From an uncultured delta proteobacterium (GTDB taxonomy: Bacteria > Desulfobacterota > Binatia > UBA9968), in assembly GCA_963840855.1 (NCBI GenBank), contig CAWJBB010000010.1:1-64000 (forward strand): DNA of 64,000 nt. The letters run 5' to 3'. Made by a program: the position numbers and the translations under genes. The notes below the pieces were generated by a model, which was given only the letters and a program-made list of their open reading frames with translations, did no database searches and had not been told where the DNA came from. Below are positions 1 through 64,000 of the stretch, piece after piece (position 1 is the first letter of the stretch; every line of letters starts with the position of its first letter).

Positions 1-173
1 TACAGCAGTGTGCCGTCTTGATAGTACCCGACGATGATGGAATCTATGGGGTTCCCGGAAACGTATCCGCCGATCACTAACTCTTGGCCTCGGTTGATGC
101 GATACTTGAGCCACGCACCGCTTCGCTTGCCGGATTCATAGTACGAGTGCCTCCGCTTCGCGAGGATTCCCTC
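1..173 (-). pseudogene. Fragment of an ATP-dependent DNA ligase (LigD-type); paralogous copy of 8512-8683, runs off the window start
   Basis: Minus-strand translation EGILAKRRHSYYESGKRSGAWLKYRINRGQELVIGGYVSGNPIDSIIVGYYQDGTLL. Similarity to the second copy stops abruptly at 173. Confidence 0.8.
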
Positions 174-443
174 TACAAACACGGCGCTAAAGCATATTCT
201 CATCTCTTTGCTCAGCCGCTTTTAGATTGCTGAGAAATTTCTTGAGATGGTCGCATGTGACCAACAATCTTCCCGCGTTCTCATGTAAAAGGACAGAAGT
301 CCTTATGGCGGAAGGGGAGTAGCTATCTGGTTCCTCTAAAAACTGGTAGCTATGGACAAAAAAAGCCTTGGTGCGCGCAATTCCTGTCAACTCGTCTATA
401 ACAGAGCCTTGATATTCCTAGCTAAATGTTGACATTCATCAAC

Positions 444-458
444 TGGCATGAAGATTGG
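444..458 (+). promoter_or_regulatory. Possible sigma54 -24/-12 promoter (variant)
   Basis: TGGCATGAAGATTGG: correct GG-N10 spacing but GG instead of GC at -12; about 40 bp upstream of the ATG at 497. Confidence 0.35.
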
Positions 459-496
459 GTACGTTACCGAGCAACATCGAAGGAAAAGGAGAACCT

Positions 497-829
497 ATGA
501 GACACGTACTCATTACTTTTGTAGCTCTGCCACTCCTAATGGCATTTCTGGGCTGCTCTAGTATGACCACTACGCAAAAAGGGGCAGCAATCGGGGGATT
601 GGGAGGAGCCGCTGCGGGAGGCCTGGTCGGCAGTGCCGTTCGCCATCCGGTTGCGGGAGCGCTCATCGGTGGTGCGCTCGGAGCAGGAGGAGGTGCTCTT
701 ATTGGAAACCAACTTCAGGGCCACGAGGAGGTCCAGCAACAACAGCAACAAGAGATTAACCGGCAAAGCTATGAGGTGAAACGGCAGAGAGAGGAGCTGC
801 AGAGACTAAAGCAGCAGGGCGAGTACTGA
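497..829 (+). CDS. Glycine-zipper lipoprotein
   Basis: Signal peptide with lipobox FLGC, GAAIGGLGGAAAGGLVG/GALIGGALGAGGGALIG zipper, Gln-rich coiled-coil tail; AGGAG RBS. Confidence 0.8.
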   Translation: MRHVLITFVALPLLMAFLGCSSMTTTQKGAAIGGLGGAAAGGLVGSAVRHPVAGALIGGALGAGGGALIGNQLQGHEEVQQQQQQEINRQSYEVKRQREELQRLKQQGEY

Positions 830-1491
830 TACCAAATTCCGCCTTAACCCGAAGCATCGACGATCCCCCGCGGGAAAATTTGGCGAGAAAGTATGTTCAC
901 CGGCGAGGTGGCTTTATGAACTAATCGGGGAATTTACAAGACGTTTGTATTGGGAGAAAATGGCTCCCTGTCGTGAAACTGGGCGTTTAAGAATTGGGCA
1001 AGTAGCCTGGTGATCTTATTCCTCGTGGCGCTCTGCCCGTGGGCAAGATCACAAGCACCAGACAACTAAACACGTCTAGGTCGAGACCAAAGTCTATGAG
1101 TACACAACAAAAGAGTTCTTCTATTTGCAGTCGAGCAGAATTGCCCATCGCATGGAGTTGCGGACTTTAGTCGCTGACTCTGTTCTCACAAATCCAGAGC
1201 CAACTCCTCACTGGATCAGCCCAACGCCACTCGAACCGCGGGCCCACCGATAAAAAGATCGCTTTAAGTTCACCGCCCGGATGATGTCTCGGCAAGGACG
1301 ACCGACCGGTGGATATGACAAATCCGTTCTCTGAGACTTCGCCCTAAGAAAGACAAGAATTGCCGGAGCTTCCTGCTTCGAAGAGGCTCGCGGACGACAT
1401 ACGGGACAAAATTTCGTAGGGTCGGTAAAATTTTGTGGTTAACTCTCTCATCCACTCATTCTAACTCGTGATATTATTAACGGTTTCAGTT

Positions 1492-1506
1492 TGGCATGCT
1501 TGGTGC
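1492..1506 (+). promoter_or_regulatory. Sigma54 -24/-12 promoter candidate
   Basis: TGGCATGCTTGGTGC = GG-N10-GC, about 50 bp upstream of the ATG at 1558. Confidence 0.55.
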
Positions 1507-1557
1507 TTACAGCTCACATAGTCACTGGTGTGCGCAAAAAATAGATAGGGAGAAATT

Positions 1558-1875
1558 ATGAAGATTTCGACACTACTAAGGAAATTGCCAGTGTTCATGG
1601 CCATCTGCACTTTAGGACTCACAGCCTCTTCTGCTTTCTCACAGGACAAGGGTAAGGTGAAGGCAAAGGGTAAGCAAAAAACAGAAGCAAAGGAAAAACA
1701 TGGTCGTGTAGCGGGCGACCTGCCGTATGGTATACAGCATCGCACTGAGAAAAAAGGCGAACTTCCATCAGGGTTACAAAAAAAGAAAGAGGAAGATGGG
1801 CAACTAACGCGAGGTCTTGAGGATGGCGGTAAAAATTTAACGTCTACCAGCAAGGGGAAAAGGGATTCCAAATAA
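1558..1875 (+). CDS. Small secreted Lys-rich protein with LPxGLQK motif
   Basis: Signal peptide ending SAFSQ; GDLPYGIQ and GELPSGLQKK motifs; GGGAG RBS. Confidence 0.65.
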   Translation: MKISTLLRKLPVFMAICTLGLTASSAFSQDKGKVKAKGKQKTEAKEKHGRVAGDLPYGIQHRTEKKGELPSGLQKKKEEDGQLTRGLEDGGKNLTSTSKGKRDSK

Positions 1876-2155
1876 ATACCCGACTATGAAACACAAGAAA
1901 AATTCAATTCGCGTTGTTGTGCTTCTGGGGATTCTGGCAATTCTGGAAAGAACGTGTCGGGACAAAACACGTCGGGCGAAGGTATCGTCAGCGGTTCCAA
2001 CAAGTCCACGGGCCATGGCAATGCTTATGGCAAAGGGATTGTGACTGGATCAGGTCAAGCGAGAGGAAACAGCGGCATCACAACGGCTGGCGGTCATGGA
2101 AATTCCGGACAAGCCAAAGGTCATGGCAAGTAGTCTTTAAAGAAAGGAGACGGAA

Positions 2156-2605
2156 TTGAAACCGGCTCTAAATTCTATTGTTTTGCGGAAGGTAAAGGAG
2201 CAGCTATGCTTCCTTACTCTTGCCGCCGTTTCTCTGTTCGGTGTTGGGTCTGGAATTGCCTTCGCCAAAGATCGGCCCGCCTACTTTCTCCCGGAAGAGC
2301 GCAGGATAATTGAGAATTACTATCGATCCGGCGGCCCTTCGAAAGGTTTGCCTCCCGGTCTAGCAAAGAGAGGAGGAAAGCTTCCACCTGGTCTTCAGAA
2401 ACATCTTGATAAGAACGGGAGACTCCCTCCCGGACTGCAGAAGCGTTTAGAACCTCTACCGCACGATCTGGACTGGCGACTGCCTCGGTTACCGGACTAT
2501 TGGGAGAGAGTCATTCTCGAAAGAGATGTCATTCTCGTTGACCGGCGAAGTAACAGAATTCTCGATATCATTGAAAACGTAATTGGGCTGGCGACAGGAC
2601 GATAG
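2156..2605 (+). CDS. Secreted PPGLAKR/PPGLQK-repeat protein (RcnB/CigR-like)
   Basis: Signal peptide, three LPPGL(A/Q)K repeats and C-terminal RVILERDVILVD..RILDII; AAGGAG RBS before a TTG start. Confidence 0.7.
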   Translation: MKPALNSIVLRKVKEQLCFLTLAAVSLFGVGSGIAFAKDRPAYFLPEERRIIENYYRSGGPSKGLPPGLAKRGGKLPPGLQKHLDKNGRLPPGLQKRLEPLPHDLDWRLPRLPDYWERVILERDVILVDRRSNRILDIIENVIGLATGR

Positions 2606-2695
2606 AATTCCACTGCAGCATGGAACCCATGCGTGCACAACTGACAAATCACGACGTGTGTCGGAGAAAATGTTCAATTCGGTCTTGGAGGCAAA

Positions 2696-2830
2696 ATGAA
2701 AAAGAAAATGTTGCGTCTCTGTGCGTTGCTTTTGGTCGTCTTCGCCGTAGAAGGATGCGCAACGCTTCACGGCATGGGGGAAGATATACAGAACCTTGGG
2801 AGAGGCGTGAAAAAAACGGTATCCGGATAG
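2696..2830 (+). CDS. Entericidin EcnA/B-family lipoprotein (44 aa, missing from the ORF track)
   Basis: MKKKMLRLCALLLVVFAVEGCATLHGMGEDIQNLGRGVKKTVSG: lipobox plus the CxTxxGxGxDI signature; GGAGG RBS. Confidence 0.8.
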   Translation: MKKKMLRLCALLLVVFAVEGCATLHGMGEDIQNLGRGVKKTVSG

Positions 2831-3097
2831 GATGCTTAATGTCACGTCGAGCAAAATCCGGCCTAGGTAAACAGGCTTTCAACGCAAGACTTGTAGTAAA
2901 TGTGGCTTTGAGCCACAAATTATAATAATTGGCTGAAGTAGCGCTGCAAGTGAGGTGAGTCTCACGACCTTGCCGTTGACTGTGATACTAAATTCCAGCC
3001 CGCGCACATGCCAACAACTTCGTTTTCGCAACAAGACGATTGATTCGAAGGAGAAATCAGTTCAATCCTGGCATCGCTGCTTGGTTTTCTGCCATCA

Positions 3098-3767
3098 GTC
3101 GCGGTAGGGACCGCCCTTTCGAGCGGCCCCCCGCACAGATCCGTACGTGAGGGATTACCTCATACGGCTCTTACCTCGGGTTGATGACGGCCAGCCGCTC
3201 GTTGGGACACGGCTTGTCGTACGCGCCACAACCCCTGTGACTCGCATCCCCGGCTCTGTGTCCGGCGCGAGTGCGCTTGTGGTGCGTTCCCCTTGGTCGC
3301 CCTCCTTCCCTCTGCGGACTCCGCTGCCAACGCATACGCATCGACTTTGTTCGCCCGCTTCGTTGGTACTACGGGGCCGTCCGACTCCCTGCAAACGTGC
3401 ACGTCTAAATTACGGCTTTTGGCCTTCTTTGACCGTCCCACTCCTCCATCGAGTGTGGGCGTCTGCAGGGCCTCCCGGTTCTCGCGCATGGAGTTTCCCC
3501 ACATGCCTAGGGTCTCTGACTCCGCGGTGTCGAAGGACCGCTCGCGCCTATCGCTGCCCTTCATCTTGCCTTCCCCATATCAAAACAAGGTCGGCACACC
3601 GAAGTGGTGATTTCGGAGCTCCATACCTGGCCTGTGTGTACCCCTGTCAACGCTTCGCCCGCGTCCTTGCGGACCCGGACGCATGACTCGGAGCCAAAAT
3701 GGTGCGCTACTCCTTTCTTGTGCGGCTCTCTCATCCGCTACTCCATGCCGGTTTATCCCGGCGCATC
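3098..3767 (-). mobile_element. Group II intron lacking the RT/maturase ORF (about 670 nt)
   Basis: 5' end G(A)TGCGCCGGGATAAACCGGCATGG; domain V GAGCCGTATGAGGTAATCCCTCACGTACGGATC; domain VI hairpin ending CCCTACCGCGAC. Confidence 0.9.
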
Positions 3768-4185
3768 CTTGATCACCTTATACGCTCTCACTAACACATT
3801 CGGTGGAATTGTCAGGCCGATCAGCTTTCAGATTGATGATGAACTCGAACTTCGTCGGCTGCTCCACCAACCGATCGAGCACCTTGACGAAATGGATCCC
3901 GCTCGCGCTGCCACTCGCTGGATCGACATAGGAGATTGACTTCGCGGCGAGCAGCGTGCGTTTCAAGGCGTCTGGCGACGAGATATCGGGCTTGGGTGTG
4001 CCCTTGCGAATGGCCACGCTGATGCCGGCGCTGGCAAGCGCAGTCACGTTGTCCGCAGCCGCTTTGCCGTTCTTCACTAAGCGATCTGCCGGTTAGCGAT
4101 GACGACATCGGCGGCTTCGCAACCTTGAGCACGCTTTACGGCCGCGCCGGCAGTGGCGAACAAGATCGCGAGCTTGTGCGTCAAG
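3768..4185 (-). pseudogene. Chimeric remnant: ModA-like substrate-binding fragment fused to the C-terminus of an ABC substrate-binding protein
   Basis: GISVAIRKGTPKPDISSPDALKRTLLAAKSISYVDPASGSASGIHF joined to VEQPTKFEFIINLK..IPPNVLVRAYKVIK, with frameshifts. Confidence 0.65.
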
Positions 4186-4280
4186 GGGATTGTCTTTTTT
4201 TGATTTCCATCCTTTCGATCTCTATAACTCAGGGTGACTTCTCCGTTTTCGACTTGGAGAATGCGGTCATTGACGCATCG

Positions 4281-7211
4281 CTAGAAGACTTCGCGCCAAC
4301 CGATGAGTCTCCTCGTTGCTATGGGTGGCAGGGCCGTATTGGTTATCTGCTGGTTAGTGGTTCCAGTTATAATGTAGGGAATACCGACATTACCGTCCTG
4401 GTCGACGATCACCACCGGACGCGAAGGTATACCGGTACCGATGGTTCTGGCCGCCGCGGTTGCCGCTGTGCCGGCAGGCAATGCGCCTCCGCTGGTCAAA
4501 GCGATCGTGGCATCGCCTGTGGTTAGATTAACGCCATAGAGTTTCGCCGTACCGCTGCCACCGCCGCACTGCACGGCCGTGCTTGGCGTGTAAGTCGTAA
4601 AGAAAACCACGCTGGCGAACACATCGCTCGCGGCAAGCACTTTTTCGTTCGAACTTAAAACAATATAGTAACCCTGGGTGACGGTACCGCTGCCCGATGT
4701 CACATTGGTAAGTGACGATTCCTGGAAGTAGCTGCCCTGAGTCATGACGGCAACACCGTTAACCTCTGTGGTATCCTTGATGCCGTAAAAGCGGTTCGAG
4801 CTGGTATTGTTCGGGTGATTACGGTCGCCGGCGCCGAAAAAAACCCAGAGGTTTTTCGCTGCATCGTATGCAAGCGCGGGAGGTGAATAGATCGCTTGCG
4901 CCGGGTAGTACTCGCCGGCTGGCGGCGGATTAGCCTGAGCAGGCGAAGCGACGAAGAAACGTTTGCCTTTCTGGGAAGGAGTCCAGTTCGTAATTACTCC
5001 GCCGGAAATGATCGCTGGCGTCGAAACGTCGAACTTCCACAGCTGCCCGCCCACATCTCCGATATAAACGCGGTCGACATATCCATCGTTGTTGAGGTCC
5101 ACGGCAGTCGGCGTGGCTGCCAGGCTGAAGTTCATGTATTGACGATCATCAGAAACTGAACCTGGATTGTAGTACTCCCACAGCTTGGCGCCGGTATCCA
5201 CATCGATGATGTAGAAGGCTTTCCCTGAGCTATTGTTCGACGCAGTGTCGTATCCCCCACCTACGAAAGCTACGTGTCTATCGGTGTTATCCGACAATTT
5301 GATTTTGCCGATGGCGGGCTCCGACCAGGTCTCACCCATTCTGGCATCGGTCATGCTCCACTTATAGAGGGGGTTAGTCGTATCCGTGATATCCAGGGCG
5401 TAATAGTTTCTGCCGCCGCGGCGCAAACCGAACATTGTGATGGTCTTCCATGCCGGCGTCGCCCCGATCCTCACGTCTGCGGCGACAGGACTGCCGTCCA
5501 CGAGAAAGTCGTGCATTCCGGTCCGAGCGGCCACCTCCTTCAAATCGTCCAACTGGTCCGGCGGGACGAAACCCCACAGCTCCACACCGTCGCTTTCGCG
5601 AAACGCGTGCAGCATGCCGTCATTTGCTCCGGCAAGCAGTACGGCCGTACGGCTGGCATTATTGGTTTTGAACGTATTGTAGCTCGAGTCGTTGGATACC
5701 AAAAAAGGCGGCACCACCAGCACCGGCGTGGAGTGAAAGATATCGCCGAGCTTCCACGGCCTTGCTTCGCTCATGTCCAAGTCGACATCTTCATCATTGG
5801 TGTCCGGGGTGCCTCGGATAAAGTTGATGACTTTGTCGCGGGCTTCGCTCGCGCTGGTTGCCCCCAGCGGATAAGGCGCAGTATCCACCCCCATTACGGT
5901 AGTCGTCAAACCTGAAGTCGTCGTCGCGAAGTCTTGCTGCGAGGCGCCAACGAAGGTTTTGATAGTCCGGCTACTCGCCGACATCGTGCTGAGAGCTTGG
6001 CCGGCATCCCACGCCATAGATGAAGCCAGAGGAAATCCATTGGCATCGACCTGGATCAAACCGTCCGCATCACGGTTGTAGGCCTTTAAAAACCCGCGCC
6101 AGAAGGGCCGCGATGGATTCGAAAGAAACGATGCCAGATAGGCTCGCACAGTGCTCGCAGTGCCGGTTGTCGGCACAACTGGGGTGGCGAAGGAAAAGGT
6201 TGCCGCGAGAATCTGGCTAATAGCGGCCGCCAGAGCAAGCTCCAATTGGGCGGCGTTTTCCGCCTGGAAAAAGCTTCCGCCGCCCGCCGTAGCTTCGGCC
6301 TTCAATTCCTGGATCGCGCCGGCATCTTTGTCCGCCTGCGGCAGAGCAAAAGCAATGACGTGAGTGACGACATTTTGCATGCCCGCGTCGGTGCTGGAAT
6401 GATCGGTTGTGTAGAGAGCCTGTGCCTCTTGGACGTTATCCGTGCCAGTATTTCTGCCGTCGGTAATTTGAATCACGAAATTGGGTTGGCAGGCATACTG
6501 AATTGGACTGGACTCTCCCGACAAATGACCTTCGTAATAGTCGCCAGCATGCTGCAACTGCGGACCGAGCGGGTTCCCGGAGGAGTCCAACGGCATCGCG
6601 TTGAGCGAATTAATCAATGCCGCCTGGTTCGAGCTGGTCATGTCCCTGATGGGCTCTATCATAAACTGGCCGCCTGCGGCGTATTTCATTGCGCCGAAAC
6701 GGACGCCGGTTGTATTACTAATCACATTGGCCAGAGCTGTCTTCGCGACGCTAATTTTCGATTGCAATGTACCGCACGTCGTGCAAACCGTATAATTTAG
6801 ATAATTTCCATGATACAAACTGACCGAGGAGCCGCCGATCGTACCCGTCCAATATCCCACGCTTCGCAGCGATTGTCGCGCAGTACTGTCCGAAACGTCG
6901 TTGATATCAGCGGCATAATAAGCATAGCAGGGCTTCTGCAGACCCAAGCTTTTGCAACCCGGCGTGGAGTTCAGCCAGTAGTAGACCTGGCCCGTCGTGT
7001 ACGTCAACGGCGTGTTGTAAGTAGTGCTGGCGACGTACGGCGCCGAACTGATATCCTGGCTCATGTTCGTGGAGTTGGTCATTCCGATCATTACATTAGG
7101 TTTTACGTTGAAACCGAAGATATCGCTGTCATCGGCCAATGCCAACGTGAAATTCCAATAATTCCAGCAAAGAAACGTAAATATCTGCAGGATTGCGATT
7201 GCTTTTTTCAT
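4281..7211 (-). CDS. pilY1: Type IV pilus adhesin PilY1/PilC (vWA-like plus beta-propeller)
   Basis: Signal peptide; LGDIFHSTP, GANDGMLHAF, ELWGFVP, GETWSEP motifs; Ca-binding loop DLNNDGYVD; C-terminal WRE. Confidence 0.9.
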   Translation of the reverse strand: MKKAIAILQIFTFLCWNYWNFTLALADDSDIFGFNVKPNVMIGMTNSTNMSQDISSAPYVASTTYNTPLTYTTGQVYYWLNSTPGCKSLGLQKPCYAYYAADINDVSDSTARQSLRSVGYWTGTIGGSSVSLYHGNYLNYTVCTTCGTLQSKISVAKTALANVISNTTGVRFGAMKYAAGGQFMIEPIRDMTSSNQAALINSLNAMPLDSSGNPLGPQLQHAGDYYEGHLSGESSPIQYACQPNFVIQITDGRNTGTDNVQEAQALYTTDHSSTDAGMQNVVTHVIAFALPQADKDAGAIQELKAEATAGGGSFFQAENAAQLELALAAAISQILAATFSFATPVVPTTGTASTVRAYLASFLSNPSRPFWRGFLKAYNRDADGLIQVDANGFPLASSMAWDAGQALSTMSASSRTIKTFVGASQQDFATTTSGLTTTVMGVDTAPYPLGATSASEARDKVINFIRGTPDTNDEDVDLDMSEARPWKLGDIFHSTPVLVVPPFLVSNDSSYNTFKTNNASRTAVLLAGANDGMLHAFRESDGVELWGFVPPDQLDDLKEVAARTGMHDFLVDGSPVAADVRIGATPAWKTITMFGLRRGGRNYYALDITDTTNPLYKWSMTDARMGETWSEPAIGKIKLSDNTDRHVAFVGGGYDTASNNSSGKAFYIIDVDTGAKLWEYYNPGSVSDDRQYMNFSLAATPTAVDLNNDGYVDRVYIGDVGGQLWKFDVSTPAIISGGVITNWTPSQKGKRFFVASPAQANPPPAGEYYPAQAIYSPPALAYDAAKNLWVFFGAGDRNHPNNTSSNRFYGIKDTTEVNGVAVMTQGSYFQESSLTNVTSGSGTVTQGYYIVLSSNEKVLAASDVFASVVFFTTYTPSTAVQCGGGSGTAKLYGVNLTTGDATIALTSGGALPAGTAATAAARTIGTGIPSRPVVIVDQDGNVGIPYIITGTTNQQITNTALPPIATRRLIGWREVF

Positions 7212-7223
7212 GACTTCGCTCCC

Positions 7224-7706
7224 TTATTGCGATACCGGCCCAAACAGCGCTTGAGCCTCGATTTCCCGTCCCGCCATTTCGAACCCCGCCACCTCATAAG
7301 TTCCCGTCACGTTTATTTGGTACTGGTAAAACGTATATCCGGTGGCGTTGTATCCGGTCCCTGTATTGAGCGAATAACCGACTCCCTGTTGCTTGGCCAC
7401 GAGTTGTATCGGCTGCGGAGTGCCGGCGGTGCGGCTGCCGCTTCGATATTTCAAACCGTTTCCCATATCCACCGGTCCAAACGCCGCTATTGACGCTGTC
7501 GGATTCGCGCTCAATTGACTCATGCCCTGGCCGACCCCCGCATCGGCGACGTAAAACGCTCGCGTACCGCTCTGGTAACTCCCGGTAATCTTTGTGTTGA
7601 TGCCGCTAAAGAGAAGCCCTGCTCCGATAACGGCCGAGAGTATCGCCATAACCATTAGCACAATAGCGAGCGTCATCCCTCGATTATCCTTGAACTTGAC
7701 TGTCAT
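7224..7706 (-). CDS. pilX: PilX-like minor pilin
   Basis: Prepilin leader NRG/MTLAIVLMVM, AFYVADAG motif; directly upstream of pilY1. Confidence 0.75.
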   Translation of the reverse strand: MTVKFKDNRGMTLAIVLMVMAILSAVIGAGLLFSGINTKITGSYQSGTRAFYVADAGVGQGMSQLSANPTASIAAFGPVDMGNGLKYRSGSRTAGTPQPIQLVAKQQGVGYSLNTGTGYNATGYTFYQYQINVTGTYEVAGFEMAGREIEAQALFGPVSQ

Positions 7707-7903
7707 CTGTGTGCCCTTTCCTCTGGTACTTGGTGCCGATCTCAAGACTCGAGTCCGTGATGTGCAGATCGGCGCTGAACAACGTCTAAGATTCCTAACA
7801 TCGAAGTCGCGACCATCATTTCGCTGACTGTAATAAAATGAAGGATTTCTAATTGCGAAAACTATGCATGCATAGCCACGTTTTCATTGCCCGGTGATTG
7901 GGG

Positions 7904-7918
7904 GCAAGAAACGTGCCA
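7904..7918 (-). promoter_or_regulatory. Sigma54 promoter for pilX-pilY1
   Basis: Minus strand TGGCACGTTTCTTGC matches the TGGCACG-N4-TTGC consensus. Confidence 0.75.
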
Positions 7919-8033
7919 TGGCGCCAAGCAGATTATCGGCGCTGACGTTTGAGTTTAATTTGGGCGCTTTAGGAAAGTTTAGGCCAGAAGTTCGCAGGGG
8001 TCACGCAAACTTGAATGACGAAATAAGTTAGGT

Positions 8034-8047
8034 GACAAATAATTGTC
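8034..8047. promoter_or_regulatory. Palindrome; candidate enhancer-binding-protein site
   Basis: GACAA-N4-TTGTC about 120 bp upstream of the sigma54 motif. Confidence 0.35.
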
Positions 8048-8379
8048 GGCTAAAACCCCGATGGCGGAACGGTTTTCCGGCCGTCCTCCACTTCTTTTCG
8101 TTTCGATTTCACAAGAACAAACCGATTGAAATATTCTCAGTTGCCAAGACCTTGTCAAGGATATTAACCCGGCCTCTACCGCGGTCGGACTGAGGCTTTC
8201 AACACCAAAGGTTGAAGCCCAAGAGTTCTCGAAGAGTCATCATGTCGCCCTCGCTGGTTGCGAAACCGCTCCGGTGTCGAGTCGTTGCGCGTTGAAGTGC
8301 GGCTATTGCGGTTAGTCAGCTTGTGATTCTGGTGAATCCCAATCATCCGCGGTCGAATACGGGTCCGCTAGAACCATCT

Positions 8380-9217
8380 TCAAGGCCCACTGTGTGCGCT
8401 TTCGCTCCGGCAGATTCGCAAATGGACACCTGGCGATTTCTAGTCCCCTGAGCTTGGCTGCTACCGCGCGGCGGGTGTGCGGAACAAAGCCGTTTGCGCA
8501 CCTTGCCCGCATACAACAGTGTGCCGTCTTGATAGTACCCGACGATGATGGAATCTATGGGTTTCCGGAAACGTATCCGCCGATCACTAACTCTTGGCCC
8601 CGGTTGATACGATACTTGAGCCAAGCACCGCTTCGTTTGCCAGATTCGTAATATGAGTCCCTTCGCTTCGCGAGGATTCCCTCGAAGCCTAACTGTTTTG
8701 CGACGCGCACCAATTCCGCAGGCGTAGCATCAATCGTTTCTGACAGTCTTATGAGAGAAACCTTGCTACGGACTTTTTCAAATATTTCACTGAGCACCTT
8801 TCGCCGCTTTTCAAGCGGTACATTCAAGAGGCTTTTGCCTCGGCAGATGAAAACGTCGAAGGCGTAAAAGAGCAAAGCCTGTGCTTTTGAACGATGATGC
8901 TGAAGAAGATTGAATGAGACCCGACCGCTTTCATCGACGGCCACAATTTCGCCGTCGAGAAGCGTATCGGCTGGGAGGCGCTCGCAGCCGGTTGCAATAT
9001 GCGGGAACTGGGCGGTAAAGAGATTTCCTCTCCTTGACCAAAGCGTTACGCCATCGTTGTGTTTACCAGCAAGGCACCGGTAGCCGTCGAACTTTACCTC
9101 GTAGAGCCAGTCCTTGCCTTTAGGAAGGTTGTTGACTGCGAGCGCATTCATGGGTTCGACAAAACTGACTTCAGCGGCGGAACGGCGGTTGGCTTCCGTT
9201 GATTTGGCTCTCGGCAT
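8380..9217 (-). pseudogene. ATP-dependent DNA ligase (LigD/LigC ligase domain), frameshifted and 3'-truncated
   Basis: EVKFDGYR, LLDGEIV, YAFD, EGILAK motifs. The C-terminal part continues in other frames after about 8560 and then loses ligase similarity. Confidence 0.85.
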
Positions 9218-9380
9218 GTTGCTCTTTCAGTCTAGAGGAGCCTGAAGTGAATTGCGAATCAATAAACGCTCGATAGCGAGCAATGCAGAAGTGTTCGATT
9301 TCATTTTAGGGACCCACCCGATTTCAACGAAGGGGACCACTGAAATCGGCGGAGCGAAGCGACGAAGCGATTTTGACTGT

Positions 9381-10151
9381 TTACAATAAGCCTCCCTGGT
9401 TTTTCAATCCTGATTTTTTCTCTTGAAGTTTTTCTCTATAGGACTTCTCTCCTTTCAAGGTGATTTTCTGAGATGGGTGGATGAGCCGATCCACAATGGC
9501 CTCGGCGATCACCGGATCTTCAAACAGTTTTATCCATCCCTGGGGTTCGACCTGGGAAGTGACGATCAGGGGAGCCTTGTGGTAACGCTCTTCGAGGATA
9601 TCGATCAGGGAAGTGGCCTCCTCGTGGGTGTAGTTTCTTAACCCCAGGTCATCGAGGATCAAAACCTTGGCCTTGATGAGGCTACGGATGTAATTGAGGT
9701 AGCGTCCGGCGGCCTTGGCGGCCTGGATTTCCTCGAACAAGAAGTTGACCGGCAGGAACTGAGTGGGATGGCCTTCCTGGCACAGCCGTTTACCGAGAGC
9801 GATGGCGAGATGAGTTTTTCCGAGCCCGGTTTTCCCAAGGATCAAAAGATTCTCCTGGTTATGGAGGAAACTCAATTCACAGAGCTCTTTGATCTTGGCC
9901 TTGGTCAGATCCTTGTGGAAAGTTAGGTCTAAATCTTCCAGATCGGCGCGGAAGCGAAAGCGGGCTTTGGTCATAAGCGCTTTGGCAGTTCGGTCTTTGC
10001 GCGATAACCGTTCGTCTTCAAGCAGCAGGCGGAGGAACTCCAGGGGATGGAGCTGTTGGGACAAAGCGATCTGGGCTTGCCGTTCGCAGGCTTCATGGAT
10101 GCCGAACAGGCGCATCTGGTGCGAGAGATTTCTGACTTGATCAAGCATCAT
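9381..10151 (-). CDS. istB: IS21 helper AAA+ ATPase IstB
   Basis: Walker A GKTGLGKT, Walker B LILDDLG, AIVDRL and GEKSYR motifs. Confidence 0.95.
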   Translation of the reverse strand: MMLDQVRNLSHQMRLFGIHEACERQAQIALSQQLHPLEFLRLLLEDERLSRKDRTAKALMTKARFRFRADLEDLDLTFHKDLTKAKIKELCELSFLHNQENLLILGKTGLGKTHLAIALGKRLCQEGHPTQFLPVNFLFEEIQAAKAAGRYLNYIRSLIKAKVLILDDLGLRNYTHEEATSLIDILEERYHKAPLIVTSQVEPQGWIKLFEDPVIAEAIVDRLIHPSQKITLKGEKSYREKLQEKKSGLKNQGGLL

Positions 10152-10310
10152 GGTGGTGAGACCTCCCGGAGAAGAGGCTGATTTTGGGGGTACCCAAGGT
10201 ATTAACCGAGGGGAGATCGTCGTTTATAGGGCTTATACGGAGGCCGTTTTTTCCCGCTTGCTTGTCTGGATGATTAAAAATGGCTTTGCGGCTGGATTTA
10301 AAGCTCGTGT

Positions 10311-11828
10311 TCATAACAGTTCCTCCTCCACCGACGCTGAGGACAGCTCGGAATCTGCGCCCGAGTTGGCGGCGTATTGATGCAGATGCACGCAATCGGG
10401 CTTTCTCTGTGGGGTAAGCAGCGTTGGTCTCTGACCGTGGGCGACAAAGTAAAGGGCGCAGTCTTTGATGTAGGCGAGCCGTGTTTTGTTGAAGCTAAGG
10501 GCCCGCTGGCAGGCGTGGTCCAGAGCTTCAGGGGTGATCGGATAGCGTTTTGAAAGCCGCAAGATCCCTTGGACCCGCCGTAGATGGCGCAGCGGATGGG
10601 AGCCACCGAACAGCTGGTCGACCAATTTCTCGACATGGGGGCCGAGCTGTTTGGCCTGGTGTTGGGCGTGGCGGACTTCGAAGCGCGCCACGCTGAGCTT
10701 TTTTTCGGGATAATGGAAATCGTAGGTGGAGAACTGCCCGATGCCTTTAAGTCTTGCGTGAGCGGTAAGGGACTGGCTGTCCTCGCTGAAGACTTCCACG
10801 ATTTTCTCAGTGAGTCGGACCCGGACTTTCTGGCCGACGTAGACAAAGGGGACCGAGTAGAAGTTTTTCTCCACCTGGATATGGCAGTCGGGATGGACTT
10901 TGGCTTGCCGCCACTCGCTTAACTCGAAGGGAGAACTCGGCAGGGGTTTTAACTGCTTTTTCTCTTCCTCGAAGCGCTGGTTGCGACTCACCCCGTAGTC
11001 TTTCATCACGTCCTGGTTCAACCGGTAAAGATAGTCCCTGAGCGTTTGATTGAGCTCGTGGAGAGAATAAAAGACGCGGTTACGGACCTCCTGGAAAAAA
11101 CCCCTCTGGACCACTCCGATGTGGCATTCCCCCGAGCCCTTGTCCCGTGGCTTTCGGGGTCTGGCCGGCAGAACCGCAAAGTCCATGTGATTGGCAAAGT
11201 CACAGTAGGTGGGATTTACGTCAGGGTCGTACAGATCGGCCTTGTTGACGCCGCTTTTGAGATTGTCCACCACCACGTAGGGGGTGATCCCGCCAAAGTA
11301 GGCGAACATGCGGCTCTGGACCCCGATAAACGTGGAAAGTTTCTGATCCAGCACGAACTCGCCGAAGAAATACGAGCTAAACGGCAACACTCCCAAAAAA
11401 AACTGAGTGAGGGTCTTATTGCCGGTCACAGGGTCGGTGAGAAAAAGACCGTCACAAAAATCGATCTGGGTTTTTTCCGCAGGCTTGTGATCCAGCCGGA
11501 TCGTCACTTGATCGGGTGAGGCCTGCACACTCACCTTTTCCCGAAACACCCGCCAAAACTTTACGTAGGCGACCTCAGGGGCCACCTCGCGCTGGATCTG
11601 TTTAACCGTGGTCCCTTTGCCATAGACTTCCTGGCGCACATATTCCCAGTCAACCGTCTCCATCCAACTGCTGCTCTCAGCGGCCGGCTGGGGGACCGGT
11701 TCCAAGAACTTGCGCACGGTCCGGCGCGAAAGCCTCAGTATCCGGGCAATACGGCGAATGGAATGTCCTTGTTCGGACAGGGCTTTGATTTGAGCTTGCA
11801 TACGAATGCTGGTCCTTTCTTTGGCCAT
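10311..11828 (-). CDS. istA: IS21 DDE transposase IstA
   Basis: N-terminal HTH (SIRRIARILRLSRRTVRK), QIDF, VVDNLKSGV, PRDKGSGE, NFYSVP motifs. Confidence 0.95.
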   Translation of the reverse strand: MAKERTSIRMQAQIKALSEQGHSIRRIARILRLSRRTVRKFLEPVPQPAAESSSWMETVDWEYVRQEVYGKGTTVKQIQREVAPEVAYVKFWRVFREKVSVQASPDQVTIRLDHKPAEKTQIDFCDGLFLTDPVTGNKTLTQFFLGVLPFSSYFFGEFVLDQKLSTFIGVQSRMFAYFGGITPYVVVDNLKSGVNKADLYDPDVNPTYCDFANHMDFAVLPARPRKPRDKGSGECHIGVVQRGFFQEVRNRVFYSLHELNQTLRDYLYRLNQDVMKDYGVSRNQRFEEEKKQLKPLPSSPFELSEWRQAKVHPDCHIQVEKNFYSVPFVYVGQKVRVRLTEKIVEVFSEDSQSLTAHARLKGIGQFSTYDFHYPEKKLSVARFEVRHAQHQAKQLGPHVEKLVDQLFGGSHPLRHLRRVQGILRLSKRYPITPEALDHACQRALSFNKTRLAYIKDCALYFVAHGQRPTLLTPQRKPDCVHLHQYAANSGADSELSSASVEEELL

Positions 11829-11981
11829 CAACTGGATCCTCCTCCAGTTGGCCAAGGTAGCATCGTTCGTCGCTTAGCTCAGAAATCGAAGGGGACCACC
11901 TGAAATGGGGTGGGTCCCTTCCGTGAAATCAGGTGGGTCCCTTCGTTGAAATTGGGTGGGTACGTTCCGTGAAATCGGCCA

Positions 11982-12862
11982 CTTGCCGGAATATCATTGA
12001 CGGGACATTCCGGGCCATGATGCGCGATGCCAGGGCGGAAAAGCCTAGCCTTGGATTGACGGACCATTTCGCCAACCTTAAGTGGAAGCGCCTTCCGACA
12101 TCGAAGCCCGATCCGTTCACGGCGGAAGAGCGCGACGTTATCTTGAAGCACTTTCGCCAGAAGCACGGTTTCTATTATCCCTTTGTCGCTACCATGTTTG
12201 GAACCGGCGCCAGGCCAAGCGAGATCATTCCGCTTCGGTGGGGCGACATCGACTTGAGACTGGGAACCCTGTCTATCAGCAAGTCCCATTACGTCCCTTC
12301 CCAAGCCTACATGGACGAAGACGGTGCGACCAAGACAGCGGCAAGCGAGCGTGTGATAGCTTTGGGTATGCCCGTCATTGAGGCGCTAAAGGCCATCAAG
12401 CCCCTTCACGTTACGGAAACGGACTTCGTATTTAAGAACGTCGAAGGCCGGCTAATTAACGAGGACAAATGGCGCAAGAAATACTGGTATCGGGCGCTGA
12501 GGGTTTGCAGCCTCAGGCCGCGAAAATTCTACGCCACGCGCCACACGTTCATATCGGTAGGTCTAAGCAACGGGGCCAACATCAAGTGGCTGGCAGACTA
12601 TTGCGGCACGTCCGTGGCGATGATCGAGAAGCACTACGGGCGATACGTCAAGAGCGACTCGCAAGAGCAGCTAGAGCGCCTTTTCGGAGCCAAAACCGAA
12701 ACCCTTTCCGAAACCCTACGCGATGGAACCGATGACAAAGTGAACGAAGTGATTGAAAACAAAAGAGGAAGTGAATTGGTCGGGGCGAGTGGATTTGAAC
12801 CACCGGCCTCACGGTCCCGAACCGTGCGCTCTACCAAGCTGAGCCACGCCCCGACCCGCTAA
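11982..12862 (+). pseudogene. Tyrosine recombinase/integrase, catalytic half; 5' end cut by IS21
   Basis: TGARPSE, ATKT, YATRHT and KHYG motifs. The frame starts at the IS21 end and reads through the tRNA antisense. Confidence 0.85.
12777..12853 (-). tRNA. tRNA-Pro(CGG)
   Basis: CGGGGCG..TGGCTCAGCTTGGTAGAGC..CACGG-TTCGGGA-CCGTG..GGTTCAAATCC..CGCCCCGACCA: cloverleaf with encoded CCA. Confidence 0.97.
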
Positions 12863-13014
12863 ACCTAGCACACGGAAATGAGAAAACAACAGCAGTCATC
12901 GCGGCGCGATGGATTGCAATTCGCGGATCGCAAAATGCCCCTCGCAATTGGTCGACTGAGAGTTGAAATCCACCATGAGCGACGCTTCTCGCGCTTAGCC
13001 GTGAATCGTCGGGT

Positions 13015-13680
13015 TTACGCTTTCCCAACCTTCATCTTCATCACACGGATGGTCGCCGCATAGTCCGGTGACTTGAAGATTCCAGAGCCCGAGACGATGA
13101 CTTCCGCGCCGGCGCGGACCACAAGGTCGATGTTATCGGTCTTAATGCCGCCATCCACTTCGATGAGAAGCGCTAGCTTGCGCTCGTCAATGAGCGAACG
13201 CAGCGCCGCGATTTTTGGCAACACCTCAGGAATAAAAGCCTGGCCGGCAAAGCCGGGGAAAACCGACATCATAAGAACCATGTCGGCATCGGAAAAGCAG
13301 CTCTCGACCCGCGCCAGCGGCACGTCGGGATTGACGGCGACGGAGGCCTTGGCACCGAGCGCACGGATTCTTTGGAGGCTTAAGTTTGGATCAGCGCAGG
13401 TCTCGGGATGGATCGATACCCAGTCGGCGCCGGCTTTGATAAATTCCGGGGCGTACTTGTCCGGGTCGGTGATCATCAAGTGAACGTCGAGAGGGATGTT
13501 TGTAACCTTTCGCAGCCATTCCACCACCACCGGGCCTATGGTGATGTTGGGCACGAAGTGGCCATCCATGACGTCGACATGGAGCCAGTCGGCGCCGGCC
13601 GCTTCCACGGCCCGGATCTCCTCCTTGAGGCGGCTGAAATCGGCGGACAATATGGAAGGCGCGATTTTGATCGCTTGCAT
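13015..13680 (-). CDS. rpe: Ribulose-phosphate 3-epimerase
   Basis: IAPSILSADF, HVDVMDGHFVPN, EVDGG. Confidence 0.97.
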   Translation of the reverse strand: MQAIKIAPSILSADFSRLKEEIRAVEAAGADWLHVDVMDGHFVPNITIGPVVVEWLRKVTNIPLDVHLMITDPDKYAPEFIKAGADWVSIHPETCADPNLSLQRIRALGAKASVAVNPDVPLARVESCFSDADMVLMMSVFPGFAGQAFIPEVLPKIAALRSLIDERKLALLIEVDGGIKTDNIDLVVRAGAEVIVSGSGIFKSPDYAATIRVMKMKVGKA

Positions 13681-15051
13681 CTATTTTACCTTTCTCATGC
13701 GTGCGGCAAAGAAACCGTCGGTATTATGGCGGTGCGGCAGCGCGAGGAAATAGCGGTCTCGCGCCATAGACTTGGCTTGCTCGGGAAGATACTCCGCGGC
13801 CTCATCCAAAACAAACCCTTGATGGTTTGCCAAGAAATCTTCAATGACGTTTTCGTTTTCCTCGCGGGTCAACGTACAGGTAGAGTAGACAAGAGTGCCG
13901 CGCGGCCTCAGAAGACTTGCGGCACGGGTAAGAAAGCGTCTCTGCAACTGCGCCAAGCGCGCGATGTCTTTCTCGCTGCGTTGCCATTTTATTTCGGGAT
14001 GCGAGCGCAGCGTGCCGAGCCCGCTGCACGGCGCGTCCACCAGGACGCGGTCATAGGGCTCCCGCGCCGTCTGCTGAAACGGTTTATCGAAGTCGGCCGC
14101 CATCGTCTTGATAGAGCGCAATCCCAGTCGTCCGGCATTCTCGGCGATTTTTTCTAACCCGGTGGTGGAAATATCCGTCGCTGTAACTTCGCCGATGTCT
14201 CCCATCAGCTCCGCGATATGGGTGGTTTTGCCTCCTGGCGCGGCGCAAGCGTCGAGTACGCGCTCACCGGGTTGTGGTCCCAGCAGAAAAGCCACCAGTT
14301 GTGAAGCTTCACCCTGCACCTGAAAGTGTCCGCTGTCGAACCCGGGCAACTGACCGACAAGCGAACGCGACTGAAGAATGATTCCTTGCGGCGACCACGG
14401 CGCGGGCGCTGCTTCAATTCCTTGACGGCGAAAGAGATTGAACAACTCTTCGCTGGTTCCCTTGAGCGCATTGACGCGCAAGATCAAGGGTGCTGGTTGG
14501 TTACTCGCCTTGAGCAGCTCTGTTGTCTCCTCGGCGCCAAACATTTCAAGCCATTTTTTGACGAGCCATACGGGGTGAGACCAGTACTCGGCGAAGGCGA
14601 CAAGGGATGCGGGCTTGGGGTCCGGCGCGGGAAGGTCCCATTTATCGCGCAGGGCGCTGCGCAGGACCGCGTTGACAAATCCGCCCGCGCTCGTTCGCTC
14701 CCGCGCCTTAGCCAGCGCGACGGCTTCGTTGATGATTGCGTAGGCGGGAATCTTGTCGAGAAATCGGAGTTGATAGAGACTCAAGCGCAGCAGATTGCGC
14801 AGGAACGGATCGGTCTTTTCGAGGGGGCGGCGCGTGAGCGTCTTAAGCTCGGCATCCAATCTGCCGCGCCAACGCAGCGTGCCGTAGACAAGTTCGGTCA
14901 GCAGCCGGCGGTCGCGGTCGTCCAGGGCAGCTCCGTCCTGGGCGTGATGCAACAGGACATCGCCGTAGGCTCTTCGGACATCGACCTTGAGGAGGATTTC
15001 AGTCGCAGTTTTGCGCACGCTTGGCTCGCGTGCCTGATCAGAGGCGCTCAC
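13681..15051 (-). CDS. rsmB: 16S rRNA m5C967 methyltransferase RsmB
   Basis: NusB-like N-terminus; DACAAPGGKT, DAPCSG, YSTCT. Confidence 0.95.
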   Translation of the reverse strand: MSASDQAREPSVRKTATEILLKVDVRRAYGDVLLHHAQDGAALDDRDRRLLTELVYGTLRWRGRLDAELKTLTRRPLEKTDPFLRNLLRLSLYQLRFLDKIPAYAIINEAVALAKARERTSAGGFVNAVLRSALRDKWDLPAPDPKPASLVAFAEYWSHPVWLVKKWLEMFGAEETTELLKASNQPAPLILRVNALKGTSEELFNLFRRQGIEAAPAPWSPQGIILQSRSLVGQLPGFDSGHFQVQGEASQLVAFLLGPQPGERVLDACAAPGGKTTHIAELMGDIGEVTATDISTTGLEKIAENAGRLGLRSIKTMAADFDKPFQQTAREPYDRVLVDAPCSGLGTLRSHPEIKWQRSEKDIARLAQLQRRFLTRAASLLRPRGTLVYSTCTLTREENENVIEDFLANHQGFVLDEAAEYLPEQAKSMARDRYFLALPHRHNTDGFFAARMRKVK

Positions 15052-15976
15052 CTTTGGCCACCCTCGCCCCTCTTATGAACTCGACGCCCGAAAGCCTCCG
15101 CTTCCCTTCCAGTTGCACTTCCTCGAGGCTCAAGATTCCCGAACCGGTTGCGACCCAAAAACCCTGGCCATCGGCGCGCACAACTTCACCCGGGTTGGTT
15201 ACGTCTGGAGCAGCAATGATCCGCGCGCGGTGAATCTTAAGCAGCTTGCCTTGGCGCCGGGTATAGGCGGAGGGCCAGGGCGCAAAACCGCGAACCCGCC
15301 GTTCTATTTGAACCGCCGGTTGGCGCCAGTCGATCAGACCGTCTTCTTTTTTAAGGATGGGTGCGAGAGTCGCGGCCTTCTCGTCTTGTGCCTTGGCTTG
15401 CAACAAACCTTCTTTTAGCAATCGAATTGATTCCAACATGAGCCGCGCGCCCACCGGCGTGAGCTTCGCCTGCAGCGACGCTGTGGTTTCGTCCGGCGCC
15501 ACTGGCATGGCTTCCTGCAAGTAAACCGGGCCGGCGTCCATTTTTTCCACGAGTTTCATGGTCGTCACGCCGGCTTGTTCGTCGCCGTTGATGATCGTCC
15601 AGGCAGCGGGCGCCGCGCCGCGGTACTTGGGCAGGAGCGAGTAATGCACGTTGAGACATCCATAAGGGGCCAGATCGAGAACGGTCCTGGGGAGAATCCG
15701 GCCGTAGGCAACCACGACGATGATCTGCGGCTTCCAGTTTTTCAGTATTTCCAGAAACGCAGGATCGCGAATTTTTTCCGGCGCCACCACGGGAATCCCG
15801 CAACGTGCGCCGACTCTACGCACCGGCGACGAGGCATTCTGCCGGCCTCTGCCGAAAGGGCGATCAGGTTGCGTGACGATACCCACGACTCTATCGGGAC
15901 CTTGGAGCAGCTGTTCCAGGGTGGCCGCGGCGATCTCCGGAGTCCCCATGAATACGATCGGCCAGATACTGGACAT
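15038..15976 (-). CDS. fmt: Methionyl-tRNA formyltransferase
   Basis: VFMGTP, TQPDRP, NVHYSLLPKYRGAAP. Confidence 0.97.
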   Translation of the reverse strand: MSSIWPIVFMGTPEIAAATLEQLLQGPDRVVGIVTQPDRPFGRGRQNASSPVRRVGARCGIPVVAPEKIRDPAFLEILKNWKPQIIVVVAYGRILPRTVLDLAPYGCLNVHYSLLPKYRGAAPAAWTIINGDEQAGVTTMKLVEKMDAGPVYLQEAMPVAPDETTASLQAKLTPVGARLMLESIRLLKEGLLQAKAQDEKAATLAPILKKEDGLIDWRQPAVQIERRVRGFAPWPSAYTRRQGKLLKIHRARIIAAPDVTNPGEVVRADGQGFWVATGSGILSLEEVQLEGKRRLSGVEFIRGARVAKGERL

Positions 15977-16029
15977 GAAAATCCAATCGCGCGAAGCGCG
16001 GACCGCGATAAGAACAACCAGGCTTGCGG

Positions 16030-16572
16030 CTAAATCATCACGCGAGGATTTTCCGTCCCTGGCGCCGTGCCATCGCGCAGCATTTTTTTACGCCTGCGAC
16101 GGTATAGGTCACGCTTCAAACGGCTGATACGGTCGATGAAAAGTTTCCCGTCCAGATGATCGATCTCGTGCTGCAACGCGACGGCCAACAGCCCGTCCGC
16201 GTCGATCCTGATTTCCTTTTGATTCTCATCGAATGCGACCACTTCGACTTTAGCAGCCCGCTTCACCTCAGCGGTAAAATCAACGACGCTGAGACATCCT
16301 TCTTCCCAGATGACTTCTCCTTCCGCGCGGGTAATGACGGGATTAATCAGCTTGAAAACCTGTTTGCGGGGGTTTTCGTGGTCGACATCGAGCACGATAA
16401 CCCGTTGCGATATACCGACCTGGGGAGCGGCCAGGCCAACGCCAGGGGCAGCATACATTGTTTCAATCATATCGGCGACGTATTTTGCCGTTTCGCCGGT
16501 GATATTCTTGACCGGTGACGCCACTGTGCTCAACACTGCATCGGGATATTTCCGGATTTCTAAAAGCGCCAT
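16030..16572 (-). CDS. def: Peptide deformylase
   Basis: GVGLAAPQ, EGCLS, QHEIDHLDG. Confidence 0.97.
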   Translation of the reverse strand: MALLEIRKYPDAVLSTVASPVKNITGETAKYVADMIETMYAAPGVGLAAPQVGISQRVIVLDVDHENPRKQVFKLINPVITRAEGEVIWEEGCLSVVDFTAEVKRAAKVEVVAFDENQKEIRIDADGLLAVALQHEIDHLDGKLFIDRISRLKRDLYRRRRKKMLRDGTAPGTENPRVMI

Positions 16573-16585
16573 AAGATACGAAAAT

Positions 16586-18838
16586 TCATAACATATTGTA
16601 GGGATCGACATCAATGTGGAGTCGATAAGTGCGGGATCGAGGCAGAAGCGTGCGAGCGTGGCCGGCGAGCTCCAAAAGCACGGTACTGTGCTTGCTTTTC
16701 AACAGCAGTTGCCAGCGATAACGGCTGCGCAGCTTCAGAATCGGCGCCGGCGCCGGTCCCAAAATTTCAATTTGTTCGCGCCATTTTGTATCGCGCGCGA
16801 GTTGCGCGCGCAGTCCCTGGGCAAGAATTTTTGCTTTGGCTTCGACTTCATCGGCTTTCTGGCCATCGACGCGGAGGCTTACGAGCCGGCAAAATGGCGG
16901 GTAGTTAAGCGCCCGGCGAAACTCGATTTCTGCCGCGAAAAAGTTCTCATAGTCATGACGCAGCAAATGCCGCATTGTGTAATGGTCGGGCGCGAAGGTT
17001 TGCACGACCACTCGTCCCGGATCGTCGCCGCGCCCTGAACGGCCCGCTACCTGGCTTAACAATTGAAAGGTTCTTTCCGCGGCGCGGAAGTCCGGCAGAT
17101 TGAGTGACATATCCGCAAGTAGCGCGCCCACCAAGGTGACGCCGCTTACGTCATGGCCTTTGGTGATCATCTGGGTGCCGAGCAGGATATCGATCTCGCC
17201 TTTCTCCCAACGCCGAATCAACGCTTCTTGAGAGCCGCGCTTACTCGTGCTGTCACGGTCCAGGCGAGCGATGCGCGCGCTAGGCACGAGTTCATGCAGG
17301 GCCTGTTCGATCTGCTCGGTACCGGAGCCGACGCCGGCGAGGGCCGGGTTGCCGCACGCGGGACAAACCTCGATGACGGGCCGGCGAAAATTACAATGGT
17401 GGCAACACAGGCTTTTGCGCTGCAAGTGCAAGGTCAGCGTTACGCTGCAATAGGCGCAGCGCAGGATTTGGCCGCAATGCCGGCACTGCAAAAAATTGGC
17501 GAAGCCGCGTCGGTTGAGGAAGATCAGGCTCTGGCGTGACCTAGCGTAATTTTCGCTCAGCGCATCGGCCAGCTCTTGGGAGATGAACCGGTGCGCTCCG
17601 GAATCATCACGCATGGATTTTTTCGCTTGCGCGCGCAGATCAACAAGTTCGATTTTCGGCAGCGGGCGTGATTGCACGCGCTCGGGCATCTCCAACAACC
17701 GGTAGCGCCCCGAGCGACAATTCTCATAGCTCTCCATCGCCGGGGTGGCGGAACCAAGAATTACCGGGCACGCGAGATACTTACCGCGGACCACGGCGAC
17801 ATCGCGGCCATTGTAGCGCAGCCCCTCCTCCTGTTTGTACGAAGGATCATGTTCTTCATCGACGATGATAAGCCCGAGGCGCGGCAGCGGGGCGAAAACG
17901 GCCGAGCGCGCGCCGATCACTACGTCGGCGGCGCCGTGCGCTATGCGCCACCATTGTGACCAGCGTTCCGCCCCGGTGAGCGCGCTGTGCAGGACGCCGA
18001 CGCGCCCGGGGAAACGTGCGCCTAGACGGTCGATCAACTGCGGTGTCAAGGAAATCTCGGGTATTAGAATGAGACTCTGGCGACCCGCTTGGCGCGCCCG
18101 CTCCATAGCGCGGAGATAGACTTCGGTTTTGCCGCTTCCCGTGACGCCGTGCAGCAAGAAGACTTCAAAGCCGCCCTGCCGGCGTCGCTCCTCGATGGCG
18201 GCAAGAGCCGACTGTTGCTCAAGAGTTAAAGTGAAAGCCGTCGGGATTACCGAGCGTTCCGCCGATAGTTCACCGACATGGACCGGATTTCGTCGGCGCA
18301 GGCCCGGTATTCGTTCATGTATGGCTACGGCGCCGCGAGAATGAAGCCGTTCAAGAGCCGAGTGGACGTTTCCCGATGAGATCTGCCGCGTCAAAGTCTT
18401 GGCGTTCATGCCACTCTCTTTTTGACGTAGCAGGCGGAGGATCTCCTGTTCCAACGGGTCATTGGGGGCAATCACTTCCGGCAGCAATACGACCTTGCGC
18501 TGACTTTCTCGGCGCAACGGCGGCGGCAAAATTGCCGCCAATACCTCGCCCAATGTGGCCAGGTAATACTGCGCGACCCACTGGCTCAAGAGCAATAACG
18601 TCTGGTCGAGGACTGGAGCCTCGTCCGGCAGCGCCTGAATAGGCCTCGTTTTAAGCAGCGAGGTGGTCTGAAGCAGCTCCAGAACTACTCCTGTAACCTT
18701 CCGTTTTCCCAACGGGATCAAAACACGCATGCCGACGGCAATGCGATCTCGCAGTTCGGCGGGGACGGAATAGATCAAGGGTTGGCCGAGCGGCGAAGGG
18801 ATGACAATCCGTGCAAAATTTATCGCCGAACTGTTCAT
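16586..18838 (-). CDS. priA: Primosomal protein N' (PriA)
   Basis: GVTGSGKT, DEEH, Zn-finger CxxC pairs, QVAGRSGR, DVDP; start codon approximate. Confidence 0.95.
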   Translation of the reverse strand: MNSSAINFARIVIPSPLGQPLIYSVPAELRDRIAVGMRVLIPLGKRKVTGVVLELLQTTSLLKTRPIQALPDEAPVLDQTLLLLSQWVAQYYLATLGEVLAAILPPPLRRESQRKVVLLPEVIAPNDPLEQEILRLLRQKESGMNAKTLTRQISSGNVHSALERLHSRGAVAIHERIPGLRRRNPVHVGELSAERSVIPTAFTLTLEQQSALAAIEERRRQGGFEVFLLHGVTGSGKTEVYLRAMERARQAGRQSLILIPEISLTPQLIDRLGARFPGRVGVLHSALTGAERWSQWWRIAHGAADVVIGARSAVFAPLPRLGLIIVDEEHDPSYKQEEGLRYNGRDVAVVRGKYLACPVILGSATPAMESYENCRSGRYRLLEMPERVQSRPLPKIELVDLRAQAKKSMRDDSGAHRFISQELADALSENYARSRQSLIFLNRRGFANFLQCRHCGQILRCAYCSVTLTLHLQRKSLCCHHCNFRRPVIEVCPACGNPALAGVGSGTEQIEQALHELVPSARIARLDRDSTSKRGSQEALIRRWEKGEIDILLGTQMITKGHDVSGVTLVGALLADMSLNLPDFRAAERTFQLLSQVAGRSGRGDDPGRVVVQTFAPDHYTMRHLLRHDYENFFAAEIEFRRALNYPPFCRLVSLRVDGQKADEVEAKAKILAQGLRAQLARDTKWREQIEILGPAPAPILKLRSRYRWQLLLKSKHSTVLLELAGHARTLLPRSRTYRLHIDVDPYNML

Positions 18839-19027
18839 GTTTGGACCATTAGTGATCTGCGTCGGCCAAACGCAAACGGGCCGGAGGACCAAAGGCACGC
18901 CGAGAATCGTGACGCGCTAAGACCACTTATGGAAATATATGACAGCACAAGGCATTTTTTTCCCGTTCCCAAGTCACCGTAGCGCCTTTTATTGCAGGTG
19001 CAAGGAGAAATGATTTCCAGAATTATA

Positions 19028-19042
19028 TGGCAACGATCTTGC
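19028..19042 (+). promoter_or_regulatory. Sigma54 promoter candidate upstream of the HTH-pilMNOPQ operon
   Basis: TGGCAACGATCTTGC = GG-N10-GC, followed by an AT-rich tract. Confidence 0.6.
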
Positions 19043-19183
19043 TTCTGGTTAAATATACACGGCGGGCTGGCGATAATCATAATTAAGCACAACTAAATAT
19101 AATTTAAACTAACTTGGTATGGTGGTTTCGCTTCATATAGACGGTTTGCCAGTTTTGACAGCGGGTCGCAGCGTCAGTCGGCA

Positions 19184-19384
19184 ATGAATCATACTAATAA
19201 CGTGAAACGGCTTCGCGAAGCCAGGATGATCAGCAAGGCTGAGTGCGCGCGCAGTGCAGGTATATCACCCGTAACCCTGGATCGCATCGAGAGAGGCATG
19301 GCTTGCAGAATGGCGACCAAAAGAAAAATCACCCTGGCTCTTGGATTGAAGATATCCGAGAAGAACAAGGTCTTTAAGCAGTAA
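19184..19384 (+). CDS. XRE-family HTH regulator leading the pilM operon
   Basis: VKRLREARMISKAECARSAGISPVTLDRIERG; ends 2 bp before pilM. Confidence 0.85.
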   Translation: MNHTNNVKRLREARMISKAECARSAGISPVTLDRIERGMACRMATKRKITLALGLKISEKNKVFKQ

Positions 19385-19386
19385 TT

Positions 19387-20481
19387 ATGGCCTCACTTCT
19401 AAACAAACTTAATCTCGGCTTTCTAGGCTCGATGGGTCAGAAAGACGCTTTCGTCGCCTTCGATATCGGTTCGAGCTCAGTAAAAATGGTCGAGGCGGTA
19501 CCCGAGAAAAATGGTTGGCGGCTGCTAAAGGCCGGAAGCGTCGGGCTTCCTGCCGGCGCCGTGCAGAATAACATGATTGTCGACAGCGGTGCGGTGGTCA
19601 AAGCGCTCAAGGGTCTCATTCATGATAACGGGGTGACTGCGACCAAAGTGATCGCGGCGGTTCCTGGGCGCTCGGTGATCATGAAAAAACTCGAGTTGCC
19701 GGCGCAGAAAGAAGACGAGCTGGACGCCAACGTTGAATTTGAGGCGAATAAGATCATTCCGGAGAACCTGGAGAACGTCAATCTTGACTACCAGGTCGTC
19801 AATTACCTCGAAGGCGGCAGCAAGATCGAAGTGCTCCTGGTCGCCGTGCGCAAAGAGATTGTTGAAAGCTATACTGACGTCATCGTGCAGGCGGGGCTTG
19901 AGCCGGCCGTGATGGATGTCGATTACTTTGCCATGGAAAGTATGTACGAATCTAACTACGAGCCGCAAGCGCCCGGCGAAATCATCGGCCTCATTCACAT
20001 CGGCGCCCGTTACACGAGTATCAATGTGTTGAGCAGTGGCGTCTCCACGTTTACCGGCGACCTGCCGGTGGGCGGGGAAGAATTTACCGACAGCTTGCGC
20101 CGCAGCCTCCAGCTTTCCGCCGAAGCGGCTGAGACGCTCAAGATCACCGGCATGCTGGAGGGCCAAGAATACGCCGAACTCGAGGAACTCCTGCGGCCCA
20201 CGTGCGAGTCGCTGGCGGAAGATATCCGCCGCACCCTGAGTTTATATGGCGCCATCGCCACGGAAGAAGGAATTCGGACCATATATGTCAGCGGCGGCGG
20301 CGCTCAATTGCGCGGTCTCAGCGGCGTACTAGAAGAAAAGCTTGGGGTCCCGGTGAAGATTGCCGATCCCTTCCGCGGATTCAAGCTGGATAAGCATGTC
20401 GACCTGGTACATTTGCAAGCATCGGCTTCCCAGTTCGGCGTGGGCGTGGGATTGGCCATTCGGAGGCCCGGAGACAAATGA
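19387..20481 (+). CDS. pilM: Type IV pilus assembly protein PilM
   Basis: Actin-like fold motifs DIGSSSVK and SGGGA; operon order. Confidence 0.95.
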   Translation: MASLLNKLNLGFLGSMGQKDAFVAFDIGSSSVKMVEAVPEKNGWRLLKAGSVGLPAGAVQNNMIVDSGAVVKALKGLIHDNGVTATKVIAAVPGRSVIMKKLELPAQKEDELDANVEFEANKIIPENLENVNLDYQVVNYLEGGSKIEVLLVAVRKEIVESYTDVIVQAGLEPAVMDVDYFAMESMYESNYEPQAPGEIIGLIHIGARYTSINVLSSGVSTFTGDLPVGGEEFTDSLRRSLQLSAEAAETLKITGMLEGQEYAELEELLRPTCESLAEDIRRTLSLYGAIATEEGIRTIYVSGGGAQLRGLSGVLEEKLGVPVKIADPFRGFKLDKHVDLVHLQASASQFGVGVGLAIRRPGDK

Positions 20482-21083
20482 TTCGCATAAACCTTCTGCC
20501 GGTCAAAGAAATCAAAGCTGAGGTCAGCCGGCGCCGCGAGCTGACACTGGGCGCCCTATGCCTCGGCGCCACCTTAGCCGTTATTGCCGGGCTTTATGTC
20601 GTGCAGTACGGCCGCGTATCCGCCTTGGAGAACGAACTCACCGCTCTGCGCACGGAGCTGACGACGCTTAACGGACAGGCCAAAGCCGTCACCGATCTGG
20701 AAAACAAGATTAGAGAAGTCAAAGGTAAGCACCAGGTCATTGAGGAAATCAACAAGAAAAAAGCAGGTCCGGTGCGGGTGATGCAGAGCCTTTCGGCCTC
20801 CATGCCTGGCGCTCTATGGCTGACCCAATTCAAGGAAACCGGCGGTAACCTCTCGATTACCGGAGTGGCCGCCGATAACCAGACCATTGCGGAGTTTCTC
20901 ACGTCGCTCGGCAGCCATGCCTACTTCCAAAACACTGAGTTGGTTGAAACCACCCAAACGGACCAAGCTGGTCTGCCGCCGCGGCGTTTCCTGATCAAAT
21001 CCAAACTTCTCTATCAACCCGTACTGGCGCATACCGACACAGACAAAACTCCAGCCAAAGCGGCGATGGTCATTAAGGATTAG
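20478..21083 (+). CDS. pilN: Type IV pilus assembly protein PilN
   Basis: INLLP motif, TM helix, coiled coil. Confidence 0.93.
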   Translation: MIRINLLPVKEIKAEVSRRRELTLGALCLGATLAVIAGLYVVQYGRVSALENELTALRTELTTLNGQAKAVTDLENKIREVKGKHQVIEEINKKKAGPVRVMQSLSASMPGALWLTQFKETGGNLSITGVAADNQTIAEFLTSLGSHAYFQNTELVETTQTDQAGLPPRRFLIKSKLLYQPVLAHTDTDKTPAKAAMVIKD

Positions 21084-21097
21084 CCGAGCAAATCGCC

Positions 21098-21721
21098 ATG
21101 AACAATTTTTTGGATCGAATTCTAAGCCGTCCACGCACGCAGAAGATCGGCATATTGGCAGGGGCGATTGTTTTATTGCTGGCCGCCGGCTTTTTTTACG
21201 TTTATCAGCCCAGCACCGATCAAATCACCCGATTGACCCAAGACGCGGATAAAGTTCGGCAAGAGCGTGACCAGAAGCAAAAGATCGCGGCCAATTTCGC
21301 CAAGCTCAAACGCGATCTCGACGAGTGGGACGCCAAACTCAAAATGGTGGTCGCGCAACTTCCGGACAGCCGCGAAATTCCCGACCTGTTGAGCACTATC
21401 TCCACCAAGGCGCGGGAATCCGGGCTGGAGATAATTCTGTTTCGTCCCAGGCCGGAAAATTTAAAAGATTTTTACGCAGAAATCCCGGTGGATATCGTCG
21501 TGCGCGGCGGATTCATTAGCGCCGTGACTTTTTTCGATGAAGTGGGCAAGTTTAACCGGCTGGTGAACATCGACAACATCGATTTCAAAAATCCTAAAAT
21601 TAGCGGCGACCAGGTAGGTCTCGAGATTTCGACATTGGCCACCACCTACCGTTTCCTGGACGAGGCGGAACGGAAGAAAGTGGCGGAAGATAAGGCTAAG
21701 GCTGATAAAGCCAAAAAGTAG
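21098..21721 (+). CDS. pilO: Type IV pilus assembly protein PilO
   Basis: QLPDSREIPDLL, FYAEIP, TYRF. Confidence 0.93.
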   Translation: MNNFLDRILSRPRTQKIGILAGAIVLLLAAGFFYVYQPSTDQITRLTQDADKVRQERDQKQKIAANFAKLKRDLDEWDAKLKMVVAQLPDSREIPDLLSTISTKARESGLEIILFRPRPENLKDFYAEIPVDIVVRGGFISAVTFFDEVGKFNRLVNIDNIDFKNPKISGDQVGLEISTLATTYRFLDEAERKKVAEDKAKADKAKK

Positions 21722-21727
21722 TGAACC

Positions 21728-22357
21728 ATGATTATGGGAGCAAAAAAACTTGCATGGCTGATTATTCCCTTCTGCGTCGGCGGTTCCTTGTGGGCTCAGG
21801 AAAAGATTGAAACCCCGCCGCAAAAAGCGAAGGAAGCGGTAGATAAGCTCAAGGCGGCGCCGAGCGCCGTCGGCAAGAGTTTGCAGGATCTCGGTAAGAC
21901 CGTAGGCGCAAAGCTTGGCTTGGGGCATGGCGAAGTGAAAACGGCTAAGACCACATCGGAAGCCGTACCGGTCCCGCAGGCGGAAAAAGAAGCTGAAGAA
22001 CCGAAACCAGCTGTTTCGCCCATCCTTAGCAAGCGCGATCCCTTTCGGCCCTACACTTTAGATAACCGGTCATCAAAAACGCCGCGCCAAGCCCGCTCTC
22101 CTTTGGAGCGTTACGAGCTCGGCCAATTGAAGCTGGTCGGTGTCATCTGGGATATCAAACAACCGAACGCCATCGTGGAAGATTCAGCGGGTTTGGGATA
22201 CGTCGTCAGGATCGGCACGCCAATAGGCTCGAACGAGGGTAAGGTAATAACTATTCAACCGGCAAGACTCGTGATCGAAGAATTTCAATTTGATGTGTAC
22301 GGCGCCAAGAAAAAAATCGAGCGCAGCATGAGATTAGAACCGGAGAAGGCGGAATGA
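21728..22357 (+). CDS. pilP: Type IV pilus assembly protein PilP
   Basis: RDPF, PLERYELGQLKLVG, IGSNEG. Confidence 0.9.
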   Translation: MIMGAKKLAWLIIPFCVGGSLWAQEKIETPPQKAKEAVDKLKAAPSAVGKSLQDLGKTVGAKLGLGHGEVKTAKTTSEAVPVPQAEKEAEEPKPAVSPILSKRDPFRPYTLDNRSSKTPRQARSPLERYELGQLKLVGVIWDIKQPNAIVEDSAGLGYVVRIGTPIGSNEGKVITIQPARLVIEEFQFDVYGAKKKIERSMRLEPEKAE

Positions 22358-24390
22358 TGAAAATAGCGCATATGGTAAAAAGGCTTTTGACTGACAGGCT
22401 TGAAAAAGTGACCATCCCAGGGTGGTCGCTTTCTGCGGCTTGTCTCGGAATCGCATTGGCGCCGTCAATGTTCGGTTGCACGCCGGCGGCGATGAATGGG
22501 GGCATAAAATATCCTGCGGCCGTAGCGCAAATGCCGGCCGCTTCGACGCCCCAGCAAGCAACCGGCCAGCAGAACGAATCCGGCAAGGTGCAAGACCTTT
22601 CGGTGCGCGAGGAATCCGGCCAGACGATTTTGACCATCAAACTCGCGAAGGGCATCGCCCAATACCGCCATTTCCCGTTGCCCCAGCCGACACGGATCAT
22701 GCTTGACGTCTTCAATGATGCCCAGCCATCGGAGACCGAAACCTATCGCATCGCGAGTACTTTGGTAAGTCACTTGAAAGTTAGCTCGGGTGATGGCTAC
22801 ACGCGCATGGCGTTGGAGATCATGGCCGGAGCGGTGCCTCAATACGTCGTCACGCCTGAGGATGGCGGCGTGAAAATCGTCGTCGGCAGCACCGATGCAA
22901 AAATTGCCGCAAAACGTTCGTTTGATCTGGTCAAGAGTGGAAAGCGGCTGGACCAAAGGATGACGGAGGCAGGAATTGTCGCCATGGCCGCCGAAGCCGG
23001 GGGAACGGCACGTGGGGAAGCACAAGCCGTAAAAAGTTACACGGGGCAAAAGCTGTCGCTGGATTTCAAAGACGCGGATATCAAAAATGTTTTTCGCCTC
23101 TTGGCGGAAGTGAGCGGCCTGAACATCGTGGTCACCAACGATGTCAATAGAAAAGTCACGCTCCGGCTGGTGGACGTGCCCTGGGATCAGGCGCTCGATC
23201 TGCTCATCGACACCAACGGTCTGGGCAAGGAACAATTGGGCAACGTGGTAAGAATCTCTACTGCCGGCCAGTTAAAATCCGAACGGGATGCCTTGTGGGC
23301 CGCGAAAAAATCCGAAGAAAATCTCGAGCCGCTCCACACCGTCTACTTCAATGTCAATTACGCCAAAGTAAGAGTTATCGAGGCCAGTGTTAAGCCGCTA
23401 CTCAGCAAGCGGCCGGACGCCTCGCTGGTCAGCGACGAGCGCAGCAACACGTTGATGGTTCGAGACATCAAGAAGTCCGTCGACGACGTAAGCGCGCTCA
23501 TCGCCCGACTCGACATGCGGACGCCTCAAGTCATGATCGAGTCTAACCTGATCGAAACCACGCCGAGCTTTGCACGGGCCTTGGGCAACCGCCTGACATT
23601 CAAGCTTGGGAGTACGACAATCAGTTCCGGCGCCGGAGCTGGTACGCCGTTTGGGGGTTCGACTACCTCTTTTCCGAGCTTTGCGACGGGCTTAGGTGCG
23701 ACAGTTGGCATCATTCAGAATAAGTTTTTCGGTATACACAATCTCGCCGACGCATTGGAGGCCGCTGAGAACGAAGGCAATATCAAAATTATTTCCCGTC
23801 CTTCGGTTGTCACACTGAACAACCAAGCGTCAACCATTCGCAGCGAACGAATCTTGCGTATCTCGTTGCCAAGCTCGACAAACATTGCCACTGGTTCCGG
23901 ATCATCCGCTGCCGGTGCCGCCGTAGCAACGGAAAAAATACCTGTGGGGATCATTCTTACGGTGACACCCCAGGTATCGAGCGACGGTTTTGTTTTGATG
24001 AAAATCAACGTCAAATCAAGCTCGATAGCCAATAGCTCGACCGTCCCGTCAGGCAGTGGTACCCCCGTGATTCCCTTCGACGAACTGAGCCGCGAAGCGG
24101 AAGCTAGCGTATTAGTGAAAGACGGTGAGACCATCGTCCTCGGCGGAATTTTGAAAGATACGAGGAATGAATCTGAAAGCGGTGTTCCGTTTGTTAAGGA
24201 TATTCCTATTTTCGGTTGGTTGTTCAAGAACCATCGCTGGCAGAAGGATTTTGAAGAGCTCATGGTCTTCATAACTCCCCGAATTGCTGACGCTGGTTCG
24301 AGCAACTTGCCCACGGCGGAGCAGATGTGGCGCGATCAGATGAGAAAAACCGAAGGCAATGAGTTGCCGCCGCCTCCGGCGAGATTATAG
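22354..24390 (+). CDS. pilQ: Type IV pilus secretin PilQ
   Basis: AMIN-like domain, YTGQKLSLDFKDADI, VPWDQALD, secretin C-domain (GVPFVKDIPIFGWLF, VFITPRI). Confidence 0.95.
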   Translation: MMKIAHMVKRLLTDRLEKVTIPGWSLSAACLGIALAPSMFGCTPAAMNGGIKYPAAVAQMPAASTPQQATGQQNESGKVQDLSVREESGQTILTIKLAKGIAQYRHFPLPQPTRIMLDVFNDAQPSETETYRIASTLVSHLKVSSGDGYTRMALEIMAGAVPQYVVTPEDGGVKIVVGSTDAKIAAKRSFDLVKSGKRLDQRMTEAGIVAMAAEAGGTARGEAQAVKSYTGQKLSLDFKDADIKNVFRLLAEVSGLNIVVTNDVNRKVTLRLVDVPWDQALDLLIDTNGLGKEQLGNVVRISTAGQLKSERDALWAAKKSEENLEPLHTVYFNVNYAKVRVIEASVKPLLSKRPDASLVSDERSNTLMVRDIKKSVDDVSALIARLDMRTPQVMIESNLIETTPSFARALGNRLTFKLGSTTISSGAGAGTPFGGSTTSFPSFATGLGATVGIIQNKFFGIHNLADALEAAENEGNIKIISRPSVVTLNNQASTIRSERILRISLPSSTNIATGSGSSAAGAAVATEKIPVGIILTVTPQVSSDGFVLMKINVKSSSIANSSTVPSGSGTPVIPFDELSREAEASVLVKDGETIVLGGILKDTRNESESGVPFVKDIPIFGWLFKNHRWQKDFEELMVFITPRIADAGSSNLPTAEQMWRDQMRKTEGNELPPPPARL

Positions 24391-24430
24391 GCGCCTATCC
24401 ATCTCGTACTCTCCTCTCCCTGTTTCTTAA

Positions 24431-24470
24431 CGATGCGGGGCGGCTGACGCCGCCCCGCATCGCCTTTGTT
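24431..24470 (+). terminator. Hairpin after pilQ
   Basis: CGATGCGGGGCGGC-TGAC-GCCGCCCCGCATCG followed by CCTTTGTT. Confidence 0.7.
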
Positions 24471-24647
24471 GGGACGAAGCAAAAAATCGATCCGCCGTCA
24501 CGCAAGCGTTTCCCGTCCTGTCCGACTTTGAATTCACCCGCCCGCGGCGAAATCTATTACCTTCGGTTTCATCATACCTTGGTAAGCCGGGCTTGAAAGC
24601 CCCTGTCTCTCTCTGTACTCTAAGGGCCGGCATAGAGGAGCGGTTTC

Positions 24648-25844
24648 ATGTTGCGTTACTTCACCGCGGGAGAGTCCCACGGCCCCTGTTTGACCATTCT
24701 AATCGACGGTGTGCCCGCGGGTTTCCCCATCGACGTTGCTAAAATCAACCATGACCTCTGGCGTCGCCAACAAGGCTACGGTCGCGGCGGCCGCATGTTG
24801 ATCGAAAAAGACGAAGCGCAGATTCGCTCCGGCATTCGTTGGGGCGAGACACTGGGGTCGCCGGTCGCGCTCGGCATCGAAAACCGGGATTGGAAAAACT
24901 GGACCAAGAAAATGTCGCCGTCACCTGAAGACCGGGATGATAAAATAGCCGTGACCAAGCCCCGGCCGGGCCACGCCGACTTGAATGGTGTTCTTAAATA
25001 CGACCGCCGGGATATCCGCGATATTCTCGAACGGGCGAGCGCGCGGGACACCGTGTCGCGCACGGCTGCGGGCGCTTTCGCGAAGCAATTGCTGGCGCCA
25101 TTCGGCATCAGGGTGATGGGTTATATCCGGTCCATCGGCGGTGTTACCGCCAATTTAGACGGACTATCGTACGAAGAGACCTACGCGCGCGCCGAAGAGT
25201 CGCCGGTGCGCACCGCCGACAGCGCCGCCGAAGCGAAGATGATCGCGCTGATCGAAGAGTGCAAAAAGGAAGGCAACACGCTGGGCGGAATTTTCGAGGT
25301 CGTGGCCTTGGGTTTGCCGCCGGGACTCGGTACGCACACGCAATGGGACAAAAAACTCGATGGGCGGCTGGCGCAGGCCTTGATGAGTATTCAGGCGATC
25401 AAGGGCGTCGAGGTCGGGCTCGGATTCGAGATGGCGAGGCGCCGCGGTTCGCAAGTGCATGATGAAATCTTTTTCGACCCGGATAAGATGGTAAGCGAGG
25501 GCACGCCAAGAATCGTGCCCACCGGGTTTTACCGCGGCAGCAACAATTCGGGCGGCACGGAGGGAGGCATGACCAATGGCGCGCCGCTGGTGGTTCGAGT
25601 GGCGATGAAGCCTATTTCCACGCTCATGAGCCCTTTGCAGTCCGTCGATCTTCGCACCAAACAATCCGCCGACGCCTCCGTCGAGCGCTCCGATGTTTGC
25701 GCGGCGCCCGCCGCCGCCGTGGTCGGCGAAAGCGTCGTGGCTTTCGAACTGGCGAATGCGTTGCTGGATAAATTCGGCGGCGACTCTTTGCGTGAAATCA
25801 AGCGCAACTACGAAAACTATCTCGAACAAATCAAGGCCTATTAA
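24648..25844 (+). CDS. aroC: Chorismate synthase
   Basis: TAGESHG, RPGHAD, ERASAR, MKPIST. Confidence 0.97.
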   Translation: MLRYFTAGESHGPCLTILIDGVPAGFPIDVAKINHDLWRRQQGYGRGGRMLIEKDEAQIRSGIRWGETLGSPVALGIENRDWKNWTKKMSPSPEDRDDKIAVTKPRPGHADLNGVLKYDRRDIRDILERASARDTVSRTAAGAFAKQLLAPFGIRVMGYIRSIGGVTANLDGLSYEETYARAEESPVRTADSAAEAKMIALIEECKKEGNTLGGIFEVVALGLPPGLGTHTQWDKKLDGRLAQALMSIQAIKGVEVGLGFEMARRRGSQVHDEIFFDPDKMVSEGTPRIVPTGFYRGSNNSGGTEGGMTNGAPLVVRVAMKPISTLMSPLQSVDLRTKQSADASVERSDVCAAPAAAVVGESVVAFELANALLDKFGGDSLREIKRNYENYLEQIKAY

Positions 25845-25848
25845 CCCG

Positions 25849-26373
25849 TTGCCGCCAAACTCAACGCAGACCATCGCCATTACCGGTTTCATGGCCGTCG
25901 GCAAGAGCGCCGTAGGGCGAACCCTGGCGCGAAGGCTCAAGCGCCAATTTGTCGATCTCGATAAAGTGATCGAAAAGACCGAGGGTATGAAAGTCAAAGA
26001 CATCTTCGCCCAAAAGGGAGAATCCTATTTCCGGGCGCGCGAGAAACAGGCTTTGGCGGAAGTTTTGAAACATGAGAACCAAGTTATCGCGACAGGCGGC
26101 GGCGCCATTATCGACGAGGAAAACCTCGGGCTTCTACGGGAGAAAACGCTCTTGGTTTGTCTTACGGCTTCCCTTGATGCGCTGCTCAAGCGGATAGGCG
26201 CGGGCTCGAAGCGCCCGCTTCTTAAAGACGCTGATCGCAAAAACCGAATTGACGAGCTTTTGCAGCTGCGGGAGGGAAAATACGCTCGAGCGCATCTGTC
26301 CATCGATACCACCGACTTGACCGTTAACCAGGTTGCGGAGAGAATTATCGAGATGGCGAAGCTGGAGCGCTAG
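25849..26373 (+). CDS. aroK: Shikimate kinase
   Basis: GFMAVGKS, FVDLD, GESYFR, ATGGG, RPLL; TTG start inferred. Confidence 0.93.
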   Translation: MPPNSTQTIAITGFMAVGKSAVGRTLARRLKRQFVDLDKVIEKTEGMKVKDIFAQKGESYFRAREKQALAEVLKHENQVIATGGGAIIDEENLGLLREKTLLVCLTASLDALLKRIGAGSKRPLLKDADRKNRIDELLQLREGKYARAHLSIDTTDLTVNQVAERIIEMAKLER

Positions 26374-26377
26374 AGAT

Positions 26378-27454
26378 ATGAAGACACTCACGGTAAATCT
26401 CGGCGACCGTTCGTATCCGATCTATGTCGGCGCTGGAATTCTGGCGCGGGCCGGCGAGTTCCTGCAAGCGGCGGGATTGCGCGGCAAAGTCGCGGTGGTG
26501 AGTAATTCCACGGTAGCGAAGCTTTATATAGAACCGGTTAATGAAGCTCTGACGCGGGCGGGTTTTGAAGTCGTAACCATGCTGATACCCGACGGCGAAG
26601 AGCATAAGAATCTTGACTCTCTGGCCATGATATACGATCGCCTGGTGAGAGCGCGCTTCGAGCGTAAGTCGATCATTCTGGCATTGGGCGGTGGAGTGGT
26701 CGGAGATCTGGCGGGATTTGCCGCGGCCACTTACCTGCGCGGGGTGCCCTATATTCAGGTGCCAACGACGTTGCTCGCCCAGGTGGATTCCAGCGTGGGC
26801 GGTAAGACGGCAGTGAATCATCGGGACGGCAAAAATCTCATCGGCGCATTTTACCAACCGCGCCTGGTGTTGATCGATGTCGAAATGCTGCGCTCGTTGC
26901 CGCGCCGCGAACTGGTCGCCGGCCTGGCGGAGGTGATCAAATACGGCATCATCGAAGACGCCGAGTTGTTTAGTGTTTTGGAAGACAAGATCGACCTGCT
27001 AATCGGCTTGGACGGTGCGCTCTTGAGTCAAGTCATCGCTGCGTCTTGCGCCATTAAGGCCCGCGTGGTGGAACAAGACGAACGTGAGGATGATTATCGC
27101 GCCGTGTTGAATTTTGGCCATACCGTGGGCCACGCCCTGGAAGCCGCCACGGGCTACAGCGAATTTCTGCACGGCGAAGCGGTGGGGGTCGGAATAACCA
27201 AGGCCACGGCGATCTCTCTGCGCCACGGATTCTGTGACCAGCAAACTTTTGACCGCATTCGTCGTCTAATTGAAAAAACCGGATTGCCCTCGGATCTTCC
27301 CAAAGGCGTGACCAAGGAGAGTTTGATTCAAGGCATGGAAGTCGACAAGAAATCGGCTGGCGGAAAGATCAAGTTCGTCATGTGCGCGGGCATCGGCAAG
27401 ACCCGTTTCCACAGTCTCTCGCCGGCGGAGGTCTTGGCGGGTCTCGGTAATTAG
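26378..27454 (+). CDS. aroB: 3-dehydroquinate synthase
   Basis: GGGVVGDLAGF, PTTLLAQVDSSVGGKT, LNFGHTVGH. Confidence 0.97.
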   Translation: MKTLTVNLGDRSYPIYVGAGILARAGEFLQAAGLRGKVAVVSNSTVAKLYIEPVNEALTRAGFEVVTMLIPDGEEHKNLDSLAMIYDRLVRARFERKSIILALGGGVVGDLAGFAAATYLRGVPYIQVPTTLLAQVDSSVGGKTAVNHRDGKNLIGAFYQPRLVLIDVEMLRSLPRRELVAGLAEVIKYGIIEDAELFSVLEDKIDLLIGLDGALLSQVIAASCAIKARVVEQDEREDDYRAVLNFGHTVGHALEAATGYSEFLHGEAVGVGITKATAISLRHGFCDQQTFDRIRRLIEKTGLPSDLPKGVTKESLIQGMEVDKKSAGGKIKFVMCAGIGKTRFHSLSPAEVLAGLGN

Positions 27455-27505
27455 CGGGCAACTGGCGCGGTGGTGCGGCCGCCGGTTCTATTTTAGGAAT
27501 CGCTG

Positions 27506-27946
27506 ATGGCAAAAAAGAAAAAAATCCTGGTGCTCAACGGCCCCAACTTGAATCTGCTGGGCAAGAGGCAGCCGGATATTTACGGCCGGTTGACGCTGGA
27601 GCAGATCAACCGAAAGATCCGCGCCTTGGCGAAAGAGTTAGGCGTCGATGTCGATATCCGCCAGTCGAACCACGAAGGCGAGTTAGTCACGTGGATACAG
27701 CAAGCGCCCGGTCAATTTGGCGCCATCGTGATCAACCCGGCGGCTTATACCCACTCGAGCGTGGCGATGAGAGATGCGATCACCTCGGTGGGCTTACCGA
27801 CGATCGAGATTCACCTTTCGAACATTCACAGGCGCGAGCCGTTCCGGCACCACTCCTACATCGCCGAAGCGGCGGTGGGACAAATCGCGGGCTTTGGCGC
27901 GGACAGTTATTTGCTCGGTTTGCGAGCCGCGGTGGCACGGCTCTGA
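27506..27946 (+). CDS. aroQ: Type II 3-dehydroquinate dehydratase
   Basis: [24 protein letters not shown]. Confidence 0.97.
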
Positions 27947-27956
27947 CGGCCTGACC

Positions 27957-28731
27957 TTATTGGTTTGTCGGTCCAGTATAAAGATTTTTCTGCTTCATCT
28001 CGTTGATCAAACGCTCTCGTTCTTTCTCGATTTCGAGAGCCTGATTGCGCAAATCGAGCAATTCTTTTTGGCGGTCCGTAAAGGTTTGCGGCGCTTCATA
28101 GGGCGAGACGGTTCGGCCGGTCGGCTGCACCTCCGATGACCGTCGGCGGCACACTGGTGAAAGGCGACGGCGTTAAAAGTTTCACGGGTGTGGGCTCGGA
28201 AGGATTGTTCTGAGCGTCTTTAAAGCGCGCCACGGCGTCATCCTGGCGGGCATTAATTTGCTCTTCGGTGACGAGCTGGGTTGGGTCAGCGCTCGTGGTG
28301 CCTCGGATAGATTCGGAATAACGATCTTGGGCGGCCTTGAGTTGCTCGTTCAGGTTAGTCATCTTTTCCTGGTAGGCCTTTTCTTCTCTGACCCGCACTT
28401 CTTCCGGGGTCGGGGTCACTCCCGCTGAACCTTGCTGAGCCGAAGGGGAAACACTCGCCGCCGGTTGGGTGGGCGTCTGGCTGCCTATTAAATTAAGATC
28501 ACCCGGCGCCGGGCTGTCTCCCTGGCGAATGGACTGAATCTGGTCCTTGCTAATGCCGATTTCACCGCCCAAACCACCGAACTTTATTACATTATTTTCT
28601 TCGCGGTAGCTCGGTACCGTGATGCGCCGGCCGTTCTTCAAAATCAATGTGTAGTCCGCGGCAGCAGGGATCGTCGAAGAACAAAATAGGGCTAAGAGTA
28701 AGGCCAATTTGATTTGAGTTTTCATAGCCAA
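27957..28731 (-). CDS. Secreted hypothetical protein with coiled-coil C-terminus (frameshift near 28135)
   Basis: Signal peptide and LKNGR motif; ORFs 28096-28731 and 27957-28154 join by one frameshift. Confidence 0.6.
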
Positions 28732-29031
28732 TAATTATAGCACGCTGCGGCGTCAGCGGTATATAGCAGCGTGAGGGGAGGCGCCGGCCGGGGAGTTTTT
28801 GTCTACACCCGCCCTGGTTTCATGTTAGCGTCAAACGCCTTGTCATGAAGCCTCCGTTGATCCGGGTTTGTCCGTGCTGCTTAATTTTTGCGCTGTCACG
28901 TCGGCCGGATCGGGGTGCGTAGCGGAGCCCAAAGTCTAGATCCTAACTCCTTAAAATAATACACGAATTTCACGACCAGAATCATTCGTTGCCCCGATGA
29001 GTCGTCGAGGCGTGCCCTCGTAGCGATCGTG

Positions 29032-29457
29032 TTATCTTTTAACTGTCTCCAGTTCCGCCGCAATAGCGATTTCGGAGGCGCCCGCCCGCTTGATCATAGA
29101 CATCACTTTTACCGTGTCCCCGAACAGCACATCTTTGTCGCCTCGCAGGATTACTATTTTTTCAGCGCTTGCAGCGAGGGCTTCCTTGAGGGCCGGTTCG
29201 AGGGTGTCCTCGGTTACCTTTTTTTGATTGAGGTAAATCTCTTTTTTCGGCGTGAGCGTTACGGTTGTGCCGCGGGTCTCTGACTTGGTCGCCACGGCCT
29301 TCGGCAGGTTCACTTTGCCGCCGGATTCGATCATGGCCGAACTCGTAATCATAAAGATGATTAGCAAGACGAGAAAAATATCTGTCAATGGCGTGATATT
29401 AATCTCCGCCATGATGTTGGAGCCGTTCTCGTCGCTGCCGAGCTGGGTTATCGCCAT
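29032..29457 (-). CDS. exbD: ExbD/TolR family protein
   Basis: EINITPLTDIFLVLLIIFMI, LRGD. Confidence 0.9.
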   Translation of the reverse strand: MAITQLGSDENGSNIMAEINITPLTDIFLVLLIIFMITSSAMIESGGKVNLPKAVATKSETRGTTVTLTPKKEIYLNQKKVTEDTLEPALKEALAASAEKIVILRGDKDVLFGDTVKVMSMIKRAGASEIAIAAELETVKR

Positions 29458-29466
29458 AAATCTACC

Positions 29467-30093
29467 TTAGAGGCTCATGTTATGTACGACCTTGGCTACC
29501 TGGATGCGGAAGAGGCCGTTCACGCTGGAAATGCGCGTTTGGAAATAGTTGTAAAAAATGAGCGCGATTATCGCCACCGCCAAACCCAACGCCGTGGCGA
29601 CCAGGGCTTCCGAGATACCTGCGGCCACCACGGCGAAGCCGCCGGTGCCGGCGATGGCCATGCTCTCGAAGGACTTGATAATGCCGACCACCGTGCCCAA
29701 CAATCCGATAAACGGCGCGCTGCTGGCCACGGTTCCTAGGATCCAGAGATTTTTTTTAAGTATCTGGGTTTCCTCGAACATCGCCTCCGTGGCAAACGCG
29801 TTCACCGCCTCCAACGGCTGGCTTGTTCCCTTGTCGAAAATTCTCAGGAAAATCCTGGCGGCGGGGGAGTCGGAGTTCTGCCGGCAAATGGCAATGGCCA
29901 AATCCCATTGTCCTTTCTTGATCGGGTCTATCAACGATTCGCAAATTCTCAGCGTTGCCGAACTGATATTTCTAAGCGACCACAGACGTTCCAGGACAAC
30001 GGTCACGCTGATAATCGACAAGAGAATAAGCGGGTAGGTCGCGATAGCGCCTTGATGGATAATGGTGAGCAGGTCTAAGCCGTGCTGTTGCAT
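29467..30093 (-). CDS. exbB: MotA/TolQ/ExbB proton channel protein
   Basis: APFIGLLGTVVGI, GISEALVATALGL. Confidence 0.9.
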   Translation of the reverse strand: MQQHGLDLLTIIHQGAIATYPLILLSIISVTVVLERLWSLRNISSATLRICESLIDPIKKGQWDLAIAICRQNSDSPAARIFLRIFDKGTSQPLEAVNAFATEAMFEETQILKKNLWILGTVASSAPFIGLLGTVVGIIKSFESMAIAGTGGFAVVAAGISEALVATALGLAVAIIALIFYNYFQTRISSVNGLFRIQVAKVVHNMSL

Positions 30094-30184
30094 GATGAAC
30101 TCTCTTAGTTACACCGACGAAGATTACCCAAATTGAAAATTAATTCAATGAAACAACGGAAAGAGTCGGACTGGAGCCGTTCAT

Positions 30185-31213
30185 TCAGCCGCGCAAGCCG
30201 ACGGTAACGGTGAACTGCATCCTTAGCGGTTCATTGGCGAGTTCTTTTAGGCTATCCGGTATCGGTGGAAACGGTGAAGCTTTTTTCATTGCTTCGACGG
30301 CGCCGGTGTTTAAGCGCGAGTCAGTTGAGTCAAGCACCTCCGCTTTCACCAGTCTACCGCTCCGATCCAGAGTAAAGACCACGGCGACTCTTTGCACCCC
30401 CGCGACACCGTCGGGAAACTTCCAGACCGATTCGACGCGTTTCTTGAGCTGATTGAGATAATTATTAAAGTCGGTCGCCGGTATGCCTTTCAGTCCAGCG
30501 ACGCTCCCACCGCCGGATCCCGTGCCGGTTCCACCACCGGCCAACCCAGTGCCGCTCCTGCTTCCGCCCGGTACGCCGTATGGTCCAAGGCCGGTTCCAG
30601 TTCCTTTCAATGCGCCGGGAATCTGAGCGCCTTCATTGAGCGCCTTGATCCCGGGACCTTCCACACCTCCTTTGATCGCCGCCTGGCTGCTTTGGTTCAT
30701 GGCGGTGTCGGTAGCGGCACTGCCGGGAAGAGTTGTCGGTGCTGCTTTGGTCGGCAGCCGCACTAATGAATCCGGGGCCGTTTCGTTAGCATTGACGTAT
30801 TCGCTGCGCGGGTTTGCAGCCAAGACTTTCGGGCCGGGCAGCGGGATGGGCTTGGGGGCCGCCGGAGGGGATTCCACGCTTGGACTTGGCACAGCCGATT
30901 CAATTGAGCCGGTATCGAGTTTGCCCATACTCGGCGCGGGCGGAATTGGCGTGCCTAATTTGGGAAGCTCACGCGGCCCTCCGGGCCCTCTGGCAGCCCC
31001 GATGCTCCGACTGACCGAGCCGCTTTCTCTAAAATCAGTGAGTTGAACGGTTATCGGCGCGTCCTTCTCGGGATTGGCTAGATTCAGGCTAACCGCGCGC
31101 AGGACGAAAACCATAAATAATGCGTGCAGGATAACCGAAGGGAACAGGAACGGGCTGAGAAAAACAGAAAAAATATTGCCGTCTTCCCAGTCTGTCGTTA
31201 TGGGATAACGCAT
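30185..31213 (-). CDS. TonB/TolA-family energy transducer
   Basis: TM anchor with SxxxH (SVILH), Pro/Gly-rich linker, TonB C-terminal domain (AMKKASPFPPIP). Confidence 0.8.
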   Translation of the reverse strand: MRYPITTDWEDGNIFSVFLSPFLFPSVILHALFMVFVLRAVSLNLANPEKDAPITVQLTDFRESGSVSRSIGAARGPGGPRELPKLGTPIPPAPSMGKLDTGSIESAVPSPSVESPPAAPKPIPLPGPKVLAANPRSEYVNANETAPDSLVRLPTKAAPTTLPGSAATDTAMNQSSQAAIKGGVEGPGIKALNEGAQIPGALKGTGTGLGPYGVPGGSRSGTGLAGGGTGTGSGGGSVAGLKGIPATDFNNYLNQLKKRVESVWKFPDGVAGVQRVAVVFTLDRSGRLVKAEVLDSTDSRLNTGAVEAMKKASPFPPIPDSLKELANEPLRMQFTVTVGLRG

Positions 31214-31552
31214 TTCAGTTTCCAGGATGGGAAATCTGGCGGATATCACCGCCAGGGCGCGGCAAATCTTCCTGTGTTGAAAAAACCTCGAGACCCAGGG
31301 CGTTGAGGTCGCGGCGTACCAACCGGCCGTGGTCGTAATGGGACCACAAGTCCGGCAAACCGTCACCGTTGAGATCCCGTTCTTCTTTGAGAATGATTTC
31401 ACCTTCTTTTGTGGTGTCGTAGGCGATCCAAAAATCAGCTCTGCCGCTGCCCCGGATTCTCCAAACTTTCTTACTGTGCCGCCTTCATTGGCCCGGATTC
31501 TACTTTATTTCACCACCTGAAACCAACCCCCTGGGGGACGATTCCTTTTTCT

Positions 31553-32740
31553 TTAGCGACGCCCCGCGGAGGACCCCGCGGGGGCTCCCATACTGCGCAA
31601 CTCCTCCGCAACCGCTGCGAAGGGCGCTGAGTGGGCAGGGGGTTCTGCGTCCGCAATCGCCTCTTGGCCAATGAGTTCGTCGCCTTTATAAAGATAGCGC
31701 GCGCTGATTTTACCAATGATCTTTTGGTCCTCTAGCTGCTCAACCCGCTCGCCATTTTGAAATCTGACCCACACGTCCACCTTGCGGTCGCCGTTGGTGT
31801 CGGCTTCCTGCCGGACCACAGCGCCTTTTTCGTAGAAAATTCTCAGATCGAAAAAACCATCGGCGTCGGTGTCTCGCTCTTCGCGGGCCAGGTCACTGCC
31901 CTGAAAATAGTAGACGGTATCCCACTGGCCGGTTGCATTAGTGTCTCTCAAGCGTTTGCTGACACGACCCTGCGAGAAAGTCTCGATGATATCCATGCGA
32001 CCGCGTCCGGCGCTGTCTTCCTCACGCCGGATCACTTCCTCGCCGTTAAAATAGACGATTCTGCTGACTTTGCCGTCACCGCGGAGATCTTCCGCTTGAT
32101 TGACCAACCGGCCATCCTGGTAGTATCCCCAGAGATTTATTTTGCCGGTAAATTGGCGATCGAGCTCTTTTCGTACCAACTGGCCGTTGTCGAAATAGGA
32201 AAAACTGTCGGCTCTGCCGTCGCCATTGGTGTCTTCCTCGACGCGGTCGATCTTGCCGTTCTTAAAATGAGTCACGCGGTTATATCTACCGCTGGAATCG
32301 GTGTCCTCTTCGGCGCGAAGGGGCTGGCCTTTCTGATAGTGCACCCAGATTACCGGTTTGCCTGATCCCTTGGTGTCTTCTCCCTTGCGCTCGATTTCGC
32401 CGCCGGAGTTGAAATAAATCCAGGTATCGACCCGGCCGTCGTTTTTGCTTGCGGCCTCCTGCCGCCGTGGCTTGCCCGCCTCATAGTAAAGAAATACATC
32501 CGGCTTGCCGTCGAAGTTAACGTCCTGCTCCGCGCGCTCGACTTGTCCCTGCGAATCGTAATAAGTCCAGCGGTCCATTCTGCCGTCGCCGTTGGTGTCT
32601 CTCTCTTGGCGCACGACCTTGCCCTGCTCGTCGTAGTAAAAACTCACCACCGGCTGCTGGGCCTTGGCCGGATAAGGGCGCGATACAAACGGCGCGGTTG
32701 CCATTAGCAGAATGACAATTTTACATGTATAAAAAGACAT
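31553..32740 (-). CDS. Secreted tandem-repeat protein (about 22-23 aa repeats with DxNGDGxxD)
   Basis: Many repeats such as ERDTNGDGRMDRWTYY and EEDTNGDGRADSFSYF. Further repeats (ERDLNGDGLPDLWSHY) lie at about 31215-31480 in a frame with no clear start. Confidence 0.75.
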   Translation of the reverse strand: MSFYTCKIVILLMATAPFVSRPYPAKAQQPVVSFYYDEQGKVVRQERDTNGDGRMDRWTYYDSQGQVERAEQDVNFDGKPDVFLYYEAGKPRRQEAASKNDGRVDTWIYFNSGGEIERKGEDTKGSGKPVIWVHYQKGQPLRAEEDTDSSGRYNRVTHFKNGKIDRVEEDTNGDGRADSFSYFDNGQLVRKELDRQFTGKINLWGYYQDGRLVNQAEDLRGDGKVSRIVYFNGEEVIRREEDSAGRGRMDIIETFSQGRVSKRLRDTNATGQWDTVYYFQGSDLAREERDTDADGFFDLRIFYEKGAVVRQEADTNGDRKVDVWVRFQNGERVEQLEDQKIIGKISARYLYKGDELIGQEAIADAEPPAHSAPFAAVAEELRSMGAPAGSSAGRR

Positions 32741-33013
32741 CGTGAGCTTGCTAACGGATCGCTGAAAATCGCTGTGTGCGGCCTGCTTGTGAATCTATGA
32801 CGGGTTGATATCAAGTGCAAAGCCCCAAGCCCGAGTCCCAGTGCCGCAGCCAGGTATTTGCCATTTAACCTCCACGCGGAAATGCTTTGGGTGTAGTTCC
32901 CATTCGTGAAAGGTCCAGGGGGATGCCTTGTGACCAAACGGGGCGAGTTTCTTAGAAACCAGCTTCCGTCAGGATCAAAATTGCATCCGCCCGTAATTTG
33001 AACGCAAAATACC

Positions 33014-34761
33014 ATGGGTGAAACAAAGAACGGCTCGGGATTCATCGGCCAAGCAGCCAAGGGTGGTGTCGGCGAATCTGGCTGGGCCACGTTCCTTGGA
33101 GTGGTTTGTCTAGTGATCCTTTTCGCCAATTTGGGAGGCGCGGCGTTTTTCGAACCGGATGAAGGCCGCAACGCGGAAAAGGCCAGGGAAATTCTGTTAC
33201 TCAACGATTGGGTCACGCCGCATGAAAATTTTTTGCCGACCCTCGACAAGCCCATCGCGTTCTACTGGCCGGTGGCTCTTTCTTTCAAGCTGTTCGGATT
33301 TTCCGAATGGGCGGCGCGCCTGCCATCAGCGTTGGCGGCGTTGGGTTGCCTACTGCTGGTTTACCAATTTGCCCGCCGTCACTGGGGAGCGCGGACAGCC
33401 CTGTGGAGCTGCTTGGTTTTGGCCACTAGCGTTGAATTCTTTTTCTTCGCGCGCCTCGTCAACTTAGACATGAGCTTGACGTTCTTTATAACGATGGCAT
33501 TGTTTTCGTTTTACTCGGCGGTGCGCGCGGAGGAGGCTGCGGTCGCGGTTTTTTCATAGCGTCGCCATGTACGCGGCGCTGGGCGCTGGTACGCTGATCA
33601 AAGGCGCCGTCGCCGTTGCAGTTCCCGGCATGGTGATTTTCTTTTATCTGCTGGTGACGCGCCAGTGGTCTCTCTTACCGCGCCTGGGACTCGCCCGCGG
33701 CGCCCTCATCTATTGCGCTATCGTAATACCAACCGTATCTATGGATGGAAGCAAGAAATCCGGGTTATCTGCGCTACTTCCTCTGGGAGGAGCATTTCGT
33801 TCGATACGTGACGCCGGAGTTCGATCGCAGCCAGGGCTGGTATTATTTTATTCTAGTCTTGGCCGCAGGGTTCTTCCCCTGGAGCGCACTATTACCATTG
33901 GCCGCCAGAGACATGTGGCGGAAAAAATTCGCGGACTCGAACCGGTTCCTGGCCATCTGGTCGCTGCTACCATTGATTTTCTTTTCCTTCTCCAAATCGC
34001 AAATGCCCCAATATATCCTGCCAATCTTTCCTGCCCTGGCGCTCGGCATTGGTCGATTCTTGGCAGAAAAAGTTTCCGGCGCCGGTGCCAGGCGCTGGAG
34101 TCTTGTTTCAGCGCCCTGGGTGATTGTCATCGCCGTTATGAGCTACCTGCTTGTGGGAGCGGCTTGGCCGAATCTGTTGGCGCGGCAGGCTCGAACGGCC
34201 GTGGCGCTAAATACCTCGTCGATCGCTGTATCTGGAGTCCTATTCCTGGTGATTCTTGGCGTTTTTTTCAGTGGCTACCGCAGAAATTGGTGGCGAGGTT
34301 GGGACGCAGTGTATATCTCGACAGCCACGGGAATGGCATTATTCTTCATCGTATTAGGGCAGTTAATGGCGTCAGCATCGATTGCCCGCAGTTCCAGATC
34401 TCTGGCGCAGGTCTCAGCTCCCTTCATCGCTTCTGGAGACCGCGTGGCATTTTACGATACCTATCTCCCCGGTATCGCCTTTTACCTTGCCGGCGATAAA
34501 CCCCTGTGGCTCGCGCAGTCTGAAGAGAAGGATAGAATTATGGGCAGCAATTATTTGGCGGCGCGCCGTCCGCCCGCGGCAGACGGACATGGCCAAGTGG
34601 TGTATTCATTCAGCGAGTTTGCCCAACAGTGGGACCGGCAGGATCTCGTATTGCGGGTTTTTGTCAAGGAAAAAAACTTGCAGCGATTGAGCCTCGATGT
34701 CGGTGCCACGCCGCGGATACTGACGAAGTATGGCGAGTACCTTTTAGTCACGAACCGCTGA
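33014..34761 (+). CDS. ArnT/PMT-like (GT-C) membrane glycosyltransferase, split by two frameshifts
   Basis: DEGRNAE, DKP, EWAARLPSAL, LIKG, YILP motifs across three successive ORFs. Confidence 0.85.
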
Positions 34762-34804
34762 GCAATCCGCGCCTTTTTGAGAGATCCAATGCCGGTTAGC
34801 ATGT

Positions 34805-35533
34805 CTAGGTTCCATGCCGGTGTTTGATCCAGTCGTAAATCTGACCGCGGTAAAGATAGGCCAGGAGCAGGGTGGCCGCCGCGACGACGGCGAAAATCGC
34901 GGCAGCGAGATATTGTTGATTACGAATGCTCGCGCCCTGGATCGTCAACAGATAGGTGCCGGGAACCCGTCCAATGATCGACACGATCAAAAAGGTTCTG
35001 AGTCTCATACGGCTGAGCCCGAGCAGGTAGCACAAATAATCCTTGGGAAATCCGGGAAACAAAAAGAGCAGAAAACAAATCGCGGCGCCGGCATTGGTCG
35101 TCAAAAAGTCGAACTTGTGGAGCACGTCCGCGCGCACGAATCTCTCGACAAAGGGCCGCCCCAGGACACTTGCGAGCTCGAAGGCTACCCAGGAGCCCAG
35201 GGTCAACCCAAGGGTAGACAAGAGAAATCCGATCTTTTCGCCGTAAACATAGCCGCCGACGACGCCGGTCAGTTCCCCCGGAAATGGCGCGGCGATCACT
35301 TGTAAAGCCTGAAAGAGGACGAAAACGGCGGGCGAATAGGGCCCGAGGGCTTCAAGAAATCGGCTCAGCTTGTCGCTACTGGAATAAATCCCCTCGAAAT
35401 CATCCCACTCTTCACCAGCAGGCGCGAAAGCGCTTAGAGGTTGAGGAATATAACGGCTGAAGGTAAAAAGCAGGGCCACGAGAACAAGGAAAATAATGCC
35501 CCTAATTGCGAGTTGGCGGCGCGGATTCGTCAC
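34805..35533 (-). CDS. TVP38/TMEM64 (DedA/VTT) membrane protein
   Basis: LQVIAAPFPGE, PGFPKDYLCYLLGLS, GRVPG. Confidence 0.88.
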   Translation of the reverse strand: MTNPRRQLAIRGIIFLVLVALLFTFSRYIPQPLSAFAPAGEEWDDFEGIYSSSDKLSRFLEALGPYSPAVFVLFQALQVIAAPFPGELTGVVGGYVYGEKIGFLLSTLGLTLGSWVAFELASVLGRPFVERFVRADVLHKFDFLTTNAGAAICFLLFLFPGFPKDYLCYLLGLSRMRLRTFLIVSIIGRVPGTYLLTIQGASIRNQQYLAAAIFAVVAAATLLLAYLYRGQIYDWIKHRHGT

Positions 35534-35619
35534 CGGGGTTTTATACCAGCATTAGAATTCAATGACGAGTGAGCGGGAGGAAAAACCTCAGGCGACAAAT
35601 CGGCGCGCCGCCCTTGTCA

Positions 35620-35667
35620 GTCTCGCGTCTTGAGTCTCAAGTTAACCCGAAACTCGAAACCTGAAAC
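35620..35667. repeat. Heptad-periodic intergenic repeat
   Basis: TCTCGCGTCTTGAGTCTCAAG..CCCGAAACTCGAAACCTGAAAC. Confidence 0.5.
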
Positions 35668-35763
35668 AGCGCAAGCGTCCATGAGGCTTTTTCAACAGCC
35701 TACTTCCGCGGCAATGACGGACCCGGACTCCCAACTTTGTAAACGGACTTTAATTCCAGGACA

Positions 35764-38464
35764 CTATTGCTTAGTTTGCATCTGGCGCAAAAGAGCTTCG
35801 ACTCTTTTTAGTTCCTCGCCATATCCCGCCCAGTTGCCTTGGCGCAGAAATTCCTGGGCGCGTTGGAAGTGGTCGAGCGCTTGCCGCGCCGGATCAATTT
35901 GATCCTTTGCCACCTCTAGCGACGGCACAGCGGACGGCGTTGGCACGCCCACGGGTTTTCCGCCGAATATTTTCTGCAAGGATTGCTCCAGAGTCTCTTC
36001 CATCGCAATCTGATTACCGAAGGCGACGATGACTCTCTTTAACTCAGGCAACCCGCCCTGCTCGGCGACCAGATAAAGGGGCTGAACGTAGAGCAGCGAT
36101 TTGTCGATGGGGATGGCGAGTAAACTTCCGCGCAGCACCTGGGAACCGCGCTGGTTCCAAAGGCTCAGCTGTTGTGAAATGACCGTGTCCTGGTCGATTC
36201 TCGCGTCGATCTGCTTGGGACCATAAACCAGTTTTGCCTTCGGAAAATCGAGCGCAACCAGCTTGCCATAGTGGGGCGGATCGCTGCGTGCTGCCAGCCA
36301 TGCCCGCATGTTGTCTCTTTTATTTGGCGTAAAGGGCAATAACAGAACGAATTCCTCTTTTGCTTCAGCTTCACCGGGCAGGCGCATGATCGTGTAATAC
36401 GGTTCCATCTCCCGTTCCGCCTTGCCCACCGACTGTCGCGGAATACTGAGCAGGTCCTCTTTATTGTAGAAAACTTGCGGGTCTTGCATGTGGTAGGTCG
36501 CGTACATTTGCGCTTGAATGGCGAAAAAGTCCTGGGGGTAGCGGATATGGGCATGGAGATCTTCTGGCATTTGTTCCAGTGGTTTGAACAGGCCGGGGAA
36601 AATATTTCCGTAGGCAGCGACCAGAGGGTCTTTCGGATCGGCGAGGTAGAAATCCACCGTGCCGTTAAATGCGTCGACGACGGCTTTGACCGAGTTGCGG
36701 ATATAATTCAACTGCCGCTGCCGCAGGGGTTCTGAGTAGGGGTATCGGTCTGAGGTCGTGTAGCCGTCGATGATCCAAAACAAGCGCCCGCCTTGGGCAA
36801 CGACCACGTAGGCATCTCGATCGAAGGTAACAAATGGCGCGATCTTCTTGACCCGCTCATGGATCTGCTTGTGAAAAAGGATGCGGCTCTCGGGCTTTAG
36901 GTCCTGCGATAGAAGCATTCTCAGCGTTGTGTGGTGCGCCGAGAAAACCAGCTTGCGCCACAATGAACCGATGTTAACTCCGCCTCGGCCTTCGTAGGTT
37001 GTATAAATATTCTGGTCTCCGGCTGGATAATCCAGCTCCTGCGCGCCGGTTTTGACGAGTACATACGGGTTGGCCAGTTCGCCGTAGTAGATTTCGGGGC
37101 GGGTAACTTTGAGAGACGTTGTCGAGACCGGCGGGATGTCTTTGATAAAGAACTCCGGCTGGCCGCTGGAAGTCACCTGATTGACCGGGCCAAAAACGAC
37201 ACCGTAGCCATGGGTGAAGGTCAGATGTTCATTGATCCAATTGCGGCTCTGAAGATGCTGATGCGAAAGCTCGCGCGCGGAAAGCATCACCTGCCGGTAG
37301 TTGCCGTCGATGACGTAGCGGTCGTTGTCGACATCGACAAATTTATAATAAGTGCGGATTTCCTGGATCTGACCGTAGCTGGCGAGCAACGGCCGGTGAT
37401 CCCATAGCCGGATGTTCTTGATGGTGGCGTCGTTCCGTTTTATATCCGCGGCCGTGAGTTGTTCTTCGGCTGGAAATTCCTGACTGGCGATCTTGTCGAG
37501 CCCGTAGGCGAGCCGGGTAAATTTGATAGTGCGCTCGATGAACTGCCGTTCAGCCTCTACTTCATTCGGTATGACGCGAAAACGCTGCAAGATGTATGGA
37601 TAAAGCTGCACACCGATGACATGCGCGACCAATAAAACTGCGACGCCGGCGATGAGAAAACCCCATCCCGGGCGGGACATTTGGAGGACACAGATAATCG
37701 CCGCCGCCAATGACAAAAAACAGAGGATCCGCAAAGCCGGCAAGAGAGCGTAAACATCCGAATAACTCGCGCCGAACGCGGCGCCACGGGAAGAGTAAAC
37801 TACCTCGAAGGCGTCCAGATAGTACCCGGCGGCTTTCACGGCTAGAAACAACGCCGCGAGGGCCAGCATGTGCTTGCGTGCCCGCTCGGAGAATATAAGG
37901 CCTCGAGGTCCGTAGAGAATTCCGCGATAAAGCAGATAAGCGGCGGCACTGGCGATTGCCGCGAAAGTTACCACGAACGTGAGCCAGTTATAGATTTTCG
38001 ATAACATCGGCAAGCGAAAAACGAAAAAGCCGATGTCTAAATCGAAAAGCGGATCATTCAGGGAAAAAGGCGCGGGATTCAAAAAAAGCGGCAACAGTTC
38101 CCAGTTTGACGCCGCCTGAGGCGCGGCCATCAGTCCGATGAACAATGCCGCCGGCAGTAGCAGCCGGCGGAGCAGAGGATCAATAAGCTCCGTTGGCGGA
38201 AGTTCGATGACGTTTTCGGCCTCGGATACACGGACACCGTGCGGCATGACAGCGGCGAATCTTGACGTTTAGATAGAGGAATGCGGCGACAAAAAGACCG
38301 GCCACAAGGCCCAACATGAACTTGTAAGTCAGGCTCGTTGTGAAGACCTGGGTGTAGCCGACTTCGGTAAACCACAGCCAGTCGACGTACAGGCCGATCG
38401 CTTGCCGAAAGAACAGGAGCAAAACGAAGACGATGAAAACTATGATCCCAGCAAATCCGCGCAT
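35764..38464 (-). CDS. UPF0182 family membrane protein (frameshift near 38250)
   Basis: DWLWF, DPLFDLDIGFF, NIRLWD, HLTFTHGYG, YIRNSVK, LLYVQPLY. Confidence 0.9.
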
Positions 38465-38556
38465 GGTTTCCGCCTTTGGGGTGGCGCTCGGCTTGGACAG
38501 ACCTTATAGAAAGAGAAATTTTAATGCAATTGATGGAACCGGTGATTACTGGGAAT

Positions 38557-38599
38557 AAAAAAAGGTGGCGCCGGGAAATACCCGTACGCCACCTTTTTT
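38557..38599 (-). terminator. Intrinsic terminator (bidirectional form)
   Basis: AAAAAAAGGTGGCG...CGCCACCTTTTTT just downstream of the ABC permease. Confidence 0.8.
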
Positions 38600-38631
38600 G
38601 CAAACAAGGTGTTGACTAACAACCCAAGATA

Positions 38632-39474
38632 TCAATCGTGACCGACCTTCGGGCGCCATTTGTCGAAGCGGCGCTCGAAGCGGTCGATGACATCGGTCAG
38701 CGCCATTCCGCTGATGGCGAAAATTGCGACACCGACGAAGACTTTATCGGTCTGGAACGTGGCTCCCGCTACCGTGATCATGAAGCCGATACCCGCGGTG
38801 GCGGCATAGAGCTCGCCGACCATGACGCCGATGAGCGCGCGACCGACGGCGAGTCTAAGGCCCGTCAGAATGAAGGGAACCGTGGAGGGCAGCACGACGG
38901 ACTTGAAAATCTGCCATTCCGAAGCGCCGAAGCTTCGCGCCGCGGTGAGCAGGTTCGCCGGCGTAGTTTTGACGCCGTCCCGGGTGTTGATCAGGAGTGG
39001 AAAAACCGCGCCCAAAAAAATGATCCCGACCTTGGAAAGGATGCCGATACCCAGCCAAATGATGACGAGAGGCAAGAGGGCGACGCGTGGCGTGGCGTTC
39101 ATCGCGTTGACGAACGGGTCGCAGATGTAAGCAAACCTCTTATACCAGCCGATCGCAATGCCGAATGGGATGGCAAAAATGATGGAAAGAAAATAGCCCC
39201 AGAAGAACTCTATCCCGCTAATATATAGGTCGTTATAGATTTCGCCGGAAGCAAATAGCTGCCACGCCGCCTTCCCGACCATGGACGGCGCGCTCATGAA
39301 CATCGGGTTAATGAGGCCGGCCCAGTTGCCGACGGTCTCCCACGTCAGCATAAAGAGAACGACCGCCGTGCTACCCAGAATTAATTTCTCGTTGTTGAGA
39401 TAAAATTTATACGCAGCGGATGCTTCGGCGATGCGTACATCCAAAAGTTGCTCTTCTGCAGCTTGATCGGCCAT
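38632..39474 (-). CDS. ABC transporter permease (SsuC/TauC/NitT type)
   Basis: EAA-loop variant TAARSFGAS, LPSTVPFILTGLR, GIG. Confidence 0.9.
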   Translation of the reverse strand: MADQAAEEQLLDVRIAEASAAYKFYLNNEKLILGSTAVVLFMLTWETVGNWAGLINPMFMSAPSMVGKAAWQLFASGEIYNDLYISGIEFFWGYFLSIIFAIPFGIAIGWYKRFAYICDPFVNAMNATPRVALLPLVIIWLGIGILSKVGIIFLGAVFPLLINTRDGVKTTPANLLTAARSFGASEWQIFKSVVLPSTVPFILTGLRLAVGRALIGVMVGELYAATAGIGFMITVAGATFQTDKVFVGVAIFAISGMALTDVIDRFERRFDKWRPKVGHD

Positions 39475-39705
39475 ATACTTTCCCTCCGGTTTGTTTTGTT
39501 TAGTACCCTTCCAGCTACTCTCTCAACGTGCGAACCTGTAGCAAAAGGCCGAATACTTGTCAACAGTGATTTTAAGGCCATGTTATTGCCGCCAGATCGG
39601 CGCCAACCATCCATGTGTCAGCCTAGCGAAACCGGCTTAACTTGACAATCGTTAAGGTATTAAATAATTTATCTTCAACTAATCCTTCGATCGTCAGGAG
39701 AGACC

Positions 39706-41187
39706 ATGAAACTCCTCTTTATCACGCCACCCATGGGCAATTGGGCGCCTTGGGGCGACCGGCATTTCGCCGTCAATTCACTATATTCTCAGCTCGCTGC
39801 GTTCGTTCGGGAGAAGCAAGCGGCGGATGTGGAAGTGTTGGACTGCCGGGCACTGGGCCTGGACGACGAGCAGATGCTCGACGAGGTTCGCCGTAGGCGT
39901 CCCGACGCGGTTTACTTTGGCGCGATAATTGCCGCGGCGGGCGGCGCCGCGACGTTGAACCGTTTTCACGCGGCGATGCAGAAGATCAAAGATATCGCCC
40001 CGAAAACGGTGACGATCGGCGGCGGCTTGATGTACACCGCCGTGCCGCAGAAAATCATGACCGACAATCCGCAACTCGATTACGCCATCGTCGGCGTGTT
40101 CGGTGACAACGAGTACCCGTTGTGCGAGCTGCTGGAAGAGCTTAAGAAACCGGCGCCGAAGTTTGCCGAGGTCAGGGGGCTTACCTGGAGGAAGGGTGGC
40201 GAGATCGTGCTCAACGCGCAGTGCTCAATGATCCAAAATCTAGACGAGCTTCCCATGCCTGCCTACGATCTCTTTCCGATGGACAAATATTACGGCTATT
40301 CGGTCATTCCGAACTACAATGAAGCCGTAACCTCACGGGGCTGCGAAGGCGCCTGTCATTTCTGCTACGAATGGTGGCTGGTGGATCCGCGTAGCCCACG
40401 GGACTTCACCTCGCACCGGACCCGCGGCGGTAAAGCCGTAGCTGATGAAATGGAGCTGCTGAACAAGAAATACGGCGTTAAAGTGCTCACCTTCATGGAC
40501 GACGACTTCAGTTCTGACCGCCAGAAGATGATCGATCTGGTGCAGGCGCTGGAGGAAAAGAAGCTCGACATGAGCTGGTTCTGCCTGAGCCGGGCGCAGA
40601 ATCTCATCCGCGACGCCGACCTCGTGCCGCGTCTGCGCAAAGTCGGAATGTACCAGGTGCTGATCGGCATCGACGGCGGCACCGACGAAGAGATTGCCGA
40701 GGCGCGCAAGGGACCAATGAAAGTCGGCGTCAAAGAATTGAAGGAACTAGTCCAGTTCTTGCGCAAGAATGATATTTCGACGATCTCGACCTATCTAAAC
40801 GGCTTTTGGGAAGATGACGAGGCGAAGATTCGCCAACGGGCAAAGGCCGTCGACGAGATCGATCCCGATATCGTCATGATCCAGGTGCTCAATCCAATCC
40901 CGGGCTCGCCGATTTACAAGACCGCCGTGAAAAACAACATCATCGAAGTCGATAACCTGAGTCTCTATGACCTTGAGCATTGCGTCATGCCGACAAAGCA
41001 TCTCACTCGGCAAAAGCTCGGCGAGCTTACGGGATGGGCTTTCCAGTCGTTTTACGGCAAGCCGGGCAGGATCGACAGGATTCTAAACGGCTACAGCTCG
41101 CCGTACGTAAAGATGAAATTTCTCTCTTTCAAAAACAACGCGGCGAAATACGAGAAGGGCGCGGCGGAAGATCAAGTCGCCATCTAA
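39706..41187 (+). CDS. Cobalamin-binding radical SAM enzyme
   Basis: N-terminal B12-binding domain, LDELPMPAYDL, TSRGCEGACHFC (CxxxCxxC), FMDDDF, PIPGS. Confidence 0.9.
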   Translation: MKLLFITPPMGNWAPWGDRHFAVNSLYSQLAAFVREKQAADVEVLDCRALGLDDEQMLDEVRRRRPDAVYFGAIIAAAGGAATLNRFHAAMQKIKDIAPKTVTIGGGLMYTAVPQKIMTDNPQLDYAIVGVFGDNEYPLCELLEELKKPAPKFAEVRGLTWRKGGEIVLNAQCSMIQNLDELPMPAYDLFPMDKYYGYSVIPNYNEAVTSRGCEGACHFCYEWWLVDPRSPRDFTSHRTRGGKAVADEMELLNKKYGVKVLTFMDDDFSSDRQKMIDLVQALEEKKLDMSWFCLSRAQNLIRDADLVPRLRKVGMYQVLIGIDGGTDEEIAEARKGPMKVGVKELKELVQFLRKNDISTISTYLNGFWEDDEAKIRQRAKAVDEIDPDIVMIQVLNPIPGSPIYKTAVKNNIIEVDNLSLYDLEHCVMPTKHLTRQKLGELTGWAFQSFYGKPGRIDRILNGYSSPYVKMKFLSFKNNAAKYEKGAAEDQVAI

Positions 41188-41203
41188 TATTTGATCTCGG
41201 TTC

Positions 41204-41974
41204 ATGACCGCGCCAAACAAAAAAACCCTGGAAGGTAAGGTTGCGCTCGTCACCGGCGCGAGCCGAGGCATCGGCGCGGCGGCGGCCAAACGGCTGGCGC
41301 AAGCCGGCGCCTCAGTGGTCGTCAATTATCATCAGAATAAGGAAGCCGCGCTGGGGGTTTTGCGAGAAATCGAAAGCGACGGCGGACGCGCCATGGTCGT
41401 GCAAGCGGATGTAAAGCGGAGCAACCAGGTTGAGGCGATGGCCGCCGCCGCGAAAGAAAAATTCTCCGCCATCGATATCCTTGTCAACAATGCCTATTTT
41501 CCATTCCAGGTCGGACCGCTGCACGAATTGCCTTGGGAGAAGCTCAACGAAGCGGTGGAGCACGAGCTTTCGGCGTTTCACTTCTGCGTGAAGGCCTGCC
41601 TGCCAGGCATGGTCGAAAAGAAGGCCGGCAAGATCATCGTCGTCAGTAGCCGGTTGGCGCAGCAGCCGCTGCCGAAGATGGGTGCTTACGCCGCGGCGAA
41701 ATCGGCCCTGGAATCCATGGCGAACACCATGGCCATCGAACTCGGACCCCTGGGGATCAATGTCAACGTCGTCACCCCTGCGTTTACTTTGACCGACGCG
41801 TCGATGATCATGCCCGAGGCATTCAGGGAACGGGTGCGCGAGACACGGCCGCTGAAAAAGCATCTCTACCCCGAGGATGTGGCGGGCGCCATCGCCTTCT
41901 TGGCCGGCGCCGAAGCCAGCATGCTCACCGGCAGCCATATTCTGATCACCGGCGGCAGCCATCTGCAGCTCTAA
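41204..41974 (+). CDS. SDR family oxidoreductase
   Basis: TGASRGIG, NNA, YAAAK. Confidence 0.92.
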   Translation: MTAPNKKTLEGKVALVTGASRGIGAAAAKRLAQAGASVVVNYHQNKEAALGVLREIESDGGRAMVVQADVKRSNQVEAMAAAAKEKFSAIDILVNNAYFPFQVGPLHELPWEKLNEAVEHELSAFHFCVKACLPGMVEKKAGKIIVVSSRLAQQPLPKMGAYAAAKSALESMANTMAIELGPLGINVNVVTPAFTLTDASMIMPEAFRERVRETRPLKKHLYPEDVAGAIAFLAGAEASMLTGSHILITGGSHLQL

Positions 41975-41980
41975 ATAATT

Positions 41981-42079
41981 CAAAATGAAAAGAAAGTGCA
42001 AAATGAAAATTTCCGCCCCGCCCCAACTTCGGCAATGACCCGTCCGGTAATTTTGCATTTTTCAATTTGCATTTTGCAC
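41981..42079. repeat. Heptad-periodic inverted repeat
   Basis: CAAAATGAAAAG..TGCAAAATGAAAAT opposite ATTTTGCATTTTTCAATTTGCATTTTGCA. Confidence 0.7.
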
Positions 42080-42093
42080 TGAAAGCTCCTCCC

Positions 42094-43579
42094 ATGCTCA
42101 CCCTCGATGAGATCGTCGCCAAACTGAAAGAGATCGTTGGCCCGCGCTTTGTTTCGACGAACTCTATAGACAAGATCAACTACCAGCACTCGCTTGCCTA
42201 CGGCGCTTATCGGGCATTGCCGGATGTCATCGTTCGCGTGGACTCTGACGCCCAAGGTAATCATTCGGTTGCCAAGATTCTCAAGTTCGCCAACGAGCAC
42301 AAACTTCCTATCGTTGCCAAAGGCGGCGTCGGCATGGGCATCAGCTCGCCGCTCCAAGGGCGGAGTTCTGCTCGACATGCTCGGCATGGACAAAATTCTC
42401 GAAGTCAATCCGACGATGCAGTATGTCATCGCCGAGGGCGGCACGAGCGTTTACGCGATTCATCACGCGCTGCGCCAACATGGGTTGATGCTGCCCAATT
42501 TCGGCACCTACGGTCCGGCGGTGGTGATCGGCGCGATGATCAACAAGGGCGGCATCGGTTACGGCATGACCCGCTACGGCTGGATCGCCGACATGGTGCT
42601 CGGCCTGGAGGTGATTCTCGCTGACGGAGAGACGATTCGGCTGGGCGCCCTCGCCAACCAAGGAACCACCTTCGGGCCGTTTCAAAAATGGATTCATCTG
42701 CCGGATCTTCTCGGCCTGTTCACCCTGGCCGCCGGCTCGCTGGGGATTATCAGCAAAGTGTGCCTGCGCGCCATCGAGGGACGGCGCGAGTGGCTGCATG
42801 ACTATTGTTACACGTTTCGCCGCGATCAGTTGCAGAGCGCGCAGGAGTCATTGATGCAGCTCGTGCGCGGCGAGGTGGTCTACGACATACATTTCACCGA
42901 CCGCTGGCAATATCACTGGCCGATGGAGGATGGACTGTACGACAAGAGCAAGGTCCCGGACGACGGCTGGTTTTTTCTCAAAACCATGCTGATGGCGCGC
43001 GCTGAAGACGAGCTGGCATTCAAGGAAAAGCGCATGCGGCGCATCTATCATGACGCAGGCGGCGTGGACGTGCCGGAGATCGCCGAAAAATCCATGGGCG
43101 CCAGGGCGCAAGAAAATGGACTGCATGGCTGGCCGGACTGGCATATCATGGGTCCCGATGGCTGGTGCGGCTCGGTGGTGCGCCATAGCGGCATGTTCGC
43201 CGTGACTTCGAAAATGTACCCGCTGACCTTCTTGAAGGAAATGTACGACCTGGATGAAGCGGCCAAGAAGGAGTCCGGTCTTTGGGATGCCGAGCATTCA
43301 CCCCAGCATGACAGCTACGTTACCCGGGATCTGGCAATCAAAGAAGAATATTTCGTTTTCTATAATCCCTACGACGACGAAGACGTCGGCAAACTGCGCA
43401 AATGGATGGGCCTGGTGCAACAATTCAGCAACGAGCGGGGCGTGGTCTGGACGGCGCCGACGCTCAGCACCAAGGGGCCGCTGCCGTATCAACGATTGGG
43501 CAGCCTCTACGATGTCGTCAAGGAGATCAAACAACTGGTGGATCCGAACAATATCTTGAACCCCGGGGCGCTCTATTGA
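42094..43579 (+). CDS. FAD-linked oxidase (GlcD/VAO family; frameshift near 42355)
   Basis: FAD_binding_4-like N-terminus, VLGLEVILADG, GSLGII, C-terminal DPNNILNPG. Confidence 0.85.
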
Positions 43580-43583
43580 GATG

Positions 43584-43612
43584 GTTCAAAGTTCAATGTT
43601 CAAAGTTCAACG
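43584..43612. repeat. GTTCAAN heptad tandem repeat
   Basis: GTTCAAAGTTCAATGTTCAAAGTTCAAC. Confidence 0.7.
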
Positions 43613-43667
43613 AGGGTCATTGAAGCAAACATCGAGCATGAGAGCCTAGAATGAAGAGGAGAAGATT

Positions 43668-44465
43668 ATGGCTGGATTAGGAAGGCAGGATTTTTCGGGA
43701 AAAAAGCTTTCGCCGGCGGAGGCGGACGCGGTCATCGCCGATCTGAAATCGTATCTCATGGACATCGCCGACCGTTGGCTTCTCAAGGGCCGTTTTCATA
43801 GCGACATGGGCAATGGCACGCTGCCGATGGAAGCGATCAAAGTTTTCTGGCAAAACTGGCATGGCTTCGTCGCTGAGATCAATAATTTCCATGGTGTTGC
43901 CTACCAGCGCCACCTGCCCTTTTTCAAACGCCATCCGGATTTGCAAAAACACTTCGCGGCCCATGTAGCCGATGAGATGATTCACCCCACGCCGCCGGGG
44001 CATATCCAGATCGTGCTCGAACAGGGCCGCAACTTCGGACTCACCGACAAGGAGATGATCGAGTATGAGATGCTCGCCGAGTGCCGCGCCTTTCTGGAAT
44101 ATTACCGCGGCGTGCTTTACGAAGGCACGATGGTCGAGTGGTGGGCGTCGTTCTGCGTGGAGGAAGCCGTCGGCCACTGGGCGCGGTTTTTCGGCGGCGC
44201 GCTCAGAAAAAATTACCAGCTGCCGGAAGATAAGATCGTTTACTTCCGCGTCCATGCCAAAGCGGATCTCGAAGAACATGACGGCGTGATGGCCCACGCG
44301 GATTTAGACTGGACGGTGCTGAAGAAAATGCTCGAAGAAGGAAAAGCGGAAACCCGTCCGGGTTTCAACCTGGAGTATTGCCTGCGCATGGGCACCGCCT
44401 ACTTCGCATGGTTTTTCGAGGGCGTTTACCAGTTCATCAAAAAGGAAGGACTTTACCGGGCGTAG
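43668..44465 (+). CDS. TenA/PqqC/CADD-like heme-oxygenase-fold (putative diiron) protein
   Basis: Candidate metal ligands ADE..H, VEE and YFRVHAKADLEEH; apparently all-helical. Confidence 0.75.
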   Translation: MAGLGRQDFSGKKLSPAEADAVIADLKSYLMDIADRWLLKGRFHSDMGNGTLPMEAIKVFWQNWHGFVAEINNFHGVAYQRHLPFFKRHPDLQKHFAAHVADEMIHPTPPGHIQIVLEQGRNFGLTDKEMIEYEMLAECRAFLEYYRGVLYEGTMVEWWASFCVEEAVGHWARFFGGALRKNYQLPEDKIVYFRVHAKADLEEHDGVMAHADLDWTVLKKMLEEGKAETRPGFNLEYCLRMGTAYFAWFFEGVYQFIKKEGLYRA

Positions 44466-44467
44466 TC

Positions 44468-45500
44468 ATGACTCAGGAATCCAGCGCCCAACAGGAATTG
44501 TCACCCCGTTCGCTGATGCGCATTCTCGGCGACTTTGCCAACAGCCAGATCCTTGACGCTGCAATCGAGTACGATTTCTTCACCATCATCGACAAAGGGT
44601 TTCAGACTTCAGAAGAAATCGCCCGCGAAGCCGGCACAGATCGGCGTGCCACACGGATCGTGCTCGACAGCCTGCCGGCATTGTCTCTGGTCGAAAAACG
44701 CGGCGGCAAGTATTTACTTACACCGACGGCGAAAACGTTTCTGGTGCGCGGCAAGCCGTCTTACGTCGGCGATTTTCGCCATGTCGCGCTGGCGCTCTGG
44801 GACGGCATGGCGCATCTTAAGGAGTCTCTTAAAACCGGCAGGCCGCTCAGCCGTATGGATACCGTCGGGGAGTTGCAAGTATGGGAAAAGCTCGTGCTCG
44901 GCATTATCGTCGTCGCCGAGCCGGCAGCGAAGGCGCTATGCGATTTGCTGAAAATCGGCACGGAGCGGACCGGCATCAAGGTTCTCGACATCGCCGGCGG
45001 TTCGAGCATCTTCGGTATGACCATTCTGGCACGGGACGCATCGGCACAGGTGACGCAACTCGATTGGCCCAATGTCAATGCCGTGGCGAAGAAACTAAAC
45101 AAAGAGCGCGGCCTTGAAGGCAAGATTCGCTTCATCGACGGCGAGCACCAAACGGCGTCCATCGAAACCAATCAATACGATCTGGTGTTTGGCCAGCAAT
45201 TTTTGCCGCTTCGAATCGCCCAAGGGCAACCAGGAATTATTCGCCAAGGCTTTCAGCGCCCTAAAGCGGGGTGGAATCTTCGCCGTCAATGACTTCGTCC
45301 CTAACGAAGAACGCACCGAGCCGACTTTCGCATTACGCTTTTCCGTTTACACACTGACGCACACGCCGGAGGGCGAGTGCTGGACACTGTCGCAATATTC
45401 TGACTGGCTGAATAACGCCGGCTTCAAGGCTATCGAAACCCACGGCGATATCCCCAAGACTCTGCCCGGGACGACGCTGATTCTCGCGACGAAGATTTAA
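44468..45500 (+). CDS. SAM-dependent O-methyltransferase with dimerisation domain (frameshift near 45195)
   Basis: N-terminal wHTH, VLDIAGGS, LDWPNV, WLNNAGF. Confidence 0.88.
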
Positions 45501-45587
45501 GAGCCGATTTAACCGCAAAGTACATAGAAGGGCGCAAAGAAAGACCGCGCGCCGCACATGTTTTCCGGGATGGCCTCCGCGTTTCTC

Positions 45588-45989
45588 TTACGGGAATTGC
45601 ACGATCGAAAGCGGAAAGTGTTTCGAAATTACTGTAAAATCAGAGTCCTTGTGAAGTAAATCGACATCGGCTTTGATGGCAAGCGTCGCTATCAGGCAAT
45701 CCGTGGGGCTTTCGAGCGTAATTCCTTTCTTCCTTAGTGCCCGGTACATGTCGGCTGCCGCGAGATAATCGGAAAATTCGGTCTCGATGCGAGGAAATAG
45801 CAAGAGGTATGCAGAGAGACTTCGATATTGCGCATCATCACGGACTCCCTGGAGAATTTCCTGGATGATGATTCCGGCGACATAAATATTTTCCCTCTGA
45901 CTGAGACTCTCTTTCAAGAAAAGGTTTTCATGGGACGAAACGCCGCGCAGAAAATCGATCCATACCGAAGTGTCAATCAGCAGACGCAA
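45588..45989 (-). CDS. vapC: VapC PIN-domain toxin
   Basis: LIDTSVWI, QEILQG, DCLIA, HKDSDF. Confidence 0.92.
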   Translation of the reverse strand: MRLLIDTSVWIDFLRGVSSHENLFLKESLSQRENIYVAGIIIQEILQGVRDDAQYRSLSAYLLLFPRIETEFSDYLAAADMYRALRKKGITLESPTDCLIATLAIKADVDLLHKDSDFTVISKHFPLSIVQFP

Positions 45990-46185
45990 ATCGGGCTTTC
46001 CTCATTTGCTTCAAGTTCCCTTCCCATTTGATCTTGCCTTCAAGCGTTAGAATGTCTTTCGCCTTCTCGCGGCGGATGAGTTCACTCAAAGCGAAGTGCA
46101 CCAGTTCCTTCTTGGTTTTCTTCTTGAACAACCGCAGCCCTTCCTTTACCAATTTTTCATCTAGCTCAATATTGGTTCTGTGCAT
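45973..46185 (-). CDS. vapB: VapB antitoxin
   Basis: RTNIELDEKLV..TKKELV..WEGNLKQMR; overlaps vapC. Confidence 0.9.
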   Translation of the reverse strand: MHRTNIELDEKLVKEGLRLFKKKTKKELVHFALSELIRREKAKDILTLEGKIKWEGNLKQMRKARFASAD

Positions 46186-46313
46186 AAAAAACCTCCAAAC
46201 CTATACACAAATATACAAGAATCCGGTGTATTCGCAATGCCGCACGATGGGTTAAAGCTTCGCCGCCGATTTTTGTCTTCCGTGTGGGGCGCGGCAGCTC
46301 TATACGACCGGTG

Positions 46314-47397
46314 CTACCGGGTCTTTCTGATGAGCGTGTCGATGTAAAGCCTGTCGAATTTTTCTTCCGCCGCCGGGTCATAGGTTCCCGGAGAATCGAC
46401 GACAAATTTCTTTTGCGCGCGGGCCTCCTTCATTCTTTGTCCCAGCGTCTTGTCTGCCAGCTCCACGTCTTCACGCACTGGAACATTATTTTCCTTCGCC
46501 AGCAGTGCCTGTCCCTCTTTTGAAATAATGAAATCGTAAAACAGCGTGGCGGCGTGAGGATGGGGCGATTGGCTCGGCACGGCGACGGAGGTTAGCGACA
46601 ACAGGGTCGGGTCCAACATGGCATACTCCAGCGGAGCGCCCTGCCGCTGCATGTCGAGGATATTGTCGGCATTGATGTCGAGACTGCCGAGCACTTCGCC
46701 GGCCAGTATCAATTGCATGCGCGCGGTCCGCCCACGGTGAATTTTCAGATCTTGCTGGCCCAATTTTTGATGATATTCCTTCCCCTTGTCCCATCCCATG
46801 CGTTCCACCACTAGCGCCGTAAAACGCCCCGGATTCGTATCCACGGCGAGCTTCCCTTTCCAGAACGGGTCCAAGAGATCCGTAAAAACTTTGGGCACTT
46901 TGTCTTTCGGCACGCGTTGCGAGTGATAGGCGAAGATCGCCACGGAGATACGAGTCGCGGTCCAAAAGCCTTCCTTGTCTCTGTATTCCTCCGGTATCGA
47001 GGCCCGCTCCTGCGAGAGATAGCGCGCCAGCATGTGATTTGTTTCCCTTGACCATGGGACCCAGAGTGGAATGACCCGCCCAATACACGTCGACGATTCT
47101 TTTTTGGCCCTTGAACTCCAGATGGGCGACGTCGAAAAGCTGGCTACCGCCTTTTCTCATGTAGCGGGTGTTGACGAAAGGATATTTGCCGGCGAAGTGT
47201 TTGGTGACGGCGCGCACCTCTTCCAAGCCCGAAGAACTATAAAGCATGAGTTCGCCTTCTTGCTTTGCCCCCGCCGCGAGCTTTTTTTGCCGTTCCGCCG
47301 GAGACAGTTTGTTAAGCTCGGCGAAAAACTGCTCCATGTTCGCCCGGCCCGGGCTGGGTGTCAGTAGTAGAATGAAGAGCAGCGTGAGAAAGCGCAT
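46314..47397 (-). CDS. ABC substrate-binding protein (iron/AfuA-like; frameshift near 47040)
   Basis: Signal peptide, AKQEGELMLYSS, DLLDPFWKGK, PHPHAATLF. Confidence 0.8.
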
Positions 47398-47507
47398 GAG
47401 ACCTCCAGTAAGGGGTTCAAGATTCAAAGTAAGACTTCCGGAGTGTGAAAATATGGTCTTGCCCAAACCTAAGGAAAACCGCCTCATCCGTCAACAGGGG
47501 GCAAACA

Positions 47508-47575
47508 GGCGTTCAAAACGTTCAAGTTGTTCAAGCCGTTCAAAACGTTTCGAACTCTTTGAACGATTTGTTCGG
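47508..47575. repeat. GTTCAA nonamer-periodic palindromic repeat
   Basis: GTTCAAAACGTTCAAGTTGTTCAAGCCGTTCAAAACG..TCGAAC..TTGAAC. Confidence 0.7.
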
Positions 47576-47582
47576 TTGCTGA

Positions 47583-49292
47583 CTACTGCCCCGCGGCGCC
47601 GAGACCGAAACGCAGGCTGATGCGGCGAAAGGCCAGCGTCAGGAGTGTTATCACGCTGATCGTCACACAGCCCAGGGCCGCTACCTCGGCGTAACGACCC
47701 GATTCAAACAGGTCGTAGATCAACAACGGCACCAGCTCCGATCCGGCATGGCCCAAAAGGACTGGCAATGACAGCGCCTTGAACGTAATCGTCAGAGTCG
47801 AAACAAAGCTCACAAACAGGCCGGGAACGAGCAGCGGCAGAACCACGCGGCGAAAAGTCTTGAGAAAACCCGCGCCGCAAACTTCCGAGGCCTCCTCCAG
47901 TTCTTTGCGAATCTGCGTCATCACCGCACTGCAAATCCGAACCGAAGTCGGCAGGCGCTTGGTCAGGTAGGCGAGGATTAGAATCCACAGGGTGCCGTAA
48001 ACGGGGATCGGCACGGTTAGATAGAACCATATCAAAGCCAAGCCTAGAACCATGCTGGGGTAAGCGGTGGCGGAGAACGCCAGGCCGTCGAGCAAACGAC
48101 GCCCGGGAATCTCGGTGCGGATCACGATCCACGCAATGACCGCGGCGAAGAGCGTGACCAGGAACGCCGCCGATACGCCAACCAGCATATTGTTGAAGAA
48201 TGCCGACAGGATCAAATCATCGTTCATCAGCCAGCGGTAGTTTTTGAACGTCAGCAAGCTGACCAGGCTCCACGAGGGTTGCGCGTACCAGGGCAAGAGG
48301 GAGGTCCACGCCAGCACCGAGAGGGGCATATAGACGGTCAGCGTGATCAATCCCAACGCACCCAGCGCGGCGGGAAGACGCCACTTGCCGAGCCGCGTAA
48401 CGCTGGGCCGAAATCCCTTGCCCGTGATGACGGCGAAATTTTCCGACATGCGTGTGCTTTTGAAGTAGAGATACAGCCCACCCAGCGCGACTAGAAGATA
48501 AAACATGGAGACGGTTGCCGCCAAATTGAAATCCGTCGGCGGCCTGCGCACCATCAGGAGAATCTCCGTGGATAAAACATAGATCCCAGAGGGAATGCCC
48601 AGCAGGGCGGGAATCTCGAAATCCTCGATGCCGCGGATGAAGATCAGCAGGGAGACGCCGAGCGCAGCCGGCAGCATCAGGCGCAGGGTGATGGTGAAAA
48701 ACGTTCTCAGATTTCCCGCGCCAGCGCTCACCGATGCTTCCTCTAGAGCCGGATCCATGGAGCGAAAAGCCGCCGCCATGAAGAGAAACGGAGTGTAAAA
48801 GTCATCGATCCCTGAAACGAAAATCATGCCCCACATGTTATAAGGATTGAAAGGCGGCTCGGCGAGACCAAAAAGGCTCATGAGCCAAACGTTGATCAGT
48901 CCTGCCCTGGGCGCGAGCAGGAGTATCCAGGAGATCGTGAATAAGACTCCCGGGATCATCATGGCGCCGAGCACCGAACCGTAAATCAACCCCTTGAGCG
49001 GTAGATCGGTGCGTTCGGTGAGCCACGCCATGAAGGTGCCAAGGGTAAACGAAACCATACCGGCACCAACCGAATAGGTGACGGCATTGCCAATGGCGCG
49101 ATAGAGGGAGGGTTGGGAAAAGGCGCGGAAGTAATTTTCCAGCGTTACCGGAGTCCAGGTGCCGGGCAGCCCCTTTTGAAAACTGCCCAAAACCATCACC
49201 CCCAGCGGAATTACGGTCAGGTAAATGACGATCAAGATGATCGAAGCGATAAAGAGCCGATCAGCTACAAAGAGCGCGCGAAGATTGCTCAT
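47583..49292 (-). CDS. Iron ABC transporter permease (FbpB-like, duplicated domain)
   Basis: Two EAA motifs: LEEASVSAGA and LEEASEVCGA. Confidence 0.88.
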   Translation of the reverse strand: MSNLRALFVADRLFIASIILIVIYLTVIPLGVMVLGSFQKGLPGTWTPVTLENYFRAFSQPSLYRAIGNAVTYSVGAGMVSFTLGTFMAWLTERTDLPLKGLIYGSVLGAMMIPGVLFTISWILLLAPRAGLINVWLMSLFGLAEPPFNPYNMWGMIFVSGIDDFYTPFLFMAAAFRSMDPALEEASVSAGAGNLRTFFTITLRLMLPAALGVSLLIFIRGIEDFEIPALLGIPSGIYVLSTEILLMVRRPPTDFNLAATVSMFYLLVALGGLYLYFKSTRMSENFAVITGKGFRPSVTRLGKWRLPAALGALGLITLTVYMPLSVLAWTSLLPWYAQPSWSLVSLLTFKNYRWLMNDDLILSAFFNNMLVGVSAAFLVTLFAAVIAWIVIRTEIPGRRLLDGLAFSATAYPSMVLGLALIWFYLTVPIPVYGTLWILILAYLTKRLPTSVRICSAVMTQIRKELEEASEVCGAGFLKTFRRVVLPLLVPGLFVSFVSTLTITFKALSLPVLLGHAGSELVPLLIYDLFESGRYAEVAALGCVTISVITLLTLAFRRISLRFGLGAAGQ

Positions 49293-49308
49293 GGCCAATG
49301 GGTCTACC

Positions 49309-49441
49309 GGTTCAAAGTTCAACGTTCAACGTGGCGCCTTCGGCGCGGTTCAAGGTTCCGGGTTCAAAGTTTAACGACCCATCCCCACCTTGAACCTTGA
49401 ACCTTGAACGTTGAACGGGAGAAGCCATTGAACGTTGAACC
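49309..49441. repeat. GTTCAAN/NTTGAAC heptad inverted repeat array
   Basis: GTTCAAAGTTCAACGTTCAAC... opposite TTGAACCTTGAACCTTGAACGTTGAAC. Confidence 0.8.
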
Positions 49442-49471
49442 GCACACGCGCAGCCGCAGTGTGGACGCCGA

Positions 49472-50701
49472 TCAAAGAATTTCGGGAAAATTGAAAAGTC
49501 GCTTGCCCAACCGTCGCGCGCCATCTTTGGTGATCACTACCGTGTCGCCGCAGCGGATGGAATCGGGCGCGTCGCCGGGCATGGCGCCGGGCTTGAGCAC
49601 GAAGACATTGCCTTCCAGCAACGGCAGATCCAAGTGCTTGGTGTAGGTGGCGGAACTATAGATATCACCATCGACTTCGCCGGTGACCTGCGGCCGGTCC
49701 TCGCCGATGCCGCGGCCATGGAGCAGCATGCCCTTGGGTGTGTGGCCCGACTCGCGCACGAGTTTGCGGTACAGCGCCACGACCTCTCTAAATGACACGC
49801 CGGGCTTCATGAATTTCACCAGCGCATCAAACACTTCGACGCTGGCGGCGAAGGCGCGTTTTAACTCCGGCGCAATTTTTCCGAGAGCGGCTGCCTGCAC
49901 AGTCTGCGCGATATAGCCGCCGTACTTGGCTTCCAGTTCCGTGTTGATCATGTCGCCGCTTTGCAGCCGGCGATGCGGCGCGATGCGGCAGGCCCAGGGG
50001 ACGCCGGCGCCCGCGCCCCAGTGGGTCATCGAAGGGTAGTCACCGCCGTTGGCGATGATCGTCTGCCAGATGGCCGCGACCATCTCGTTCTCCATGACTC
50101 CGGGTCTGGCTTTTGCCAGAATCGACTCGACGACCTTGTCAAGAATCTCCGCGGCTCGCTCCATCCAGGCGACCTCCTCCGGCCCTTTCACCGAGCGGGC
50201 GTCTTGAAGCAGCTCCGTGGCGTTCTCAAACTTTGCCTTGGGAAGCGCTTCCTTTATTTTTTCGAGGATGCCGGCGACCACGGTTCCTTCGGGCGCGCGT
50301 AACAAGCCGCTCAAGCCGGCAACGCCGATGCGCGCCGTATCCAGCTGCAATTCCTTCAGGCGCGCAATCACCGGCGGACTCCATGCCCGGCGCGACGTAC
50401 GGATGTCCGTGACCCAATCCTGAGCGATGTTCCACCATTCCACTTCATTGCCGCCGCGCACGAAGGCCGTGACGTCGCCGGACAACGGAAAGACAACCGC
50501 CACTTCCGTTTGGTGCCCGCCGATGTGCGTGAGGTAGCGAATGTCCGCTTGAAATTGATCCCAGTGGCTCTGATTGGGAAAACCGATGATCGCGTCGAAT
50601 TCTGCTTCGCGCATACGCTGGCGCACACGGCCCCAACGCCGTTCGCGTTCCCCTTGGCTGAATTTCGGCAAACCAAAGCCTCTTTCGCCGCTGTTGATCA
50701 T
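49472..50701 (-). CDS. M24 (Xaa-Pro peptidase/creatinase) family protein
   Basis: Creatinase-like N-domain, RSVKGPEE, HGRG, DTVVIT. Confidence 0.85.
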   Translation of the reverse strand: MINSGERGFGLPKFSQGERERRWGRVRQRMREAEFDAIIGFPNQSHWDQFQADIRYLTHIGGHQTEVAVVFPLSGDVTAFVRGGNEVEWWNIAQDWVTDIRTSRRAWSPPVIARLKELQLDTARIGVAGLSGLLRAPEGTVVAGILEKIKEALPKAKFENATELLQDARSVKGPEEVAWMERAAEILDKVVESILAKARPGVMENEMVAAIWQTIIANGGDYPSMTHWGAGAGVPWACRIAPHRRLQSGDMINTELEAKYGGYIAQTVQAAALGKIAPELKRAFAASVEVFDALVKFMKPGVSFREVVALYRKLVRESGHTPKGMLLHGRGIGEDRPQVTGEVDGDIYSSATYTKHLDLPLLEGNVFVLKPGAMPGDAPDSIRCGDTVVITKDGARRLGKRLFNFPEIL

Positions 50702-50761
50702 TGTGCCACCGCCATCCTTCGAGAATGGCTAAGCTTATATGAGCTTCGCCGGGTCGCCGCA

Positions 50762-50880
50762 AGTTCGAAAGGGCTCCCGGTTCAAGTTCAAGGTTCAAAG
50801 TTCGAAGGGTTTAATGTTTGGCAGCAGCCGTTATGTGGTATCACATAAAGAACCGCGACACGTTGAACATTGAACGTCGA
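50762..50880. repeat. GTTCAAN heptad inverted repeat array
   Basis: GTTCAAGTTCAAGGTTCAAAGTTCGAA... TTGAACATTGAAC. Confidence 0.7.
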
Positions 50881-51017
50881 GTTCCTTTATCCGGTCGCGC
50901 AGGGCTGGAATATCCGCAACCCTGGTGCTAGACTCCGCCCGTGTTTATCTGCGGCAAGATTGCAGCTTCGGCGACTTTCAGACTCCCGCGCTAGTTCCCT
51001 TCACTGGGGAAAAGGTT

Positions 51018-52406
51018 ATGCAATATCTCGCTATCTGCGACGACGATCTCCTGTTTAACTTCCTGCGCAATGGCACCGCCGAACAGGCCGACCTGTTGTT
51101 CGTCGTCCAGGACAGCGCCGCGGCAAAGAAAATCAAACGTGCCGGGAGAAAAGCTCGCGATGGCGATCTCCTCAAAGAAGAAACGTACAAAAAACTCAAA
51201 TTGCGCCATGTGGATCAAGCAATTGTTTTTCTCAGGGACGTCGAACGGCAAAAGGGCGTCTGTGAGTTATTGCGGGCCCTGGACAAAAACATTCCGATAC
51301 TCGCCTTGACGACAGACAGCGCCGGGCACTCCAGCGATCCGCTGGTTCGTAGAATTCCTCTCCACGATATCTTCGAGGAGTTTTGCAGCACCGCGCTGCT
51401 CGACACGATTAATCGAAAAAAAGTCGAACGAATTCGCTCGCTCTTCCAGGATAAAGAAAAAATTCATATTCTACTGCAGCATGATCCCGACCCCGACGCC
51501 ATCGGCAGCGCGCTGGCGCTTAGGGAACTGCTCGGTAGAAACCGAGCGACCACCCCAATCGTCACCTTCGGCGAGGTTACCCGGCCCGAGAACCTCGCGA
51601 TGATTCACTATCTCGACGTGCAAATCGACCAGATTGAGCCCGATGACCTGCACAAGAACGGCGCAGGCCTGGCTATGGTGGACGTGTCGCCGCCTTATTT
51701 CAGCCAACCGCTGGGGGAAATCGATCTGGTTGTGGACCATCATCCCAAACGAACAGCATTCAAGGCGCACTTCACCGATGTTCGAACCCCTTACGGCGCT
51801 ACCTCCACGATTTTCACCGAGTACCTGCGCGCCATCGGCATGGAGCCTTCGCAAAGATTGGCCACCGCGCTTCTCTACGGGATCAAAGTCGATACGTTGT
51901 TCCTCGAACGCGGCAGCATCCTCGCCGATCTCAGCGCGTTTTCTTACCTCTATCCGCTCGCCAATAAAGCCTTGATCGCGCGCATCGAGAGGCCGGCGTT
52001 GCCGCGCGAAGATCTGGAAGCCCTGGGTCGGGCGCTCAGCCGCTTGCAACTGGATAACGGGGTCGCCGTCATTCACATGGGCGAAGTCAGGCGCGAGGAC
52101 GTTATTCCGCAGATGGCGGAATTTTGCCTGCAGATCGAAGGGGTCGATTGGGGCATTGTGTCGGGGTTGGTCAAGGACCGCGTAGTCATTTCCGTGCGCA
52201 ACGTCGGCCACGTGAAAAGCGCCGGCGACATTATGAAAAGACTCTATGACGACATCGGCAGCGCCGGCGGCCATCGCATGATGGCCAAGGCAGTGGTGCC
52301 GCTGGAACGCTTCAGGAAAAAATTCGGCGAGGTGAGCGAGAAGTCCATCCGCGACGCCATGCTGCCGCTGATCGTCGAACGCGATCAGCAGGCTCAAAAT
52401 GAATGA
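51018..52406 (+). CDS. DHH/DHHA1 phosphoesterase with degenerate TrkA-N-like N-terminal domain
   Basis: HDPDPDAIGS, VDV, VDHH, GATST, GIKVDT, SVR, GGH motifs. Confidence 0.88.
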   Translation: MQYLAICDDDLLFNFLRNGTAEQADLLFVVQDSAAAKKIKRAGRKARDGDLLKEETYKKLKLRHVDQAIVFLRDVERQKGVCELLRALDKNIPILALTTDSAGHSSDPLVRRIPLHDIFEEFCSTALLDTINRKKVERIRSLFQDKEKIHILLQHDPDPDAIGSALALRELLGRNRATTPIVTFGEVTRPENLAMIHYLDVQIDQIEPDDLHKNGAGLAMVDVSPPYFSQPLGEIDLVVDHHPKRTAFKAHFTDVRTPYGATSTIFTEYLRAIGMEPSQRLATALLYGIKVDTLFLERGSILADLSAFSYLYPLANKALIARIERPALPREDLEALGRALSRLQLDNGVAVIHMGEVRREDVIPQMAEFCLQIEGVDWGIVSGLVKDRVVISVRNVGHVKSAGDIMKRLYDDIGSAGGHRMMAKAVVPLERFRKKFGEVSEKSIRDAMLPLIVERDQQAQNE

Positions 52407-52827
52407 GGATCGCGGCACTTTTCGCGAATTCGAGCACACCGCCGACCTGGGTATCGAAAGCACCGCCGCTGATTTGCCGCGGCTGTTTGCCGCCGCGGGC
52501 GAAGGTCTCTTCTCGCTGATCGCTGACCCGGAAAATATCGACCCACGCGACCAGGTCACCGTCTCGGCGGTTGGCGCTGGCCCCGAAGAGCTGCTCCACG
52601 CATGGCTGCGGGAATTGTTGAGCCAATTCAACCTTGACGGGTTCGTCGGCAAGACCTGTGTTATCGAGCGCTTGACGGATGCGCGGGTCGACGGCATCGT
52701 GCACGGCGAGACTTTGGATCTGTCACGGCACCGCTTTCGCACCGAAATCAAGGGCGTGACCTACCATGACTTCAAGGTCTGGCAAGAAAACGGCGCCTGG
52801 CATGCGCGGGTGATTTTTGATGTCTAA
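52399..52827 (+). CDS. Archease (RtcB activator)
   Basis: [13 protein letters not shown] and C-terminal FDV signatures. Confidence 0.95.
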
Positions 52828-52831
52828 AGAC

Positions 52832-52906
52832 GGTCCAGAGTCCAGGGTCTGGTGTCTGGGGTTGGAGGGATGGGAACCCAAGACCCTGGACTCCGGGCTC
52901 TGGACC
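52832..52906. repeat. GTCCAGR heptad inverted repeat between archease and rtcB
   Basis: GTCCAGAGTCCAGGGTCTGGTGTCTGG ... CCAAGACCCTGGACTCCGGGCTCTGGAC. Confidence 0.75.
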
Positions 52907-52922
52907 AACGCTCCGACTGCGC

Positions 52923-54383
52923 GTGATTGAGATGCCTGGAGAAGAAATTAAACTTGAGCGCATTGAGGAATTTCTCTGGGAGATTCCTAAGCAGGGTGGA
53001 ATGAGAGTGCCGGGGCGTATCTACGCCACGGAAAAGCTCATGTCCGGTTTAAAATCGGACAATAGTTTACGGCAAGTAATGAACGTCGCCCATCTGCCGG
53101 GTATCGTCGGATATTCTCTCGCTATGCCCGATATTCATTGGGGCTATGGTTTTCCCATCGGCGGTGTGGCAGCGCTGAACATCGACGGCGGTGTGATTTC
53201 CCCCGGCGGCGTGGGCTACGATATTAATTGAGGGGTGCGCCTGGTGAAGACCAGTTTGGTCTTCGAAGATGTAAAGGACCGGCTAGGCCGCATCGTCGAT
53301 ACGATTTTTTCGCTTATTCCCTCCGGCGTCGGCTCCGAAGGCGCGATCCCGAAACTTTCCAAGCAAGAAGAAAAGCGGCTTTTGCGCGACGGCGCAGGCT
53401 GGGCGGTGAACGCAGGCTACGGGCGCGACGAAGACCTCTCCTACATGGAAGAGGGTGGACGGTTGGCGGCGGCGGACGCCGATCTCGTCAGCGAGCGCGC
53501 TCTGGAACGCGGCCTTAAGCAGGTCGGGACTCTCGGATCGGGCAATCATTTTCTTGAGATCGGCCGCGTTGAAGAAATATATCTGCCCCAAACGGCGGAC
53601 GCGCTGGGCCTGTTCGCGGGCGAGATCGTCGTGTTGATCCACACCGGTTCGCGGGGCTTGGGTTACCAGGTTTGCGAGGACTCGCTCAAGATCATGAGCA
53701 AAGCGATGGCCAATTACCGCATCGAGCTGCCCGACAGGCAACTTGCCTGTGCGCCGATTCGATCACCGGAAGGGCAAGATTATCTCGCGTCGATGGCCGC
53801 GGCCGCGAATTATGCCTGGGCCAATCGCCAGGTCATCATGAGCCAAGCCGAGAAGGCATTCATGCAAGCGCTAGGCATCGGACCGAAGGAGCTAGGCTTC
53901 TCTCTCATCTACGATGTTTGCCACAACATCGCGAAGATCGAGGAACATGTTGTCGATGGCAAGAAGCAGCTGCTTTGCGTGCATCGCAAAGGCGCAACGC
54001 GCGCCTTCGCTCCGGGCCACCCGCAAATCCCCGCGGCATATCAAGACATCGGCCAGCCGGTGCTCATACCCGGCGATATGGGGCGCTATTCGTATCTGCT
54101 CGTCGGCGCTGATGCCGCCATGGAAAAAACCTTTGGCAGCACCTGTCACGGCGCCGGCAGAATGATGAGCCGCGCGCAATCGAAGAAGCAGAGCCAGGGC
54201 CTCAACATCGACCAGGAGATGGCGCGACGCGGAGTCATCGCCCGTTATCAAGGGCGCGGCACCATGGCCGAGGAGATGCCCCACGCCTACAAAGACGTCG
54301 CCGACGTCGTCGAGACCATGGACCTCGCCGGCATTTCGAAACGGGTAGCGCGCTTTCGGCCGGTCGGCGTCGTCAAAGGCTGA
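52923..54383 (+). CDS. rtcB: RNA ligase RtcB with an in-frame TGA at the metal-binding Cys; candidate selenoprotein
   Basis: The two track ORFs share one frame and are separated only by TGA 53229-53231 in GVGYDIN*GVRL. MPDIH, GSGNHF, HTGSRG, HN, HRKGA and HGAGR are intact. Confidence 0.93.
53245..53265 (+). promoter_or_regulatory. SECIS-like hairpin downstream of the rtcB UGA
   Basis: GAAGACCA-GTT-TGGTCTTC: perfect 8-bp stem starting after a 14-nt spacer from the TGA, with GU in the apical loop. Confidence 0.6.
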
Positions 54384-54391
54384 GACGCCGC

Positions 54392-54495
54392 GTTCCATAG
54401 GTTCCAGTCGTTTCAAACGTTCCAATCGTTCGAACCGATCCCCGGATGTTGCCGACAGGTGGAACGGCTGGAACGTTTGGAACTATTTGAACGGC
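54392..54495. repeat. GTTCCA nonamer inverted repeat
   Basis: GTTCCATAGGTTCCAGTCGTTTCAAACGTTCCAATCG ... TGGAACGGCTGGAACGTTTGGAACTATTTGAAC. Confidence 0.8.
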
Positions 54496-54572
54496 GTACT
54501 TGCGATGAATTTGACAACCCGCCCCGTAGCGCGATACGTTCCGTCTAATGATTACGATCAAGGAGGGCGACT

Positions 54573-54929
54573 ATGGATTTCACTAATTTGAACCAAAGGA
54601 TCGGCGAGGCGCGGGAGCAAAAAATCCGCAACAGCCATCTCTTCGGCACCGAGAATTTCCGCTCCTGGATGCTCTACTTCCAGCCGGGCGACTGTACGCC
54701 GATGCACTTCCATCAAAATCCTGAATCGTTTCTAATCGTCCGAGGCAAATGTTCAGTCAAGGACATCAAGGGCGGCGAGCGCATACTCGAAAAAGACGAC
54801 ATCGTTTTCTTCGGCGCGAAAGAATACTATCAGCTCACCAGCGTGGGAGCCGAGCCGCTGGTGATGTTCGGCAACCGCTCGGAGCCTTTCGGTATCGGCA
54901 TTACGCGCGCGGCAGAACAAAAGTCTTGA
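54573..54929 (+). CDS. Cupin domain protein
   Basis: PGDCTPMHFHQNPESFLIVRG. Confidence 0.8.
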   Translation: MDFTNLNQRIGEAREQKIRNSHLFGTENFRSWMLYFQPGDCTPMHFHQNPESFLIVRGKCSVKDIKGGERILEKDDIVFFGAKEYYQLTSVGAEPLVMFGNRSEPFGIGITRAAEQKS

Positions 54930-54981
54930 ACAGTCCGGGAAGTTTTTTCAATTAACGTCAAACCAAACTGAGGAGGGGATC

Positions 54982-55374
54982 ATGCCTAAGCTGAAACATT
55001 TGGCCATTCGCACGGAGGATACGGGGAAACTCGCGTCGTTTTACATGGACGTTTTTGAGATGCAGATGCTGCACAAAGCAAAAGAAGAAGGCGGCGCTAT
55101 CTTTCTCACTGACGGATACTTTAACCTCGCCATTCTGCCCAATAACGAGCAGAACGCGCCCAACGGGCTCTATCATTTCGGTTTCGAGGTCGAAAGCGGC
55201 GAGAAGATCGTCGATCGTATGAAAAAGATTAATCCCAACAAATTGCCCAAGGGGCGCCCCAACGGGCGGCCCTACGCCGAGACCCGCGGCTCCGATCCCG
55301 ACGGAAACTATTTCGACATATCGGAGCATGGCTTTTCGGTCGCCGTGCCCCTGGGCGAAAAACCGAGCAATTAA
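54982..55374 (+). CDS. VOC/glyoxalase family protein
   Basis: LKHLAI, GLYHFGF, DPDGNYFDISE. Confidence 0.88.
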   Translation: MPKLKHLAIRTEDTGKLASFYMDVFEMQMLHKAKEEGGAIFLTDGYFNLAILPNNEQNAPNGLYHFGFEVESGEKIVDRMKKINPNKLPKGRPNGRPYAETRGSDPDGNYFDISEHGFSVAVPLGEKPSN

Positions 55375-55383
55375 CGCCCACTC

Positions 55384-55468
55384 GTTCGGAATGGTTCCAG
55401 TCGTTCCAAACGTTTCTCTGAAAGTCCGGCGACTTGAACGATTGGAACGACTGGAACTATTTGAACGG
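55384..55468. repeat. GTTCCA nonamer inverted repeat
   Basis: GTTCCAGTCGTTCCAAACG ... TTGAACGATTGGAACGACTGGAACTATTTGAAC; near copy of 54392-54495. Confidence 0.8.
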
Positions 55469-55482
55469 CGAAGTGATCCCAG

Positions 55483-56558
55483 ATGGGCACACGAACGTTG
55501 GACCAGCGGAGCCAAGCGCCGGCGATAACGAAAAACAAAAATCGCCGTGCGTTTGGGCTCTTTGCGTTTCTTTGGTTATTAACGGCTAGTTTGCTACCGA
55601 CCTTCTGTGCGCCGCGGTTCGTGACAGCGCAAGTCAAATCAAACCTGTCCTCCAGCGTCACCAGCGAAAGCGCGGCCCACATCTGGATGGCCCAGGACCG
55701 GAGCCTTTTCAAAAAGTATGGCCTGGAAATGCAGTTCATTCTCATGCCGCGCAATCCTCTGGCCGTAGCGGCATTGGTGGCCGGCGAAATAGACGCGGCG
55801 ATCATCGGTCCCGGCCATCTCGTCAATGCCGGGCTCAGCGGCGCGGATCTCATCGGCATCGCCAATTTCCATCAGAAGCTAGACTTCCGGCTCAACGCGC
55901 GGCCCGAGATAAAGAAGCCGGAAGATCTCCGCGGCAAGCGGGTCGCCATCAGCGGCCCGGGTTCTACCTCGCATCTTGTGTCGATGTTGTCCTTGCAGGG
56001 TCTGAACATCGACCCGGTACAGGCGCGAATATCTTTTTTGACCATCCCGGGAACTGAAGCGAACCGGCGGCTCGCGCTTGAAACCAACGCCGTGGACGCG
56101 ACCACGCTCAGAGGCGCGATGGGCGATCTCTATGGTAACAAAGGTTACAACGTCCTTTATAATTTGAAGAAAACGGGCGCGACCTTGCCGCAAAACATGA
56201 TGGTCACGACCCGGCGCATCGCGGCCGCCAAGCCGCAGGTGATCGAAGGTTATTTGAAAGCGTTGGTCGAAGCCATCGCGCTTACCCTCGATCCCGCCAA
56301 CAAGGAGCTGGTCATGCAAACTGATCGCATCGAAACTGCGCTTGAGCAACCCGCTGATGTCGAGGAGTCATACAATTCCGTCATTGACTCGTTTGAGCGC
56401 GCGCCGCATACAACTTGGAAGGAATGAAACGGCTGCAAAAGATATTGGCGCAGATCAATCCCAAGATTTCCGAAGTGCGCGTCGAGAACATCATCGATAG
56501 CTCCTTCATGAACAAGCTGGAGACCTCCGGGTTCATCCAGAGCCTGTACAAGAAATAG
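55483..56558 (+). CDS. ABC substrate-binding protein (NMT1/SsuA-like; frameshifts near the 3' end)
   Basis: FKKYGLE, ALVAGEID, DLRGKRVAI; the C-terminus IDSSFMNKLETSGFI is in another frame. Confidence 0.8.
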
Positions 56559-56614
56559 CTCGCCCACAACGGCAGTTTGCCTCTCCGTAATAATCCTTTC
56601 GTGACGGTTTAAAC

Positions 56615-58081
56615 ATGAAAACAGAAAGTATTCCGGTAATTGTCGTTGGCGGCGGCAGCGCCGCCTTTGAAGCGGCGGTGGCGGCCAAGCAAGCCGGCGC
56701 GCCCAAGGTCGTGATGCTCGAGAAAGCGCCGGAGCCGGAGTTTGGCGGCAACGCGCGCTATTCGCACACGGGGTTCCGCTGGGTTTTTTCCGGCGCCGAC
56801 GAGATTCGCCGGTTCCTGCCGGAGGTGGACGATGCCATGTTTGAAAAACTGCATCTTCCCGCCTACTCGGCTGAACAATTTCACGCCGATCTACAACGGG
56901 TTACCCGCGGCCGCATCGACAAGCAACTCGCTGACGTTCTGGTGCAGCAGTCCAATACGGCGATCCATTGGATGCGCGAGCTGGGGATAAAATGGGAGAT
57001 CGACAGCCACGTCGTAATCGACGGACGCTATTATTTCGAGCCCGGCCTGGTGATCCATCCGGTGGGCGGTATGAGCGGCGGTTTAGGACAACTCGGGCAG
57101 TGGCGCGAGATTGCGACGCGCATGGGAGTCGAGATTCGCTATGAATCGAAAGTGCGCCAGATGCTCGGCAACGAGCGCAGAATCGAAGGCGTCGTCGTTT
57201 CCGACCCCAATGAAGAGTACGAGGCGCGCAGCGGTTCGATTATTCTCTGCGCCGGCGGCTATCAGGCTAACGCGGAGATGCGCGCGCGTTACCTCGGCGC
57301 CAACGCCGATCTGATGAAGGTGCGCGGCAGCCGCCATGACACGGGCGAAGTGCTGATGATGACGCTGGGGCTAGGCGCGAAAGCGGCGGGCCACTGGCAG
57401 GGCGCCCACGCCACGCCCATTGACTCGACTTTTCCTGACGTGGAAATCGGTAGCAAAGCGAACCGCTACGGTTATCCCTACGGCATCACCGTCAATTCAC
57501 TGGGCCAGCGCTTTTTTGACGAAGGCGAGGCGCGCCATTCTTATACCTACGCCAAGACCGGTTGGGCGGTGCTCGGTCAGCCCGGCGGCGTGGCGTATCA
57601 AATTTATGACCAGAAAACCATTCCGCTACTTGCAGACAGATACCAAACGGCCACGCCCATTGAAGCGGGCACCATCGATGAGCTCGCCACGAAGGTCGGC
57701 ATCGAGCCGGCAATACTGAATCACACCATCGCGGAATTCAATAATTCGGTCCGCAAAGATGTGACCTTCGACGTGACCAAGCTGGACGGCAAGTGCACCG
57801 AAGGCATCACGCCAAAGAAATCGAACTGGGCAAGTCCCATCGACAAACCTCCCTACTGGGCGTTTTCCATCACCGGCGGTATCACGTTTACTTTCGGCGG
57901 CCTGCAAATCAACGAAAGCGCCCAGGTGCTCAACACGTCGGGCAAACCAATCCGCGGCCTGTACGCCTCCGGCGACATCGTCGGGCTATTCTTCCACAAT
58001 TATCCATCCTGCACCGGGCAGACGCGCAACGTCGTTTTCTCGCGCCTGGCGGGACGACACGCGGCGGCACAAGGGTTGTAG
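56615..58081 (+). CDS. TcuA-family FAD-dependent dehydrogenase
   Basis: VVGGGSA, LEKAPE, GGNARYS, GQRFFDEG, GITFTFGG, GLFFHNYP. Confidence 0.85.
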   Translation: MKTESIPVIVVGGGSAAFEAAVAAKQAGAPKVVMLEKAPEPEFGGNARYSHTGFRWVFSGADEIRRFLPEVDDAMFEKLHLPAYSAEQFHADLQRVTRGRIDKQLADVLVQQSNTAIHWMRELGIKWEIDSHVVIDGRYYFEPGLVIHPVGGMSGGLGQLGQWREIATRMGVEIRYESKVRQMLGNERRIEGVVVSDPNEEYEARSGSIILCAGGYQANAEMRARYLGANADLMKVRGSRHDTGEVLMMTLGLGAKAAGHWQGAHATPIDSTFPDVEIGSKANRYGYPYGITVNSLGQRFFDEGEARHSYTYAKTGWAVLGQPGGVAYQIYDQKTIPLLADRYQTATPIEAGTIDELATKVGIEPAILNHTIAEFNNSVRKDVTFDVTKLDGKCTEGITPKKSNWASPIDKPPYWAFSITGGITFTFGGLQINESAQVLNTSGKPIRGLYASGDIVGLFFHNYPSCTGQTRNVVFSRLAGRHAAAQGL

Positions 58082-58149
58082 GCTGCGGCACCGCGCAGAT
58101 TTCCGATTTCAAAAGCAAAATCTAGCAAGGTTTAGAGAGCGGCGAGCTG

Positions 58150-58230
58150 CCCGGAGTCCGGCGTGCGGTGTGCAGAGTCTGATTCTTCCGAAGTAACAAC
58201 GCTGGACGCGAGACTCTGGACTCGAGACTA
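58150..58230. repeat. GTCC/GGAC heptad inverted repeat
   Basis: CCGGAGTCCGGCGTGCGGTGTGCAGAGTC ... GGACGCGAGACTCTGGACTCGAGAC. Confidence 0.6.
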
Positions 58231-58316
58231 TTTTCAGCCGGCTTTGGCTGCTCTCGTGGCCACGCTGACCGCGTGGCAAGTACACACAAGCGACAAGGTG
58301 GAGCAACGAAACATCA

Positions 58317-58432
58317 ATGAGCGAGCTCACCAATCTCCGGGAGCGGTTGCCTAGTATCCTCAAAGCGCTCTCAGTCGGCATTTTGGCAGGCTATCTGTTC
58401 GACCGCCTCGACGCTCCGGTTCCCTGGATGGG
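58317..58432 (+). pseudogene. N-terminal remnant of an AbrB-family (AidB regulator-like) membrane protein
   Basis: GILAGYLFDRLDAPVPWMG resembles the first AbrB membrane repeat; similarity then ends. Confidence 0.45.
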
Positions 58433-58548
58433 CGTGAGCGAGCGACACGTTATCTTGAGCCGGGCCTCGGGGTGGTTATGGTCAACATGGGTACCCAGTA
58501 TGTCTACTCCTGCGCTCCTCTATCTGAAATTCAGGAATTTGTGCCTAC

Positions 58549-59541
58549 TTAATCTCTGCTGGCTTTTGCTTCCTTGGCGGCCTTGGTGAGGGCGGGGACG
58601 ATTTCAAAGAGATCGCCGACGACGCCGATATGGGCTACGCCAAAGATCGGCGCGTTGGGGTCTTTGTTGATGGCGATGATGCGGTGGGAGTCGCGCATGC
58701 CTGTCAGGTGTTGAATGGCGCCCGAGATGCCGCAGGCGACGTAGACCTTCGGCGTGACGGTTCTTCCCGAGGCGCCCACTTGCCTTTCGCGCGGCAACCA
58801 GCCGACGTCCACCACCGGGCGCGAGCAAGCCAACACTCCACCCAACGCTTCGGCCAGCTCGGCAATGACCGAGATCTTTTCTTCGGTGCCGATGCCACGA
58901 CCTACGGAAACGACGATTTCCGCCTTGGTAATATCCACATCGCCGGCAGGCTCCTCGGAAATCGCCAACACTCGGCTGCGCGCAGGAATGCTCGCGACAT
59001 CAACGGAGACCGACTCGATGGCGGCTTGTTTGGCCGAGGGTTCGATGGCCGTGAACGAACCTTTCTGCAGCGCGATGACCGCGCTGTCATTGCCGGCCAA
59101 CGCCACGTGCGCGTGCAGCGTGCTGTCGAAAATCGGCCGCGTGACGATGACCGCTCCGTTCTCCAGCTTTACATTTACGCAATTGGTCAATGCATTCATG
59201 CCCAAATGGACGGCAATGGCTGGCGTTAACTCCATGCCGGCGAGACTGTAGCCGACGAGCACGAAGCGCGGTTCCATTGGCCGCGCCACCTGGGCGATGA
59301 CGCGCGCCTGCACCTCGCCGGCCGCGGAGGCCAATGCGGGACTTTCGACTAGGACGATTTTGTCCATGCCGTGACCCTGCAGCGCCGGGATGACGCCATT
59401 CAGTTGATGGCCGGTGGCGAGGGCAACCAAATTCACCTCGAGTTGGTCCGCCAATTGGCGGCCGGCGGCGAGCAGTTGTAATGTGATGGAATCGACTTTG
59501 CCGTCGACGTGTTCGACCAAAACGACAATATCGCCTGCCAT
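58549..59541 (-). CDS. etfA: Electron transfer flavoprotein alpha subunit
   Basis: VSVGRG, SRPVVD, QVGASG, GISGAIQH, AINKD. Confidence 0.95.
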   Translation of the reverse strand: MAGDIVVLVEHVDGKVDSITLQLLAAGRQLADQLEVNLVALATGHQLNGVIPALQGHGMDKIVLVESPALASAAGEVQARVIAQVARPMEPRFVLVGYSLAGMELTPAIAVHLGMNALTNCVNVKLENGAVIVTRPIFDSTLHAHVALAGNDSAVIALQKGSFTAIEPSAKQAAIESVSVDVASIPARSRVLAISEEPAGDVDITKAEIVVSVGRGIGTEEKISVIAELAEALGGVLACSRPVVDVGWLPRERQVGASGRTVTPKVYVACGISGAIQHLTGMRDSHRIIAINKDPNAPIFGVAHIGVVGDLFEIVPALTKAAKEAKASRD

Positions 59542-60308
59542 CAGCGGCTCTCCTGAATTTTATTGAGCAGCGCGTCGGCGATATCCAGCGCGCTTCCCTG
59601 AAGCAGTTCCACTTGATGAGCTCGTTCAGGGGGCTGAACAGCGACGATACGGTAGCCTTCGGCCGCTAGTTGATTGCCCTGCAAGCCAAGGTCGGCCAAG
59701 GAGAGCGAACTAACCGGTTGCTGGCGCGCTCGAATGCGGCGCGCCGGCGGAACGAAAGTAAGCGGCTGGATTCCGGTTTGGATGCAGAGCAGTGCGGGCA
59801 ACTGTAACTCCACCTCGGCATAGCGGCCACCGCCGAGTTCTTTGCGCGCTTTGATAGTTCCGTCATCCATGACATCGACGCCGACCACGGCATAGGCGAA
59901 CGGTAGTCCGAGTTGGCTCGCCGCCGCGATGCCCACTTGGCCGCCGAGAGTGTCGCGCGCCTGAGTGCCCGTTAGGACCAGATCGAATTGCAGCTTCTTC
60001 AATGCCGCCGCCAGAGCGGCGCTGGCAACCCGTGGATCGTGGTTGTCACAGTCTACCCGCACCGCCTTGTCGGCGCCTTTGGCCAGGGCGTAGTACAAGA
60101 CATCCTGCGACTTGATACTTCCCATGGAAATCGCTGTGATCTGGCCGCCATGGGCTTTCTTGAGCACCAGCGCTTCTTCAAGGGCGTATTCATCGCACTC
60201 GTTAATGGCCAGCAGTTGGCCCTGGTACTGGAGCGATTTTCCATCCGCAGCGATTTTGAGGTCCGTCACCAGTCCCGGCACGGATTTGCAGCAAACCACG
60301 ATGTTCAT
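59541..60308 (-). CDS. etfB: Electron transfer flavoprotein beta subunit
   Basis: NIVVCCKSVP, NECDEYALEEA, GADKA, GTQARD. Confidence 0.93.
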   Translation of the reverse strand: MNIVVCCKSVPGLVTDLKIAADGKSLQYQGQLLAINECDEYALEEALVLKKAHGGQITAISMGSIKSQDVLYYALAKGADKAVRVDCDNHDPRVASAALAAALKKLQFDLVLTGTQARDTLGGQVGIAAASQLGLPFAYAVVGVDVMDDGTIKARKELGGGRYAEVELQLPALLCIQTGIQPLTFVPPARRIRARQQPVSSLSLADLGLQGNQLAAEGYRIVAVQPPERAHQVELLQGSALDIADALLNKIQESR

Positions 60309-60321
60309 CAACACTCACTTT

Positions 60322-60398
60322 CGTTCGTTGGTTCAAGCCGTTCAATCTGGTTCAAGTCGTTCCAGACGTTTTGAACATTTTGAACGGCTTGAACGGAC
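60322..60398. repeat. GTTCAA nonamer inverted repeat
   Basis: GTTCAAGCCGTTCAATCTGGTTCAAGTCGTTCCAG ... TTGAACATTTTGAACGGCTTGAAC. Confidence 0.8.
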
Positions 60399-60426
60399 TG
60401 ACACACCACTCCTCACTCCAACTCTC

Positions 60427-61921
60427 TTATCGGCCCGCCGCATTCGTACCTGCAATCTTTCCGGTTACGGCGCCGCGCAACAGGCCCGAGCCGCTCGGGT
60501 AGTTGTAATAGAAAAAGCCCGCGGTCAGCTCACCGGCGGCGTACAATCCGCCAATCGGCCGGTCGGCTTTGTTGAGCACCCGGCAATCCGTGTCGATCTT
60601 CAGACCGCCATAGGTGAACGTCAGCCCGCAGGTTGCGGCGTACGCAGTGTACGGCGGCTTGTCCAGTTTCTGAGACCAATTGGTTTTTGGCGGATAGATG
60701 CCTTTGGTCGCTCTGCCGTCGCGGACCACTTCGTTGAAAGGGCGATCTTCTTGGACCGCGCGGTTGAATTCATCCACCGTCTTCTCTAGAGCATCCGGAT
60801 TGATTTCCAGCATTTCGGCCAACTCTCGGATGGAGTTCGCTTTCACCTCAGCCGCGCCCTCGTATAAATACCGTTTCACGGAGTCCTCAAGTTTTTGGTC
60901 GAAAATCTGATACGCGATGCCGCCCGGCTGTTTGAGAATCTCCGCGCCCGTCTTTGCGTACGTGTAAGCGTGGAAATCTTCACCCTCGTCAATGAAACGG
61001 CGCCCTTCCGTGTTGACCATGATGCCCAGCGTCCAGGCGTATCGATGGGTGCGGTTGCGGCGGTTGGCCGGATCGAGAAAACCGCCTTCATAATCTCCCG
61101 CGTCCGCGTCAATCGGCGTCGCGTGGCCGCCGCTCCAGTGGCCGAACGGTTGGGCGCCGATGTCCAGAGCCATCTGGATGCCGTCGCCGGTGTTGTATTT
61201 CGTCCCACGCACTTTCGCCAGATCCCAGCCGGCGCCGAGGAACTGCGCGCGCATGGCCGGATTGGCGGAAAACCCGCCGCTGGCCAATACCAGCGCCTTG
61301 CAATCGATCGTGCCCTTGCCGTCCGGTGTCTCGACGCCCAGCCCCGTGACTCTGCCCCGCTCGTCGGTAAGGATACAGCGAGGCGGCAGTTTCAAAGCGC
61401 ACGGCGATGCCCTTGCTTTTGACGATGCCGTACCACATCTCGACCAGACCGCCGCCGCCGTCTTTGGAATTGATAAAGCTGCTGCCGTGGTGCCAACTGA
61501 AGCGCCCACCCACAGGTTTCGCCAGGTTATAGAGAATTTCCCACTGGATGCCCATTTCGCGCATCCATTTGACCGTCGGATAGGATTCGTTCACCAGCAG
61601 TTCCGCCAATTCTGGAACGGAGCGCCCGCGCGTGACGCGCATGATGTCGGAATAGAAATCGTCCTTTGTGTACGCCGGCAAATCGATTTTCGCCCATTCG
61701 CTCTCGGGGACGTGGGGGAGCAGTGGTTTCTCATCGGGAATGCCGTTGTGCACATGGCGAAATTGCGCGCCATGGCTAAACCAGGTGTTGCCGCCCTTTT
61801 TCTTTTCCGGGGCCTTTTCCAGCACCAGGACTTTCGCGCCGGCGACATGCGCCGCCACCGCTGCCGCCTGTGCGGCGTTGCCAAGTCCGACGACGATTAC
61901 GTCGTAATTCTCTGTCTTCAT
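60427..61921 (-). CDS. Second TcuA-family FAD dehydrogenase (frameshift near 61385)
   Basis: VVGLGNA, LEKAPE, GGNTWFS, GRRFIDEG, GLTFTYGG, GFFYYNYP. Confidence 0.85.
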
Positions 61922-62149
61922 GGGTTTTCCTCCACGTTCTCTTGTTTAAGGGTTCCTGCTTACCGCAAGTGATTTGTGCGATGCAGAATGAATGACGCCT
62001 CGCGCAAAATCGGTGGGCGACAACATAGGTTTTCCTATTCCTTTCGGCAAAAAACTGCAAACGCGCCGACGAGCCTGCTCCGGGAAAAGGTCGGATTCGA
62101 TTGAAATTCTCTGCGGGTAAGAATAATAAGAATCAGGCAAGAGGGGGCA

Positions 62150-63222
62150 ATGGGTATTCGGCGCATTGGCGAAAGTAGATTTAGAGGTATTCAGTTCTGG
62201 GCTATGATTTTGCTTGGGATCGCGCTCCCGGCACGGGCGCCGGCGCAGGGCGCCAAGCCGTTTTACGACGGCAAAACCATTCAAGTCGTCGTCTCGAGCG
62301 GCGCCGGCGCCACGACGGATTTCACCGCGCGCCTTGTCGCCCGTTACCTGGGAAAATATATCCCGGGAAATCCCAACATCGTTGCTCACAATATGCCCGG
62401 CGGCGGAGGCCTGGTAGGGGCTAATTACGTATACAACGTTTCCAAGCCCGATGGCCTGACGATCCTGGCGGTGAGCCGGGCGAACTACATGGAGCAAATG
62501 ATCGGGCGGCCCGAGGTCAAGGCCGATTTTCGTCAAGTTCAGTTGGCTCGGCAGTTTCAATAAAACGCCCATGATGGCGGCCTGCCGCTCGGACACGCCT
62601 TACAAGAGCATCGCCGCTATACGCGCGGCAAAAACCCCGCCCCGTTTCGGTCAATCGGGCACGGGCAGTATCAGTTACGTTTTCGGCAGGTTGGTCGAAA
62701 GCATTTTCGACGTGAAATTTAAGAACGTCACGGGTTTTCAATCGGCGCGGGAGACCGATCTGGGAATGGAACGCGGTGAGGTCGATTGTCGCGCGAGCTC
62801 CGATCTTACCGTGATCCGCCCGCCATGGAACCGCTGGGTCAAGGAGAAGATACGTCACTTTTATTTTGCAACAGGGGCCCGAGAAGAGCGATCTGATACC
62901 GCCGGTGCCGACCGTGTACGAATTGGCGCCGCCGGAAGCCAAGCCGAAGGTGGATTTGATGAGCGTCATGCTCGCCTTTACCGAATTCGACAGGCCCTTT
63001 GCCGCCCCTCCGGGCGTGGCGAAAGAAAGATTGCAAATATTGCGCGACGGCTTTCTAAAAATGCTCAAAGACAGAGAATTTATCACCGAGGGAAAAAACT
63101 TGCTCGACTGGGACGGGATTTCCCACCTCGACGGCGAGCAATTACAAAAAAAGATCGAAGCGACCATGAATCAGCCGCCCGATGTAATAAAACGCATCAA
63201 GGAAATCCTGACAGAGTCGTAA
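62150..63222 (+). CDS. Tripartite tricarboxylate transporter substrate-binding protein (Bug/TctC), two frameshifts
   Basis: FYDGKTI, PGNPNIV, NMPGGGG, KPDGLT, MERGEVD, RPFAAPPG. Confidence 0.85.
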
Positions 63223-63272
63223 TCTGGATCGCTACGCGGCCAAAGGTGTGGGGAGGACTGGGTATAGTTAAC

Positions 63273-64000
63273 ATGTTCAGCCGAAAAACTTCGTCGGCCA
63301 AGTACCGCGCCGTCGCTTTGGTTCCGCTGCTCCTTTCACTCTTCGGCATGCCTTGCTGGGGGCAAAATCAAAGGACAATGCCGTTCTACGAGGGGAAAAC
63401 CATTCAGATTCTGGTTGCCGCCGGTCCCGGCGCGACAACCGATATTTCAGCGCGACTCGTTGGGCGTTTTTTCGGTAAACATGTCCCAGGAAATCCCAAT
63501 GTTCTCGTGCAGAACGTGCCCGGAGCCGGCGGGGTAGTCGCGGCTAATCAGGTTTACAATCTCACTAAACCGGACGGACTTACGCTTTTGGCGGTCACCC
63601 GGTCGAATTATTTGGATCAGATGGTGGGTAAACCTGAAGTCAGATTTGATTTTCGCAAATTTGGTTGGATTGGTAGTTTCAATAAAGCGCCGATGATGAC
63701 GGCGTGCCGTTCGGACACGCCCTATAAGAGCATTGCCGCCATCCGCGCGGCGAAAACGCCGCCGCGCTTCGGGCAAGCGGGTACGGGAAGCATCAGTTAT
63801 GTCTTTGCCAACCTGATCAGTAAAACATTTGATATGAAGATCAAAAACGTCCTCGGTTATGGTTCTGGCCGTGAGATCGATCTGGGGATGGAGCGGGGCG
63901 AGGCGGATTGCCGGGCTACTTCGGACATCACGGTGATTCGCACGCCGTGGAACAGCTGGGTAAAAGAAAACTGGGTTACCTTCGTGGTTCAGCAGGGACC
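63273..64000 (+). CDS. Second Bug/TctC substrate-binding protein (runs off the window end)
   Basis: Open frame from ATG 63273 with FYEGKTI, PGNPNV, NVPGAGG, KPDGLT, MERGEAD. Confidence 0.85.
   Translation, partial: MFSRKTSSAKYRAVALVPLLLSLFGMPCWGQNQRTMPFYEGKTIQILVAAGPGATTDISARLVGRFFGKHVPGNPNVLVQNVPGAGGVVAANQVYNLTKPDGLTLLAVTRSNYLDQMVGKPEVRFDFRKFGWIGSFNKAPMMTACRSDTPYKSIAAIRAAKTPPRFGQAGTGSISYVFANLISKTFDMKIKNVLGYGSGREIDLGMERGEADCRATSDITVIRTPWNSWVKENWVTFVVQQG

Follow-up and report, generated by a model that had tools for sequence, protein, structure and literature searches.

In tRNA splicing and RNA repair, the universal 3'-5' RNA ligase is RtcB, which joins 3'-P or 2',3'-cyclic-P ends to 5'-OH ends in a reaction that depends on GTP and Mn2+. 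In the window (the whole stretch of 64,000 nucleotides of DNA that was analyzed), its gene is interrupted by an in-frame UGA, which raises the question of whether this gene is broken or whether the codon is recoded. The first-pass annotation had proposed that the UGA is decoded as selenocysteine (Sec) with the help of a SECIS-like hairpin. Sequence-level checks support this proposal apart from gaps at selB and selC, and it is from these checks that we infer Sec insertion at the UGA. In our assessment, the window very probably contains a DHH-archease-rtcB operon whose archaeal-type RtcB, a 3'-phosphate/5'-OH RNA ligase, is a selenoprotein by virtue of a recoded UGA.

A full-length rtcB gene with one internal UGA

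Translation of rtcB with the internal TGA read as Sec yields a single frame of 486 residues that closes at a second TGA, and the first TGA is the sole interruption, as had been noted. The product matched the entire Pfam RtcB profile PF01139 (profile 1-426 of 426, 3.6e-170, 567 bits), and its residues 9-486 matched residues 3-481 of the P. horikoshii RtcB chain 4dwr_B at 2.4e-173. The remaining catalytic motifs (MPDIH, GSGNHF, HTGSRG, CHN, and CHGAGR) are all intact, in agreement with the first-pass annotation. In our reading of the alignment, on which the numbering depends, D100, H209, H240, H334, and H409 align with P. horikoshii Asp95, His203, His234, His329, and the nucleophile His404, respectively, while residue 103, encoded by the UGA and hence Sec or a stop rather than Cys, aligns with Cys98. 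The match to the NCBIfam model breaks at residue 102. In P. horikoshii RtcB, Cys98 is described as bridging Mn1 and Mn2, and its replacement with alanine as abolishing every ligation step (PMC9745838). The UGA thus falls, as claimed, at the metal-binding cysteine, the bridging ligand of both Mn2+ ions. This gene was the sole RtcB match at E <= 1e-30 in its own genome. Because most full-length RtcB homologs have 483 aa, ATG 52932, which would give a protein of this length with Sec as residue 100, appears to be a likelier start than GTG 52923.

Two other genes of the proposed operon lie upstream on the same strand (Table 1). The 3' end of the DHH/DHHA1 gene and the start of the archease gene share 8 nt, so these two genes are probably part of one operon. 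Archease is an activating cofactor for RtcB-type ligases and is described as an activator of RTCB (10.1101/2023.03.30.534986).

Table 1 Coordinates of the rtcB locus and of the contigs that cover the UGA codon
Feature	Position in the window	Strand	Remarks
DHH/DHHA1 phosphoesterase-family gene	50925..52406	+	Pfam DHH 6.8e-08, DHHA1 1.3e-05; ORF list
Archease gene	52399..52827	+	Pfam PF01951 Archease 5.1e-37, profile 1-136 of 136
rtcB read through the internal UGA	52923..54383	+	486 codons plus stop from GTG 52923; translation
In-frame UGA, proposed Sec codon	53229..53231	+	residue 103 counted from GTG 52923
Spacer between UGA and hairpin, 14 nt	53232..53245	+	same spacing in 46/46 TGA forms
SECIS-like hairpin, 8-bp stem with apical loop GTT	53246..53264	+	stem GAAGACCA/TGGTCTTC
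Hairpin 5' arm	53246-53253	+	GAAGACCA
Hairpin loop	53254-53256	+	GTT
Hairpin 3' arm	53257-53264	+	TGGTCTTC
True rtcB stop codon, also TGA	54381..54383	+	
Logan contig X1 record 2	52919-53407		covers TGA
Logan contig X5 record 13	52990-53268		covers TGA
Logan contig X6 record 21	53081-53281		covers TGA

The UGA codon in metagenome contigs

The annotation had called for confirmation of the TGA. It was present, with no alternative letter at that place, in Logan contigs from three DNA runs belonging to three studies; it should be noted that this support consists of assembled contigs, not raw reads, and that X1 may be the same as the source sample. Runs X5 and X6 are recorded as soil metagenome. 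Seven differences from the window are listed for the TGA-spanning X1 contig, all of them synonymous. In the metatranscriptome run X15, one contig (53066-53239) ends and another (53228-53469) starts at the TGA, with no 31-letter bridge between them; because the TGA is not bridged and DNA carry-over is possible, these contigs are evidence neither for nor against expression.

A global reassignment of UGA was considered and rejected. None of the 39 tRNAs that ARAGORN detected in the genome has a UCA anticodon, and TGA is its commonest stop, closing 1481 of 3720 long open frames; UGA is therefore not reassigned in this organism.

Alternation of UGA with cysteine codons among relatives

An RtcB match was found in 26 of 41 related genomes. 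Nineteen sequences, that of the window among them, are close orthologs with 75-97% identity, and their codon is TGA in 8, TGC in 8, and TGT in 3; two of the TGA-bearing orthologs (L024 and L025) are from the unpublished genomes G015 and G009. The TGA/TGY alternation that the first-pass annotation had suggested looking for is thus found at exactly the UGA codon. In another collection, of genome contigs, the motif was present in 78 of 80 loci, with TGA in 2, TGC in 56, and TGT in 20. A sample of 401 genomes of the phylum gave one TGA in 37 of the 150 matches listed, own genome included, and in all 36 others, whose sequences were fetched, the TGA sits at exactly the same codon. The set used for the comparisons below consists of 133 sequences (46 TGA forms and 87 TGC/TGT forms), in which kin are non-independent and the 36 phylum Sec forms were chosen for having a TGA.

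Both halves of rtcB are under purifying selection: dN/dS is 0.03-0.2 upstream as well as downstream of the TGA, and dS exceeds 1.4 between most Sec forms. Relaxed selection on the 3' half, listed in the first pass as a sign against recoding, was not seen. These data bear on the reading of the TGA as a pseudogene mutation or sequencing error, that is, as a biologically meaningless TGC-to-TGA nonsense change. Frameshift-type breaks do occur elsewhere in the assembly, and the nearest relative, G001 (97% identical), has TGC at this codon. However, the TGA recurs in the contigs of three DNA runs from three studies, 45 further genomes or loci with otherwise unbroken frames have TGA at this codon, and the low dN/dS continues past it, which leaves this reading with a practically negligible probability.

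The alternation also bears on a split gene, in which translation would stop at the UGA and restart at GTG 53235 or GTG 53244, giving a two-piece RtcB. Such an arrangement agrees with the output of the gene callers, which predict a 379-aa C-terminal protein starting with MKTSLVF (P0117-P0119), but the bridging ligand would be missing from both pieces, and the enzyme is reported to be dead without it (PMC9745838). Moreover, the codons that replace TGA are specifically those for Cys, with no other sense codons. We regard a split gene as highly improbable and retain the recoded, full-length RtcB as the preferred reading.

A conserved hairpin at a fixed distance from the UGA

The perfect hairpin described in the first pass was confirmed after its 14-nt spacer. 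Counted from the U of the UGA, it occupies positions 18-36, with G26 and U27 in the loop, and it is encoded inside the codons V-K-T-S-L-V-F. The region 53220-53300 folds at -29 kcal/mol, compared with -20.6 +/- 3.1 kcal/mol for shuffled sequences (z = -2.69), and 2 of 200 shuffles were equally stable. Taken alone, the fold of the window's hairpin is weak evidence for recoding, and it is the comparative data that carry weight.

In nine Sec forms from the clade of the window, the nucleotides of codons 108-114 vary less than those of any other such segment of the gene, which places this segment first of 480 windows with 0.058 differences per site against a gene mean of 0.257; in 11 Cys forms, the same codons rank 323rd of 480, with 0.297 differences per site. 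Positions 16-39 fold at -6.1 kcal/mol or lower in all 46 Sec forms (median -9.1), while only 17 of the 87 Cys forms reach -5 kcal/mol (median -2.5), the strongest-folding of these being close kin of Sec forms. The nearest relative, G001, combines TGC with an intact hairpin, which indicates that the hairpin can persist without the UGA.

The loop nucleotide G26 is invariant in the 46 Sec forms. Their stems show compensatory changes, the covariation that the annotation had proposed to look for: at pairs 19-35 and 20-34, 36 sequences have C-G/G-C, 9 have A-U/A-U, and 1 is unpaired, and at pair 18-36, G-C occurs in 43, U-A in 2, and G-U in 1. All slid registers score below the given stem register in this covariation analysis. 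The putative SECIS of Sec-RtcB would exist in two stem versions at one fixed position. When 53150-53350 was scanned with Rfam, no SECIS family matched; the one hit, to the model of an unrelated ribozyme, was at chance level (13.8 bits, E = 2.3), and the hairpin is assigned to no Rfam family.

The UGA might also be read through without selenium, either by near-cognate Cys or Trp or by Cys delivered by SelB, which would yield an ordinary or a Trp-substituted RtcB. That Cys suffices in the nearest relative is in keeping with such a product. Yet a hairpin with an invariant G26, at a fixed distance in 46/46 TGA forms and decayed in most Cys forms, has the signature of SelB-dependent recoding; the genome has no detected UCA-anticodon tRNA; and Trp could not ligate the metals, at a position where the Cys98 to alanine variant is reported to be dead (PMC9745838). 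Selenium-free read-through is thus very unlikely in our view, and decoding as Sec remains the preferred reading.

Selenocysteine machinery and other selenoprotein genes

The annotation had asked for selA, selB, selC, and selD in the genome; the first and last are present, selB shows a one-base insertion, and no selC turned up in the 94%-complete assembly of 93 contigs. The selA match scores 530 bits. The selD gene (383 bits) itself has an in-frame TGA at the known Sec/Cys position, and the hairpin that comes after it shares the A-GUU-U apical triloop of the rtcB hairpin. An fdnG-like formate dehydrogenase gene has a TGA between ENQARI and HSS, with a GGUCU-loop hairpin. A selB homolog adjoins selA; compared with the same-genus genomes G001 and G002, it contains one additional C (C1, about 39985) that divides it between two frames, and this may be either an assembly error or a real mutation.

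No tRNA-Sec was among the 39 tRNAs found by ARAGORN in this assembly. With the Rfam model RF01852, the best of the 150 candidates scored (of 901) reached 43 bits, below the 47-bit threshold, and was a tRNA-Ser. The tRNA-Sec loci of five relatives, used as blastn queries, matched the assembly in their flanking genes but revealed no tRNA-Sec, nor was one found in the syntenic region (C1:58400-59800). In the sel operon region (L131), Rfam likewise detected no tRNA-Sec and gave only a weak match, on both strands, of a miRNA model to a 115-nt palindrome. Two further approaches were discarded: ARAGORN at 80% thresholds made 6389 calls, too noisy for this purpose, and a regular expression for the anticodon arm and T-loop gave two unconvincing candidates.

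Among the 41 relatives, 30 have a detected tRNA-Sec, including 6 of the 7 with a TGA-containing rtcB. SelA was found in 39 of 41 genomes of the order, 370 of 401 of the phylum, and 35 of the 36 other TGA-rtcB genomes; because nearly every genome of the order and phylum has it, SelA co-occurrence is uninformative as a test. One genome without it is G012, which is 100% complete, has neither selA nor tRNA-Sec, and encodes RtcB with TGC and a decayed hairpin, making it a consistent exception to the predicted recoding in its relatives.

The gaps at selB and tRNA-Sec leave room for a reading in which the selenoprotein family is real but the copy of this strain is undecoded: if the selB frameshift were real, the UGA would terminate translation and the strain would have no active RtcB. 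The one-base insertion relative to two members of the genus, with selB lying in two frames, and the lack of a detected tRNA-Sec in the assembly are what this reading would predict. On the other side, the frames around the TGAs are kept intact in selD, the fdnG-like gene, and rtcB, and three DNA runs contain rtcB contigs that are almost identical and also bear the TGA, the listed differences in that of X1 being silent. The frameshift-type breaks recorded elsewhere in the window in the first pass and the split second formate dehydrogenase gene of this genome also both fit an error-prone assembly. We therefore consider an undecoded copy unlikely.

Proposed mechanism and role of selenocysteine

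In the favored model, the UGA would be recoded by the bacterial selenocysteine pathway, with the hairpin working as the SECIS element. The SelB-GTP-Sec-tRNASec complex would bind the apical G26-U27 and deliver Sec once the UGA enters the ribosomal A site, so that a full-length RtcB of about 483-486 aa is made. In this protein, a selenolate would take the place of the Cys98-equivalent thiolate and bridge both active-site Mn2+ ions, of which M1 would be further held by two His and M2 by Asp and His.

As to why Sec is used, the single cysteine in the RtcB active site is a known vulnerability of the enzyme. It has been seen over-oxidised in a crystal structure (PMC9745838). We favor robustness to oxidants as the reason: Cys would be readily over-oxidised, killing the enzyme, whereas an oxidised selenol would be more easily reduced back. 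Sec would make the ligase sturdier against oxidants, and its metal preference may shift too.

The distribution of TGA forms suggests that Sec-RtcB is probably a widespread, unrecognised selenoprotein family, whose genes are currently annotated as truncated proteins of ~380 aa. More tentatively, and with considerable doubt, one might propose a large unrecognised family in which selenium bridges the binuclear Mn2+ centre of a non-redox RNA ligase, and which evolved or was retained in two or more RtcB clades because the selenolate guards against the irreversible over-oxidation that inactivates Cys-RtcB. The natural Sec/Cys alternation between close relatives offers a ready-made experiment on the effect of the ligand atom on metal binding and oxidation resistance. 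For selenium biology, a non-redox nucleic-acid enzyme would join a list dominated by oxidoreductases.

Our searches of open-access main texts turned up no natural Sec-RtcB, although a supplementary table such as the BSepDB family list could hold an RtcB entry. PMC13188914, which in 2026 tabulated 119 families of prokaryotic selenoproteins, names neither RtcB nor 'ligase' in its main text. Both words are also absent from the main texts of PMC12013277 and PMC13326102, and 'ligase' from that of bioRxiv 10.1101/2022.07.06.499078. The 2023 RtcB review PMC10630183 has no word beginning with 'selen', and in PMC1586002, selenocysteine appears nowhere but in the reference list.

Comparison with known systems

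The recoding signals resemble those of E. coli fdhF-type SelB/SECIS genes (formate dehydrogenase, SelD) in that the UGA aligns with Cys, a stem-loop with an apical G-U lies within the coding sequence just 3' of it, and the genome likewise has selA, selD, and further TGA-containing selenoprotein genes. In rtcB, this G-U falls at positions 26-27, which differs from G23-U24 in the E. coli fdhF SECIS. Two other differences from bacterial selenoprotein genes are the lack of a match to an Rfam SECIS model and the nature of the host protein, a non-redox nucleotidyl-transfer enzyme. The first-pass annotation had considered a Se-ligated enzyme of this kind unusual. This holds for the presence of Sec in an RNA ligase that is not a redox enzyme and for its role as a bridge between two Mn2+ ions, but Sec as a metal ligand per se has precedents in formate dehydrogenase and [NiFeSe] hydrogenase.

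The closest enzyme system is P. horikoshii RtcB with archease (PDB 4dwr, 1uc2, 7lfq), with which the locus shares full-length homology, the conserved ligands, and an adjacent archease gene; it differs in that the codon for the bridging Cys98-equivalent ligand is UGA, not UGY. The P. horikoshii gene has an intein splice junction at Cys98 (PMC4150793), while the rtcB of the window is without an intein. Sec has been placed at this very position in the engineered P. horikoshii RtcB U98, made with the UTu system (UAG codon and EF-Tu), and the protein was described as undergoing spontaneous self-cleavage at a nearby peptide bond (PMC4150793). Sec at position 98 is thus not automatically tolerated. 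In contrast to this man-made and unstable variant, the putative natural Sec forms have been maintained across large evolutionary distances, implying that the protein is stable and useful.

A functional parallel may be drawn with PYROXD1, the dedicated protector that human RTCB (Cys122) is reported to need against oxidative inactivation of its active-site cysteine (PMC12263435; PMC10630183). We see this parallel as an analogy of function, not as homology: PYROXD1 is a separate flavoprotein partner found in metazoa, whereas in Sec-RtcB the ligand atom itself would be changed. If this is true, Sec-RtcB would achieve in bacteria, by means of a single atom, what PYROXD1 does for RTCB in animals, and the metals that the ligase accepts may shift with it.

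An in-frame TGA at the metal-binding residue of RtcB

The gene order DHH-archease-rtcB suggests an RNA-repair operon. Inspection of the sequence bore out the first-pass annotation, which had described an in-frame TGA in rtcB followed by a 14-nt spacer (53232-53245). Without read-through, the gene falls into two ORFs of the same frame, of 102 codons (52923-53231) and 382 codons (53235-54383); translating TGA as selenocysteine (Sec, U) yields a single RtcB of 486 residues, ended by a second TGA, so that the two halves do share one frame, as had been claimed. The protein matches the Pfam RtcB family over its full length (PF01139, 3.6e-170), and ATG 52932 seems the likelier start because most full-length homologs are 483 aa long. 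At E <= 1e-30, this gene is the only RtcB copy in its genome.

Coordinates of the features discussed (C1, C40 and C89, contigs of the window's own genome, G000; L numbers, fetched loci; X1, X5 and X6, DNA metagenome runs)
Feature	Location	Strand	Remarks
DHH/DHHA1 phosphoesterase-family gene	window 50925-52406		weak TrkA_N match; 8-nt overlap with archease start
Archease gene	window 52399-52827		directly upstream of rtcB; PF01951, 5.1e-37
rtcB	window 52923-54383	plus	TGA at 53229-53231
Logan contig, X1 record 2	window 52919-53407		covers the rtcB TGA
Logan contig, X5 record 13	window 52990-53268		covers the rtcB TGA
Logan contig, X6 record 21	window 53081-53281		covers the rtcB TGA
selA	C1:40771-41868		
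selB	C1:38613-40500	minus	adjoins selA; one extra C (L131:9881-10041) gives two frames
selD	C1:37592-38518	minus	own in-frame TGA, context KAAG*AAKLGP
fdnG-like formate dehydrogenase	C40, TGA at 300964 (L187)	plus	TGA in ENQARI*HSSSVPGLG
Second formate-dehydrogenase-alpha homolog	C89:1606-3673 (L184, L190)	minus	two open frames (model 3-499, 507-672)
Palindrome of ~115 nt	C1:40574-40690 (L131:10575-10691)		between selA and selB

When aligned with P. horikoshii RtcB (2.4e-173; numbering read off the printed alignment), residue 103 falls on Cys98, and the catalytic residues are intact, as first described: D100, H209, H240, H334 and H409 align with Asp95, His203, His234, His329 and His404. Cys98 bridges Mn1 and Mn2, its replacement by alanine abolishes all ligation steps, and in one crystal it was oxidized to sulfonic acid (PMC9745838). 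The equivalent cysteine of human RTCB needs PYROXD1 (PMC12263435; PMC10630183). The NCBIfam model of intein-containing RtcB is interrupted at 53226-53231, residues 102-103 (protein 102-486 to profile 578-961), and the equivalent Cys is the intein splice junction in P. horikoshii (PMC4150793); one codon thus appears to be an archaeal intein insertion point and a bacterial Sec codon. The four NCBIfam families matched include no Sec-specific RtcB model.

The TGA was confirmed in Logan contigs, rather than raw reads, from three DNA runs of three studies, with no other letter at the codon; X1 is possibly the window's own source sample. Its contig shows seven listed differences from the window, all synonymous and six of them downstream of the TGA. 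Across all four runs, 30 variant letters occur within rtcB (18 synonymous, 12 not), 20 of them at third codon positions. Databases contain three 379-aa proteins (99-100% identical) that begin with MKTSLVF just past the TGA; the gene callers of other assemblies also split rtcB at this place.

Codon alternation and distribution of the TGA form

A search of 41 related genomes gave an RtcB match in 26. Counting the window, 19 close orthologs with 75-97% identity display, at exactly this codon, the TGA/TGY alternation expected from the first-pass annotation, with 8 TGA, 8 TGC and 3 TGT. Unpublished genomes (G015, G009) supplied two of the TGA orthologs (L024, L025); leaving these out, TGA accounts for 6/17. 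In the nearest relative, G001 of the same genus (97% identity), the codon is TGC and the hairpin is identical. Cys codons were found in all eight pattern-matching loci of a distant paralog group (49-52% identity), the motif pattern having no match in paralog loci L040, L041 and L046. Between Sec forms, dN/dS is 0.03-0.2 upstream and downstream of the TGA alike, with dS mostly > 1.4 or saturated; the 3' half accordingly shows no decay, and the relaxed selection that would speak against Sec is not seen there.

Among 80 loci of a contig collection (55-78% identity), the motif was present in 78 (2 TGA, 56 TGC and 20 TGT), two loci having no motif match and one extra, spurious match (L075) being discarded. 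The TGA form L051, from a record titled Candidatus Eisenbacteria MAG, carries the same hairpin as the window, and that of L107, on a Candidatus Marinacidobacterales chromosome (OZ245365.1), is different. In a 401-genome sample of the window's phylum, 261 genomes have an ortholog at E <= 1e-150. At least 37 one-TGA forms occur among the 150 matches listed (own genome included; 113 further matches exist), and the TGA is at this codon in 36/36 of the others fetched. When 133 sequences (46 Sec, 87 Cys; Sec/Cys column masked) were placed in a FastTree phylogeny, the Sec forms fell into two clades with strong support, one on either side of the midpoint root: the window's clade (20 rows, 9 Sec; support 100) and a second one (48 rows, 37 Sec; support 99). 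These proportions are biased because phylum rows were picked for having TGA. The tree calls for a minimum of 11 Sec/Cys changes, six of which are forced by starred branches.

A conserved hairpin downstream of the TGA

The hairpin proposed as a SECIS is as described, with arms GAAGACCA (53246-53253) and TGGTCTTC (53257-53264) around the loop GTT (53254-53256). By itself it is mildly unusual (z = -2.69; 2/200 shuffles fold equally well). In the nine Sec forms of the window's clade, however, the 7-codon window encoding it is the most nucleotide-conserved, ranking first of 480 (0.058 differences per site vs a gene mean of 0.257), and stands out against the synonymous saturation noted above, whereas in 11 Cys forms it ranks 323/480 (0.297 differences per site). 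The stem changes seen among the clade's Sec forms all leave the stem paired: A-U becomes G-U at its top and G-C becomes G-U at its base.

With the U of UGA as position 1, the alignment of the 46 Sec forms is gap-free. G26 is invariant (46/46) and is followed by U27 in 30; among Cys forms, G26 is found in 15/87. Two hairpin types both occupy positions 18-36, the second of which, typically GCGCUCA-GGUC-UGAG-c-CGC, is carried by 36 phylum Sec forms. Pairs 19-35 and 20-34 are C-G and G-C, respectively, in 36 sequences, A-U in nine and unpaired in one, while pair 18-36 is G-C in 43, U-A in two that are non-sisters in the tree, and G-U in one. Cells are paired at 77% and 87% in the proposed registers vs 21-66% in slid registers. 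The covariation score was reached by 0/500 shuffles, a test that related sequences can beat even without structure; more weight falls on the comparison with slid registers and on the difference between Sec and Cys forms. Positions 16-39 fold at <= -6.1 kcal/mol in 46/46 Sec forms (median -9.1), and the same fold reaches -5 in 17/87 Cys forms (median -2.5), the best of which are near kin of Sec forms.

Four rtcB genes with a Cys codon but closely related to Sec forms (L022 of G001, L028 of genome G006, L114 and L118) retain a hairpin that folds at -9 to -12 kcal/mol; they have the appearance of genes recently converted from Sec to Cys, with the SECIS left as a relic. Separately, the 3' arm and the next bases (53257-53267) resemble the anticodon arm of a tRNA-Sec (genome G002, L144:213-307), sharing TGGTCTTC then AA, which makes the 5' arm complementary to that arm. 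This likeness is probably due to chance.

Selenocysteine genes in the genome and its relatives

The selABCD set was recovered in part: selA and selD are present, selB is split, and tRNA-Sec was not found in the assembly, which is 94% complete with only 39 tRNA genes detected. About 26 nt after its TGA, selD has CGUGCAA-GUU-UUGCACG, a hairpin whose A-GUU-U apical triloop matches that of the rtcB hairpin. The fdnG-like gene has, 12 nt past its TGA, GTCCCC-GGTCT-GGGGAC with a GGUCU loop, a canonical-looking candidate SECIS in the same genome.

The extra C in selB, judged against G001 and G002 of the same genus, reflects either a mistake of assembly or a genuine loss of Sec decoding in this strain. 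Although the two selB frames would fit a strain whose rtcB copy is currently undecodable, we regard this as quite improbable. The split formate-dehydrogenase-alpha homolog is a hint of further indel-type breaks in the assembly. The palindrome between selA and selB weakly matches a plant miRNA precursor model on both strands (28.8 and 28.3 bits).

In the relatives, SelA was detected in 39/41 genomes and tRNA-Sec in 30/41, including six of the seven that carry TGA-rtcB, the exception being G017 (86% complete). G012 (100% complete) has neither, and in its rtcB the codon is TGC and the hairpin has decayed. Across the phylum, SelA occurs in 370/401 genomes and in 35/36 other TGA-rtcB genomes (the unmatched exception, G399, is 90% complete), a co-occurrence that does not discriminate, given how common SelA is overall. 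In the window's own genome, more long frames end in TGA than in any other stop (1481/3720), and no tRNA with a UCA anticodon was found there.

Proposed mechanism and relation to known systems

In the best-supported reading, Sec would be inserted at codon 103 by SelB/SECIS-dependent decoding, SelB probably binding G26-U27, and the selenolate would be the bridging ligand of the two Mn2+ ions of RtcB. The codon alternates between TGA and Cys codons, the hairpin is conserved and covaries at a constant distance from the UGA, both gene halves are under selection, and the genome contains Sec genes. The initial observation stands and its Sec interpretation is supported; we consider it highly probable that the family is Sec-RtcB and the window's gene a member.

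The full-text literature searched, supplementary family lists aside, holds no natural Sec-RtcB, and an earlier listing in such a supplement is thus possible. A May 2026 review, whose table of 119 families or subfamilies is self-described as 'the most comprehensive inventory', has no 'RtcB', 'ligase' or 'PF01139' in its available main text (PMC13188914). 'RtcB' and 'ligase' are likewise absent from the main texts, as available, of deep-Sep (PMC12013277) and BSepDB (PMC13326102), 'ligase' from that of the Haft and Gwadz preprint (10.1101/2022.07.06.499078), and any word beginning 'selen' from the available text of a 2023 RtcB review (PMC10630183).

As to benefit, we favor the idea that a Sec residue may resist irreversible oxidation. 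The cysteine that it would replace is prone to over-oxidation (PMC9745838), and its human counterpart depends on PYROXD1. Counting against a benefit, the softer selenolate is no obvious improvement for an ion as hard as Mn2+. The engineered P. horikoshii RtcB U98 also counts against it, as that protein cleaved itself (PMC4150793). Sec-RtcB joins a known enzyme to a known recoding system, a combination that, given no natural example in the literature searched, counts as unreported there, and that is widespread.
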